64,000 nt of DNA from positions 1,736,001 to 1,800,000 of the forward strand of contig AP026123.1 of assembly GCA_030295235.1 (NCBI GenBank), given 5' to 3'. How positions within the stretch are numbered: the first letter of the stretch is position 1; every line of letters starts with the position of its first letter. Under the pieces are notes generated by a model, which saw only the letters and a program-made list of their open reading frames with translations, was not told where the DNA came from and did no database searches. The position numbers and the translations under genes are program-made. The stretch is from Fistulifera solaris (Eukaryota). Shown here piece by piece: positions 1 through 64,000 of the stretch.

Positions 1-180
1 GACTTTAGGAAATTAGGAATAAATATTTAGGATTGTGTTAGTTGAGAAAGGTTGCACCGCGTAGCAAAGACGTTGTTTTTATCATTCGCATTCATCTTAT
101 CTTATAATAACAGTTCATATCTCTATCTCTTGCTTTCTCTCGTTATTCGCTCGTATTATAAACCCATCTAACAATTAACA

Positions 181-1369
181 ATGCCAAAAGCCGAAAAAGG
201 ATCCCTCAAAGACATTGGCAAACGCATCAAAGCCAAAGGCCTCCAGAAATTGCGATTCTGGTGCGAAATGTGTGCGAAACAATGTCGTGACGCCAACGGC
301 TTCAAATGTCACCTTACGTCCGAATCGCATTTGCGACAAATGAAATTGTTCAGTGAAAACGCTAATTCGATTGTGCGTCAGAAGAGTAACGAATTTGAAA
401 AGTTGTTTCTCGATACTCTCCGTTTGCGACATTCCACCGTCATGGTGAATGCCAACAATGTCTATCAAGAAATCATTCGCGACAAGCAACACGTGCACAT
501 GAATGCGACGCATTGGGCGACCTTGTCGGATTTTGTACAGTATTTGGGAAAAATGGGCAAAGCCAAAGTCGAAGAAACGGAACGGGGATGGTACATTCAA
601 TACCGTCCCGTACAAACGATTCAACAACAAGAAGAAGCTGTCCGAAGGCAACAACAGGCGGTGGCGGATGAACAAGCGGAAGAAGCGTATCAAGAGAAAA
701 TGATGCAATTGCGGCAGGAGCAACTGGCGCAACTGATGGGGACATCGAAAGTTGCGGAACCGACGGAATTGGAAAAGAACGCAGAGAACAAATTAAGGTT
801 CAGTTGTCGTCAAAGGATTACAACCCAACAATAACAGCAACAAACGAAAAGTTTCTGTTTTTGGTGATGCCGACGACGATGATGACAGTGCGAATCAAGC
901 GGAAAGTAGACATGCCGGCCCACCGCCGATTCCAGAGACGAAAGAGGTAACGAAAAAGCAACGCGTGACAAATGAAAAAGATTCGAACAGCAAGCATGAA
1001 AAAACTAATAAAAAGAACGCAGATGAAGAAGAAGAAGAACCCTGGCTGATCAAAGGGATTTTGGTTCGCATCATTAAGAAGAAATCCGAATACTTCAAAC
1101 AAAAAGCCGTCGTTGATCAACTCACGGATCCCTTTACCGCACAAGTGTCCTTATTACAGGACGAATCCATTCGCCTATCTTTCGATCAACGGCATTTGGA
1201 AACGGTAGTTCCGAAAGAAGACAATGCGAAAGTATATATTGTACGAGGACCGGATCGTGGGTTGAAAGCCAAAGTCGTGCACGTCGACAAGAAGAAACAA
1301 CGAGCTCTACTACGGATACACGACCGTCAAGTCGAATTGGATTTGGATGATTTTTCCGCGCGATATTGA
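181..1369 (+). CDS. KIN17: KIN17 DNA/RNA-binding protein (frameshifted near 790-850)
   Basis: N-terminal KAKGLQKLRFWCEMCAKQC zinc finger and HVHMNATHW winged-helix motif in ORF 181-834; C-terminal SH3/KOW-like region (WLIKGILVRII, HLETVVP) in ORF 965-1369. Confidence 0.92.
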
Positions 1370-1458
1370 TTCGACTACTAGTATCTTACTCTATTGAGAG
1401 CTGTAAGTAAGTATTGTTTTTAATTTAATACTAATACATAGCCCGTGGCTCATCTCGT

Positions 1459-2462
1459 TCATGCCAGCGAATCCAATACAGCCATGTCGGAATCCGACAA
1501 GACAAAATCAAACAAATCCAAGTCTTGCGCAAAATGCTCGGGATTTTGACTCTGAGTCGTAAATGTCACACCCTTTTGTAGGATCCACCGCAAGGCCACT
1601 TGAGCCCACGTTTTGTTATATTGTTTGCCAATCACGGCACACTGTCGACGAATGGCGGCATTGAATCGTCCACCGAGGGACTTGCCCAAGGGCGCCCACG
1701 CTTGAACTAAAATGTCGCGCGCTCGGTGGTCCGCCAAAACTTGTTCCATGTTCGGATGATACGCCACCGAAAATGGCAATTGATTGACGACGGGTTTCAC
1801 TTGTGCCTTGGCCAAGACGGCATCGAGTTGCTTCGTCGAAAAGTTGGACACACTGAGTGATTTGACCTTTTGTTGTTGATGCATTTCCTCGAACGCTTTC
1901 CATTGTCCTTGTATGGAAGCCACATCCGGTCCGGGATAATCCAACATGATTTGATCCAAATAATCAATATTCCCGTACGCAAATTCGGCCAAATTGCGTT
2001 GCCATCCTTTGCTGGTGGCTTGATAGGCGGCATCAAATCCTTGCACGCGATTCGAAACAACACTCCCACAAATATACAGTTCGTCGCGCGGAATTCCTGA
2101 ATCACGGATCGCTTGCGCAAATCCTTTTGATTTCCGGCCAAGACGGACGCAAAGAAATTGCGGTAACCAATTTTGAGAGCCGTTCGAGTCAATTGATACG
2201 CGGTTTGGTCGTTGTAAATTTGCAACCCAAAGGAACAGACGGGGAATATCGTCTGATCCGCTAATGTCACGGTTGGTGAAATGGTGTTTGTTGTTGCGGT
2301 AGAGAGTAGTGTACTGGTGAGAACGGGTTGTAACAGCGCTTCTCTCCGTGACATAGGTGATACCACCAGTGCATGACAGTCTGGATGAGTGAGCAGTCGT
2401 TGTAGCGAAACGAATGTCAGGACGGAAAAGGAGAAGAAGAACCGTGTGTCGGTACGATACAT
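1459..2462 (-). CDS. Aldo/keto reductase with N-terminal targeting sequence (frameshift near 2125)
   Basis: AKR motifs SVSNFS, PVVNQL, VQAWAPLG, AQVALRW, DLFDFVL in ORF 1459-2046; N-terminal part in ORF 1797-2462. Confidence 0.85.
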
Positions 2463-2667
2463 GATGATGAAGAGAATGGCGATCGACGATATGATTTGGT
2501 ATTATTAGGATGTTAATGATGAGTAATACTGGTTGACATGAAGAATGAGATGCGACGATCCAAATTTTTTTGTGGGATGCCGGTCATAACACAGACATAC
2601 AGAGTTTCCGTATGACTCAAATATGGGCAACGGCATCTACTATAGTATGAGGTGTAACCTACATAAT

Positions 2668-2930
2668 CCACGACTGCATTTCCAGTCATGAATCAGTATT
2701 CTGTCGAGCACAATGTTACCCAGACTAGACCAACACTTCGTTGGTTCACTCAATTTTCTTGAGCTCAACCTTGATGCTGTTGCTACAATGGCAGCGTTTT
2801 CGGAACAGCGCTCCTATTTTTCTACGTCGAAGAGCGTTGCGAAACGTCCGCTTTCCTATTTACTATTGACGATTGACCAAAGTGTCCTTCGGTTTTCTTC
2901 ACGACTGCATTTCAGTCATGAATAATATTC
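2668..2930. repeat. Dispersed repeat family, locus 1 (two direct copies of CACGACTGCATTTCAGTCATGAAT)
   Basis: Copies at 2668-2695 and 2900-2923; related copies at 41250 and 41457. Confidence 0.75.
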
Positions 2931-3276
2931 GTTCGCGCAATTATTCAGACCCCTGCCAATTGCATGTATAACCATCCAATCATTTTCGTTTGATTTATTC
3001 TGCTTACAACCGAAAAAGTAGAGTTTCATAGGGGACGTCTGTTAAATTTATGTTTTTCTGACGCAAGGGCAGTCGCGGTAAATTTCCGTATACACGAAAC
3101 CTCAACCTAGGTTGACGTCATCCTTTGCGTCAATTATCGAACCGCGCGTAGCAAATACTTGAGATCATAAGGAGAATTTGGCTCAGGGCATTATACTTTA
3201 CCATAGTGAGCCGAATAGACCGAAATCGAATTCACTATTGTGTCGCAAACAGCTTCACTGAACAATTCACAACCCC

Positions 3277-3765
3277 TCATTCCAGTTGTTGAATCGATTG
3301 CAGGTGCTGTTCCAATTGCAAACACAATTCAATCCTTTCTTGTTGTTCTTCCATTTGCAGAATTTGTTCCTTATACTGTCGTTTCAAACATTGGATCGCC
3401 GCCCTTTGCACCGTCCGCGTCGATCCGTGGACCGACCGAATGTACAGAGTGGGGCGAGACATCAACGTTAATACAGCACGCACGTACGAGCATCCGTCCC
3501 GCGAGGTCCGAATCAGTGCCAATCGTGTCCCCGGATCCCAAAACCGGACTTTTTGTTGGGAAGGTGTGTGAGTTGAATACATGACACGCATGGTCGTCGG
3601 TTACGATATCGTACCTTGTGTTTCGGATGCCGTCGCCGTCCTCGCTTGACCGAACTGTTGTATTAAATTGTCACGAATGATTCGTATCAAATTTTTCTTT
3701 GTGATGGAAAAATCATTATTTGTTTCCACCTGTACCATCAACCATCGTCGTTTCAAGCGCACCAT
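3277..3765 (-). CDS. POP5: RNase P/MRP subunit, Pop5/Rpp14 family (intron 3549-3614)
   Basis: Exon 1 MVRLKRRWLMVQV is spliced (GT..AG) to QVRFWDPGTRLALIRTSRD...VRAVLTLM...IRSVHGSTRTVQR, matching the Pop5 pattern. Confidence 0.8.
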
Positions 3766-4202
3766 ACTTTGTGATGAGAATTAGTGAATGAATGCAGCCT
3801 GGATCCGTCCGCTCTCACTTCTTTCAGTTCGGCTCGGTTATTTCTGCCTCAATAGTGTTTGGATGCTTTCTTGTTTGGTGGTAACCTTAAAAGGAAATGC
3901 GTCTTCTTGGTTATGCTCGCAAATAAAACGCAAAAAGAAAAAAAGAAAAAATGTGGGCTGTGGGCGGGGCGATCGTTTGTACGACGTACGTCGTAGGTCG
4001 TTGTCGTTGTCGTTGAGAAACAGTGTCTGTCCTCCGCTCCCCGCATCGGATCCTTTTTTATTCGCGCGCCGCTTTTTTTTTGCGTGCTTTTGCCTTTTGC
4101 CTCCATTATCATTGTGCGTTGCAAATAAATCATACCCCCGAATATCGTCATACATCATCCATTCATATAAATCTACTTCATTTCTATCATTTTAATTCAC
4201 AA

Positions 4203-6897
4203 ATGTCCGATCCCACAACCACCGAATTAGAACCCCGCCGCCTCGAATTAACGTTAGATCCCCACAATGGCTCCTTGCAAACCGCATCCTTGTTGCACGT
4301 GATCTTGACGGCGACCGACAACTTGTTTCAGGACTTGTATCAAATGACGGTGGGTGACATTGATGTCGCAGCACCCGACGACGAAACTCCGCAACAGTTG
4401 ACCAGCAAAAACGCATGGCCGATTTGGCCTTCAGTCAACGACGCCACGAATTGGCGTGGCGGTTGGCCCGGCACGCCCGGGCGATCGAACACGTCGCGGC
4501 CTTGACAGCCGCCGCGGCCACCACCGAGTTTGCCTCCCATGTCGAAACATCCAGTCAAGCGCTGCAACACGCCCGAACGGCGTGGTCGCAAGCCGATGAA
4601 GCACAAGATGCTCTCTTTTTCTTTCACGCGCAATTGTTTTCCCCTCCGGGCGGCACCGCACGATGTGGTGGGCGCGGCCGATGTGCAATTGCACGGTCGG
4701 TGGTACGATTTGCCCCACAATCTATTGTTACAAACGGATCCGTATGAAACGTCCGTGGAAGCGGCGTGGTCGCGGGCACAAGTCGATGAAACGTGGCAAA
4801 TGGCGGTCCGACGAAAATTGATGTTGGGCGAAACGGGATATGATCCGGAGGCATCTCGGTTATGGAAATTGTCATTGCGCGGTGGTTTAGTACGATTGAC
4901 ATGTGGGAATTCTCGTCCGACGGAAGATTCTTCGAAACAACAATATCCCATTGCGGCCGTTTTGACGGTCATTCCGTCTCATTCGTCTGACCACAACACC
5001 GACGAATGGACGTTGCTCAATTTAGATGTTCACGTGAAAGCCAAAACGGGCGAATTCAATTACCAATTGGAGTGCAGTCATCGACAAAAATACGATCTGC
5101 ATCGATTGGCGGCCTTGGCGATGCACCGGGCCGAAGTGAAGACCCGCAAGTTGCAACAAGAAGCGGAAGAAGAAGAAATGTTCAATTCGAACGACATGAA
5201 TGATGATGCCGCTGTACCGAACAAAGTACCACCGGCACGTCCTTTGGAGGCACTCTTTCACGTGGCACACACCTTTTTATTGTCGTGGCAATTGGAAGTC
5301 TTGTCGGCACAAGCGTTGGGGTTACGACGGGGGGCCTGGGGTGCGGTCGGAATACCGATTCAAGTCCAGCCGGTGCAGTTCGGGGAATCATCTTCGTTGG
5401 GAGTTTTGTCCATCTATTTTTGGAAAGTAGATGATTCTTATGGTCCACCGCGTGTGGGAAATTTGTCCCTGGGAGAAAATACTGATGATGAACAGAACCC
5501 GTCCAAGAAAGCTCGACATTCTTCGGATGCACGTGGTCAGTTGGTGCTTACGATAACAGCCGAATGCGGTGTCGGAATCCAAGTATCCATGAGTGGCGCA
5601 CAGGAAATATTAGCGCAAGGAGATGTCAAGACAAAATCGATTGTACAGGATTTATTGGAAGCCACGACGAATCCGTTTGCCCTGTCGGCCAGTGATGCCT
5701 TGTTGGCGGCAGCACGATTGTGTGCCTATCAGAAATGCCAAGCGGTGGTGAAAGCACTGCAGCCTCCTGCCTTACCGCATTGGATAGTCTTGTCACTGGA
5801 TCGCGGTAGCATTGTGGTGGCAGCCAAACTTCATTATTATTGCGGTAAAGATGACGAAAGTATGGATGACGGAAAAGGTGGTCATTCGCCATTTACAATT
5901 CTGTTCCGCGTGCAATGTGATTTACAGACAGGATCTTTCGTCCCGACCTTTCCACGCCCATTTCATTTGCTCGGTACCTTGGCGGGTGCTGATACCTACC
6001 ATCAGGCGAGCGAACTCATGGCAATGCGGGTGGCCAGCTTACCACCCACGAAACGACGAGCGGCGGGTGCGTCTTCGACGGGGCGCTGCGTCAGAGAGGC
6101 TTTTGATGCATTGATGCGCTCGATGAATTTACTGGGTCAGCGCGTCGGTGTCGGTAGTTCTTGGGATGACAAAGATCTCGAAGGCTCTCCGAAGCTGCGA
6201 CAGCGTGCTATACAAGGTGCCTGTGTGGATGTTCGAACTTGTTTGACTAAATGTTGTGCCATGTCGGCTTTGTACGGATTGGCACCAGTGGCGACCCGCA
6301 TTGCCGTCGGTTTGGACGCTTCCCCCCGATATGTAAGTTCGATTCGCCTTTTATTTCCGTCGTTTACAGGAGACTGACACCCGCTCCCTTCGTTTTTCAG
6401 GTCTGGAAACGGTACGGACAGGCGGCTGCAGGGTATGTCATTACTTTCAGTACCTCCGGTAAGCATTCGGATGCACCAAGAATTAGTTGAAAGGACGGTA
6501 TCGTCTTCGGACGGTGTACCAAAGAAAGATTGCCACTTGGAACAAATATTGTTCTCCCTTTCTTGTCGAATCAGCAATGGCGGAGTTGTACTGGTCCCTC
6601 TCGAAGCTACAGTTCAACTTGATTCGCCGGCAGCTGGTACGTAGGATGTAGGACACGACTCGAACGCAGACCCACAAAAACGACCGAGATAGACTCACAA
6701 TTGTGCCTAATTTTCTTACAGAGCCAGTCGTCAAAGAGTACGAAATGCTCAATTTTGAAAAGAGAGATGATAGATCATTTCCTAGTAAGGGTGACGGCGA
6801 AGTTAATGTAGGAGACCCTGTTCCAGAGGCAGGGTATCTTGCTGATTTGATATCGAATCTCATTGATGAATCCCCTAATCCACCAAATACTGCGTAA
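4203..6897 (+). CDS. MED14: Mediator subunit 14-like protein (frameshifts ~4410, ~4640, ~6325; intron 6333-6400; 3' end uncertain)
   Basis: Reconstructed motif ADEAQDALFFFHAQLFPLRAAPHDVVGAADVQLHGRWYDLP resembles the Med14 N-terminal domain; later HTFLLSWQLEVLSAQA motif. Confidence 0.65.
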
Positions 6898-6962
6898 TTC
6901 ACTTTGAGTTACTAGTCTACATATGAGCTAAAATAGATTATAGAAATAGACCCCAATTTCCG

Positions 6963-8285
6963 TCATTTGCTCGCGCTTCTTTTCCAACACCCGCTAACGC
7001 ACAATGTACGCCACACTCTTCTTTTTCGTTTCCGCAACCACGACAAATCATCCTCTTTACACAATCGTAACTCCCCCTTTTCGGTCGTCGCATTGATGGT
7101 ACGATCCACCAATCGGGGTGTGAGACCATCCCGGATCCACGATTCGTGTACCAAATCCAGTGTTCCATTGGGATAAACACCTTGAATGATCCGGGCATCG
7201 ATATTTTGCCAATGAATCGCGGAATGCGAATAATCCGATGCCGTATGATAGACACGTTGCGCCGATAAGATGGTAAACCAATCCACCCACATTTGCAAGA
7301 CTTGTACTGCCCGATTGGTCTCGTGATGTTCCGGTGTGTCGCCCCAGAATCGGGAAGTTGCTGTATGTTGAACAATGGTCCACGCCGGGTGCTGCCACGT
7401 GGGGAAATGATCGTACCACGCGACATTGTTGGTCACCAAGAACGTGTCGGACGGTAACGTTTGATACAACATGGCAAATGTCGCATTGTCGAGACCGGCC
7501 CGATCATCGGCTCCGTGTTTGTCGGGGGTTCGTAAATGCACGACCGTGTGGGGTGATTGGGGGTAGGGCAACCACGCCAACAACGCTGGAGTCGGTTCAT
7601 AGTATTGAAAAAAGAAATTGGGCGGCACCTCGGGCCATCGGGGGTACGTATTGGCCAATATCACCCAAACCGGTTGCTTCCGATCGGCCAATTGTTGTTG
7701 GAGGCGACATTCGTTCGGTGGTTTCCCAAAATTATTGAGCATGATGCGGAGATTCACATTGTCATTGTATTCTTTTATTATGGGATCACATGCTTCCTGT
7801 AGCGCAGGTTGTCGAGAACGAAAGGCCAAATGAAATTCTTTATAATCAGGACTGACACACACGGTGCGATTGAATTCGAGTGCCAACAAATGCGTCGCGA
7901 GGAGTCCATTCATGTGATTACCTGTCCCTTGACCTTTCATAAAACCTTTGTAAATGAGAAATTGGGAATGAATGGGTGGTGGTGGCGGAAATTTCGAAAA
8001 GTTGGCTTGGTAGATTTGGGTTGGTAATTCCGGAAGGGTCCAGTTCGGTGTTGTATCTTCTATTTTTTCGGGTATTTTTATAACAGGAGATTGTTGATTA
8101 CTCGAATAAAGGGACAGGAAACTGTAATACGGCAAGAACAAGCCCGCCATCCCGAGACCAACAAAGATGAAGAGCCGTGACGAGGATGATAACGATGATG
8201 ACTTGTGTTTCGCGTTGTTGATGCTTTTAGTAATCGGCACGTTGCCGGGGGTGGAAGTCTTGTTAACAAAACGACTTCGATGCAT
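6963..8285 (-). CDS. Type II membrane glycosyltransferase, fucosyltransferase-like (GT-B)
   Basis: N-terminal TM anchor and stem; motifs GQGTGNHMNGL, VVHLR, FLVTNN, WVDWFTI...SDYS as in alpha-1,2/1,6-fucosyltransferase superfamily. Confidence 0.65.
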   Translation of the reverse strand: MHRSRFVNKTSTPGNVPITKSINNAKHKSSSLSSSSRLFIFVGLGMAGLFLPYYSFLSLYSSNQQSPVIKIPEKIEDTTPNWTLPELPTQIYQANFSKFPPPPPIHSQFLIYKGFMKGQGTGNHMNGLLATHLLALEFNRTVCVSPDYKEFHLAFRSRQPALQEACDPIIKEYNDNVNLRIMLNNFGKPPNECRLQQQLADRKQPVWVILANTYPRWPEVPPNFFFQYYEPTPALLAWLPYPQSPHTVVHLRTPDKHGADDRAGLDNATFAMLYQTLPSDTFLVTNNVAWYDHFPTWQHPAWTIVQHTATSRFWGDTPEHHETNRAVQVLQMWVDWFTILSAQRVYHTASDYSHSAIHWQNIDARIIQGVYPNGTLDLVHESWIRDGLTPRLVDRTINATTEKGELRLCKEDDLSWLRKRKRRVWRTLCVSGCWKRSASK

Positions 8286-8420
8286 TTTATGTATTTTATC
8301 TTATGATCCTCATTCTCTTTTTTTTATAGTTGTATTCGGTTACATGCACAACGCAAAATGAAATGAACTGAAAAAATGCTGGGCGCGGGTGTTGTTATCG
8401 AGCCAGGCGACCTTCGCGTT

Positions 8421-8871
8421 CACAGAAAATGAGGGAGTGGAAATTTTGACGAGCCCAGAATATCTGGGGATGTGGTGTGTTGAATCCCACAGAAAATCTG
8501 AGTGATGATGTTTTCACACCCCCAGAAAATCTGGGCGAGTGGTGTCTTTAAGTACCCAGAAAATCTGGGTGATTGGTGTTCACAAACCCAGAACATCTGG
8601 GTGTCTGCTGACTTCCACGTAACCAGAAAATCCGGGAATGTTGTGTTTTGACGTGCACGGGTAACGACGTTGAAATTCTGCCTCGCCGTAGGCTCTACGT
8701 AGAAACTTGTACTGAGAGGCAGAATTTTAACGTCCTTTCCCTAAAAAGTGTGGGAAAGCGGTGTTTTCACGAACACAGAGAATCTGGGAGTGTGGTATTT
8801 TCAGGTGCTTCAGGTGCACAGTAATTCTGGGATTGTTACGTTTTGTTCATGGTTCGCACCGAAATTCTGTA
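8421..8871. repeat. Degenerate tandem array, ~33-34 bp period, palindromic core CCCAGA-N3-TCTGGG
   Basis: Cores start at 8421, 8454, 8488, 8521, 8555, 8587, 8622, 8740, 8774, 8817, 8857. Confidence 0.9.
8666..8734. repeat. 69-bp element with 19-bp terminal inverted repeats inside the array
   Basis: GACGTTGAAATTCTGCCTC (8666-8684) and GAGGCAGAATTTTAACGTC (8716-8734), one mismatch. Confidence 0.8.
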
Positions 8872-9041
8872 TAGGTGCGTGGCGTGCATCTTGAGTCTTT
8901 CGCCTTGCCGTTGTCCGGTCTATCGGCGCTTTGCGTCAAAGTGCGCAGATCACACTCTTGTTTTATTCATTGTTTATCTTTCCAGTGCGCTCCTTTTCAT
9001 TTCTGTTGTAAACACGTTTCTAGAAAAGAAAATATTCAACA

Positions 9042-9584
9042 ATGGGGCGCTTTTCGTCCGTCCAAACGTATACCGACACGGCATCGGACAAACGCACGGT
9101 TCCGTACGAACAGGTGAAGGCGGCGTCTTCGACGACCACATCCGTGCAACCGGAAAAAGTCGTCAATCCGTACGGTTCCACTGCCGGCGCGGGTTCGGGT
9201 GAATTTCACATTTATCGACAAGCCCGGGCCCGGGAAATGCAACGTCAAGCGCAATTGCAACTATCCGCACAGGAACAAGCCGCGGCGCGGGAATTTGAAG
9301 AACAACGGCAACGCGACGCCGAAGAATGTGCGGCACGGACGGAAAAACGCAAACGCAAACGAGAAAAGCAAAAAGAAGCGAAGTTGCGGAAACGAAATTT
9401 AGAACAAGCGGGGATAGTTGTAGAAAAAGTTGAGGCGGAAGAACCGACGGCAGAAGAGGAAGAGGAGTTTGTGTATATTTCGGAACCCAAAGAGGATGTA
9501 ACAACGGAGAAAGACGGTGATGAATCAGCTTTAAATAATGCTAAAGCGACACTTGAGTCAAGTCGATCCGAAGGTGCTTCATGA
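9042..9584 (+). CDS. PRKRIP1: PRKR-interacting protein 1 homologue (DUF1168 splicing factor)
   Basis: PEKVVNPYGSTAGAGSGEFHIYRQARARE signature followed by charged helix. Confidence 0.88.
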   Translation: MGRFSSVQTYTDTASDKRTVPYEQVKAASSTTTSVQPEKVVNPYGSTAGAGSGEFHIYRQARAREMQRQAQLQLSAQEQAAAREFEEQRQRDAEECAARTEKRKRKREKQKEAKLRKRNLEQAGIVVEKVEAEEPTAEEEEEFVYISEPKEDVTTEKDGDESALNNAKATLESSRSEGAS

Positions 9585-9913
9585 AGGCGTCGGGTACTCT
9601 CTCTAGAGGGAGGGAGTCGTTATAAATTTTGGATGACATAGTGCATCACCTCAGAGAATTGTGCAATAGAACGTACAACAAGGTAAAAGATTAGTTGTTC
9701 TTATTTGATAGCAGCGTTTGCAATGCGCGCACTGCTTCGTTACGTCGAACCTATAACGATTTGCAATTCGTTCGTCTTTAAAAGTTCTAAATGTACTACG
9801 GAGTACTACGTATCAAGTGTATCACGACGGGATTTGAGTCAGTCACGAGCTAAACTTGTCGCTCCAATGAGCTGCTCTTCCAAAGGAAATTTACTATGCA
9901 TCTCCTAAAAACG

Positions 9914-9965
9914 CATCCACATGAAGAACCATCCGGCGATGTGATGATAATTATTCTGATGGATG
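9914..9965 (+). ncRNA. Candidate minimal box C/D RNA
   Basis: Terminal stem CATCCA/TGGATG, box C-like ATGAAGA (9921), internal C' GTGATGA (9941), box D CTGA (9956); intergenic location. Confidence 0.35.
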
Positions 9966-10301
9966 TTATTGGGGTGAAGTTTGATGTGATTGGCCGTCTT
10001 TCGCGCAATCATCATAAACAACTACTGTAGCGTAACGTGTAGATTACTTTTTTCTGGCCACATTCTATTGCACACAGCACTTGTCGCTCCAACACTCGGC
10101 GGGTGCGGACGAACGCAGAAAAACAACAGAACATCCTAAAATCCGAGCGACGCGATCTTGTGTGATGTTCATTCGGGCAAATTCGTTCGTAACAACAATC
10201 ATAAAGACTTCAATCAAATCGAAGAGCAACGTTACTTTAAACAAAGTTCGTCTCTCTTTGTTGTCGAAGCTTCCTTATTTGTTAGCAACAAAGTCGACAT
10301 C

Positions 10302-12449
10302 ATGTCGTCCCTACCTTCCGCCGACAGTTTCGTCAGCTTGTCGGGCGGACCACCGGATCCCATTAACTACTTGCGATCGGCACCGGCGTTGCGGAACAGT
10401 ATGCGGTACGATACTGACGATGAAGGACCTGTTGTCACGGATGAAGACCACAGCAAACGAAAACGGGCACTCGAAGAAGATCCACCCGCCCGGGAACGTC
10501 CGACCGATGGTGCCGCGTGGCCGTATCGGGAAACCTTGTCCTTTACGCGTTCGTTGGTCTTTTACGGCGCCGGTTCCATTACTTCCGAAAGTGAAGTCGC
10601 TTGTCAACACATTCAATCGGCACGGTCTCTTCGACAACAGTATTTCGGTGGGACCGGTACTTTGATGAAGAATGCCGCTTATCTGCAAGACAATTCCTTG
10701 CAATTTCAAATGAAAGGAGGCGTCGTGCAATTGCTGTTGCAGGATGAATCTCTCGTGCAAGTGCCTTCCATTGCCGATTTCTGCAAGGACTATGCCAATT
10801 TAGTGACTTGGGTATCGGAAGGTGCCATGCGATCCTTTTGTTTCCAACGCCTCCAAATTTTGTCGACGTCGTACAAAATGCACACGACCTTGAATAGTAC
10901 GATCGAAATGGAAGAACAATCCAATTTGTTGGGGACCGACTTTTATCGGACCATGAAGATTGACAATCACATTCATGCGGCAGCCGCACCGAGTGCGAAA
11001 CAATTTGTGCACTTTGTGCGCACGAAATTACAAACCGAAGGCGACACGGCGGTCAATGCGGATGGTACGACCTTGCGACAAGTCTATCAAGATGCGGGAT
11101 TGGATATGGATCATTTGACCATTGACGCCTTTAATGTATTGGCGGACTACTCGGTATATCAGCGATTTGATAATTTCAATGACAAGATCTCGCCGTTTCG
11201 ATTGGCCGATATGCGTCGGATTTTTCTCAAAACCAACAATCACATGCAAGGACGTTACTTTGCAGAACTCCTCAAAATTGTGTTGCAGCGGCACGAAATG
11301 TCCAAGGGGCATAATTCCGCCTGTGAGCTGCGCTTAAGCATTTATGGAATGGAGCGTCACGAATGGTACGATTTGGCGTGTTGGATGATGCACGATTGGC
11401 CCGCCACGGAAGACACAAAAGGTGGGAATATGGTGTCACCCAACAATCGTTGGTTGGTTCAAATTCCGCGTCTTTGGCGTATCTACAGTCGCAAACCGGT
11501 CCAGGAAAGAGAACCACCACGGTCCTTTCAAGACATGCTCGACAATATATTCATTCCCATGTTTGAAGCCACCTTGCACCCCGATAAGCACCCAGAGATC
11601 GCGCAGTGCTTGCAACACATTGTCGGCTTTGACTCGGTCGATGACGAAGGTGTACTGGAAACCCATTGTGGGCCTGTGGAACCGGAACATTGGACCGATT
11701 CTAAGACTCCCTGTTATCAGTGGCAGTTGTATTACATTTGGGCGAATTTACACGTCCTGAACCGACTCCGCCAGGCGCGAGGATTGAATACCATTGCCTT
11801 TCGTCCTCACGCGGGAGAGACGGGCGATTCGATGCATTTGGCGGCATCGTACATGCTGTGCGATTCGATCAATCACGGCATCTTGTTGGATTCACAAGTC
11901 AGTCTGCAGTATTTGTATTACTTGGATCAAGTTGGTTTGTCGATCAGTCCCTTGTCGAACAACTTTTTGTTTCGTAAAATGGCCGACAATCCCTTTTCGA
12001 AATTCTTTCGTCGTGGATTGAATGTTACCTTGTCAACCGATGATCCACTTTTGTTTCATATGTCGGACGATGCTTTATTGGAAGAGTACTCGGTGGCTCG
12101 GGCAACCTTTGACTTATCCATGACCGACATGATGGAAGTGGCTCGTAACTCGGTATTGCAATCGGGATTTGAGCGCGAATTCAAGAAGCAGTGGCTGGGA
12201 CCTGATTTCGAAAAGGGATTGACGTTCTGTGACGAACACATTACGCACGTGCCATTGATTCGTGCTAAATTCCGCGCCGAGCATTTGGCACTCGAGCACA
12301 TGCTGGTGCATCTCATTGCGGCGGGCAAGGGCAACCGAGTGTTACACGAAATGAAAGTGCAGTTTGGCTTGGCCCGTGATGCTCACAGAGATGTTTTGTT
12401 CGAAAATTTCGACGAGGTCCCTGCGTTTCCCGAACAGAATCAGCTGTAA
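10302..12449 (+). CDS. AMPD: AMP deaminase
   Basis: DNHIHAAA, GFDSVDDE, FRPHAGE, SPLSNN, LSTDDPL, EEYS motifs; first ATG at 10302. Confidence 0.96.
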   Translation: MSSLPSADSFVSLSGGPPDPINYLRSAPALRNSMRYDTDDEGPVVTDEDHSKRKRALEEDPPARERPTDGAAWPYRETLSFTRSLVFYGAGSITSESEVACQHIQSARSLRQQYFGGTGTLMKNAAYLQDNSLQFQMKGGVVQLLLQDESLVQVPSIADFCKDYANLVTWVSEGAMRSFCFQRLQILSTSYKMHTTLNSTIEMEEQSNLLGTDFYRTMKIDNHIHAAAAPSAKQFVHFVRTKLQTEGDTAVNADGTTLRQVYQDAGLDMDHLTIDAFNVLADYSVYQRFDNFNDKISPFRLADMRRIFLKTNNHMQGRYFAELLKIVLQRHEMSKGHNSACELRLSIYGMERHEWYDLACWMMHDWPATEDTKGGNMVSPNNRWLVQIPRLWRIYSRKPVQEREPPRSFQDMLDNIFIPMFEATLHPDKHPEIAQCLQHIVGFDSVDDEGVLETHCGPVEPEHWTDSKTPCYQWQLYYIWANLHVLNRLRQARGLNTIAFRPHAGETGDSMHLAASYMLCDSINHGILLDSQVSLQYLYYLDQVGLSISPLSNNFLFRKMADNPFSKFFRRGLNVTLSTDDPLLFHMSDDALLEEYSVARATFDLSMTDMMEVARNSVLQSGFEREFKKQWLGPDFEKGLTFCDEHITHVPLIRAKFRAEHLALEHMLVHLIAAGKGNRVLHEMKVQFGLARDAHRDVLFENFDEVPAFPEQNQL

Positions 12450-12993
12450 TTGTCGCTCACTAAAAATTGCGATGATTCAATTGGACATTTTTAGAGAGTC
12501 AGCCTGCTGCGTTACTCTCTACTCTCTAGCTAATCACATGTGACATCATGTCGAGTCGTCCAGTTATCTGGAGATGTCAGTCGAGTGAGGATGACTCAGT
12601 CTTATGAGCTAGCTTAATCAATTCCGAATATCAATCTAGTTGTCGATCAAGAGTCTGATTTCTCTGAACTAGTCTAGACCCTAGTTAGTTCGAACGCTTG
12701 ATTCTTGCTAAGCTTTGAAGTATAAAATGTCGCAGAGAGAATAATGAAGTACGAAGCTCGATACTACTGATTGCCTTTACTATGTAGGGTATACTAACGC
12801 GCGTTGCCGTCAGACAAAGAAGATGGCAAACGAACGAAGAAGAAAAGAGACGGGTGCGGCAAGGAGAAGATGATGCGATGAACAGACGGACGGTTCTTGA
12901 TGCCGCACTTCTTGTCAGCCTTTATAAAAATGGCTTCACAATAATAGAACGACAACAGATTGCTTGCTTGCCTTTTCTTTATAGACAAACAGA

Positions 12994-14551
12994 ATGAACG
13001 TCAGTCGACTGGTTATTTTAGTGAGAGCTCCAACGCACCGCTCGATGCTCCGTGGCTTCGCATCGGCTGTACCTCGGTATGACGAATCATCCTCGACGAA
13101 ACTAGCCGCCGCCGATAATCCGCTCAAAGTCAACATGAAACCATCCGAAGTAGTCGCTGAATTGAATCGCCACATTGTGGGTCAAGCGGATGCGAAACGC
13201 GCGGTGGCCATTGCCTTACGAAATCGGTGGCGTCGACAACAACTGCCGGACGATTTACGTCCGGAAGTGACGCCGCGCAATGTGTTGCTGGTCGGTCCCA
13301 CCGGCTGTGGAAAGACCGAAGTCGCTCGTCGGATGGCGCAGATTCATGACGCTCCCTTTTTGAAAGTGGAAGCGACGAAATTCACCGAAGTGGGTTATCA
13401 TGGACGCGACGTCGATCAAATAATCCGTGATTTAATGGATGTTTCGATGCAATTGACGAAAAAAGTGTGGACGGAAAAATTACGCGAACAAGCGAAAGTG
13501 CAAGTCGAAGAACGATTGCTGCATCTTCTGACGGGTCCGTCGAGCAAAGACAAATCGGACTCGGCCCGAGCACACGACTCCTTTCGTGACATGCTGCAGC
13601 AGGGAATACTGGACGATCAAGAAATTGAAATTGACGTGCCTTTGCAAAACAACAGTAGTGATATGGGAGGAGGAGATACGTTGAATCCGAACATTGTGGC
13701 CATGTCCGACTTGTGGCAGCGCGTATCCGGTGCGGGAGGTGGGAAGAAACAAGCCACGGAGCGTAAGAAAGTGCCGATATCGCAAGCTAGGGAAATTTTG
13801 CTACAAGTAGAGCTGGATCAGTTGCTCGAGACTGTTGATTTGAAGAAGGAAGCCATTACGGCAGTAGAAGAGTCCGGTATTGTCTTTATTGACGAAATTG
13901 ATAAGATATGTTCGTCTCGTGATTCGTACCGTTCCAAGAGCACGGATGCTTCGGCAGAAGGTGTGCAACGAGACTTGTTACCCTTAATTGAAGGCACTAC
14001 TATCAATACTCGACACGGAAATGTTAAAACGGACTACATTTTGTTCATTGCGGTAAGAGCATGATGGCGTTTCTGATAAAGAAGGACAAAAGGAACGGCT
14101 TATTCATATCTCACCGGTATTCTTTTTTATGTATTAGTCGGGCGCCTTTCACACTGTAAAGCCAAGCGACATGTTACCCGAGCTACAGGGACGATTGCCC
14201 ATTCAGGTTGAATTAAAAGGTTTGACAGAAGAAGATCTGTATCGCATCTTGACAGAACCAGTCGCCAATTTGGTGCGACAGCAAGTCGAATTACTGGCTA
14301 CCGAGGGCGTCACGCTGATATTTGAAGATGCCGCGATTCGGGAAATGGCCCGCATGGCCGCGAAATTGAATCAAACCGTAGAAAACATTGGAGCGCGACG
14401 ATTGCACACGGTCATGGAACGTATCATGGAAGAGCTCAGCTTTCAAGCCGCCGAGTCGGAAGGAGAAACCTTGACAGTCGATGTTGCCTTGGTGCAGGAG
14501 CGCATGTCCTCGGTCACGCAAAAGTTAGACTTGTCCAAATTCATTTTATAA
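12994..14551 (+). CDS. hslU: Mitochondrial HslU/ClpY ATPase (intron 14053-14137)
   Basis: AIALRNRWRR, GPTGCGKTE, KVEATKFTEVGYHG, FIDEIDK, PELQGRLP, ENIGARRL, C-terminal DLSKFIL; basic N-terminal presequence. Confidence 0.96.
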
Positions 14552-15152
14552 TTCTGAAAAATAAAGAAATATGCGAGTTTTGGATGCTAAGTCCGCTGTT
14601 AGTCGTACAAGATATGAGCATGCGTTTCTATCATCAGCAGCAGTTCAATCTTGGCGGCCGATTTCGTCTCATAATTGTGATAGACAAAGTTTGTTCACAC
14701 AAGTAAAGTGATCATGAAGTTAAAAACCTCGCAAACTTGAACAAGACCTCTCTCAAAGCCTCGGACTAAGTCCTGTTCCGTGCGTCAGCCAATAATATTA
14801 TGTGAAGGGAACGCGACAAAGCCTCTTAAAAGCACTTTTCGTACTAAACGGCTATAAGAGGTTAACGGAGACGTTATGCATGTACAGTAAGGTGCGCGAC
14901 CGGCATCCAGTCTTAAAGCATGTTTGTCGTCCGGCACTAAAGTTCTTTTATCGCCCTGAAAAGTTCCGCAGTCATTTTCTCCACGGAACCTTGACAGCTC
15001 GGAAACTCGCGGATCTACGCGAAGTCTCGAGAATGCAATTGAAAGCATAAAAAAACAAAAGAAATACGAAGCCGTACCATCGGGACTGCTCTCATTTCCG
15101 GCGAGGTCTGGTCAAGGTGTTGTTGACAGGCTTCGCTATTCATTTTTAAAGA

Positions 15153-16681
15153 ATGGCGCTCAATCTGTTAACGTATCAAACAAGTAACAAGTTTGTTGTA
15201 GAACACTTGCGATGGAAGCCTCCGTTCCTCCGGCAGAAACGGATATCGACCGCGGAAGAGCCCACCACTTTGGATGATTTGTGCTGGAGACTCAAACACA
15301 ATGAACTGACGAAACTGAAAGTGGGATTCGGCGAAGAGAATGACGATTATCTCACGAGCACCCGCAATGCCGAGAAACTCGAACGGGCCTTGCGGCACAA
15401 TACCTCATTGCGACACGTCGCGATCGGTTGGCGTCATTCCAGTCGCGACGCCATGTGCATTCTGGTGCGGGCGGTCGCCAAATACACGAGACTGGTGTCC
15501 TTACAACTCATTCTAGACGACTGGTTGCCCGAAAGTCTGCTACGACTGCTCGTGCACAACCAGGCAACTACTTTGGAGACACTCGATATACGTTGTGTTC
15601 AAGTTCTGCGACGCAATCCGCTCGGGAAACTATGTTGTGAGATCACCGTACCTGCCAGTTATTCGGAATCCGTCCGATCTACGAGTACTAGTTCGACTCG
15701 GTCTTCCTCTCAAAGAGGCGCCACCAAAACCATACCGGATCGCTTCTCTTCTACCTGCGACCATTGCATCATCAGCCGCGTATTAATTCAGCTACGAGGA
15801 TCGTACTTTCCGCGTCTAAAAGTCTACAATTGCACGACGTCGGCATGCAAGATTCTCATGCGGTCATGCTGGCCGATTTTCTCCACATTCGCGGAGGACT
15901 GGAAGAACTCGTCGTTCGGAGCAACCGGTCCTTGGGACCGCACGGTGTGTCGATTCTCTCTCAGGCACCCATTACCAAGACGCTTGACTTGAGCTTGTGC
16001 GATATGGACCCAAAGACAGCAGCGGCTTTGGCTCCGGCGATCGCGGCTAGGTCCTTTCCGCTGGGTGAATTATTGGTTTGTGGAAATTACCGCATGGGCA
16101 CGCCGGCGCTGTTGCGATTGTTTCAACCGGCCGTATGTCGTAAATTGAAGGCGATCAACATCAGCTATTGTGATATTAACGATCACCGCGTCAATGAAAT
16201 GCTCAGCGCGATGAGCTCTTTGGACCATTCATCCCGCCTGGAGCGCCTCATTGTCAACGGCAGCCTGGTGGCAAATGAACGCACCGCCACGTCGTGGGCT
16301 CAATTGTTGGAGAAAAACTTGTCGCCGCTTCGTTGTATTCACATGAATGATCCCAAACAGCCCAAAATTTGGAGCCGCCAGCAACTGGAGATACTCGCGG
16401 AAGGTTTGCGAAATAACTACGAGCTGGAAGACTTGAAATTTGATACGTTTTTCCAGTCGTTGGAATTGCGATCCATTTTGTCGAAAATTCAGTTTTACTT
16501 GCGTCTGAATCAAGCGGGACGGAGAATTCTTTTGCTTCGTAAGAACGAAGGTGACGAGAACGTTGATTGGTTTGACGTGATTGCTCGTGGGGGGAATGAT
16601 TTGGATGTCACTTACTGGCTAGTGCGACACAGCGGTGATTTGTTCGAACAGCGCTATCGTGCCGCGAACCTTTTAGATTAA
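15153..16681 (+). CDS. RNI-like leucine-rich repeat protein (frameshift ~15820)
   Basis: LxxNxxL and LxLSxC repeats; C-terminal IQFYLRLNQAGRRIL...YWLVR motif of the type seen in diatom LRR families. Confidence 0.75.
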
Positions 16682-16756
16682 ACATAGAAGCGCGAGCACT
16701 GCATTGCGGATCTCTAAAGTATAATATGAACCTTTATAAGATTTAGTTTCAAAGGG

Positions 16757-18241
16757 TTAAATGTGTCGCGCCGTAGTGTGGTCTAATAATGGCTCCCATA
16801 CCCATAAATTCGTCAAGAACTTTTCGCCCTTTCGCACGGGTCGTGCCTCATGAAGACTCAGATTGTCGAAGTTACCATCCGGTAACACAGAATAAAACAA
16901 TACGGCCTTGCCCCGTTCTGGTTTGACCATCAGCGGCTCGGATGTTTCGCCATTTCTCCATACAGGAAAAGCTGTTTCGCCGCCTTCCATATCATCGTTG
17001 AGATACAGTAGCAGCGTCGCAAATCGACTGGGTTGTAAGTGAACGAGGCCCGGCATGGTGAAGTCGTGATGCGGGTCGTACTTTTCGGCCGGATTGTAAT
17101 GCACGAGTTGCAAGGGTTCCGCGATACTGGTACGGCTCTCGGTGAATTCAGGAACTTCAAACTTGTGCCTATACCGCAATAATGATTCATCAATATGCAG
17201 GACCGCTGCGGCGCGTTGATAGATCGCATCAATGATGATATCGGTCTTGCGACTGACCCACGTATTGGTGGAAGTACGCGTGTTACTCGTGGCTACATCC
17301 GATCCTTCACTGGCTCGCACACCCGATCGCTGCATGTCAGAGGCACCGGCAATGTCCAAGATATGCGCTACCTCGACGTCGGAAAGAAAATTGGGAATTT
17401 CAAAGACCCGAGGAGCACACGACAAGACGGTGAGTGTTAAATTGAGTTCAGGGTATTTATGACGATGGGGTCGGACGTTGGCCACTTCGTCGGGTCGTGG
17501 ACCATACACACTGGTTCCGCGTTGTAAGATCTCTGGATCGGGTTTTTCGACAAAATGGATCTGGTTGGTGGTGATGGAATGTGTTTGACCGATGAAATCC
17601 GCTCGCCATTGGTGGAAACGCGGAGCCAGTTTTTGACCGTACAGTGCCAACCAATCGGTCCCCGTGAACTTCTTGTACGCTTCCGCAAATTGTTTATTCT
17701 GCCATTGTAAGTGATAGAGAACAAGCTGCTGTTCGGTCAAAGCCTTTTGCGCCTTGGCGTAGTCAAAGTCGAACGGATCGTAGTAATAGAGAGAATTGCC
17801 CGATTGAATGGTCCATTTGTGCAAGATGGTAGTCGAATCATTCTCCGGCGTCACCACAAACTTATGAGTCGGATACGTAGCTGTACCCGAAGACGAAAAT
17901 GGCGGTACCGATGAAATATACACCAACCCACTGCTACCTCCTCCATCCCAATGAACCCTCACCGGATCGGGAGAGAGATTGATGAACTTTCCAAAGAAAC
18001 CGTTGTGTTTCATGGTTTGTACCTTCCGTGTACCGTCCGTCTCATTGTAATACGTCGATACATCCGGTGGAACGTACGCATAAAAGGTGCTATCAAAGAC
18101 TTCCATGGGTCTCAAATTGGGTTCCCAGCCACATTCGGGAGCCCCCGTCCATAGATGACAATTGCCAATTTCTGGTTGCTCCTGGGCTTGACTCGATAGT
18201 ATCAGAGAAGCCCAGCACAGTAGAGACCATATTGATAACAT
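16757..18241 (-). CDS. Secretory prolyl 4-hydroxylase (2OG-Fe(II)) with N-terminal VHL-like module
   Basis: Signal peptide MLSIWSLLCWASLILSSQA; PRVFEIPNFLS, RTS, EPLQLVHY, YDPHHD, RFATLLLYLND, GGETAF, LHEARPV, KFLTNLW. Confidence 0.9.
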   Translation of the reverse strand: MLSIWSLLCWASLILSSQAQEQPEIGNCHLWTGAPECGWEPNLRPMEVFDSTFYAYVPPDVSTYYNETDGTRKVQTMKHNGFFGKFINLSPDPVRVHWDGGGSSGLVYISSVPPFSSSGTATYPTHKFVVTPENDSTTILHKWTIQSGNSLYYYDPFDFDYAKAQKALTEQQLVLYHLQWQNKQFAEAYKKFTGTDWLALYGQKLAPRFHQWRADFIGQTHSITTNQIHFVEKPDPEILQRGTSVYGPRPDEVANVRPHRHKYPELNLTLTVLSCAPRVFEIPNFLSDVEVAHILDIAGASDMQRSGVRASEGSDVATSNTRTSTNTWVSRKTDIIIDAIYQRAAAVLHIDESLLRYRHKFEVPEFTESRTSIAEPLQLVHYNPAEKYDPHHDFTMPGLVHLQPSRFATLLLYLNDDMEGGETAFPVWRNGETSEPLMVKPERGKAVLFYSVLPDGNFDNLSLHEARPVRKGEKFLTNLWVWEPLLDHTTARHI

Positions 18242-18880
18242 TGTTTGTTTTAGAAGCTCATACGATAGGAAAAAATGTTGTTGATCTATCTTTGTTACAT
18301 GGAAAAGAACGCCAAAACGAGGCACGGTCATTTCATGCATCATGCATGACCGACACGGGTTCGGGCTTTAGTCGTCACATTCATTCCCGGATCAACGCGA
18401 TTCAATGGTTTCCCTTGTCTAAATAATTTAGGGAGGGTACCGTACTTTATTTTCTCCTTGGACGAAGGGCGAAGCTACCCCAGCAAAAAAGGATTAGCAG
18501 TGTTTCAAGCACCGCGTATTACAATGCTTTATAATAGGCTCTTCTTTAGTCCATAAAACCCTTATTTGAAAGGAAAATCAAGGTTTGTGATGATCTCCTT
18601 GGGGCATCTTTTTCTCGCCAAGCTATTCTACCTAAGAGCATGCCTAAAAAACTACTCGATGTTTAGATTGCAGCTGTGTGCTTGATGTATCGAAGGAACA
18701 GTGCCGCACTTTATTTTGCTAGGTCGCCCTAAGTCTCGGTACCTTCTGACAAGCCCGTGCGTCGAAGTCAAAGCAACAATCATTCATGCGCACTCCATTT
18801 TCTCAAAACAAAATATATCCGTATGCCTACACTTTTCAAAAATTAGAAAATAAAGAGTTTGTTTCCTTTATTGTGTATTT

Positions 18881-19330
18881 TTATGCCGAGCTTTTGCGTC
18901 CCTTCTTGACCGGCACGGGCTTAGTGATACCCTTGGCACGACGGTTGGCTTGGTATACTGCAGTGTATTTCGCCAATACAGCTCCCTTCAGATCCTGTCG
19001 GTAAAAGTTATCAATGCCTTGTCCGACAATCACCTTCTCCGAACGACGGAAATCCTTGTTGACGTTGATTTTGGCCACAGCAACCTTACTGCCGGACTTA
19101 CCGGCGGTCTTCTTGATCAACTGTGCACGATTTTCACCCGAAAACACCACATCCAAAGCCTTGCTGTTAGCGATGGCCGAGTACTTGAGCTGATTCAAGG
19201 ACTTGCAGTTACCGGGCTCGACCGAGAATTGCACACTGCCCGAGCGCTTGGTTTGGCCGTTGCGCTTCTTGAGGAAGCAGTTATTGCGGCGGACGATTTC
19301 CCACGTCAGTTGGTCTGGAATTGCTACCAT
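18881..19330 (-). CDS. RPL28: 60S ribosomal protein L28 (eL28)
   Basis: LTWEIVRRNNCFL, FSVEPGN, KYSAIAN, FYRQDL motifs. Confidence 0.93.
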   Translation of the reverse strand: MVAIPDQLTWEIVRRNNCFLKKRNGQTKRSGSVQFSVEPGNCKSLNQLKYSAIANSKALDVVFSGENRAQLIKKTAGKSGSKVAVAKINVNKDFRRSEKVIVGQGIDNFYRQDLKGAVLAKYTAVYQANRRAKGITKPVPVKKGRKSSA

Positions 19331-19638
19331 TTTTGAATAGTAATAATAGAAGACTCGTTAAAAAGCAATAGTCAACGTGTTGTTGATGAAAGAGATCGAG
19401 TGAGGCGCAGGCTTGTCGGAATCGTCAAAGAAAATGTCGCGTTGAAATTTTTTAGTAACAAGGTAAGTGGTTTTAGTACCAAGGCTACGTAATTTCTACA
19501 CAACTGTCTGCTCGACCGTCCCATTTTCTCCATCCCCAACACTTTTTAGTAAACCGACCAATTACGCTCGCAGTTTTTGCCTTGACGATCGGCTTGACAA
19601 ATACGGAGTAATATTCACAACAAAACAACAACAACAAA

Positions 19639-20338
19639 ATGGGTTGCTACAAGTACATGGAAGAGCTTTGGCGTCACAAGCAGTCCGATGCGTTGCGATT
19701 TTTGCTCCGTGTCCGCGCTTGGGAATACCGTCAACGTCCCAACATTTTGACCATCAACCGTCCTTCTCGTACCGACAAGGCCCACCGTTTGGGCTACAAG
19801 GCCAAGCAGGGTTATGTTGTGGTGCGTGCGGGTGTTCGTCGAGGAGGCCGCAAACGTCAGGTGCACCGTGGTATGGTGTTTGGTAAACCCAAGTAAGTTT
19901 GGATGAAATGGACACTTGCTTTGCCTAATTTTCGCTGGTGACTCACCGCATCTTCCTTCTCTTTCTTCTAACAGACACCAGGGAGTCAACCAATTGAAAT
20001 TTGAACGAAACTTGCAGAGTGTTGCCGAAGAAAAGGTCGGCCGCAAATACGGCAACCTTCGTGTCCTCAACAGTTACTGGGTCAATGAAGACGCCACGCA
20101 AAAGTATTACGAAGTTATTTTGGTCGATCCCCAGCACCCCAAGATTCGCAATGACCCGCGCATCCAATGGATTTGCAACCCCGTGCACAAGCACCGCGAA
20201 ATGCGCGGTCTCACTTCGGCGGGACGCAAGGGACGTGGTTTGCGCAAGAGCGGACACCGTGCCAATGGTATCAAGGGTGGTTCGTTCAAGGCGGCCTGGA
20301 AGAACCGCAACAACATGCGTCTCAAGCGTTATCGTTAA
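19639..20338 (+). CDS. RPL15: 60S ribosomal protein L15 (eL15), intron 19893-19974
   Basis: [47 protein letters not shown]. Confidence 0.98.
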
Positions 20339-20967
20339 ATTGGTTACTTATTTACGGATAATGCAATGGTGTTGCTTTTACTATTCTTTCCTTTCTAGTC
20401 GTTGTATGCTTTGTTATATTCCATGTGTTGTATTCAGAGCGAGGATGGCACTGTATCCGGGGGCCAACTCAATCCAACTCCAAACTGATTAACTTAGAGA
20501 AGCAGAAGATTTATCCAGTCGTTTTGCTTCATCGTCACGTCACTTTGTTAGCTTGGGCTCCCTCCATTCAGAATTGCGGCAAACTCCGACGTACCGTTGA
20601 TACTAATATATTCCGCTCTTTCTTGAGCCTAATTGCTTTGTTTCAATTCAAGAAACTTTTTCTTCTTTTACAAAACGGATGTTGGTTTGTTGCTATGACA
20701 ATAGTTTAGGCGGCATGAATAATTCATTCACTTCACATTATTTCACATCGACGAAGCGTGACAGCGTGATTATAGCTCATTCCCGTTTGACGAGCTGACG
20801 TCACATGTCACAACCCTACTGTTTTCGCTATAGTCTCTAGAAATCATGCAAAAGCGAAAAACGGCGGAGGAAAAACACAACGTTCGTTGACGCGCGTCAT
20901 TGAAAAGCAACTCGAGCATTCGTGCCTTTGTTTTGATAACTAAAAGCACACTTATCATTCCCTTACC

Positions 20968-22491
20968 ATGTCAAATATATTCTCTTCTATAGTGAAAAAG
21001 GTACAAACTACCGTCGAAAGCAAACAAGAACAGATTCGAATCGCCGATGAAGCGAAAAAAGTAGGGAAAATTTATGACTCGTCTGAGAAAGCCTGGGTTT
21101 TCTATTTCTTAGATGCCGAGTTTGATACCTTACAAGACGAATGGAACAAGAAGCAAAAGAACAACGGCAGCAGTGTGACTAGTTCGGACGAAAAGCAAGT
21201 CAAAGACCGTGAATATTACGACTTGCTGGACGTCAGCACGAATGCCGACGAAGTCACGATTCGAAAAGCCTACTTCAAAACGGCACGGAAATGCCATCCG
21301 GACAAAAATCCAGACGACCCCGAAGCGCATGCTAAATTTCAAGCACTCGGAGAGGCGTATCAGGTCTTGAGCAATCCACAATTGCGTGCGGCCTACGATC
21401 GGGATGGAAAGTCCACAGAAACGTCCACGGCCGCGGAGAACATGCCCAATCCGCAAGATTTTTTCAATGTCATGTTTGGAAGTACTTTAGTTGAGCCTTA
21501 CATAGGAGAGCTGTGGATTGCATCCATGACCTCGGATGCAATGATGAATCCGGATGCGGGTATCGACTTTGAGGAATTGGAGAAGAATGCGGACCTCACC
21601 GAGGAAGAGAAAGAAGAAATTATGCGACAAAAAGCCAAGGAGCTGCGTGAAAATAATGAATTGCAGCAAAAGCTGCGGCAAGTCAAATGTGCCCAAGCGC
21701 TGCGACAGCGTATTTCGTCTTTTGATGCCAAAGCAGATTGGCGTATTTTTGCTGATGAAGCCAGGAAGGAGGCGCAAAACATTGCGCAAGGTGCTTACGG
21801 CTCGATGTATTTGATCACCATAGGTTTTGCATGGCAAATAGCCGCGGAAGAGTTTCTGGGTCAATACGACAAAAATGCTTGGTTTTCTGGACAAGTCGCG
21901 AGTGCGCGAAAGAATTTTAGTGGAATTGGTAGTAACTTCCAGTTGATTGGTGCCGGCTTAAAAGCCGCGACGGCTGGATCAAAAGCACTTCATCAGGCAG
22001 AACAAATACAAAAAGGCCAGGAAGACGATGCAAATGCGCAGTTAATGATGGCAGAAACTATTGATGGTTCGTTACCCGCTTTTTTGAATTTTGCGTGGGT
22101 TATCAACAAACGAGACATTAAAAGTACAATTGCCAAATCCTGTTACAAGCTTTTCAACGATGCTGGTGTACCGCTCGAAAGTCGAATCGAACGAGCGAAA
22201 GCGGTTCGAATACTGGGTCGTGAGTTTCAAGCTGTGGGTCGCAAGCATCAAAAGACGGAGCAGCACTCATCGGACGATATCAAAGCCCGAGTTGCTGTTG
22301 CAACCATGACGACAATGGCCAAGGCACAAGGCCAGGAAGTCACTGAAGAGGATCAGCTCAATATGATGAAGCAAGCAAAGGAGGAACTGAGTAGCATGCA
22401 TGGTAGTAGTGCACATGGTAGTGAGACGTCTGCTGCAGTGGACGGCGACTCTAGTGCGCCCTTGAATACGGACGAGACAGGCAAGTTGTAG
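20968..22491 (+). CDS. DnaJ protein with DnaJ-X domain (Caj1/Djp1-like)
   Basis: J domain EYYDLL...HPDKNP...LGEAYQVLS; FGS-x4-YIGEL and DIKSTI motifs. Confidence 0.9.
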   Translation: MSNIFSSIVKKVQTTVESKQEQIRIADEAKKVGKIYDSSEKAWVFYFLDAEFDTLQDEWNKKQKNNGSSVTSSDEKQVKDREYYDLLDVSTNADEVTIRKAYFKTARKCHPDKNPDDPEAHAKFQALGEAYQVLSNPQLRAAYDRDGKSTETSTAAENMPNPQDFFNVMFGSTLVEPYIGELWIASMTSDAMMNPDAGIDFEELEKNADLTEEEKEEIMRQKAKELRENNELQQKLRQVKCAQALRQRISSFDAKADWRIFADEARKEAQNIAQGAYGSMYLITIGFAWQIAAEEFLGQYDKNAWFSGQVASARKNFSGIGSNFQLIGAGLKAATAGSKALHQAEQIQKGQEDDANAQLMMAETIDGSLPAFLNFAWVINKRDIKSTIAKSCYKLFNDAGVPLESRIERAKAVRILGREFQAVGRKHQKTEQHSSDDIKARVAVATMTTMAKAQGQEVTEEDQLNMMKQAKEELSSMHGSSAHGSETSAAVDGDSSAPLNTDETGKL

Positions 22492-23005
22492 AATTAACTG
22501 TTTAGGGTCATTCGGAAGATTTAGAATCAGGAAGAAATATGATGCACTTTATTTTGTTCTATATACATCCGTCGAAGATTGAGTTGGCAGCATGTAATAA
22601 TCATCGTAGTAACCTTAGGCGCCACGTTTCAATTTCAAATTTTCCGTTGGATGGTGGATACAATAATAGATAGCTGCCACGTCCCATTCGGCCTTCTCAT
22701 TGCGCCACACTCACATAAGTAATTAAAGACGAAAATTCTGCGCGCCGACCCGGGTCTCCTATACAGCACTTGTGAGAGTTACTAAAAGTGCCGATCGATG
22801 CCTTCGGGGCATTTTTTCGTCACTCTTTGACCTTTTGACTACAACCATTCTAATTCCAGAGACTGACCGATCAACCGACCAGGCGTGGATACCCATCCTT
22901 TCAAAAATCTTTCACGCTGTCATTCGCTCTCATTCGACAGAAGTTACTGCTGTCGCTTGAGCCCTCAATTCAAATATCCGTAGAGCGAACAAGTCGGTTC
23001 CAGTA

Positions 23006-23841
23006 ATGATATCGTCTCTGGAACAATGGCGGCGATATGGTGAAGCTCGAAGGAAGGTTCTCATTGAGCAAGATAAACAGGCTGGAGGAACATCATTTCA
23101 TATAAATCGGAAATGTCGTATTGACAAATATTTTACTTTGGCCGAACGGGTAAGGTGATGTTTCTTTTATGGAAGTATCAGCATTGGGAACTTAACTCAT
23201 TCTCTCTTTTGCAGGTCACACTCCAGTTCAGAAGGCTACTGTCGGATCGACAAAAGCTTGAAGCTTGTTACGTCATGGGACATCGCCTTGTCAGTTTTCT
23301 CGATTTTGCACTGCCCCAACATCCGGAATATCACTTGTCCAGTTATAGATCACAGCGCCTCAAAAGTCAACAATTTTTGCAGTACATTCGTGAGCAGATT
23401 GAACAGGTGGCAATAAACATCGATGAGATCGAGTTGAATGCTTACATGGATCTGCACTTTGATCCTACAGAAGATGGATCTTTGTCATCTGTTGAAGAAG
23501 TTGAAGATACTTGGCAAAATTTCGCAGGATGGGATGCCCCTAGTGGTGTGGAGACGGACACTTCCTCCAGGGAAAACAGTTCGGACGAAGAATATCGATT
23601 CGACTTGCCGGAAGCGCAAGAGGAATTCCCAGACCCTAATATTCAGTTTTATGGCATACCTCTGGAAGATGACGACGACGACGATGATGATGATTCAAAT
23701 GTTTCCGACATTTCGCTACAGCCCATTTCGACATTCTTGCTGAAAATTGCCAAAGAGACTGTGGTCTACGAATCAGATTCTGAAGCAGAAGACAGCTGGG
23801 CCCCAAACGACGCTGTAGACCGGGAACTTCCTTTGATTTGA
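23006..23841 (+). CDS. Protein with AMSH/USP8 N-terminal (MIT-like) domain and acidic tail (intron 23150-23214)
   Basis: In-frame phase-0 splice; IDKYFTLAER..ACYVMGHRLVSFLDFALPQHPEY resembles the USP8_dimer domain. Confidence 0.6.
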
Positions 23842-24041
23842 AAGTTTAGGTATCCCCTTTGCTCAATTGCACTCCTTGAAAACTGCTATGCTAGAGATTT
23901 GCATCGATCTCCCACTTTCCGATAAGAAGCAGCTTATAAATAAAGCACTACTCGGGGTATAAGTTTTAGAAACAACTGCAACCCTAACTAAAAACCGAAT
24001 CTGGATAACATGAATTTATTAAAAAGTAGGAACAACTAGTT

Positions 24042-25630
24042 TCATTCCGTTGACTTGCGCTTTTTGTCTTTCTTCTTTTTCTTCTCTTCCTTCTTAGCCT
24101 TCTTGGCGGACTTTCCTTCGTCTTCGTCATCGTCATCATCTGAAGACTTTCTCTTCTTCGTGCTTGGCGTTTCGGCATCTTGAGCATCATCCGCTTCTAC
24201 TGATTTTCGCTTCTTGTCTTTCTTTTTCTTTTTGGCGCTTTCCTCGGTTGCTGAAGTACCGTGCAACTCACGCGCTACTTCTTGCATGACATCCAAGTTC
24301 TTCCTGGGTGCCTGTCCTGTCTCGTAAAATTTCAAGCGTTCCTCCACTTGTTCTCGCAATTTTTCGCCGTAAAGGCGGTTCGGGACGTCGGAGAAAGAGT
24401 CGATTCGTGTAGCAATGGAACATTTGTTAGCGAGATATCGACTGATGCGTCCTTTATTCTTCGCGTCGGCTCTTCCGATAAAAGTACTGTGATAAATCAG
24501 CCCGTACTTGGGGGTGTTTCCTTTTGTTTTCAGAGCCCGGAATAAGGCCTTTTCTGCGCCCAAAATCTGCACCGTACTAGCTGGAGATTTAGCAAGATTG
24601 GTCAAAGATCCGGCCTGCGAAAAGCACGTATGAGATGACAAAAGCAGAAGCAACAAGACGAATTGCTTGTTGTGAGCCTTACCTTGCTAATCAGACGGGC
24701 GGCTACGGTATCACCAATGAGAGCGGAAAGATTTGGCGCCACAATGTTCATCTTTGTTTGCAGATATTCAGACAATTGCTTTCTATACTCCGCCAGATGG
24801 ATCATGCGTTGCGTGAAGTTCACAATATTCAACATATCGGTATCGCTGCACGCCATTCCCATACTCGTCTTAGCTGCCTGAACTATGGCCTGCACGGTCT
24901 CCTCATCTTGTACAATATTCTGTAATTCCGCCAACTTGCTGTCGCCTGTCAACAATGTCTGTTTATCTTGAACACAAGCAGCTACGCGTGCGAACTGAAT
25001 ATTGTCCGACACAACGTCTTTTAGCTCCGGGAAGTGCCATGAATACCATTCCCGCACCCGCATGGCAGCCGAGTTGACATCCTTGTCCAACTGATCCAAC
25101 AAAGCAATCGACTGAATAATCATGTTGTCGGATCGGGCCGGGTTGAACTTGACCTTAGAACGCGAGTACGCGTGACCAAGTCCCAACTGAGCCTTTGTGG
25201 AGGAGCCCTGCAAGCCTTTGACCATTTGTTCGAGATGCAGTCTCGAGCCGCGGCAAATCTCTCGGATCGTTTCATCGGATCGGCATGTGAAGTTCGTTCC
25301 AGAAGAGATGGCGGTGGCCAAGCCGGGATCGATGACACCCAGAGCGACAGATGCCGTTTTACTGGACTTTTTCGGCTTCGGCATGTTAATTTGCAGGAAT
25401 TCTTTAAGGGTGTCACTCATCGCATGTTCGGATACAGCGTTGGCATTCTCCAAAGCTTCTGAAGCAGAAGCAAAGGGATGGAAGGCTTTCAATTTAACGG
25501 CGCGACCAAATCGATTGATATCAGTTAATGTATCCTGATTTCCTGTAATTTCTTCCATAGCCACAACCTCAAAGAGGGCATAACCGGCCGCCGATTCATA
25601 CAGGGTGAATAAGGATGTTGCGTCAGCCAT
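24042..25630 (-). CDS. NOP56: Nucleolar protein 56 (intron 24615-24682)
   Basis: [73 protein letters not shown] tail. Confidence 0.96.
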
Positions 25631-26075
25631 CGTGCTTAATTTTTGATTTGACACACTTCGTCAGAGACCTTTCCCCAATTTTCGAGCTTTCAATATCGAA
25701 CTAGACGTTCAATAGCAAGAGCAGCTGATTCTGTGGATTATACTGTCGTCGTCAATGATACGAGAACCTTGTCGTTTTGCGATCCAATTGACAGCGCCAT
25801 GATGGTGCGCCGCGATAGATTTTCGCTTGGCCCTCCCTCCACCTGCCTGTCGTCGTACGTATCGGTGGGTCAAAATTTCCTTCCGACTTTACTTTGTCAC
25901 AGCGCGAGTTAGATATGGTATTTTGTGTAAGGTTATGCGAAAATTATTGTGAGAGGATAAATAATGCTGTCGCACCGAGCTCGTTGTTGATGTACAAGTA
26001 ACCGTGTTGTCGTCCAACAAAATAATGAAAAAATGTTGCTTTATCATTTGCTTGCATTCGTAACATATTTAAACA

Positions 26076-26761
26076 ATGAAGCTCTTACAATATTATTCCA
26101 TTATCATACAAATAACGCAGACGTATGGCTTTCTATGTCTCCAAGCGACCAGGAATGCTGAAAATAATATATCCCGGAATGACGATCATGATCGAGAATT
26201 AGTACGGCGACAGCTTGGTTATGTGCCCACCAATTGGGTCGGCGTTTCCGCTCGAACTCAAGCAGGTGATCCTATTGCGATACAAACTTACCCACTACAA
26301 GGAGGTTCCCTGCGTCGTCAAGCCAAGTCACAGATGAGTGACATTGGAACGCCCTTTCCCACTCTATTTTGGTTCACCAACCCGCTGATCGGAACCGCCA
26401 TTGCCGAGCTAGAACGACAGAGGTACATCCAACGCATTCAGGAAAGTTTAAATGAATCGGAAAAGAGGAGTTGCTGGCTTGTCACGAAAAGTATGCTATC
26501 ATGCGCTGGGAAAGTTTATCTTCGGATCATCGTCAGAAATTGATCGAGGATCCCTCTTTACAAAGGCTAAGAACCATGTTGCAATATTCGGGCGTCGCTG
26601 GGACTATATTATCAGGAAGTGAGAACATAGATACGATTCCTTCCATCAAGTGTCTTCATGCTCATTATGCGCATTTTCGGAGTTGTAGGGAGCTGGGTAA
26701 TCCAGTGGGACGTCGTGTTCATTCTTTGCTGCAAGAGAATTTCCCCGATTTGATTCTTTGA
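26076..26761 (+). CDS. DUF501 family protein with N-terminal signal-like peptide (frameshift ~26465)
   Basis: VRRQLG, GTPFPTLFWFTNP, IAELE, IKCLHAHYAH, NPVG motifs. Confidence 0.8.
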
Positions 26762-27074
26762 GATTCAACGACATTCACTTTCGATAATGCGAACCTTTCC
26801 GTGATCGAATAAAGTACCAACAAGACGTTCAATCAAGCTCAGGTTGTTCCTCTTCTAGGCCTTTACGTTGACAGAGACTATGAAGGAGTTAAGGTCAAAA
26901 ATCATCAGCTTTTACCGTGAGTCTCGACCAAAGCGACCATCATTTCTTGTTTCCAAAGCAATCTACAAAACCTTTCGATTGGTTTTTAATGTCTGGAATT
27001 TTTCATTTAGCTGAACATCAAAAGACAGGTCGCTCCACCCCCTATACGTCGCATTATAGTTTTCTACTATAGAA

Positions 27075-27121
27075 CAGAGTGTAGACGACTTTTCTTCCGA
27101 CGACTCGGCTGAATTTTAGTC
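27075..27121. repeat. Degenerate third locus of the dispersed repeat family
   Basis: CAGAGTGTAGACGACTTTTCTTCCGACGACT..TTTTAGTC resembles CAAAGTGTAGACGGTTTTTCGCCACGACTGTATTTTTAGTC at 41436. Confidence 0.45.
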
Positions 27122-27269
27122 CCGAATCGTAATGCGACGAAAACACGACAGCATCAAACACGACCATTGTGTTTCATTTCCATTATTCACACATACGCCT
27201 TGTATTCATCAAAATTCTATTTATTTTATAACAATATACCACTCGATTGAAGATATTTATAGTGCAACC

Positions 27270-27695
27270 ATGATTCCTCGCCTCTTAAATACTGTGATTT
27301 TACGGAGTATGTCGTACTCGCGCGTGAACTCGATCCATTCGTCGGTTCGCAGCGTGTCTTCCGTTGATAACAAGACGATCGTATTCAACAAAGTGACGGG
27401 ATCGCCATTCAAAGGTAAGATCAAAGAAATGTTTCAAATACAGCTTTTGTATGATTTCTGATTTTATGGCAATGGATTAGATGCACAACCCGAACCTGTA
27501 AAAATAGAAGCCTGTGGCGATGTTAAAGAAGACGACGATGACGATGAAATGGAAAAGGAACAAATGTTTGTAGAACCGCACGAAAGTTTTGAGTTCCGTA
27601 CTATGGAATGGGGCGGGCCGCGTCGAGGGGGTCGATTGCCAGAGCCCACCCGATACGGCGACTGGGAACGCAAGGGCCGTGCTACCGACTTTTGA
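27270..27695 (+). CDS. SDHAF4: Succinate dehydrogenase assembly factor 4 (DUF1674), intron 27415-27480
   Basis: Spliced product ends EWGGPRRGGRLPEPTRYGDWERKGRATDF; basic N-terminal presequence; not represented as one ORF in the track. Confidence 0.93.
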
Positions 27696-27906
27696 TCAAT
27701 TGTAGCCATACTTGCAAGCAACCAAGCAACCATGGTGACACAATAAATCCATCCGCTGTCTTTCTCGATAATGTTGTTGTTATGGTCAAAAGTTTGTTGC
27801 GGATACATCTAAATGTTTCATAAAACCACAAAATGCTTTCAAGTCGAGAATAAAGAGTCCAAAAACTATAAATAATGTATGATATTATAGTATTTGGCGG
27901 CTACTT

Positions 27907-28774
27907 TCAAATTCCAGACACAAAAGACAAGGACGTTTGAACTTGTTCGGTATACTTGTTCAATGCTGTCACAATTTCTGTATCTCGAGTTTGGCGTTCA
28001 TTCACTTCTACTTCAAGAGCGTTGTTTAAATCATCGAGAGCCTTCTGAATGCGTCCTTCCAATCTTTTGACTTGCGCATCGCGTACGTCTTCTTGCGTCT
28101 TCACACGCTCTGTTAGTTTACCGACTTCAGATACCCGATGGTGACGCTCTTCCTTCCAACTTTTTCGTACTTCTCGGATACATCGTTGATTTGTTGCATG
28201 ATCTGTTCTTCCCTTCGCGAGCGCGATTTTCGCTCTGTTTCAGCCTGAGCTTGCAGCTCTCCTAACGCACTTTCCCATTGTTTTGCTTTGCTATCAATAT
28301 TATTTTCAATCGAACTAACATCTCTCTTCCAATGCTCTTCCAACTCCGCGATCCGTTCCTCCAGAGACGCCAGTCGTCGATTCATTTCCGTTCCTTCTTT
28401 TCGACCGATTCCTTCCACAGGGCCGTCACTTGACTCACAGCAGCTTTCGCTTGTTCTTGTACCTCTTTTACAGCTTGCACGCGGCGCTTTGTCTCGGCGG
28501 TTAAAGCTGCTTCCAAATGCTTCACTTGCACACGCAAATGAGCCACAGCCGCATCTTCTTTCTCTTTTCGCTGTTTCATACGCTCTTTTAGAACATTAGA
28601 GAAATTTTGATCATCGCTTTGTGAATTATTCATTATTGTTCTCATTGATAGATCAGTCACGTCGTGCTGAGAAGAAACGGACTCCTGCTGCCGCGGATGG
28701 CTTTCCGTATTTGCATGTGACGTATTTTCCGGTGTTGTAGACGAAGAAGTAAGTGCTGAGGAGGGGGCAGTCAT
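27907..28774 (-). CDS. SF-assemblin/beta-giardin family coiled-coil protein (frameshifts ~28420, ~28150)
   Basis: ALTAETKRRVQA, ETERKSRSRREEQI and C-terminal ERQTRDTEIVTALNKYTEQVQTSL pattern. Confidence 0.7.
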
Positions 28775-29491
28775 CTTCTCTCTCACAACAATCGCTAGAT
28801 GTAGACTGAACTATGACTTCTTGTAAACAAATTTTATGAAAGTAGTGCAAACAAACGCTGTAATAGATGAAACATCATCATCAATGACGGCGGAATTTCT
28901 TACGGTGGTACTGGTACTGTACGGTCCGCGTTTTTTTGTCGTCGCGGCGTCTGCGCGCGGGCGAAAGATATGTCGCAACGGGCGAAGGCGTACGGAGTAC
29001 GGACAAGAAGCAAAGTGAGTTCGCGGAATCAAGAATCAAACAGGCCCTATTCTTGTTCTTGGCCTTCCTTATCAGAACTGGCGTTCGTGATTGCTCTCTA
29101 CTTTTTACAGGACAGGGCAAACCGCGGCGAAGGCAAAGATCGTCTTTTGTATCTTCATGATTCGTGTTTGTTTGGTGGGTTCGCACTTTGTAGATCACGA
29201 GATGGAACAAGAATCCATGACAATGAAAGACTAAACAAGACAAAGATATTAATGAGTGTCAGGAACGTATCCTCGGGAAGAAACTGTTTGAGTCCTAGCT
29301 AAGGATTCCGAGCTCATTGGTGGCTAGTTAGAACACTAGGATAAATCAAGCTAGGAAAACTATAGACCTATAGACTTGATAAAGAATTAATGGAAAGTAT
29401 ACAAGCAGATTTATCATGAAAACTATTGTGTAGAAATGCATCATCTCTTTTGTCGCAAATGTACAAGCGTGTTCTTAACAGCATCGCGTCT

Positions 29492-30349
29492 TTAGATAGC
29501 AGAGATAGAGCGCGGTGATTGATCCGGAGGTGACCGGCATTCGCCCTTGTTCGTTAGGTGGTTCCTTTCACATGGGCGCAAAATGGCTGGGTCGTTAGAA
29601 GATTGAGTGACAGCTTCAAACATCACATCCTGTACACTCATTACAGCAGCATCACTCGAATTCCACTGCAAGGCATTAGAGAATACATAGGAGATGTAAT
29701 CCGAAAGCTGGTCGTCAATCGGAAGACTCGAAAGCGAGTTCTGGAGAGCCGCCAAAGCCACGAGGGAAGCCGGCGCCAAAAACAATTCCACGCGACCCAC
29801 CGTGAGCTCGATTTGGAACTTTGTGACATCCAGTAGGGCATTCCGTGTTTCCAAATCCATGGCTTCTTGAGGAATGAGGTTCATGAGCTCGCGAACGAAC
29901 GACATGGTAGTAGGAGGGTTGACTCTCCATTGCAGACCGGTCAACAAAATTCGCTCCATTTCTTCAATTTCATAGGGTGCGTAGGCACCCCGACTGAGCT
30001 TTGAAACAAGGTTCGGATCCATGGCTTCGGCTTCGTGGATCTTGACGGCTGTGTAAAGGGCCGTCATGCTGGCCAGCTGATACAACGATCGGTCGACGCG
30101 GGCGTCGGCGCCTTGCGGTGAGAGCAAGAACCGATCCAGATAAGAGAGCGCGATTTCGACGGTCTCGCGTCGGAACTTGCAAAAGTCGACCACTTGAACG
30201 AACCAGGCGCACATCTTCGTGCGGCAGTCCATATCGACGATGGCCGCCGACTGCAGGTGGAGAGGTATCATAGGCATCCAGTCGGCCTTGACGTAAGCCG
30301 AGCTTTCTTGAAAGCGCATGGATGCGATGGTATCAAGTGATTGATCCAT
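29492..30349 (-). CDS. Cyclin, diatom-specific (dsCYC) type
   Basis: Cyclin box CRTKMCAWFVQVVDFC...ETVEIALSYLDRFL...LYTAVKIHE...MERILLTGLQWRVNPPT; intronless. Confidence 0.9.
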   Translation of the reverse strand: MDQSLDTIASMRFQESSAYVKADWMPMIPLHLQSAAIVDMDCRTKMCAWFVQVVDFCKFRRETVEIALSYLDRFLLSPQGADARVDRSLYQLASMTALYTAVKIHEAEAMDPNLVSKLSRGAYAPYEIEEMERILLTGLQWRVNPPTTMSFVRELMNLIPQEAMDLETRNALLDVTKFQIELTVGRVELFLAPASLVALAALQNSLSSLPIDDQLSDYISYVFSNALQWNSSDAAVMSVQDVMFEAVTQSSNDPAILRPCERNHLTNKGECRSPPDQSPRSISAI

Positions 30350-31336
30350 GTTGAGAGGTCGTCTGAGCTTTATGAACGAAGGCTTTGTTTGACAAAGAAT
30401 GGAACGATCAAATACTGCTTGAGGTTTTTATGGCTGATAGTTGCAGTTTTTCGTCACGAAACACGCTGCTGGCAGTAGCAGCGGAGAGCGGAGAAGCCGG
30501 TTTCTTTGTTCCAGTTTTTCTTTGTACTATGATCTAGAATGTAGTTTGGGCAACGCAATTACGCCGAAGAGCAAACGTGACAGGATCGTATCCACGTCTG
30601 ATGGTTAGTTTAGTATGACATTAAAAGTAGTTTGAGTGGTGGTTCTGAGTCCCGAGATCGTGGATCGACATTGCGCGAGCTCTCCCACGGCGCGGCCTTT
30701 CTGTCTTCGCATCGCGGCATTTGGCACAAATGCGCCAATAGCAGAACACGGACATGGAGTGTCATTCACAAGTACAGCGAAACTGATATTTACGAATTTC
30801 AGTACTCTTTAAATCAGTCTGTTGAGGTGATCCAAAACCGGGACAAGAAAGTCCGATGACCGATGACGCGGATCCAATTTTGGGTCACGTGTCGCGTGGT
30901 CACAATGCCTCGGATCTCGGTCCTGGATCGTGACAGCGAACTTGCGAATTTTGCCAAGGCCCGTTTCTCCGCTCATGGGTCCCGGTCACATGGTAGAAAA
31001 TCAACATACGATGCAGTCATCGATGTTTAACGTCGAGACTCGTGACTCAAAGCTAGTCGTGGTAAAAGGTAATCTACTCTTTCTCGCTACATCATTCTTT
31101 CACTCTACACAATTATAGGATGGATAACGGTGAGACAACGTCGTGTGGTTTCTAAAAGATCGCGCCTTGGCTTCGGCATCTGTCAAGACCGAAATTATGA
31201 CTTCTCACATGCCCATTGTTACGCAAAAGCTTGCAGCAAACTTCGCCTTTCTTTGCATGGCTAGTTCAAACAAAGCATTTGCTTCGAAAGTCCAACTTAG
31301 TAAGGCCACATTGCCTGCATTTTCTCTTTCAACAAC

Positions 31337-32990
31337 ATGATAGGACCAACAATTGAACCGTCGGAAGTTGGCCTCACCGGTCTTCTCTGGTTGTTTCTAT
31401 CCTATGGATACGTGCTCTACTATGCATCCAATCTGATCGGAGAGGGTAGTGAGCTGCTTTTACTTGTCCCTAGTTTAGCAGGTTTGGTCGGCGGAGTCGT
31501 GCTTCCGCTCTTGGGAGCTGTGCCGGACGGTGCCATCATCCTGTTTTCGGGTTTGGGTAGTCTCGAGGATGCACAAGAGTCGCTTGCCGTGGGTGTCGGG
31601 GCGTTGGCGGGTTCTACCATTATGCTTTTGACTGTTCCGTTGGCCTTGTCGGCTTGGCGCGGAAAAGTAGATTTATTGAGTGGGGATAAAGCAAATTATC
31701 TCGGAAGACCCAAGCTCACGGAAAAGTCCTCCATGTGGGCCACCCTTACAAAAACGGGTGTTGCTGTATCAGACCCTATTCACCAGAGTGCAGCCATTAT
31801 GATGGCGACTACGATTCCCTACTTTCTTATTCAGGTTCCTGCATTGTACCTGCATGGTCCTTCCGAGGAAGTTGCTGCCGGAGAGCACTGGTGGGCTGCT
31901 GCTGCATTTTGTATTTGTTTGATTGGTCTCTTTTTTTTACATGAGACTTCAACTTAAGATGTCTCAGGAAGGGCAAGATCGTGGTAAGCGTATGGCGGTG
32001 GTGCGAAAGTTGTTGCAGAAAGGAAAGGTTAGTCTTTCTGGAGCTGTCGCTTCGCACGTTCAACACTTTGAAGAACAAATGGGAAATGGCGTGCCGTCGT
32101 CGGAATACCAATCGATTCTTGAAGTGGATCCGCGACGACCTCCTCCCGCGGTGTTCTCCTATCTGAAGGAAATTTTGGCGGATGCCTTCATGACATATGA
32201 TGAGGATGCAAATGGCCATCTGGATGAAGGTGAATCGTTCATGTTTTTCCGTGATTTTCATGAAGCTATATCGGAAGAAGAAATGAAAGATCTCTTTAGC
32301 AAGTTTGACTCCGACAAATCAGGCACCATCGACTTGGACGAATTCATTGGCTTGGCTTATGCGCTCATCAAGATTCAAGTAGCCAAAGAAAAGACGGCGG
32401 ACGCCCCGAGTCACAACAATACGCGTGCCGTTATAGCTGACGCTGCATTTGCTGAAATCGAAGAAGAAGAAATTCCTGAGGATCTATCAGCATTGCCTCC
32501 TGAGCAGCAACAGGTCGCTATTAAGCAAAGGGCCTTCACCATGCTTGCCCTCGGAACAACTCTCGTTGTCTTGTTTTCGGATCCTATGGTCGATGTCATG
32601 CAAGAAATTGCGGTCAGAGCCAATTTGAGCCCGTTCTATGTGTCATTTATTTTGGCTCCTTTGGCAAGCAATGCTAGTGAAGTCATATCGAGCCAATACT
32701 ACGCATCAAAGAAAACGTCGAAGACTATCCAAGTTTCATTGTCTGCGCTAGTCGGCGCAGCCAGCACGAATAACACTTTCTGTTTGTCGATCTTCATGGG
32801 CCTCATTTTCTTCCGCGGTCTGGCTTGGCAATACACCGCAGAAACTCTTGCAATTATCCTCGTCGAATTCCTGGTGGGATTTCTCGTTCGAAACAAGATT
32901 CTTTCTACGGGTAGGGGTCTGCTTATTGGGGCGGTCTTTCCACTGAGCATCGCTCTTGTAGCGACTCTGGAGGCACTAGGCTTTGATTAA
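31337..32990 (+). CDS. Na+/Ca2+ exchanger-like protein with EF-hands (NCL type; frameshift in T-run ~31935)
   Basis: LPLLGAVPD, GVGALAGSTIMLLT, two EF-hands (DEDANGHLD, DSDKSGTID), LAPLASNASE. Confidence 0.9.
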
Positions 32991-33170
32991 GTGATATCGT
33001 TGTGATGATGAATAATGGAGAGTTGGTTCTATTGTTTTTTGCGGGTACCTCTGGCGTGCTGTTGTTACCTGCAATAGTTTTGGAATTTGCGCCTGAAAAA
33101 TAAAGCTTTGAAATTAATGAATAAATTATAGTGAAAGTCGTTACTTGCTAAGAAATAGGAAAGGACTCCT

Positions 33171-36100
33171 TTAATGGAACTCTGACGGACTAGTCCATGC
33201 ATCCGCATCTGACTCGGCTTGGTAGTGCTCGAATAATGTCTTTGGCTCCAAACCGGCCATGCCCTCCTTCCTGTACTTGTACATCGAATCTGTAAACATC
33301 TTCACCAAATTCATGTTTGTCAAAAGAGGCGCTCCGAAGTCCATGGCCGTTCTGCGCATAAGGAAGTTATCTTCAAGGCGCTTCGAGTTCTGAGAAGGCA
33401 CGTTGATGACAAGATTGATGGTTCCATTCTTGATAAGTTCGGCTGCGTTGGCCTCGTCACTTTCTTCGGTAGGATAGGGCACAGCGGTGCAGGGGACACG
33501 ATTCTTTCCAAAACAGCAGCAGTGCTACGCGTAGCGTACAAATTGTAACCAAGCTCGTGGAGCTGCCAGGCGCAGTGTGTAAACTCATCTTGTAGATCTT
33601 CCTGGACAGAAACTAGAATGTTCTTTTTGGGCAGTTTGAAGCCCGTCGAGAGGAGAGCTTTCAAGAACGCTTCCTCCTTATTCGCGCCGAAGCAGGCTAC
33701 TTCACCAGTCGAAGCCATTTCTACACCAAGAACCGGATCAGATCCACGGAGACGTGCAAACGAAAACATCGGGGCCTTGACACCAACATATCCATTGGGT
33801 CTATCACGAGTATCCAAAGTCGGTAAATTCATATCAGAAGTGTCAACGCCGACGATCGCTTTGGTAGCAGCTTCGATAAAGTCAACGCCCATTGTCTTCG
33901 ACACGAAGGGGAATGATCGAGACGCACGAACGTTGCATTCAATGCACATGACATCGGTTCCTTTGGCCACGAATTGAATGTTGACAGGACCAGTAATGTT
34001 CAGACGCTTTACAATCTTGCGAGCCGCATCGCGGACACGTTCCTTAGTGTACGCAGAGAGTGTGTGAGGAGGAAGAACCAGGGTAGCATCACCAGAGTGA
34101 ACACCGGCATTCTCGATGTGCTCGTGAATAGCAGCAGCAATCAACTCGCCATCTTTTCCAACACCATCCATCTCAATCTCAGTCGCGCCTTGGATGAAAT
34201 CAGAGATAACAACAGGGTGCTCTTGAGAGACTTCGGCGGCCTCGTTGAGGCAAGAGCGAAGCTGCTCATCGGAATAGGCAACGTTCATCGCAGCTCCACT
34301 TAAAACGTACGACGGTCTCACAAGAACTGGGTAACCAACTTTGCTAGCGAAATCAATAGCACTTTGCGTGCTAGTGAGCTCTCTCCACGCAGGCTGCTGC
34401 ACACCGATCTCGTCGATCATGTCTGAGAATTTGAAGCGATCTTCTGCATTATCAATCATGGCTGCTGGTGTACCCAAGATCTTTACTCCGTTCTTGTCCA
34501 AGTTCAGCGCAATACCGTTGGGAATCTGACCACCAACACTGACGACGACACCTTCAGTTTTGTCACGCTTATAAATGTCCATCACACGCTCGACGCTGAG
34601 TTCTTCAAAGTAGAGACGATCGCATTCATCGTAATCAGTCGATACCGTTTCGGGGTTGTAATTTATCATCGTTGATTTGTAACCCATTTTGCGAAGTGTT
34701 CGGATAGCACTGACTCCGCACCAATCAAATTCAATGGACGATCCAATGCGATAGCATCCGCTTCCTAGAACAGCAATACCGCCATTCTGAGATTCCACAT
34801 CGTTCTCCGAGCCGTGATACGTCATGTACAAATAGTTTGTCTCAGCTGGGTATTCTGCAGCAAGAGTATCGATTTGCTTGGTAAAAGGAACAATTCCTGC
34901 CGCCTCACGCTTCTGGCGCACTTGCATTTCAGTAGTAGCACCTTTCAAGCAGTTGGCAATCTGCTGATCCGAATAACCCATCTTCTTGGCGTGTAACATG
35001 AGGTCGTCACTTAGCTCATCAATAGTGACAGTCTCCATTTCATCCCATGCCTTCACGATATCTTCAAGTCGTCGAAGGAACCAAAAGTCAATCTTGGTAA
35101 TGTCGTGTATCTCGGAAACAGTCAGAGACTTTTCATGCAGTGCCTGGGCAATAGCCCAAATTCGTTTGTCCGTAGGAACAGCAAGTTCCCTCTTCAACTC
35201 AGAAAGTGTTTCGTAACGATTCTTCATCGAAAAACCTGGGTTTGAAGGGTCTACCATGCGGAGCGCTTTCTGAATAGATTCTTCCATTGTTCGACCGATA
35301 CCCATGACCTCACCGACACTCTTCATCGCAGAACCGATCTCTTGGTTGACTCCTTCGAACTTGGACATATCCCAGCGAGGAATCTTAGTAACGATGTAAT
35401 CCAAAGAAGGTTCGAAAGCTGCTTGTGTCTTCTTCGTAACCGAGTTAATGACCTCAGTCAGTGGGATACCCAAGCACAATTTGGCGGCGACAAAGGCAAG
35501 AGGATACCCAGTCGCCTTTGAAGCAAGAGCCGACGAACGGGAGAGACGAGCGTTCACCTCGATAATAGCATACTCGAGCGATTCGGGATGTAAGGCATAC
35601 TGGATGTTGCACTCTCCGACGATACCAAGGTGACGAACAACCTTGATGGCAGTCTCTCGGAGCATATGATACTCTTCGTCACTGAGAGTTTGCGATGGCG
35701 CCATCACGATACTGTCCCCTGTGTGAATGCCGAGAGGATCAAAGTTTTCCATGTTGCAAACAGTGACGCAGTTATCATAGACATCGCGAACAACCTCGTA
35801 TTCAACTTCCTTCCATCCTTTCATACTCTTTTCGACCAGAATCTGGGGGGAGACCGAGAGAGCTTTACGCGCCATATCCTTCAAGTGGGGCTCATCTTGA
35901 CAGATACCACTTCCTAAACCACCCAAGGCAAAGGCGGAACGGATCATGCAAGGATATCCGACCTTTCTTGCGTGTTCCACTGCCTGATCGATGGTATCTG
36001 CCGTGTAAGACTCGGCAATTTTCTCGTTGATTTCATTCAGACGGTCCGAGAAAAGCTGACGATCTTCCGTGTTAATAACACTTTCGATAGGTGTACCGAG

Positions 36101-37793
36101 AACATGGACACCGTACTTTTGAAAAGTGCCGGCGAGGTACATTTCAACGGCGCAGTTGAGCGCTGTCTGCCCACCCATGGAGACAACAACACCATCGGGT
36201 TTTTTCTTTCTTGATGACTTCTTCGACAAAGTCGGGAGTCACAGGAAGGAAGAAAACATGATCCGCCTTGCTTGTAGACTTGTCGTCAGTGTTTGTTTGC
36301 ACGGAGGCGATGTTAGGATTCATGAGAACAACCTCGCATCCTTCTTCCTTGAGAGCCTTGATGGCTTGGCCACCCGAGTAATCGAATTCTCCGGCTTGTC
36401 CGATACTTGTACCGCCCGAACCCAAAAGCAAGACTTTCTTCACCTTGGGAGGAGTAGGCGCAGGTTTGCGGTCCGGGAACTTGATCTTCCATCCTTTAAC
36501 TTAGATCGGCATGCATCCAAAAATGTGTCGAACATGAACTCGGTGTCCGTTGGCCCGGACGATGCCTCGGGGTGGAACTGGGCGGTAAAGTAAGGACGAG
36601 TTTCATGACCAATGCCCTCGTTCGATCCATCGTTGGCGTTTGTAAACAATGTCTTCCATCCTGGCTTGAGAGTCGACGTATCGATGTGGTAACCGTGATT
36701 CTGCGGAGTGATGTAGCACTCTCCCGTTTGGTGATTCAGCACTGGCTGATTTTGTCCGCGGTTTCCAAACGGCAGCTTGACGGCTTTGCCCCCAGCCGCG
36801 AGACCAATCAACTGGTTTCCCATGCAAATACCGTAGATGGGCTTGATTTGGTCTTCCGGACAGGTGATGACTTTTTCCAGTTCTTTGACAGTCTCCATGC
36901 ACATGTTCGGGTCACCAGGCCCGTTGCTCAGGAAAAGACCATCGTACTTGTGCATATCAGCGGCGAAGGGGTAGTTCCACGGAACGACAGTCAACTCGAC
37001 CCCACGTTTGACCAACTGACGAATAATGCTGTATTTCATACCACAATCGACGGCAATGACCTTGGTGGGGTTTCCCTTTCCGTACACAGTTGGTTCCTTG
37101 ACACTGACTTCACCCACCAAATGGCGCTTGTTGGGATCGACCATTTTTGAAAAGTCCGGCACCGGTGCGTTGAGGTCGACTTCAATGCGACCCAACATGG
37201 CACCTTTTTCTCGGATTTTCTTGGTCAACATACGCGTATCAATGTCACAGAGACCGGGGACGCCTTCTTCCTTGAGCCAGTCACCGAGACTGCTTGCAGC
37301 CTTCCAGTGAGAATAGTGATGACTGTAGTTCTGCACAATCAACCCAGTGGCATGAATGCGATTTGATTCAAAGTCAGCGGGTAGACCGTATTCGTCTAGT
37401 TTCTTGCGGTCGGGGACACCATAGTTACCAACCATGGGTTGCGTCAAGGTAAGAATCTGGCCTTCGTAGGAAGGATCGGTCAAACTTTCGGGGTATCCAA
37501 CCATACCCGTCGTGAAGACGACCTGTAAAGAAGATACTTTAATGAGATAATCGACGACCACGTAGTATCTTTTCCGACGCGTTTTTACTTACTTCACCCT
37601 CCACCGAGGTATGGCAACCAAACGACTTTCCAACCAATGTCGTACCATCTTCCAGATGAAGCATGGCAACAGCCTCCGGTCGCTTGGCATCATCGCCACT
37701 ATGGGTGCTCATGAAAGCGGCCCTTCCGGTCCGAAGGTTCGGTTTTCGGAAATGGATTGCGTTCCGAGCACTGCGGAGGATAGCCAAATTCAT
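33171..37793 (-). CDS. CPS: Mitochondrial carbamoyl-phosphate synthetase, fused GAT+synthetase+MGS (intron 37523-37592; frameshifts ~36470, ~36200, ~33505)
   Basis: Presequence [59 protein letters not shown], two ATP-grasp halves; no DHO/ATC domains. Confidence 0.95.
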
Positions 37794-38532
37794 TTTTTAC
37801 TGTTCAACTTTCTAATGAATCAAGCTAAAAATTGTTTCGAGATGTTATTTTTGCTTGTTGAATTAAAGTGTCAACACTTTCCTACTTCCTCAAATCAAAA
37901 AAGTGCAATTGCAAGATGCTTTTCACCACGTCTTGTGTAAAGGAGCGTATAGATCGTAGATCCGACTTTCTCCAAATTCTCCCAAAACATGGTGCGGATC
38001 CTTTTTCAAAAAAGCGAAGGAACGAAAAGGAGAAGTGTTTTAAACCGCTACGATCCGTCGCCATATATTGTTGAACAAGGTATTGAATGTTTCTATTTGT
38101 TATATTGTACATCAATTACCGGTCAGATATCAAACAAAGATTCCGATGAAAATCTCAAAACGGATGAACGACAGACCCGGATATCATTTTTTGCCGGAAG
38201 TGAGAAAGGATGACGTTAATTGTAGTCGACCAGATGTTTATACTGACGGTGATTGACGTGGAACAATTTCTTTGTTATACAGAAACTTCAGCTTTCTAAC
38301 GTCGAATGGGCGCATTTTCAAAAATGATACACCCCGTCCGAGAAACAGTTTCTTTGCTTGTGGGGAACGAATGGCGGTAGCCGCATCATGTCTGCGGTCG
38401 TCCGTACCGAGGAGAGCTTCATGAATCGTTTCATTCCCTCCTACCTCCTACTGATAAAGCTCCATAAAGTGCAACTAAAGGCACGGATAAGATAGGAGAC
38501 GAGATAGCTTCATTGTCACTAGGATGATAGTA

Positions 38533-39706
38533 TTACTTTGCGGCAAACTCAATGCCCTTTTGAATTTGAGCTTTCAGGTCGGGCATCATTTTGTCAAACC
38601 AACCCTTCTCGTAGGCACTCAACTCCCCGAACGGAAGTACCTCCTCCACACCGTTGGGACCAAATTTGCAGGGACTTGCAAAGAAACGAGCATCCGTAAG
38701 GCTGGATTCGACAAACGCACATTGGACGCACTCTTCTCCTTTCATGGCTTTGACGACGTTCTCCGCAAAAATAAAGCCGGCATAGGCCATCGATAGCGTG
38801 GCACTTCCCGCCCCCGCCTTGGCTTTGACCACTTCGTCTCCACCAAACTGAGTGCGTACGGTTAAGGCTTCCAGTTCTTCATCTGTCGCAGTGAAACCGG
38901 GCACTTGTGAAAACAAGGGAAGGATGGTGATACCGGCGTGTCCTCCGATGACGGGGACATCGATGGTGGCGGGATCCTTCTGCAAATGGGATCCTACAAA
39001 CGTATTGGCACGAATCACATCCAAAGTAGTGACACCGCACAGTTTCTTTGGGTTGTAAACCCCTTTGCTTTCAGAATCTCGGCCGCGATGGGGACGGTCG
39101 AGTTGACCGGGTTGCTAATGATGGCAATCAGCGCATCAGGGCAGTGCTCGGCACATCCCTCGACCAAGGTTTTTACGATTCCTGCATTGATCTATTTGTA
39201 TGTTATTTTTTGATAAATATAAAGTGAGAGTCACCATTTAGAATAGACAAATGCCGTGAAAGCTGTTGTTTGACCGACTTTGAATGACAAACTTACGTTG
39301 AAAAGGTCGTCACGTGTCATTCCAGGCTTTCGCGGAACTCCCGCCGGGATGACAACAACACTAGCACCCGTCAAAGCCTTTCCCAGCTCCTCTTCTTGCC
39401 CTTCACTGGCGCCCAAGTATCCGTTGACGGACGCTTTCGTCGGGATCTACGTAGCAAAGGCGTCAGAAATGGAGAGATTTACAGAATAGTTGAAGATTGA
39501 TTACTTACATGGCTGAGATCGGCAGCAACTCCGGGACTGCCTCGAACATCGTAACAGGAAAGTTCATCGACGGCCGAACACAATTTGAGCAACATGGAAA
39601 GAGGCTGTCCGATGCCTCCCGCCGCGCCCAAAACCGCCACCTTGGTTGACATGGAACGCGCGGATGCAGACATGACTCGAGAAACAGCGGAACGAGACAC
39701 AAACAT
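38533..39706 (-). CDS. MDH2: Mitochondrial malate dehydrogenase (introns 39447-39508, 39192-39296; frameshift ~39060)
   Basis: [51 protein letters not shown]. Confidence 0.96.
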
Positions 39707-40155
39707 ACTGGATGGTTGACTGGTTAGTGACTTGGCGTCAACACAAGAAGGCGAAAGTGATGGCTTTTTTTGTAATGCGAACGGAAAAAGCCGAAACGCG
39801 AAGATCTTTGCGCGTGCGGTCCGCCGGCCTTTTTGGCGGCGAAGGCGAAAGCCAAGGGTCACTAGTCGTAACGGTAGCCACAACTATAGAGTTTGTAGAC
39901 ACCAGCCGTTTAGACTGTGAGATTGGAAGTACCGACGGTTGTGACGCCTGTGTGACGCAGCACCTTCGTTCAAGCCTTCGTTCGTTGTTTTTTATCCCGC
40001 GACTGGACTTCAGTCACGAAGCAACATTTCGCCTCCGCCTTCCGCCGCGATTATTTCGCGCCGTTTTTTCTGCGCAACCACCACAATACATTTTTTCACA
40101 ACCAGAGAACAAAAGATTCAATTATAGGTAAAATTTATAACTTTACTGACAGAAA

Positions 40156-40949
40156 ATGAGTGCCGAAAAATCAGACAACAGCAGTAGATGCCCTGTGAAG
40201 CACGACGGCGGTAACGATTCAGGGACTTCCTCTTTTGGGGATGGTTGGGCGGAACGAACGGCAACGCTCCGTCGGAGGCCCTTCCCGAGGGTTGCAAGTC
40301 CCCGACCTTTGCGTCTTTAGAAGAAGCTGCTCGACATGCTCAAAGTCCTCATCCGGATCAAAAAATTCCTCTTTCAACGTCGCGACAAGTGTCTAGCATC
40401 ATGCGGGGAACGAATGATGATCTACCTCGTCATCAGACCGAAGACAGTAATCAGGAAAACAAGTGGGTGTATCCGTCGGAACAACAGTTTTATAACGCTA
40501 TGCGAAGAAAAGGTTGGAGCAACATTCCGGAGGACTCGATTCCTACCGTGCTACAAATTCACAACCACATCAATGAACGCACCTGGCGAAACATTCAAGA
40601 ATGGGAAAGTTCGGATGAATTGCTTTTGGCGCGTTTCATGGGCCGACCGAAGGATATATCGCCGAAGGCGTTCTTCTTGTCGAAGGTTTTGAGAATGTAC
40701 GACCCGCCGTTCGATCGTCATGATTGGTATGTTCAGCATCCGGGGAGTCAAGAACAACACCGCTACGTGATTGATTACTACTACCTTCCCAATCCCGACC
40801 CGAATATGCCCCCCATCCCTTACGTCGATGCTAGACCAGCACTGGATCACCCTCGCGCCGTGTGGTTGCAAGGGAAACAATTTTTCAAAAGCGCGTTTCC
40901 GGGCATCACGGGTTATATCAACAAATTAAGCAGCCAATCGAGTCGGTAA
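40156..40949 (+). CDS. HCCS: Holocytochrome c synthase (frameshift ~40235)
   Basis: N-terminal CPV heme motif; WVYPSEQQFYNAMRRKG, IHNHINE, PFDRHDW, RYVIDYY, DARPALD. Confidence 0.95.
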
Positions 40950-41249
40950 CTTAAACAACTGACGTAGGACTAATACCTGGTAACGAGGAACTTAGTTTAG
41001 CGGTTTTCTAAATCCACAAACTTAGATGTGTAGCAACCACGCCTGCTTGAAAGCTGATCTTTTTACTCGACAGAGTTCACGGCTTTACCGTTTCCTTGGT
41101 TAGTTTCATCTCTGCAAAGCAGCTGTGATGATCTAGTATCCCAGTCTCACTACCATTTGTTACGAAAAGGTTATAATTATACTGTACTATTGTTTATTGT
41201 TTGACTTTTTCGGCCAACGTCCTATAACTACAAGAGCATAGAATCCCTG

Positions 41250-41480
41250 CCACGAAAGCATTTCAGTCATGAATCAATGTTCTGGCTGCTTTGCTAATAA
41301 CCTCGTTGCCTTGATCAATTAAACTTGCGTGTATCACAATACAATACCATTATTATTTTTGACAATGCGTATCGATTCTTTTACACTGAAAGCTGAATAC
41401 TTCGGAAACCGATATCTCCAATGTTTTTATAGGCTCAAAGTGTAGACGGTTTTTCGCCACGACTGTATTTTTAGTCATGG
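41250..41480. repeat. Dispersed repeat family, locus 2 (two direct copies)
   Basis: CCACGAAAGCATTTCAGTCATGAATCAATGTTCTG at 41250 and CCACGACTGTATTTTTAGTCATG at 41457. Confidence 0.75.
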
Positions 41481-41987
41481 ACAACGCTGATTACCATGAC
41501 TATGAGATTGTTGTGAAAGTGATCACTGTACCAGTAAAAGGCCGTAGTCCAAGTTGTTGGGTGCGTGGCCGTGGCGGATTCACATCACTCAGACCTTGCC
41601 AAAAATCCCATCTCAATGTTTGCGAAAAGAAATCATCATCCGCAACAACCTTTTTGAACAAAACCTGTGCGACATGATGTTTTCAAAGGATCAAAGAAGA
41701 AGATTGACAAACTTCCAACGGAGTTTTGTGACGCTTTCCGTTGAGTGTACACAATGAGTCACAGTAGAATGTGACTAGTGAACTTTTGATAGGTAGAAAA
41801 AGTACGAAGGCGAATTTTGTGGACGTAAGTGGAAACTACTTTTCGGCGAACCATCCGATCGTGGCATTCTGTGTAGAAGAAATGAAGGGAGAACGTTTTA
41901 CGTTTCGTTTTCGCGGGCGATTGCGTTTGTGCCTCTCTTCAACCTTCTCATCGAGGTGCTCGCATAAAAAATTCAAGACCACCCGAC

Positions 41988-42293
41988 ATGGCAAACCATC
42001 GTTACACGGAAGACAACTCTCAAACCTCTTTCTCTCAAACAGCATCACACGTCGAAACGAAACAAAAGCGACAGAATGTGTCGTTTTCGGAGGACGTAAC
42101 GAGCTTCGAGGTGCCTCCGTTGGAGCCTGCATTGAAGCGCGCCTTGTTTTACGATCAGCATGACCTGCGGCGTTTTCAAGTTCAGGAGAAGTATCGCCGT
42201 GACCAGGAAGAGTCCGACAATCAGCTTCGTAGGATGAGACAGGGAGAGCCTTTTCAGTCGCTTTTGGGGTCGCGCTTTCCCCTCTTTGTCTAA
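41988..42293 (+). CDS. Small hypothetical protein (101 aa), paralogue of 52638-52883
   Basis: ATG-initiated ORF sharing VSF-x3-V...K-x2-LFY-x3-D[LI]RRFQxQEKxRxD with the second ORF. Confidence 0.7.
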   Translation: MANHRYTEDNSQTSFSQTASHVETKQKRQNVSFSEDVTSFEVPPLEPALKRALFYDQHDLRRFQVQEKYRRDQEESDNQLRRMRQGEPFQSLLGSRFPLFV

Positions 42294-43088
42294 ACGATAG
42301 CACTTCACGCGACGAGAGCAACTCCTTGGTGTTTTGAGTGCTCTCCGTCGTTCAGGCGAACATTTTTGACACGCTACCTTTTTGTATAAAGAGATCACAC
42401 GCTTTCACTTTCAACAATGAAAACGTGCTGATACGATGATGCTATGAACATGCTGGTTTTTGGGAGTAATGTGTGTGAGACCAACAGTTGTAAAATATAA
42501 TGATGAATTAGTTTGAGACACTCTTCTTGTTTTCGTGATGAATTTGTGTTGTGGGAAAACACATGTGCGTTGTGAACTGCTTTAATAGGTATTTTTTGTT
42601 GAATGATTGAAGATATCCGCCCCGACCGCCTTTAGCACACGTATCCCGCAAGAACCCATCGAATAACTTTATTTCAACAATAGCAACTCATTACGGTCGC
42701 AATGAACTTTTCCCGTGTGGGTTCATATGTCTAATACGTTTACGTAAAGAGGAAGCGATACAAAGTTTGGCTTGACGACATCATTAGGGACCCTTAGCAA
42801 GCACTTCCCACGTGTAACTTGCTCCTCCATTCGGGACTGCTTGGTCTTGGAGAAACGACGAACGACGTCAAAACCGATGAAGTTGAAGTCTTTCGCTCAC
42901 TCTTACTCGACGTTCAACAACGTTTACTTTTCCTTGATTTCCAATTGAAAAGACGAAAAGAGAACTCACCATCAAGGTAGAGTGAAGACGCGGAAGAATA
43001 GAAGTCTTTTTCGGTTCTCGTAGCTGGAAATCGAAGTTTGATTTGATACAAGAAACCGCCAAGAAAAAGGAAGACATTTCAAGAGAAA

Positions 43089-45841
<2,753 letters not shown>

Positions 45842-46339
45842 AACTACTCCGTAACATAAAAAAATATTAATTCAAAACTTACATACATAGGTACATAGGG
45901 GACAAAGTGCACACATCGGCGGTCTCCTTCATTTTAAAAGAGACTTTTCTTCTCAAAACTTCCAAGAAGATCTATGCTTGTTGTTTGACGAGAGTGTATG
46001 AAGACTTTGCCAATTCAATTTCAATTGCCTCGCTTGGACGAACGGCGTTAGCATCAATACCGGTACGAGGGAATGTGTGACGATGACAATTCTCGAGCGC
46101 GGATCCGTTCACAAACGCCGATAGACGAAAGATCCAGATGGACGGACGACTGATGAAGGCTGGTCGACTATAGCTTTTTCTGTGGAAAAAAGAGCTCTTT
46201 CAACAAGTACGTGGTCGACAGGTCGTCCTCAGTGACGTTGGTCACCTCAAACGCCAAGTAGTAAACGACAACAACCTCGTCGGTTTATAAGTGCAACACA
46301 TTTTCATTCCTTTGGTTTGCAATAATATCTCTCAACAAG

Positions 46340-47574
46340 ATGAAGACTGCTTTTTTCGCTGCCTGTGTTGCATCTGCTGCTGCGTTTGCCCCTAGCACCA
46401 AGCCTGCTTTCGGGTGAGTATTTTTCCGACCCATGTGTCGTTTACCGACGAAGCACGCGACCGAAAGATCTCGCTTCGCGGAGGGTCTTTGAAGAAACGT
46501 GTCCGTCGCTCTCAACGAATCCAAATTTAATTTGATTTGCGTAGTGAAAGCTCTCGTTGGCTTTGGTAACCGGCCTTTTTCTCACGCATGTTTACCCCTT
46601 TGTTTCATTTTTGACACTCGCCTAACAGCACTTCGTTGGCCGGAAAGCAAGATTTCCTCGAGGCTGAGCCTTATTGGGACCAATCGACTGTTCCTGTCAA
46701 TGTGTACAAGAACAAGGCCCCTTTCACCGGAAAGGTTGTCTCCACCAAGCGCATCGTTGGACCCAAGGCCACCGGTGAGACCTGCCACATCATTATCGAC
46801 CACAATGGTGACTTTCCCTACTGGGAGGGACAATCATGGGGTGTCATCCCCCCGGGTGTCCGTGAAAAGGACGGAAAACCCCACAGTGTCCGTCTTTACT
46901 CGATCGCCTCTTCCCGATACGGTGACGACATGACCGGAAAGACGGGAAGTCTTTGCGTGCGTCGTGCCACCTACTGGTGCCCGGAGCTCAAGGCCGAGGA
47001 CCCCGCCAAGAAGGGTATCTGCTCCAACTTCTTGTGCGACACCAAGCCGGGTGATGAAATCCAAATGACTGGACCCGCCGGAAAAGTGATGCTCATCCCC
47101 GAGGAGAACCCCAACACCGACTTGATCATGGTGGCCACCGGTACCGGAATTGCCCCCTACCGTGGTTTCATCCGCCGTCTATTCTTCGAAGACACCCCCG
47201 CCGCCAACGCCTACAAGGGCACTGCTTGGCTTTTCATGGGTGTTGCCAACTCGGACGCCCTCCTTTACGACGATGAGCTCCAAGAGGTGAAGAAGAAGTT
47301 CCCCAACAACTTCCGTCTCGACTACGCCTTGAGCCGAGAACAGGAGAACAAGAAGGGTGGCAAGATGTACGTCCAAGACAAGGTTGAGGAGTACGCTGAC
47401 GAGATTTTCACCAAGCTCGACAATGGTGCCCACATCTACTTCTGCGGTCTTAAGGGTATGATGCCTGGAATCCAGGATATGCTCAAGAGCGTTGCCGAGA
47501 GCAAGAAGATCGACTACGAAGAGTGGGTCAAGGAGCTCAAGGCCAAGAAGCAGTGGCACGTCGAGGTCTACTAA
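46340..47574 (+). CDS. petH: Plastid ferredoxin-NADP+ reductase (intron 46414-46628)
   Basis: Presequence [45 protein letters not shown]; strong C-ending codon bias. Confidence 0.97.
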
Positions 47575-47798
47575 ATGCTCTCGTACGAGTCTTTGGTATT
47601 TTAGCGATAAACGTTCTTAATTCTAGCTTTCGTCGTCACGCATAGTTCCTTGTCATCTATTCTATTTTTAGAGAAAATGAGTAGTCTGATTTATCATTAT
47701 GATCTCTCAAGTACCTACGTAGAAAATTCATTCGAAGCCAACCAGACTAATGAAGACCTCGTTATTATTTTTACTTCAACTACTCGCTATTCGTCCTT

Positions 47799-48685
47799 TT
47801 ATAGAACAGGCATCGGAGGCTTGGTTATGTGAGACGTCTTGGTTTTAACGACTTCATCAATGATTCCGTAGTCAACAGCCTCTTCGGGTGTCATGAAGAA
47901 ATCACGATCACAGTCCGCCTCAATCTTGTCTTTCGGCTGACCACAGTAGTCCGCAATATAGGTATTCAAGACTTCACGAATGAAGAGAATCTCCTTGGCT
48001 TGAATTTCAATATCCGCTGCCTGACCTTGTGCTCCACCCAAAGGTTGATGAATCATGATCCGCGAGTTGGGCAGCGCTCGTCGTTTGCCTTTCGCGCCAG
48101 CACCCAACAAGAAGGCACCCATACTCGCCGCCATACCGAAACACACCGTCGAAACATCGCACGGAACGTATTGCATGGTATCGTAAATTGCCATACCCGC
48201 CGAAACACTTCCACCCGGCGAATTGATGTACAGGGTAATATCTTTCTTGGGATCTTCGTTGGCTAAATAAAGAAGCTGCGCTACCAAAACATTGGCAACT
48301 TCGTCGTCAACACCCTGTCCTAAAAGCAGAATTCGATCTTTCAAAAGACGAGAAATAACATCCATTTGTCCTTTTTCCGTGTCAATCATAGGCATTCGCA
48401 CAGGATTTGTGGGAGGCTTGTCGTCCGGGTCCTTGCGACGAGGATCCACCTATCACCCAGTTAACCAAGGGCAAGAAAATCGAGTAGTGAGTCAAATAGT
48501 CGCAAAAGAGAATTGATAGCTCGCAAAATAATCATTGAAAAACATGAACATACCTCTGGCTGGGGTTCGTCGGGCATCATGGTCCATTTGGAACTAATCA
48601 TGCTGTTCACAATGGACGACTGCGGCGAATACGCCGAAAAGGCCGAAGCAGCGATCGGGAGTAACAAGGTAGTAAAGAACTTCAT
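47799..48685 (-). CDS. clpP: Plastid ClpP protease subunit (intron 48450-48553)
   Basis: Presequence with [41 protein letters not shown]. Confidence 0.96.
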
Positions 48686-49068
48686 TTGTAAAAGGCACTT
48701 TCAATCTGTTTGAAACGAACCTGAATGGAACTCTCGTTGTGTTATGTTGCTGTTTTGCGGTTTTGCTTCACGTCGATTATCCGTGTGGAAGAACCGGGAC
48801 TTGGAACTCGAGACTTACACGCACCAATGTGCGGCTCCACCGGTTTGTTTGTGACGTGGAGCTTTAAATTCGTGAATGACCTCCTCGTGTTTCAACGGAA
48901 AGGGTGCGCCGGCTTGCTTATTAGCCAATCGACGTTGAAGATCTAACATCGATAGTCAACGGAGAAAAACGACATAAAATAACTGTTAATCTCATACTAA
49001 TCATTACAACGGAAAGTGGGACGCAGCTTGACTATACTCTTTTCGCAACCTAAAAAACGCAAGAAAGC

Positions 49069-50952
49069 ATGAAGGCAAAAAGCAATAATCATCACAGCAT
49101 TCAATTCCTTGGATCAACAAGAACAATGGTGGTGGACTCCGAAGAGAGCAACCATAGCTCTCGTACATCCGTCGAGAAAAATGCCATGTCTTCTTCGAAA
49201 AAGCGCGGACAAGCCCGGCGTTCGTTCGTATTTTTCCGACCCAAGGACACCCCGTCACCGCCAACGATGAAACGTTCATGGAGAAGACGAAAAAGTAATA
49301 GTAGTAGCCGTCACAGTATACGCATTGACGCGGAAACGAGTTCGACCGAAGACACCGAAAAAGAATTGACGGATGCCATGATGCGGACGACGATTGTTCC
49401 TACAGCGAAAATTTCCAGAGAACGCAAAGATGAAAAAACAGAGCGTCAGGAATTACAACAAAGTGCACCACCCCTTACCGAAGCGACGGCTATCTTACAG
49501 CATTCTTACCTGGAACTCTTATGTGGGTCCTCTAATGCAGTCGGTGAGAATACTCTTTACCAAAGAAAAAATACTCTCCCGGATGATCCGACCATACAAG
49601 AGTCGATTGAATGTATTTTTGCTTCTCAACTCGCCGAAGGATTACCCAGTTTATTGATGGGAGATGACGAAGATGATGACGATAGCACGGATTTGGGGGA
49701 TCGTTTAGTGGCACCATCAACGTTACAACAATCTCTGTTCAAGAGTCGATGTCATTATATTCTCGAGGGAACACCACCACCCGCGTCGAAACCCAAAAAA
49801 CAACATGTACATAGCACTTTAATCCATTTACAAACGATGGATTCATCGGGACAAATTGAGATTGCGGAAGACTTCGAAAGCTCTCCATCCATGTCAGAAC
49901 GGTGTGTATGCTGCAGGCAGTCGAGACCGGCGCTCGATCCGAAGCATTGGCCTCAACGACCGCTGCTGCTCCGCCCAACACCCGGAAGTGGGACGAAAAT
50001 AAAAGGAATTCGATTTTCCGGATCCTCGGAATATATTTGGACTGCCGAGAAATCGGTTTTGACATGGCCGACTTATTTGAAATTACATTGGGGAATTCCG
50101 GAATCATCGCCACGAGGATCGTGGAATCCTCCCGACGTCACGATGTGCGACCAGTGTATGATTTTGCCAATTAACAACGGAAATGAGACTCTGGGTGAAA
50201 GTTTAGTGACCGACTTTTACACAGATCTTTTTGAAGGAACTTTGCTTCTTCGGTTAAGAAAAAGCGAGGGAACAACGCCGCAAAAGTACGATGATTCCAT
50301 TGGGTACTTTGCCAATATGAACCGTAGATACCAAGTTGTCGTACGTGGGCGTTTTCGAAAGGATATTCGATGGACTGAATGTCTCACGGGATTTGAGCTC
50401 AGTCGACCTTGTGGAAAATTGCCTCCGAAGTGGATGTTGAACGGGGCGTTAAAGGTTCTTAGTTTCTTTGCACCACAGCTACAAGCCAAAATTGATACGA
50501 AAAACCCCTCTACAATGTCTCCACTTGGCAGTACTCCTCAGTGCCTTGTGGTAGAGGAAAGTGATTCACTGACGATGAGCAAAATTGACGCCCCACAATC
50601 GGAACCAGAGGAAGTGTCGAAAACGCTGCTTGGCAAAGCATCAAGTGCCACGTCTTCCATGCAACGAGCCCGCTATCGGAAGAAAGTTTTCGATAAATTA
50701 TTTTCACAAAACAGTCCTATACCGGTTACCGACTGTTCAAAACTTTATACATTTGAGTTTCTCCAGCATCTCATCAACTTTGATGAATTTTCGGTGGAAC
50801 TCGGTTCCGTCTTGGGCGCTATACGGCTTCAAGAACTCTTGGATGGACAACCCTTGCAAATCATGGCTACTCATTTTGAGCGAAGGTTGTGGTCCTTTGA
50901 CATATGGCACGAAATGTTAGTAGAAGATGCTCTTCGTAGTGATCAGGCTTAA
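49069..50952 (+). CDS. Hypothetical protein with C-terminal DUF1769-like domain
   Basis: Long intact ORF; FEGTLLLRLR, YFANMNRRYQVVVRGRF, SPLGSTPQ, YTFEF motifs. Confidence 0.65.
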   Translation: MKAKSNNHHSIQFLGSTRTMVVDSEESNHSSRTSVEKNAMSSSKKRGQARRSFVFFRPKDTPSPPTMKRSWRRRKSNSSSRHSIRIDAETSSTEDTEKELTDAMMRTTIVPTAKISRERKDEKTERQELQQSAPPLTEATAILQHSYLELLCGSSNAVGENTLYQRKNTLPDDPTIQESIECIFASQLAEGLPSLLMGDDEDDDDSTDLGDRLVAPSTLQQSLFKSRCHYILEGTPPPASKPKKQHVHSTLIHLQTMDSSGQIEIAEDFESSPSMSERCVCCRQSRPALDPKHWPQRPLLLRPTPGSGTKIKGIRFSGSSEYIWTAEKSVLTWPTYLKLHWGIPESSPRGSWNPPDVTMCDQCMILPINNGNETLGESLVTDFYTDLFEGTLLLRLRKSEGTTPQKYDDSIGYFANMNRRYQVVVRGRFRKDIRWTECLTGFELSRPCGKLPPKWMLNGALKVLSFFAPQLQAKIDTKNPSTMSPLGSTPQCLVVEESDSLTMSKIDAPQSEPEEVSKTLLGKASSATSSMQRARYRKKVFDKLFSQNSPIPVTDCSKLYTFEFLQHLINFDEFSVELGSVLGAIRLQELLDGQPLQIMATHFERRLWSFDIWHEMLVEDALRSDQA

Positions 50953-51025
50953 TGGTCACTCATTATGATGTACATACACTAACCTAGAATGGAGTGATTA
51001 CACTACTACTCGGTAGTTCTATACT

Positions 51026-52120
51026 TTATGATGAAAAGTTATCCGCAGCCAAACAATCTTTCAGTAGCATCGCCGCATGAAGCTGAATGGAAGCGTTAAG
51101 CCTATCGTAATCATGCTGGCCTTCCACGAGACCCCAGTTGGAAATATTGAATTCCTCTTCCACGCGCGCGGCTTCCATAGCCGCGTCAACGTCTTTAATA
51201 CTTCCGCTCTTACCCAGTAACAGAAAAAGTGCCAACAACATGCTCTTGGTTTCAATCGTCATGGCGTGCAACGCCGTCAAATGCCAAGCATCGAGCGAAT
51301 GCACCACATTGTGACAGGCTTGTTGCAATTCGGGCGGATGGGGCAATTGTTTCTGTTTGGCCATAAGCATACTTTCGGCATGTCCCATGGCGACACCGGG
51401 AGCGTATCCTCCACTCCATGCGGTGATCCAGGCATGTACATCTTTCCAAGCGGATTGTTGACGACGATGGATGCTGCGTTCTTCCATAGGATCGGCCCAG
51501 TAACAGACCGTGTCCGTGCGCAGATAGCGCAGAATGTTGTTTTGATAAAATTCGGTAGCCTGTGCCGTCTGATCAATGGAAGTAGCCACCAAGGTCATGA
51601 GCGGCATTTGCGTGGGATTAATGACATCGACAACTTGACAATTCCATTCGGCGGCGAGCGCGTACGCTAGATTCTCCGAGGGGACGGCGAGCGGATGTCC
51701 TAAAGGCGTCTTCAAAGGACGTTCGTCCAGTCGAATCGTGAACCACTTTAGCTCGTTCTCCAGTGGTTCGTTTGATCCTGGTACACGTAATTGGAGCATC
51801 TGAGATTGTTGTTGCTTGTCGCCGCCGCGAACGACACCGGATGCACTGTCGGTATTGTCAACGCCCGCTGAAATAGGAGACTCTTGCATCGACTTGTTGT
51901 CTTTATTGGGTTTCTTTCTTTCCTCCCAAACTGGAGGACATGATACTACATCGACATGAACGTAAAATCGTCTACGGCGTTCCGGTCCGGTTGCCTTTCG
52001 TTCGGAGAAAAATCGACGGGCAATTGATGACGATGATTCCTTTGACGCTCGGTGAGGGCCTCCGCAACCCACAATGCAGCGTCGCAGATTTCGCGGAATA
52101 GAAGCTCGTGTAATGTACAT
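51026..52120 (-). CDS. ATP12: Mitochondrial F1-ATPase assembly factor ATP12
   Basis: RRFY, LDERPLKTP, ALAAEW, MPLMTL, YLRTDTVCY, ARVEEEFNISNWGLVEGQHD. Confidence 0.94.
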   Translation of the reverse strand: MYITRASIPRNLRRCIVGCGGPHRASKESSSSIARRFFSERKATGPERRRRFYVHVDVVSCPPVWEERKKPNKDNKSMQESPISAGVDNTDSASGVVRGGDKQQQSQMLQLRVPGSNEPLENELKWFTIRLDERPLKTPLGHPLAVPSENLAYALAAEWNCQVVDVINPTQMPLMTLVATSIDQTAQATEFYQNNILRYLRTDTVCYWADPMEERSIHRRQQSAWKDVHAWITAWSGGYAPGVAMGHAESMLMAKQKQLPHPPELQQACHNVVHSLDAWHLTALHAMTIETKSMLLALFLLLGKSGSIKDVDAAMEAARVEEEFNISNWGLVEGQHDYDRLNASIQLHAAMLLKDCLAADNFSS

Positions 52121-52637
52121 GGCATGCAGATTCTATTTAGGAGCACAACGTCGACTTGATCAATCTATGATGAGTGATGAATGATGAGGTACAGTAAACG
52201 AAAAACGAAATGGCGGAAAAGTCGAAAAAATGGACCGACAAATGGTTAGCTAATGAAAAATGAGATTCCGAATTCCTCTTTTGAACTGCCTGTCGTCCGT
52301 CGTGCGGAGGAATCTTTTTCGAATCTTTTCATCGTCCGAGCTAGAGCGCCGATCATCCACATCACAACTGATGGCTGATGGCCAATGACAAGATTTGAAT
52401 AGATGTCTGTTAATACTACAGTATCAAGGTAAGCGATGCTGTTTGCAACTGTTAACGAGGAGAAAACGAGATTGTGGAAAAATATTTGATAAAAATGTAG
52501 ATGATAATATAATGGTCTAAATGTAAATTGCATTCGTGTCTTGCAAAGGATTTGACGACGCACAAATGCATAGAAAATTCGAGGGAACCAGAGAGTAGTA
52601 ACGATATTGTCGCTCGGAAAATATCTTTCGTTCTGTA

Positions 52638-52883
52638 TTACGCCAACATGCGCAACAAATGTTGCGCTGCCTCGGCGTCCTGACGTTTCTTCTCTTGTTC
52701 CTGAAAACGACGAATGTCGTCGAGATTATAAAACAAGACTTGCTTCACACTGGGGGTGACACTTGGTAGAAGGTGTGTCACAACACTATCGTTGAATGAG
52801 ACAGAGAGTCGGCGCAAGGCTTTCTTGTGAGGACGAGCACAAACGGCAACATCCCGGCTTCGCTTGTTGTGAGCTTTGGTCAT
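52638..52883 (-). CDS. Small hypothetical protein (81 aa), paralogue of 41988-42293
   Basis: SVSFNDSV...KQVLFYNLDDIRRFQEQEKKRQD motif shared with the paralogue. Confidence 0.7.
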   Translation of the reverse strand: MTKAHNKRSRDVAVCARPHKKALRRLSVSFNDSVVTHLLPSVTPSVKQVLFYNLDDIRRFQEQEKKRQDAEAAQHLLRMLA

Positions 52884-53706
52884 GGTGGGTCTGTTTCTTG
52901 TTGTTATGTATAAACATACCCCTTTCGTTTTATGCCGTAGATTCGTTTCGAAGTTTTGAAATAAGTGTCAAACGATGATTTGTTGTTTCAGCAGAGACAA
53001 CAATAATGCAAAAGTCCGACGATCGATTCGAGAAATTGGGGACCAACACATGGGGCAACTTTTGTGTGGCTCGTAGCATCGACCGTGGTGGGGGCAATAG
53101 GCCATCGCCACTCCGAGGGTCACAGTTCTGGCTAACGCACAACGCACACAGCCAAAATTCAAATCAATCGTGATGTCGCAGAAACGTTGATTCTATCAAA
53201 TAAAGTGTACTAATTTTATATGTACAGTTATTTTCGTTCGTAGCCACGAAAATTCAAGCAAGTCACGAGGTTCAAATTTTGAGTGTGACTTAGAATGTAC
53301 ACAGAGCTCGCATTCATTCGGAACAAACCGAATTGCCGTGTCGCAGAGAGAGCATCGGTGACGGATCTCGGATCAATCGAATCTTTCCTCGCAAAAACCA
53401 CGATCACCTGCCATCACGGAAATGCCGCGTCTTTATGGGAACAATCGAGACACCATCATCACAAGTGTCAAGAAGATTTTCTTTGACGAGCATTCATGTG
53501 ACTGACTTCGGAAAATGCTTGCCGAAATCCCGTCTCTAGCTAAGACTACTACAAACTACAAAGCAGGAGCCCGATCGAAATAACGTAGAAGTCATCTAGC
53601 TAGTTACGTGGGCGCAATATTAGAGGGAGTTTTAGTCGGCAGATCTACATATCTCGTTCACCTAAGAAACTATATTTTATTCCTTCATTAGCTATAGTTA
53701 TCTGAT

Positions 53707-56174
53707 TTATTCTTTCTTCGGCGTGTAAAGCCCGACCTGATCCAACAAGAACGCATAATCGAACGCCAGCTCTCTCAAATACTTGTATCGATCACTTGCA
53801 CTGAAATGCCCAGCGCTCATGTCTGTCTTCAAGCAAACTGGACCAGAATCCGGGCTTTGAAGGTGACGCAAAGTCGCAGCAAACTTGGCAGGCTCCCAAA
53901 ACTGTACACGAGGATCGTGAAGACCGCACGTCAACAAACAAGCTGGGTATGTTTTTCCAGGTTGAACATTCTCCATGGGACTATATTCCATCATATATTT
54001 ATGATACTTCTCTTCAGACGGGTTTCCCCATTCTTCCCATTCTACAATGGTCAAAGGAATGGAAGCATCTGCCATGGTACAGCATACATCGACAAATGGT
54101 ACTCCCAGAATAGCTGCTTGAAATAGCTCAGGAGATTGGTTAATCGAGGCTCCAATCAACAGGCCACCAGCGCTTCGTCCCTCACACGAAAGGAGTTTTG
54201 GCGTGGTTAGCTTGCGATCTTCCACCAACCACCGTCCCACATCGACAAAATCATTGAAGGTGTTTTTCTTGCAAAGATACTTAGCACCGTTGGGCTCCTC
54301 GTACCACTGCCGACCCATTTCAGCACCGCCACGAATGTGCGCAATCACGTACACGACGCCCCGGTTTAGCAGTGCGAGCCGCGTGGCACGAAAATCGGCT
54401 TCCACAGAACTACCGTACGAGCCATAGCCGTACAAGTGCACGTTCACCGGAGTACCGTTGTTCTTGGCGTCGTCCATGACATCTTTGCGATACACAATGG
54501 ACACGGGAATATGGGTGACACCGTCCCGTGATGTCACCGTTGTCCGCTCGCAACCATACAAGGACTTGTCATATCCAGGGACTAGACGCTCTTTGATCAC
54601 TTTGCGCTGACTCGTATCGTCCATGGAGATTTCCAGCGACTGCGACGGGGTCACAAGAGAATCGTAGACCGCCATCATTCGGTCCGTGTCGAATTCGGCA
54701 TGAGACCCCATACTCACATCGTAGGCATCTTCGGTAAACTGCAGTGTTTCCATCTTTGCAGCTACGACAGCGTCGTTCGACTCAGTGAGGTTGTCAGCAT
54801 CTGATGGTACACTGAGAATCCAAATGCGAGGCAAACCACTTTCTCGACCGTATGCAACAACATGCTTCTTAAAGCAGGTGACACTGTCGAGGAACGATCG
54901 TAACCTCCATCAAAGACAGTTCTCATGGAACCATCAGCATCTTTCACTGACACCAGCTTCCATTGGGCTTCGCAGTTGGCGACAGCAGGAGCCGTAAACA
55001 AAGCCATATTGGGCAAGCTGCCTACATTCGACTGAATCCACCACTTCCCATTGCGATGTTCGACGTCGTACAGCACCTTTGGTCGTCGCTTGGCAATACA
55101 TTGTAGGGTGGAGGACGCGTCGTGGAGGTCTAGATAATGTACTTCTGCCGTTTCTTTGCTTTCCACTTGCACAAAGAGATACTTCCCGTCCAAAGATTTG
55201 GAAATCCCCATCCAAAAAAGTTCATCTTTCTCTTCAAACAGTAACTCATCTGGATTCGATCCATCCAGCGTACGGCGATACAGCTGATACGGCCGCTGCG
55301 TTTCATCCATTTTTAGGAAAAAGATGGTATTGTCATCGGCACCCCAGCGTAACGACCCGTAAATTTCCAAGTCATCATCTTGATGGACAATCTCTCCGGT
55401 TGTCAAATCCTTGACGAACAATTGACAAATTTCGTTTCCGCTGAAATCTGCCGCATACGCCAACAGTTTATGAGAAGGAGAGTGTTTGACCGTACCCGTC
55501 GAACAATACGGCTTTCCTTCCGCCAATTCGTTGACATCGAGCACAACTTGCTCTCCCGGCAATATGGGAGTTTCCGCGAGACCATCCCACTCAATGAGTC
55601 CATCTTCGCAAGGACGCGGCGCACGGCAGTGCACCGTGTACGATTTTCCTTGAAACGTGCGTGTGTAATAACTGTACTCCCCATCCGGACGCGGCGTCGT
55701 GTAATCTGTCTCTTGAATACTCGACAACATTTCTTGATACAATTCTTCCCGCAGTCCCTCCAAGTGTGCCGTGACAGCTTGTGTGTATTCATTTTCGGCT
55801 CGCAAATGCTGCTGCACTTCTTCCTTGTCGCGCTTGTCATCCCGCATCCATCCGTAGGGATTGGGTGTCGCCACCGGTGGATCCAGCAATGGTTCTGGCG
55901 AATTCATGCCCTGTCGAGGATATTTCAAATCCCATCCGGGAGGTGCGACTCCTGTATAGTACACGGCATCTTCATCGCGGCGTGCGACGGGAGGTGTTGC
56001 TGTCGTCGACATGTTGTTGGATGATCCGCCGCGCAGTGTCGTCAAAGAAGATGCGATAGCGCGAGAGTACGGTTGGCGAGGATGATGCTTCACCAAAAAG
56101 GCCGTTGCGGAACGGAGAAAGCCAATGTTGGAAATAATGAAAAATGATGAAACTTGCTGAAAGGAAACGAGCAT
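53707..56174 (-). CDS. ptrB: Oligopeptidase B (S9A) with targeting presequence (frameshift ~54890)
   Basis: NPYGWMRD, HLRAENEY, YGYGSYG, HIRGGAEMG, GRSAGG, HDPRV, AGHFSASDRY. Confidence 0.94.
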
Positions 56175-56528
56175 GCTCCTCTTTGTAAGAATGAAGACGA
56201 AAGAGTAGCTCTCTCGTTTTTATGATCCTCCGATGACTCCTGCAATCTTTTTTTTCGTTTTTGGCGAAAGCGGCATCTCTTCTTTTCCGCGCCGCTCTTT
56301 GCGGATCTTTCGAACCGTGCAATAAACGTACCGGTACTCATTTGAAATGCCGAAAGGTACGTCATTCACTCCTCGAAAATGAAACCAAAGAACATCGCAC
56401 CATGATGGCTCTTGAACATTGTTGAACTTGTCGTTACTCCTAATCTATTGTCTTTCGTCAAATCCGTATTGCATTTAAATATCTTCTTCCTTTCACTTTC
56501 TTTCAACTGCGTTAAATAGAACTTAATC

Positions 56529-57581
56529 ATGCAGCGCATTCTATTTTTGGCGCTTCTGGCGCGAGCCTTTCTGACGGCGCAAGCCTTTACTCCTCATCTT
56601 CCGACGACTCATCCTCGTCCGCCGACAACATTCACTGGTCGAACATTTTCTACAACATCATCACTATTCTCTTCATTGCGACAACAAGACACCAAAGATC
56701 TTGTCGGAGACGATGCGGCGGCGTTTTCTTTGGAAGAACAGTCCTTGACGGAATGGATTCAATTTTCCGTCGCCACCGGGACCGTCCTGGCGCTGGTGGC
56801 ATACGTGTGGTTCTGGCCCTCGGGTCCCCACGGTGGTGATGCCTTTCTCAACACCATTCAGTCAACTCTCGGAACGACCGACCCAGCGGTCAACGTCACG
56901 GGAATGTTATCGGTTTTTGCCGTCTTTCATTCGGGGTTGGCCGGATTGCGCACGTATGCGGAACCCGTGGTAGGAGCACGGGCTTGGCGGGTGTTGTTTG
57001 CCTTGGTTAGTCTCCCCTTGGCACTATCTTGTATTTCTTACTTTATCAATCATGCACACGAAGGAACTCAATACTGGGATGTGACGCAAGTTCCGGGGAT
57101 TCATTCTGCGCTTTGGATCGCCAACTTTATCTCTTTCTTGTTCCTGTACCCGAGTACGTTTAATTTGTTGGAAATTGCTGCGATTCAACCACCACAACTG
57201 CATTTGTGGGAGACGGGCATTACGCGAATCACACGGCATCCTCAAGCCATCGGGCAATTTGTTTGGTGCTTTGCGCATACGTTGTGGTTAGGAACATCGA
57301 CCGCGGTGGCGGCGTCCGCGATTCTGGTCGCTCATCATGCCTTTTCGATTTATCATGGGGATCGACGACTACAAACACGGCATGGGGAAAATTTTGAGTA
57401 CATCAAGAGCAAAACATCGGTAGTACCATTTCAGGCGATATGGGAAGGACGACAAGAGCTCCCTCCGGATTACTACAAAGAGTTTCTACGCGGACCTTAT
57501 TTTTTGGTAGTTGGAGGTACCATAGCTGCTTACTTTGCACATCCGTACATGCAAGCCGGAGCTGCGCTTTTGCATTGGTAG
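56529..57581 (+). CDS. Z-ISO: 15-cis-zeta-carotene isomerase (NnrU family), plastid-targeted
   Basis: AQAFTP presequence; HSGLAGLR, FLYPSTFNLLEIAA, GITRITRHPQ, HGDRRL, TSVVPFQAI. Confidence 0.92.
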   Translation: MQRILFLALLARAFLTAQAFTPHLPTTHPRPPTTFTGRTFSTTSSLFSSLRQQDTKDLVGDDAAAFSLEEQSLTEWIQFSVATGTVLALVAYVWFWPSGPHGGDAFLNTIQSTLGTTDPAVNVTGMLSVFAVFHSGLAGLRTYAEPVVGARAWRVLFALVSLPLALSCISYFINHAHEGTQYWDVTQVPGIHSALWIANFISFLFLYPSTFNLLEIAAIQPPQLHLWETGITRITRHPQAIGQFVWCFAHTLWLGTSTAVAASAILVAHHAFSIYHGDRRLQTRHGENFEYIKSKTSVVPFQAIWEGRQELPPDYYKEFLRGPYFLVVGGTIAAYFAHPYMQAGAALLHW

Positions 57582-57717
57582 AAATAATAAAATGATGGGC
57601 GTTCCTTGTTTAATACAATTTCTTTTATGGTGAAAACATAAAATGAATTGAATGCAATCAAATTTCATTGCAAGATAAACACATCAATAAGCGTGAACTA
57701 ATATTACATTAGCTTGT

Positions 57718-58086
57718 CTAACGATCCTGAATGGTCACGTCAACCTCAACACCGGGCTCAATGTTGATCATGGTGATTTGCTTGACGACATCACTGGGGG
57801 CATGCAAATCGATCAAACGCTTGTGAATGCGCATTTCGAAACGGTCCCATGTGTTGGTACCTTCACCACTGGGAGCCTTACGAGTCGTAATTACCAAGCG
57901 CTTGGTGGGCATGCGCACCGGTCCGGAAACGTGCAAGTTCTTGTCAACGGCACCTTTCTTCACGTCAGCGCAGACCTTCTCCAAGTTGGCTACGTTACGG
58001 GAAGTAAGTGTGATACGGATACGGTGCACAACCTGATCTTCAGAGGCAGCGGCGGCATCCTTCTTGACGGGGGGAACGTACGACAT
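57718..58086 (-). CDS. RPS20: 40S ribosomal protein S20 (uS10)
   Basis: [38 protein letters not shown]. Confidence 0.98.
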
Positions 58087-58546
58087 GATGATGAATGTGT
58101 TTTTGTTTGATTTTTACTCGATTTGATCACTTCCGACTGCAAAAAATCACCAATTCAGTTGTGAGCGAATACTGGTTGTACTTATGTCATTATTTCGGCC
58201 CAAAACTGGCTCAAAATGCATTTCATAATAAAACTTACCTAAGGCAAAGTGAGAAGTGCCATGGTCGCGGTGTCGGTGGATGTGGATGCTCTCGTTTTAT
58301 TTTCAGCAGGAAATGAGGGCGGTCGCATTACAGACTATTGTAGTAAAACGGTAATCAGTAAAAACGATTACGTCGATCGACTCCCGTATCGTCCGTTGGT
58401 TCACGCTGCTACTCGCAGCCATTGCTTTCGCGCTCACATTTTCAACTCATTTTTTATTCTTTTCTTTGTTTTCTCCCTTTGAGAGGCGTATGTTCTTACC
58501 AAGGAACATTTTTCTATCGAGTCAAAGATACCAACGAAATTCAGAG

Positions 58547-58812
58547 ATGGGAGCCAAGGAAGATGAAAGCATGCAAAAATCACTGGCCATGTTGGCCTTG
58601 TTGAAAGAACAAGGATTTGAAAAGGCAGCCAAGGCGTTGGAAAAGGAAATTAAAGAAAAGTACGGGACCGTCAAGTCCACATTGCCACTCGGATCATGGA
58701 CGTACTGTGAAATAAGCAAAAGTGACAGTAGCGACAGCGATGATAGTAGGGATGAAGAGGACAAGAAACCTATCATCGCGAAACCAGTTAAGAAAGCAGA
58801 CTCATCGTCATC

Positions 58813-58864
<52 letters not shown>

Positions 58865-60073
58865 GATTCTTCCTCCGACAGTGACTTATCAGATGACGAG
58901 AAAGCGATAAAAAATGACCAGCCCGTGGCAACGAAGAAAGCAGTGAGCTCGAGTTCTTCCTCCTCGTCCGAAAGTGATTCGTCATCCGACGAGGAGGAGG
59001 TCAAGAAAAAAGCCTATCCAACAACCTGCAGCAAAGAAAAATGAAAGCAGCAGCGAATCGAGCGACAGCTCGTCCGAAAGTGACGATGACTATAGGAAAG
59101 CAAAGGTTGTTGTAGCCGTAAAGGAGCAACCGAGGGCTGTGAAGGATGACTCCTCATCATCTTCCTCCTCAAGTGATAGTAGTGATTCGGATGATAGTGA
59201 TTCGGAGGACGAAAAGCAACCAATCAAAGAGAGTGCCAATACGAAAGTGTCGAAGACAGTTAGCGCTAAGGCTTCTTCTTCGTCCTCATCTTCGTCTTCT
59301 TCCTCGGCCTCATCTTCATCGTCTTCAGAAAGCGAGCAAAAAGCACCCAATAAGGCTCATGAGGAAAGTGACTCATCCAAAGATTCAGATTCAGATAGCG
59401 ACAATGATAATGATAATCTCAAACGCAAAGCAGCATCTCCCAACACGACGAATCCCGCCAAGAAGCTAAAAGTGGAAATCAAGGAAGTTTCCCCCGACGA
59501 CAATAGCGACGACAGTGATGTGAGTGATGTAGAGGTATCGGATGTTTCGTCGGTCGATGTTTCTTCATCGTCCTCTTCGTCATCGTCATCATCGGACGAC
59601 AGCAGCGACAGTGAGAGCTCTAGTGACGACTCTTCTTCCTCTGATGAGGAATCAGAAGACGATGACGACGCCGCAAAGAGAGCACAGACAAGAAAGAAAG
59701 AGGCAGAACGAAAGGCTAAAGCAGCAGCCGAAGCAGCTCTCCAATGGACCCCAAAAGCAGTCAAAGCCGCGGAAATAGCTATTACGCCAGGTAGCGACGG
59801 AGCCCAGGCTTTATCAAAAGGAAAGCCATTCCAACGTGTCGACAGCGAACATTGGGGCACTGTTGCTGTTGAAAAGGTGGTGCCATGGCGGATAACTCAT
59901 ATGAAGGCGTCTTTGGAGAATCAGGTTTTGGACTGAAAGCGAGCGAGAAGCTTCTTCAAGTCCGCGGCAAAGATTTTACAAGAGAGAAAAACAAGAGAAA
60001 ACGAACTTTTAATGGTTTCTCACGTAGTGGAGGTCAGATTGATGCCGAGACGAGCTACTCTACCAAATTTTAG
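58547..60073 (+). CDS. SRP40: SRP40/Nopp140-like nucleolar phosphoprotein (frameshifts ~59010, ~59875)
   Basis: LisH-like start, alternating Ser/acidic and basic blocks, SRP40_C motif PFQRVD...KLLQVRGKDFTREKNKRKR. Confidence 0.88.
58814..58864 (+). repeat. (TCG)17 microsatellite encoding poly-Ser
   Basis: Perfect trinucleotide run within the SRP40-like CDS. Confidence 0.92.
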
Positions 60074-60173
60074 GACTTTAGTTCATGATTAAAGACGACT
60101 ATAGTGAATTATGTTTCTAATTATGGATGAAAAGTCATGTGATTTTTTCCACAGTGGTCTTCGCTACCTATAT

Positions 60174-62249
60174 TTACCGCAAGCCAAGCTTCTCGCGGAA
60201 CGACTCATCATTTGCATTCATTTCGATCCACTCCTTCAGTGGGCGCGCCGAAGGAATGAGTTGAAATGTCTTCGCAACAGAACGGCGGCGCTTCACGGCT
60301 TCTGAATGAGCAAGGTTACCAAACATCTGTCCAAAATCCTTCATGTACGTCGGGTGCGTAATCTTTTCAGTTATCTTTTCTTCCTTTACCGCTGTCCCGT
60401 CCGAACTTTCTAGAATCATTTGCTCCATAAGTATCTTGATATCGCTTGCCGAAGCGAAGTCAGTGACCAACCCGATTTCATGGCCTGAATAGACTTGATA
60501 ACTATCAAATATATTCGCAACAGCAACACCGAGATCATCGATACTCATGCAAACGACTTTGGTATCTTGCTTGTCCTTGGGGACATTCAATACCACCGAA
60601 GAATCGGCCTGCTTCACCACCATGCTTAAGAAGTGTTCAGTATAATACGGCAAGAGCACATATGTAGCTGAAAGTTTCTTTGTTCTGGCATAGGCTGCTG
60701 ATCGAGCACGAGCATCAAAGTGATCCAAAGCGCTCGCATGCTCAAAATGTCCCAACTCCTGCATGTGACTCAGCAACTCGGCCGATTCGAAAGTACTGAA
60801 CACGAGATGCCGAACGCTCTTTGCTGCTTCACAGGCATCGATGAGGCGGCATATTTGCTCCTCTTCTTGTTCAAACGGCGTCGAATCTTCGGAAAGACAG
60901 TGGGTGGCCAAGAAAACTCCTTGAACACCATCTACCGCAGCTTGGCAAGATTTGGTATCATTTAGATCAACTGGAACAATTGTGATACGATCGGGATGAA
61001 GTGCCCTGAGCTCGACCACATCTAGATTCTTGACATCGCTTACTGGAATACGAATCGCGTATTCCTTCCGGACATCGGTCAGGAGCCCCTTCACGACACT
61101 GGTCGCTTCGACGGACGGTGCTCCGAAAACCGCCACCGACACAATAGATGGTGCATCCTCTATAAGACCAGCTTTGACAAATGCCGAAGCCTCCGAATGT
61201 GTTAATAACCAGTCTTCGAACTGCTGCGGTTCTTGTCGCAGAATCTGACGAGTCAACTCTTCGTCGTGAGGGCGGTGACGAGGATCGCCCAAATACTGAC
61301 ACATTTGCGCCACCGCCGCTGCGCCTTCGAACTCCATTGACGATACTTCCTCGACGGTCAGTGGATTGTAAATGACAGGTTTTCCGTACAAATCTTCAAA
61401 CATGGAGGCAATTTCGTCCATCGAAATCCGCTGACCCACCACGCGGAGGTTCTGGTTGTCGTACTTTTCTGGCTCGTCGAATATGTTCGCTGTCAAGAAA
61501 TCAAGATGGATCGTGTTAGCCAGAACAGTTTTAAATACTCGCAAATCCTTCAATCGTCAACTTACGAACAAGGATAGAAAGGTCTTGAGCACCCATCATG
61601 TCGATTTTGTTGTTGCCGTCACCAAAACACGCTGACAGATTCCACTGTGTCTGGCTCTCATCGGGAAGTGGGCAAAAGAAACCCAAGAAATTGGAATAGA
61701 GAAAGGGTATGGTTACCAAGGTAAGCTTCAAGTCCGGAACGTCCGCCAAGAATTGGAGAGCAAAGGCCGCTCCGCGGCCTTTGGCGCTGAAATGGGGCAC
61801 AATGCTACCGTCATCGAGCGGATCGATCCATCCTTTGCCTCTTCTTGTACATTATCCCGGCAGCTAAAGACGACATGTCGAGGGAGCTTATCCTTCTCGT
61901 ACACTTCTTTGAGACAGCGGAAGAAGGATTCGATCACTTGATACTCTGCGGCGGCGGCCGTGCTGAAACCATCACAGGGGATATCGGTGGTAGTAATGAG
62001 CACGATAGCGGTAGCTTGGGTTTCTTGCAATACCTGGCGCACATCATTTATATTCTGAAGATCCCCCTTCCAAAAGAAAGCCCCCAACGCGTCGGTCAAG
62101 TATTGCTGCTGCTCGACGCTGTGTTGATGACCGAACGCGTAGACGGGAGAATAGCCCGCACAGGCCAACCCTTCGACCACGGCGCGTCCTTGCTCACCGG
62201 AGCCGCCAAAGACTAGCGCGGTTTGTTTGGAGTTTGATGCAGTCTTCAT
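60174..62249 (-). CDS. Tandem NmrA-like (atypical SDR) protein (intron 61490-61565; frameshift ~61815)
   Basis: Domain 1 LVFGGSGEQGRAVV...PHFSAK; domain 2 VAVFGA...VQGVFLAT...RHLVFST...DDLGVAVANIF. Confidence 0.75.
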
Positions 62250-62662
62250 GTCGACAAAAGAATGTTGTTATTGATTGTAATGTTTGTGCTTTTGTGAGAA
62301 GAGTTGACCTTGCCCAAAACATTGTTTTTGTTGTCTCCTCTTGTTTTTGTTGTCACCGAAAGATTCTTCGCATTATCGTCGGGGTTCGCATTTTTCGTGT
62401 GGTCGATCTCGCTTTGCCAGTCGCGTGACTCATTTCTGTCAAGACTAAACTTCTCTGCGTCTGTCCGTGGAACGGCTCTCAATTTCCGTGTTCGCCATTT
62501 TTCATTTTTTTTCTTTTTCGCGTCCGTTTTGTCATTCGTCACCGGCATTTTCCCAACTTTTATATTGTCAAAACGGAACGAGCGCATCAAGTCCAAAGGT
62601 GACTTCTTATACAGCTGTCTTCCTCGCAATAATTCATTTGCACACTTGACAATCACAATATC

Positions 62663-63994
62663 ATGTCTCTCGAACGCGCCTCTTCGATCATAGATCGCTT
62701 TGGAGTCTTTATTGCATCTCTTCTCGAACCGGTCCCCGAGAAACCTCCTCCGAAAGCCAAGAATGAAGAAGCAGACTGGCTTTTGATCGGAATCAATTTA
62801 GTCTACACACTCACCGTTACCACGTTGAGCGGATACTTGCTTCTCTACTTGACCAATCGCTTTTCGAGCCTCATGACGGATCCCAACGACAAGGCACCGT
62901 CACAAGGACGCGTCAATGCACGATTGCAGAAAATTTTACAAAAACGGGCCACTTCCTTGCAAATTCCGACTCTTTCGCATTATGAACTCATCATGGCCGA
63001 TGATATATTGGATCCCGATGATATTGATGTCTCTTTTGCGGATATTGGTGGTTTGAATGAGACAAAGCAAGAAATCTACCAGCTCGCTGTTTTGCCGTTA
63101 TTGAAGCCAGAATTATTCAAAGGGAAATTGTGTCAACCCACCAAAGGAATACTATTGTTTGGCCGTCCAGGAACTGGAAAAACGATGTTAGCCAAGGCTG
63201 TGGCGAAAGAAGCCGAAGCCGTCTTCTTGCCGCTACAACTTTCCAAAATTTTGTCCAAATGGGTCGGCGAGTCCAACAAGTTAGTGGCCGCCACCTTTTC
63301 TTTGGCGCGAAAATTGCAGCCAGCCATTTTGTTCATTGACGAGCTGGATACCTTCTTGAAAGCGAGTAGCAGTGAAACAGCGTATCTGGATTCTATCAAG
63401 GCTGAATTTCTTACTCTTTGGGATGGAATCGGAACTTCTTCGGAGAATCGTGTTCTGGTGTTGGGAGCTACCAATAAGCCTCAGTTGATTGATACTGCCA
63501 TCCTACGACGTCTTCCACGCACTTTCCCCGTTCCGCTACCGGACCAAAAAGGCCGGCAATCGATTTTAGAGCTGTTGTTGAAAGATGAGCCACTGTCAGA
63601 TTCGGCAAGAAACTACATCCGTACATTGTCGCAACAAACGGTTGGATACTCAGGGAGTGATTTGAAGGAGTTGTGTCAGGCAGCAGCGATGGTTCGGGTA
63701 CAAGAAGTCACTGCCGAAATGTCTCGTCGACGTGTGATGGGAGAAGTTGGTGACGATGAAGAGGAGGATGAAGATTCTAAAACATTACGTCCTATATCTT
63801 TAGAAGACTTACAAACGGGAATGCTGAAGGTGCAACGAACTGGAGCGGCTGCCGAAACATACGGACGAGAAGAAAGTGGGATTCGTGCCGACGACGACTC
63901 TCTCCGCGATTTCGCAACTTTGCTTCGAAACTTAACACGTGCTGCTTCTCAAAATAGCAATGACCGAAATGATGATGGCATTCCTATTATCTGA
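62663..63994 (+). CDS. ATAD1: Msp1/ATAD1 membrane-anchored AAA ATPase
   Basis: N-terminal TM; FADIGGL, GRPGTGKT, FIDELD, KAEFLTLWDG, VLGATN, GYSGSDLKELC. Confidence 0.92.
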   Translation: MSLERASSIIDRFGVFIASLLEPVPEKPPPKAKNEEADWLLIGINLVYTLTVTTLSGYLLLYLTNRFSSLMTDPNDKAPSQGRVNARLQKILQKRATSLQIPTLSHYELIMADDILDPDDIDVSFADIGGLNETKQEIYQLAVLPLLKPELFKGKLCQPTKGILLFGRPGTGKTMLAKAVAKEAEAVFLPLQLSKILSKWVGESNKLVAATFSLARKLQPAILFIDELDTFLKASSSETAYLDSIKAEFLTLWDGIGTSSENRVLVLGATNKPQLIDTAILRRLPRTFPVPLPDQKGRQSILELLLKDEPLSDSARNYIRTLSQQTVGYSGSDLKELCQAAAMVRVQEVTAEMSRRRVMGEVGDDEEEDEDSKTLRPISLEDLQTGMLKVQRTGAAAETYGREESGIRADDDSLRDFATLLRNLTRAASQNSNDRNDDGIPII

Positions 63995-64000
63995 GCTTCT

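Follow-up and report, generated by a model that had tools for sequence, protein, structure and literature searches.

A predicted secretory prolyl 4-hydroxylase of the diatom Fistulifera solaris carries a VHL-like domain that might read its own hydroxyproline product

The minus strand of the window (the whole 64,000-nucleotide stretch of contig AP026123.1 that was analyzed) encodes a 494-residue protein with a signal-peptide-like N-terminus, a beta-sandwich domain that resembles the beta domain of pVHL, and a prolyl 4-hydroxylase (P4H) catalytic domain. The open reading frame is present at 16757-18241, as originally predicted, and the protein collection and the ESM Atlas each contain an identical 494-residue sequence. 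The features of the gene are as follows.

16757..18241, minus strand: whole coding sequence, 494 residues plus a stop codon at 16757-16759, intronless (open reading frame and translation)
18182..18241, minus strand: signal-peptide-like N-terminus, residues 1-20 (read from the sequence)
18020..18181, minus strand: conserved N-terminal segment, residues 21-74, with Cys28, Cys37 and a beta-hairpin
17732..18019, minus strand: VHL-beta-like sandwich domain, residues 75-170 (AlphaFold, Foldseek, VIA-align, hhalign)
17858..17986, minus strand: putative pocket-forming block, residues 86-128, with F86, N88, S90, W98, Y108/I109, T122, Y123, H126 and F128
17429..17731, minus strand: helical linker and pre-catalytic region, residues 171-271, conserved, with modeled helices
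16796..17428, minus strand: P4H catalytic domain, residues 272-482 (phmmer and PF13640)
17063..17071, minus strand: metal-binding His391-x-Asp393, aligned with the H-x-D of 2jig (codons verified)
16820..16852, minus strand: distal His464 and 2-oxoglutarate-binding Lys474, aligned with the His and Lys of 2jig (codons verified)
16713..16756, minus strand: short 3' untranslated stretch with a candidate poly(A) site at its end (a single contig, run X3)

Contigs from four runs of one study, which we guess to be RNA, span the coding sequence without joints. One contig of run X3, whose RNA nature is likewise a guess, begins at 16713 with a loose end of 14 T on the plus strand, which hints weakly that a transcript of the minus strand is polyadenylated there. 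No contigs of runs X1, X3 and X4 cover 18377-18787, and there are next to no X1 contigs at 18240-18376 (depth 1.24); neither observation is evidence for the start codon. The neighboring genes within the window are housekeeping genes and give no clue to the function of the P4H gene.

The mean Kyte-Doolittle hydropathy is 1.66 for residues 2-17 and -0.59 for residues 21-60, and small residues precede the putative signal cleavage site; we infer that the protein is targeted to the endoplasmic reticulum (ER). The segment that follows (residues 21-74) is kept in diatom homologs; the model places strands at its residues 23-28 and 31-36, with a pLDDT of 87-90 over the block. Between the VHL-like and catalytic domains, residues 171-271 match no Pfam family, and many of their columns are nearly invariant in the alignment of homologs. 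Helices are modeled at the start of this region and just before it, at model residues 141-147 and 150-173 (residues 161-167 and 170-193 of the protein).

The C-terminal half is, judged by its matches and aligned residues, a complete Fe(II)/2-oxoglutarate P4H of the algal and plant kind. PF13640 scores 54.9 bits at residues 377-482, where the cut-off is 27, and a phmmer search of PDB sequences returned nine matches, all of them prolyl 4-hydroxylases, the best being the Chlamydomonas P4H (2jig, 3gze and 2jij; E 7.9e-26 over residues 272-482). The two histidines, the aspartate and the lysine are all present in 73 of the 159 aligned family rows, the remaining rows being mostly truncated. The N-terminal dimerization and helical peptide-substrate-binding families of animal collagen P4H alpha are absent (in Pfam at E 10, PF13640 is the only match), and the N-terminal region is modeled as a beta-sandwich with two helices, unlike that of collagen P4H alpha. 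The protein is best explained as a soluble secretory-pathway P4H, of a type common in diatoms, with predicted activity. The Chlamydomonas enzyme is described as having a part in the hydroxylation of proline-rich wall proteins (PMC7773692).

Residues 75-170 are modeled as a beta-sandwich, which both structure aligners used here place closest to the pVHL beta domain. Two AlphaFold models were searched, one of 250 residues from the N-terminal region (pLDDT 85.9) and one of the domain only (pLDDT 94.5). Among the Foldseek matches listed, all were pVHL for both models, with best E values of 3.2e-4 for the former and 1.3e-4 for the latter (TM by query 0.49-0.62). In VIA-align, pVHL chains ranked first and second of 48,161 for the 250-residue model (Z 9.9 and 9.4), and pVHL again came first for the domain-only model (Z 9.6 and 9.2), where the match with Z 9.6 has an rmsd of 2.8 Å over 79 residues and model residues 5-86 pair with pVHL 69-156. 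Superposition of the predicted models on the pVHL beta domain gave rmsd values of 2.3-2.8 Å over 78-79 residues. Both aligners thus returned the VHL-fold match that the original prediction had made a check on itself, with the proviso that AlphaFold may lean on the pVHL structures in its training set.

Could the likeness be convergent, the domain being an ordinary secretory beta-sandwich with no relation to VHL, such as a module that binds carbohydrate or wall polymers? The luminal domain of HGSNAT has a Z of 8.0-8.4, which places pVHL just about 1.5 higher; many sandwich and CBM folds reach Z 5-6.7, and the structurally aligned residues are 14% identical to those of pVHL. Sequence searches with HMMER alone also give no link between the family and pVHL. 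The Pfam VHL family (PF01847, curated cut-off 21 bits) failed to match either the 494-residue protein or the isolated domain even at E 10. A HMMER profile of the full-length diatom proteins found P4Hs alone among PDB sequences at E 10, with no pVHL. With a profile of the domain, at the same threshold, the matches were nanobodies (E 0.023-1.5) plus a single ribosomal protein, again with no pVHL; we read the nanobody matches as chance, including the top one at E 0.023. Word-indexed bridging searches returned five short fragments for the domain profile, none with PF01847, and for residues 75-185 of the relative P0113 only P0113 itself, a protein that as a single query against the PDB found P4H alone.

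The relatives of the diatom protein tell against convergence. Seven of 147 distantly related full-length proteins of the family matched PF01847 with scores under its cut-off, all in one register, the best being P0113 (19.5 bits, whole protein). Among 52 domain segments, 11 matched PF01847 (best E 1.3e-4), which is the sole Pfam family that recurs; 12 other families were matched by one segment each. As the HMMER profile-to-sequence searches had failed, the link to VHL needed a profile-profile comparison by way of bacterial members, and a reference profile was built from 30 PF01847 domains of Planctomycetota that lie above the Pfam cut-off (31-52 bits). With it, human pVHL is recovered at E 1.4e-14, and all 24 matches are pVHL. 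In hhalign, the diatom-type domain profile matched the bacterial one with a probability of 96.9% (E 1.5e-10, 66 columns), against at most 1.2% for 21 controls, namely the reversed template and 20 column-shuffled ones. Together with the first rank of pVHL in four fold searches and a motif spacing that equals that of pVHL save for one indel, these results make convergence very improbable. Residues 75-170 are very probably a divergent homolog of the pVHL beta domain, and the proposed fusion of a VHL-beta-domain relative to a secretory P4H stands on the fold searches with two models and on the profile comparison with its clean controls. The ESM Atlas also holds VHL-named clusters with feature scores of 0.77-0.85, under the bar of 0.9, which we treat as leads only.

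The diatom protein does not appear to be pVHL proper. The structural alignment stops at pVHL residue 155-156, and the region beyond the domain leads into the P4H. Neither VHL_C nor any other Pfam family was found in residues 1-376 at E 10, and the protein seems to lack the Elongin-binding alpha domain and begins with a signal-peptide-like N-terminus. A role outside the context of HIF and ubiquitin, as was originally suggested, is therefore indicated by the signal peptide, the absence of a VHL_C or BC-box part, and partner domains that are P4H only.

The VHL-like domain is found solely ahead of P4H catalytic domains. The domain occurs in 198 proteins, 147 of which have the P4H part as well; the other 51 are fragments, as their sequences end at most 142 residues past the domain. 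The architecture extends far beyond one diatom, with 282 representatives at 50% identity in our survey, and the named taxa are diatoms, including Phaeodactylum and Epithemia; the survey across stramenopiles that the original prediction had in mind thus yielded breadth, with no named taxa beyond diatoms. We found no description of a VHL-like domain in a P4H, or of VHL domains in diatoms or Planctomycetes, in the literature outside subscription journals; InterPro, SUPERFAMILY and Gene3D annotations lay outside this check, and a database-only annotation may exist.

The hydroxyproline pocket of pVHL is the reader of animal oxygen sensing and the handle of most PROTAC drugs. According to PMC9528729, the site is formed by Trp88, Tyr98, His110, Ser111, His115 and Trp117, with Ser111 and His115 binding the hydroxyl of hydroxyproline (Hyp) and Tyr98 its carbonyl. 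The pVHL residues and numbers given in the original prediction are correct: the human pVHL sequence aligned by HMMER shows, at one fixed offset, each of 15 residue/number pairs taken from that paper, among them Phe76, Trp88, Tyr98, Ser111, Tyr112, His115 and Trp117. The diatom peptide that had been set against pVHL corresponds to residues 86-130, which fits its placement at about 17845-17990, and lies between the signal-like segment and the P4H domain. Aligned through the bacterial profile, F86, N88, S90 and W98 correspond to pVHL Phe76, Asn78, Ser80 and Trp88, and T122, Y123, H126 and F128 to Ser111, Tyr112, His115 and Trp117. Four of the five pocket equivalences proposed at first (W98, T122, H126 and F128) are therefore those of the profile alignments. 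The fifth is not, in that Tyr98 faces I109 in hhalign rather than Y108; the counterpart lies in a loop and is ambiguous by one residue, and the gap placement of the original prediction, which pairs it with Y108, fits the W-to-Y spacing of 10 just as well.

Across 171 family members, F86 is kept in 163, N88 in 169, W98 in 152 and F128 in 164. Orthologs retain the W, S/T, H and F/W of the pocket, whose loss would have told against the original prediction. The counterparts of the hydroxyl-binding pair are T or S at 122 in 161 members and H126 in 136 (position 126 is Q, N or E in 28), and no other stretch of the domain is conserved as strongly as the pocket strand G119-F128. Position 108 is variable (Y in 58, L in 48, F in 23, H in 11), and the peripheral peptide contacts of pVHL (Pro86, Phe91, Pro99, Arg107 and Ile109) are not kept in the diatom domain. 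The 30 bacterial domains have the pocket set almost throughout (W in 30, Y in 30, T/S in 30, H in 27, W in 30). Among the 127,996 six-frame residues of the window, the spacing F-11-W-9-Y-13/14-[ST][YF]-2-H-1-[FW] is seen at a single place, in this protein, where the composition of the protein gives a chance expectation of about 6e-4; the exact pVHL spacing is found in just 9 of 176 members and a relaxed motif in 125. As read from these alignments, the domain keeps the core of the 4-hydroxyproline pocket of pVHL.

We tentatively propose, as a reading that falls a little short of probable, a secretory P4H whose VHL-like domain reads its own hydroxyproline product. The enzyme would enter the ER, where its catalytic domain would hydroxylate prolines of proline-rich secreted wall or adhesive proteins and its N-terminal domain would bind an already hydroxylated proline in the same substrate chain. 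Thr122 and His126 could hydrogen-bond the 4-hydroxyl, with W98, Y123 and F128 packed on the ring, and tethering through the bound Hyp would lead to modification of neighboring prolines in clusters. Hyp binding by the VHL-like domain is itself conceivable, with a likelihood just under the halfway mark, and peptide binding, Hyp selectivity, processivity and the substrates of the diatom enzyme are all putative. Diatom walls and adhesives are described as rich in hydroxylated prolines (PMC3478156), and a diatom material as having 17% dihydroxyproline (bioRxiv 10.1101/2023.03.06.531300).

The same homology and fold evidence would fit equally well a domain that binds unmodified proline-rich (polyproline-II) stretches, so that its task is to recruit the substrate and not to read the product. 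A proline ring could be held by the aromatic W98, Y123 and F128 alone, and the residue that binds the Hyp carbonyl in pVHL (Tyr98; PMC9528729) has no conserved counterpart. The bacterial partners, DPP-IV/S9 peptidases, act on ordinary prolines: in Planctomycetota the PF01847 domain lies ahead of such a peptidase in 9 of 12 open reading frames examined. A substrate binder would also resemble the peptide-substrate-binding domain of animal collagen P4H. What makes this reading unlikely is the buried Ser/Thr and His pair, which a binder of plain proline does not need and which in pVHL is exactly the reader of the hydroxyl (PMC9528729). The two residues are kept in 161 and 136 of the 171 diatom-type domains, and in 30 and 27 of the 30 bacterial ones.

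Alternatively, the domain may be a VHL-beta homolog that binds no ligand and has a structural part in folding, interdomain packing, oligomerization or ER retention, its residues being conserved because they stabilize the fold or contact the catalytic domain. The entire N-terminal region is highly conserved, linker helices included, the domain never occurs without P4H, and the whole-protein Atlas model has a pTM of 0.82, an indication that the two halves are fixed relative to each other. N88, S90 and P91 are conserved too, and we take their pVHL counterparts to be structural residues. Yet the domain is modeled confidently when alone (pLDDT 94.5), and it is exactly the ligand-contacting residues that diatoms, bacteria and animals have in common; as the bacterial and animal partners differ, a common interface is unlikely. 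We regard a purely structural part as decidedly unlikely.

If the VHL-like domain does read hydroxyproline, a P4H and the core of a VHL-type pocket in one chain of the algal secretory pathway would offer a testable writer-reader case for protein hydroxylation and a natural, small, secreted scaffold as a putative Hyp binder. These proteins are also candidates for the enzymes behind the extensive hydroxylation of proline, to dihydroxyproline as well, in the frustule and adhesive proteins of diatoms. The pocket core suggests that recognition of Hyp or proline by the VHL fold predates HIF signaling. A wider scenario, which we consider unlikely, is that the VHL beta domain is an ancient Hyp or proline reader from the processing of proline-rich extracellular proteins, associated with the DPP-IV peptidases of Planctomycetota and with the P4H of diatoms and related organisms, that the diatom writer-reader spreads hydroxylation along wall and adhesive proteins, and that the domain was recruited later to the oxygen-sensing ubiquitin ligase of animals. 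In this scenario, 4-hydroxyproline held near the active site may be the route to 3,4-dihydroxyproline, which is abundant in diatom walls and for which we know of no enzyme. Should binding fail, what is left is an accessory domain of algal P4Hs that lacks annotation.

Among known systems, chromatin writer-readers, for instance methyltransferases whose chromodomain recognizes the mark they make, offer an analogy, in that one chain makes and binds a mark, which then spreads along the substrate. Their folds, chemistry and compartment are unrelated to those of the diatom enzyme, and the likeness is in the domain combination alone. The P4H-1 of Chlamydomonas reinhardtii (2jig, 2jij and 3gze) and plant P4Hs share the catalytic domain, with the H-x-D...H...K residues aligned, whereas P4H-1 as solved is the catalytic domain alone (224-233 residues), without an N-terminal VHL-like domain.

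In animals, collagen P4H is a tetramer with PDI in which the alpha subunit has, in the ER lumen, a peptide-substrate-binding domain before the catalytic one. The logic of a peptide-binding domain ahead of a catalytic domain would be the same in the diatom enzyme. The collagen domain is helical, TPR-like, and prefers unhydroxylated proline-rich peptides, and the catalytic domain of collagen P4H alpha is a weaker match to the Fistulifera enzyme (7zsc, E 1.6e-11).

The human pVHL beta domain (1lm8, 4ajy, 7khh and 4wqo) has the same sandwich, the same F-x-N-x-S-P start and the same W...[ST]-[YF]-x-G/T-H-x-[FW] block. The diatom domain differs in that it stands behind a predicted signal peptide, is fused to a P4H and has no alpha domain or Elongin-binding part; Ser111 is replaced by Thr and Trp117 by Phe, the Tyr98 counterpart is uncertain, and the peripheral HIF contacts differ. 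The Planctomycetota fusions (L121-L150) likewise place a VHL beta domain N-terminal to a proline-directed enzyme, and 28 of the 30 domains have Thr at the Ser111 position, as does the diatom domain at T122. These domains are bacterial and their partner is a post-proline peptidase (LRR in L147), whereas that of the diatom domain is a hydroxylase.

By its sequence, the C-terminal half of the 494-aa protein is a complete algal/plant-type prolyl 4-hydroxylase (P4H). Pfam places PF13640, the 2OG-Fe(II) oxygenase/P4H family, at aa 377-482 (54.9 bits against a cut-off of 27), and no other Pfam family was found in the protein even at E 10. All nine solved-structure matches are prolyl 4-hydroxylases, the best being the Chlamydomonas enzyme (2jig, 3gze, 2jij; E about 8e-26 over aa 272-482), with whose iron and 2-oxoglutarate ligands His391-x-Asp393, His464 and Lys474 align. 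According to excerpts of PMC7773692, this enzyme hydroxylates Pro-rich peptides and is required for wall assembly. The four catalytic residues are all present in 73 of 159 aligned family rows, and the remaining rows are mostly truncated. A few full-length relatives have substituted catalytic positions (R-D-H-K three times; H-D-H-T, R-D-H-L and H-D-Y-V once each) and retain the N-terminal domain; these may be inactive paralogues that keep only the binding module.

The gene and its neighbours, among which there is also an LRR protein, are as follows.

10302-12449, plus strand: AMP deaminase (neighbouring ORF)
12994-14064, plus strand: AAA ATPase fragment, Clp/Hsp100-like (neighbouring ORF)
16757-18241, minus strand: P4H coding sequence, 494 codons plus stop in one open frame (ORF translation)
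18881-19330, minus strand: ribosomal protein L28e gene (PF01778, E 3e-22)
20968-22491, plus strand: DnaJ/DnaJ-X protein (neighbouring ORF)
24602-25630, minus strand: Nop56/58-like protein (neighbouring ORF)

Because these neighbours are ordinary eukaryotic housekeeping genes, the genomic context gives no functional clue. We favour the ATG at 18241 as the start codon, on database gene models and signal-peptide logic; the 494-aa form has a letter-for-letter identical entry in the protein collection and in the ESM Atlas. The open frame extends upstream to 18343 (18242-18343, minus strand; 34 further codons, with more in-frame ATGs). In one study, four runs that we guess to be RNA gave contigs which cross the coding sequence without any joint, so no intron is seen in the P4H gene. 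A contig starting 44 nt past the stop, at 16713, opens with 14 consecutive T on the plus strand, which weakly suggests polyadenylation of a minus-strand transcript. At the L28e gene, contigs of two of the runs (X3 and X4) begin at 18851 and 18843 with loose ends of 21-22 T, as would result from a polyadenylated transcript of the minus strand. Another X4 contig (16451-17635), covering the 3' half of the P4H gene and the spacer, has 49 other letters and five single-base gaps, every gap lying at 16671-16736, outside the coding sequence; it resembles a diverged allele of this locus, or its version in another strain.

Modelled by AlphaFold, aa 21-270 (57 sequences; mean pLDDT 85.9, with blocks at 94-98 over model residues 61-170) matched only pVHL, the human VHL tumour suppressor, among the Foldseek matches listed from the PDB (best E 3.2e-4, 15 at ≤0.001). 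The TM scores, 0.22-0.27 by query and 0.34-0.46 by target, are low because the query extends beyond the domain. Among 48,161 representative chains compared by VIA-align, two pVHL chains ranked first, 7khh_C (Z 9.9, rmsd 2.8 Å, 79 residues, model 59-144 to pVHL 69-156) and 4wqo_A (Z 9.4), followed by the HGSNAT luminal domain (Z 8.4 and 7.4) and assorted sandwiches (≤6.7). Modelled by itself (aa 75-170, 52 diverse segments; pLDDT 94.5, pTM 0.83), the domain again gave only pVHL among the Foldseek matches listed (best E 1.3e-4, 42 at ≤0.001; TM by query 0.49-0.62), and VIA-align Z scores of 9.6 and 9.2 for pVHL, 8.0 and 7.2 for HGSNAT and ≤6.5 for others. In HGSNAT, a lysosomal acetyltransferase, the part matched by modelled aa 79-164 of the window's protein (P0001) is the luminal sandwich at the N-terminus (8jkv, 8tu9; Z 7.2-8.4). 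Since pVHL leads the next fold by a modest margin of about 1.5 Z, and AlphaFold has seen pVHL structures, we do not rest the case for homology on the fold alone.

At the sequence level, HMMER missed pVHL in the PDB with the diatom profile, with the domain profile and with the most VHL-like relative (P0113), and the best PDB matches of the domain profile were nanobodies (E 0.023). PF01847, the Pfam VHL beta domain, appears below its cut-off in 7 of 147 distant full-length members (7/76 and 0/71 in two batches), P0113 being the best (E 9.7e-4, 19.5 bits against a cut-off of 21), and in all seven the conserved Phe of K-F-x-N-x-S-P falls at profile position 14. Among 52 domain segments, 11 match PF01847 (best E 1.3e-4) and 12 other families are matched once each. 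Taken together, these family members indicate a single Pfam family, PF01847. For a reference set we searched 301 Planctomycetota genomes, found by a 16S probe, with PF01847, which scored above its curated cut-off in 30 (31-52 bits). In two hhalign runs the diatom-type profile matched the profile of these 30 bacterial domains with a probability of 96.9% (E 1.5e-10, 66 columns), against ≤1.2% (E ≥0.045) for the reversed and 20 column-shuffled control templates. The bacterial profile in turn reaches human pVHL ungapped at E 1.4e-14, all 24 sequences found being pVHL. The VHL fold of the original prediction is thus borne out by hhalign and by the top rank of pVHL in the fold searches, and not by the Pfam HMM itself, which is silent on the window's own protein (PF01847, search to E 10). 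We consider the N-terminal domain very probably homologous to the VHL beta domain, and convergence a most improbable source of the resemblance.

In excerpts of PMC9528729, the hydroxyproline (Hyp) site of pVHL comprises Trp88, Tyr98, His110, Ser111, His115 and Trp117: Ser111 and His115 hydrogen-bond the Hyp hydroxyl, the Tyr98 hydroxyl bonds the Hyp carbonyl, the His110 backbone bonds the Hyp NH, and Phe76 and Tyr112 line the flanks. All 15 residue/number pairs in those excerpts fit, at a constant offset, the human pVHL stretch matched by the bacterial profile, so the pVHL facts given in the original prediction are sound.

Pocket equivalences, from the alignment of the diatom-type and bacterial profiles chained with that of the bacterial profile and pVHL; counts are over those 171 of 200 aligned members in which 80 or more residues align.
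F86, pVHL Phe76: F 163/171
N88, pVHL Asn78: N 169/171
S90, pVHL Ser80: S 151/171
W98, pVHL Trp88: W 152/171, Y 11/171
A121, pVHL His110 (backbone contact): A 143/171
T122, pVHL Ser111: T 129/171, S 32/171
Y123, pVHL Tyr112: F 72/171, Y 62/171
T125, pVHL Gly114: G 101/171
H126, pVHL His115: H 136/171, Q/N/E 28/171
F128, pVHL Trp117: F 164/171

Conservation within the domain is highest over G119-F128. Of the five pocket matches first proposed by eye (W, Y, T, H and F), W98, T122, H126 and F128 are aligned as proposed and conserved among orthologues (W98 in 152, T/S122 in 161, H126 in 136 and F128 in 164 of 171). The fifth is ambiguous: hhalign puts a one-residue indel before the Tyr98 counterpart, which sets I109, not Y108, opposite Tyr98. 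It is equally possible that Y108 would occupy this place, ten residues past W98, the distance also seen in pVHL and in the bacterial domains; position 108 is Y in 58 of 171 members, L in 48, F in 23 and H in 11. The Tyr98 counterpart is the weak point of the pocket match. When the window is translated in all six frames, the exact pVHL spacing is present a single time (6e-4 expected); among family members only 9 of 176 keep it, and 125 of 176 keep a relaxed motif. The bacterial domains have W in 30, Y in 30, T in 28 and S in 2, H in 27 and W in 30 at the pocket positions; with T in 28/30 of these and 129/171 diatom-type domains, Thr is the norm at the Ser111 position outside animals. Peripheral HIF-peptide contacts (Pro86, Phe91, Pro99, Arg107, Ile109) are not kept in the diatom-type domain, as expected if the bound peptides differ. 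As read from these alignments, the sandwich keeps the Ser/Thr-His pair, which reads the hydroxyl in pVHL, and an aromatic cage.

A word-indexed search with aa 21-270 found 59 relatives at E ≤0.001 (36-96% identity), those with named sources being the diatoms Phaeodactylum tricornutum and Epithemia, and an exhaustive search of 1.84 billion representatives found 282 at E ≤0.001 and 171 at ≤1e-10 (81 to 957 aa long). A domain HMM iterated over 206 collected proteins detects the VHL-like domain in 198 (E <1e-5), of which 147 also carry the P4H part; the other 51 look like fragments, because all end ≤142 aa past the domain. No stand-alone form or non-P4H partner occurs among the 198, and the pairing of VHL-type sandwich and P4H is obligate in the diatom-type family. 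As leads only, from automatic labels, the ESM Atlas holds at least three diatom P4H clusters that share this N-terminal sandwich by structure (493, 535 and 505 aa, with an ShK domain in 68% of members of the last), a Haptophyta cluster with PF01847 on 12% of members, and Basidiomycota clusters named VHL beta domain proteins.

Read directly from the sequence, aa 1-20 are hydrophobic and signal-peptide-like (mean Kyte-Doolittle 1.66 over aa 2-17, against -0.59 over aa 21-60), cysteines 28 and 37 follow, and no retention signal is recognisable at the C-terminus. The enzyme may act on secreted Pro-rich proteins in the lumen of the ER or Golgi. We hypothesize, at a confidence somewhat short of probable, that its N-terminal domain reads Hyp: it would hold Hyp already made in the same chain, and this binding would tether the enzyme and give clustered modification. 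Plain proline needs no buried hydroxyl and imidazole, yet this pair is kept, and is common to diatom-type, bacterial and animal domains; we therefore favour Hyp over plain proline and regard a domain that simply binds the Pro-rich substrate as unlikely. A purely structural role seems less likely still. For a Hyp reader, suitable substrates exist, since hydroxylated proline is abundant in the walls and adhesive trails of diatoms: 3,4-dihydroxyproline is described as a major diatom wall component (PMC3478156, citing Nakajima and Volcani 1969), and dihydroxyproline accounts for 17% of amino acids in the adhesive material of Craspedostauros (bioRxiv 10.1101/2023.03.06.531300).

What is new is that a known enzyme class carries an accessory domain, apparently unrecognised so far, that belongs to a famous family. 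Full-text searches of literature outside subscription journals gave no description of this architecture; Pfam carries no annotation for it; and we found no paper on VHL beta domains in Planctomycetota (loci L121-L150) in the literature searched. The diatom fusion makes it directly testable where hydroxyproline reading arose and how general it is.

The fusion is not a pVHL orthologue. The structural alignment ends at pVHL residue 155-156, beyond which the diatom protein continues with conserved helices that link to the P4H domain; the Pfam search found no VHL C-terminal family in it, and its signal peptide would send it to a compartment without the Elongin-Cullin machinery. These features agree with the role outside the HIF/ubiquitin context originally envisaged. 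Animal collagen P4Hs have a helical substrate-binding domain, which the diatom enzyme lacks by Pfam search. Of 12 Planctomycetota ORFs examined, nine have the VHL domain N-terminal to a DPP-IV N-terminal region, with an S9 peptidase domain also visible within the locus in seven; in one (L147) it follows LRRs and in two it stands alone, and the ESM Atlas shows the same combinations. DPP-IV/S9 enzymes are post-proline peptidases. The VHL fold has thus repeatedly been attached to proline-directed enzymes, consistent with an original function in the recognition of proline-derived residues.
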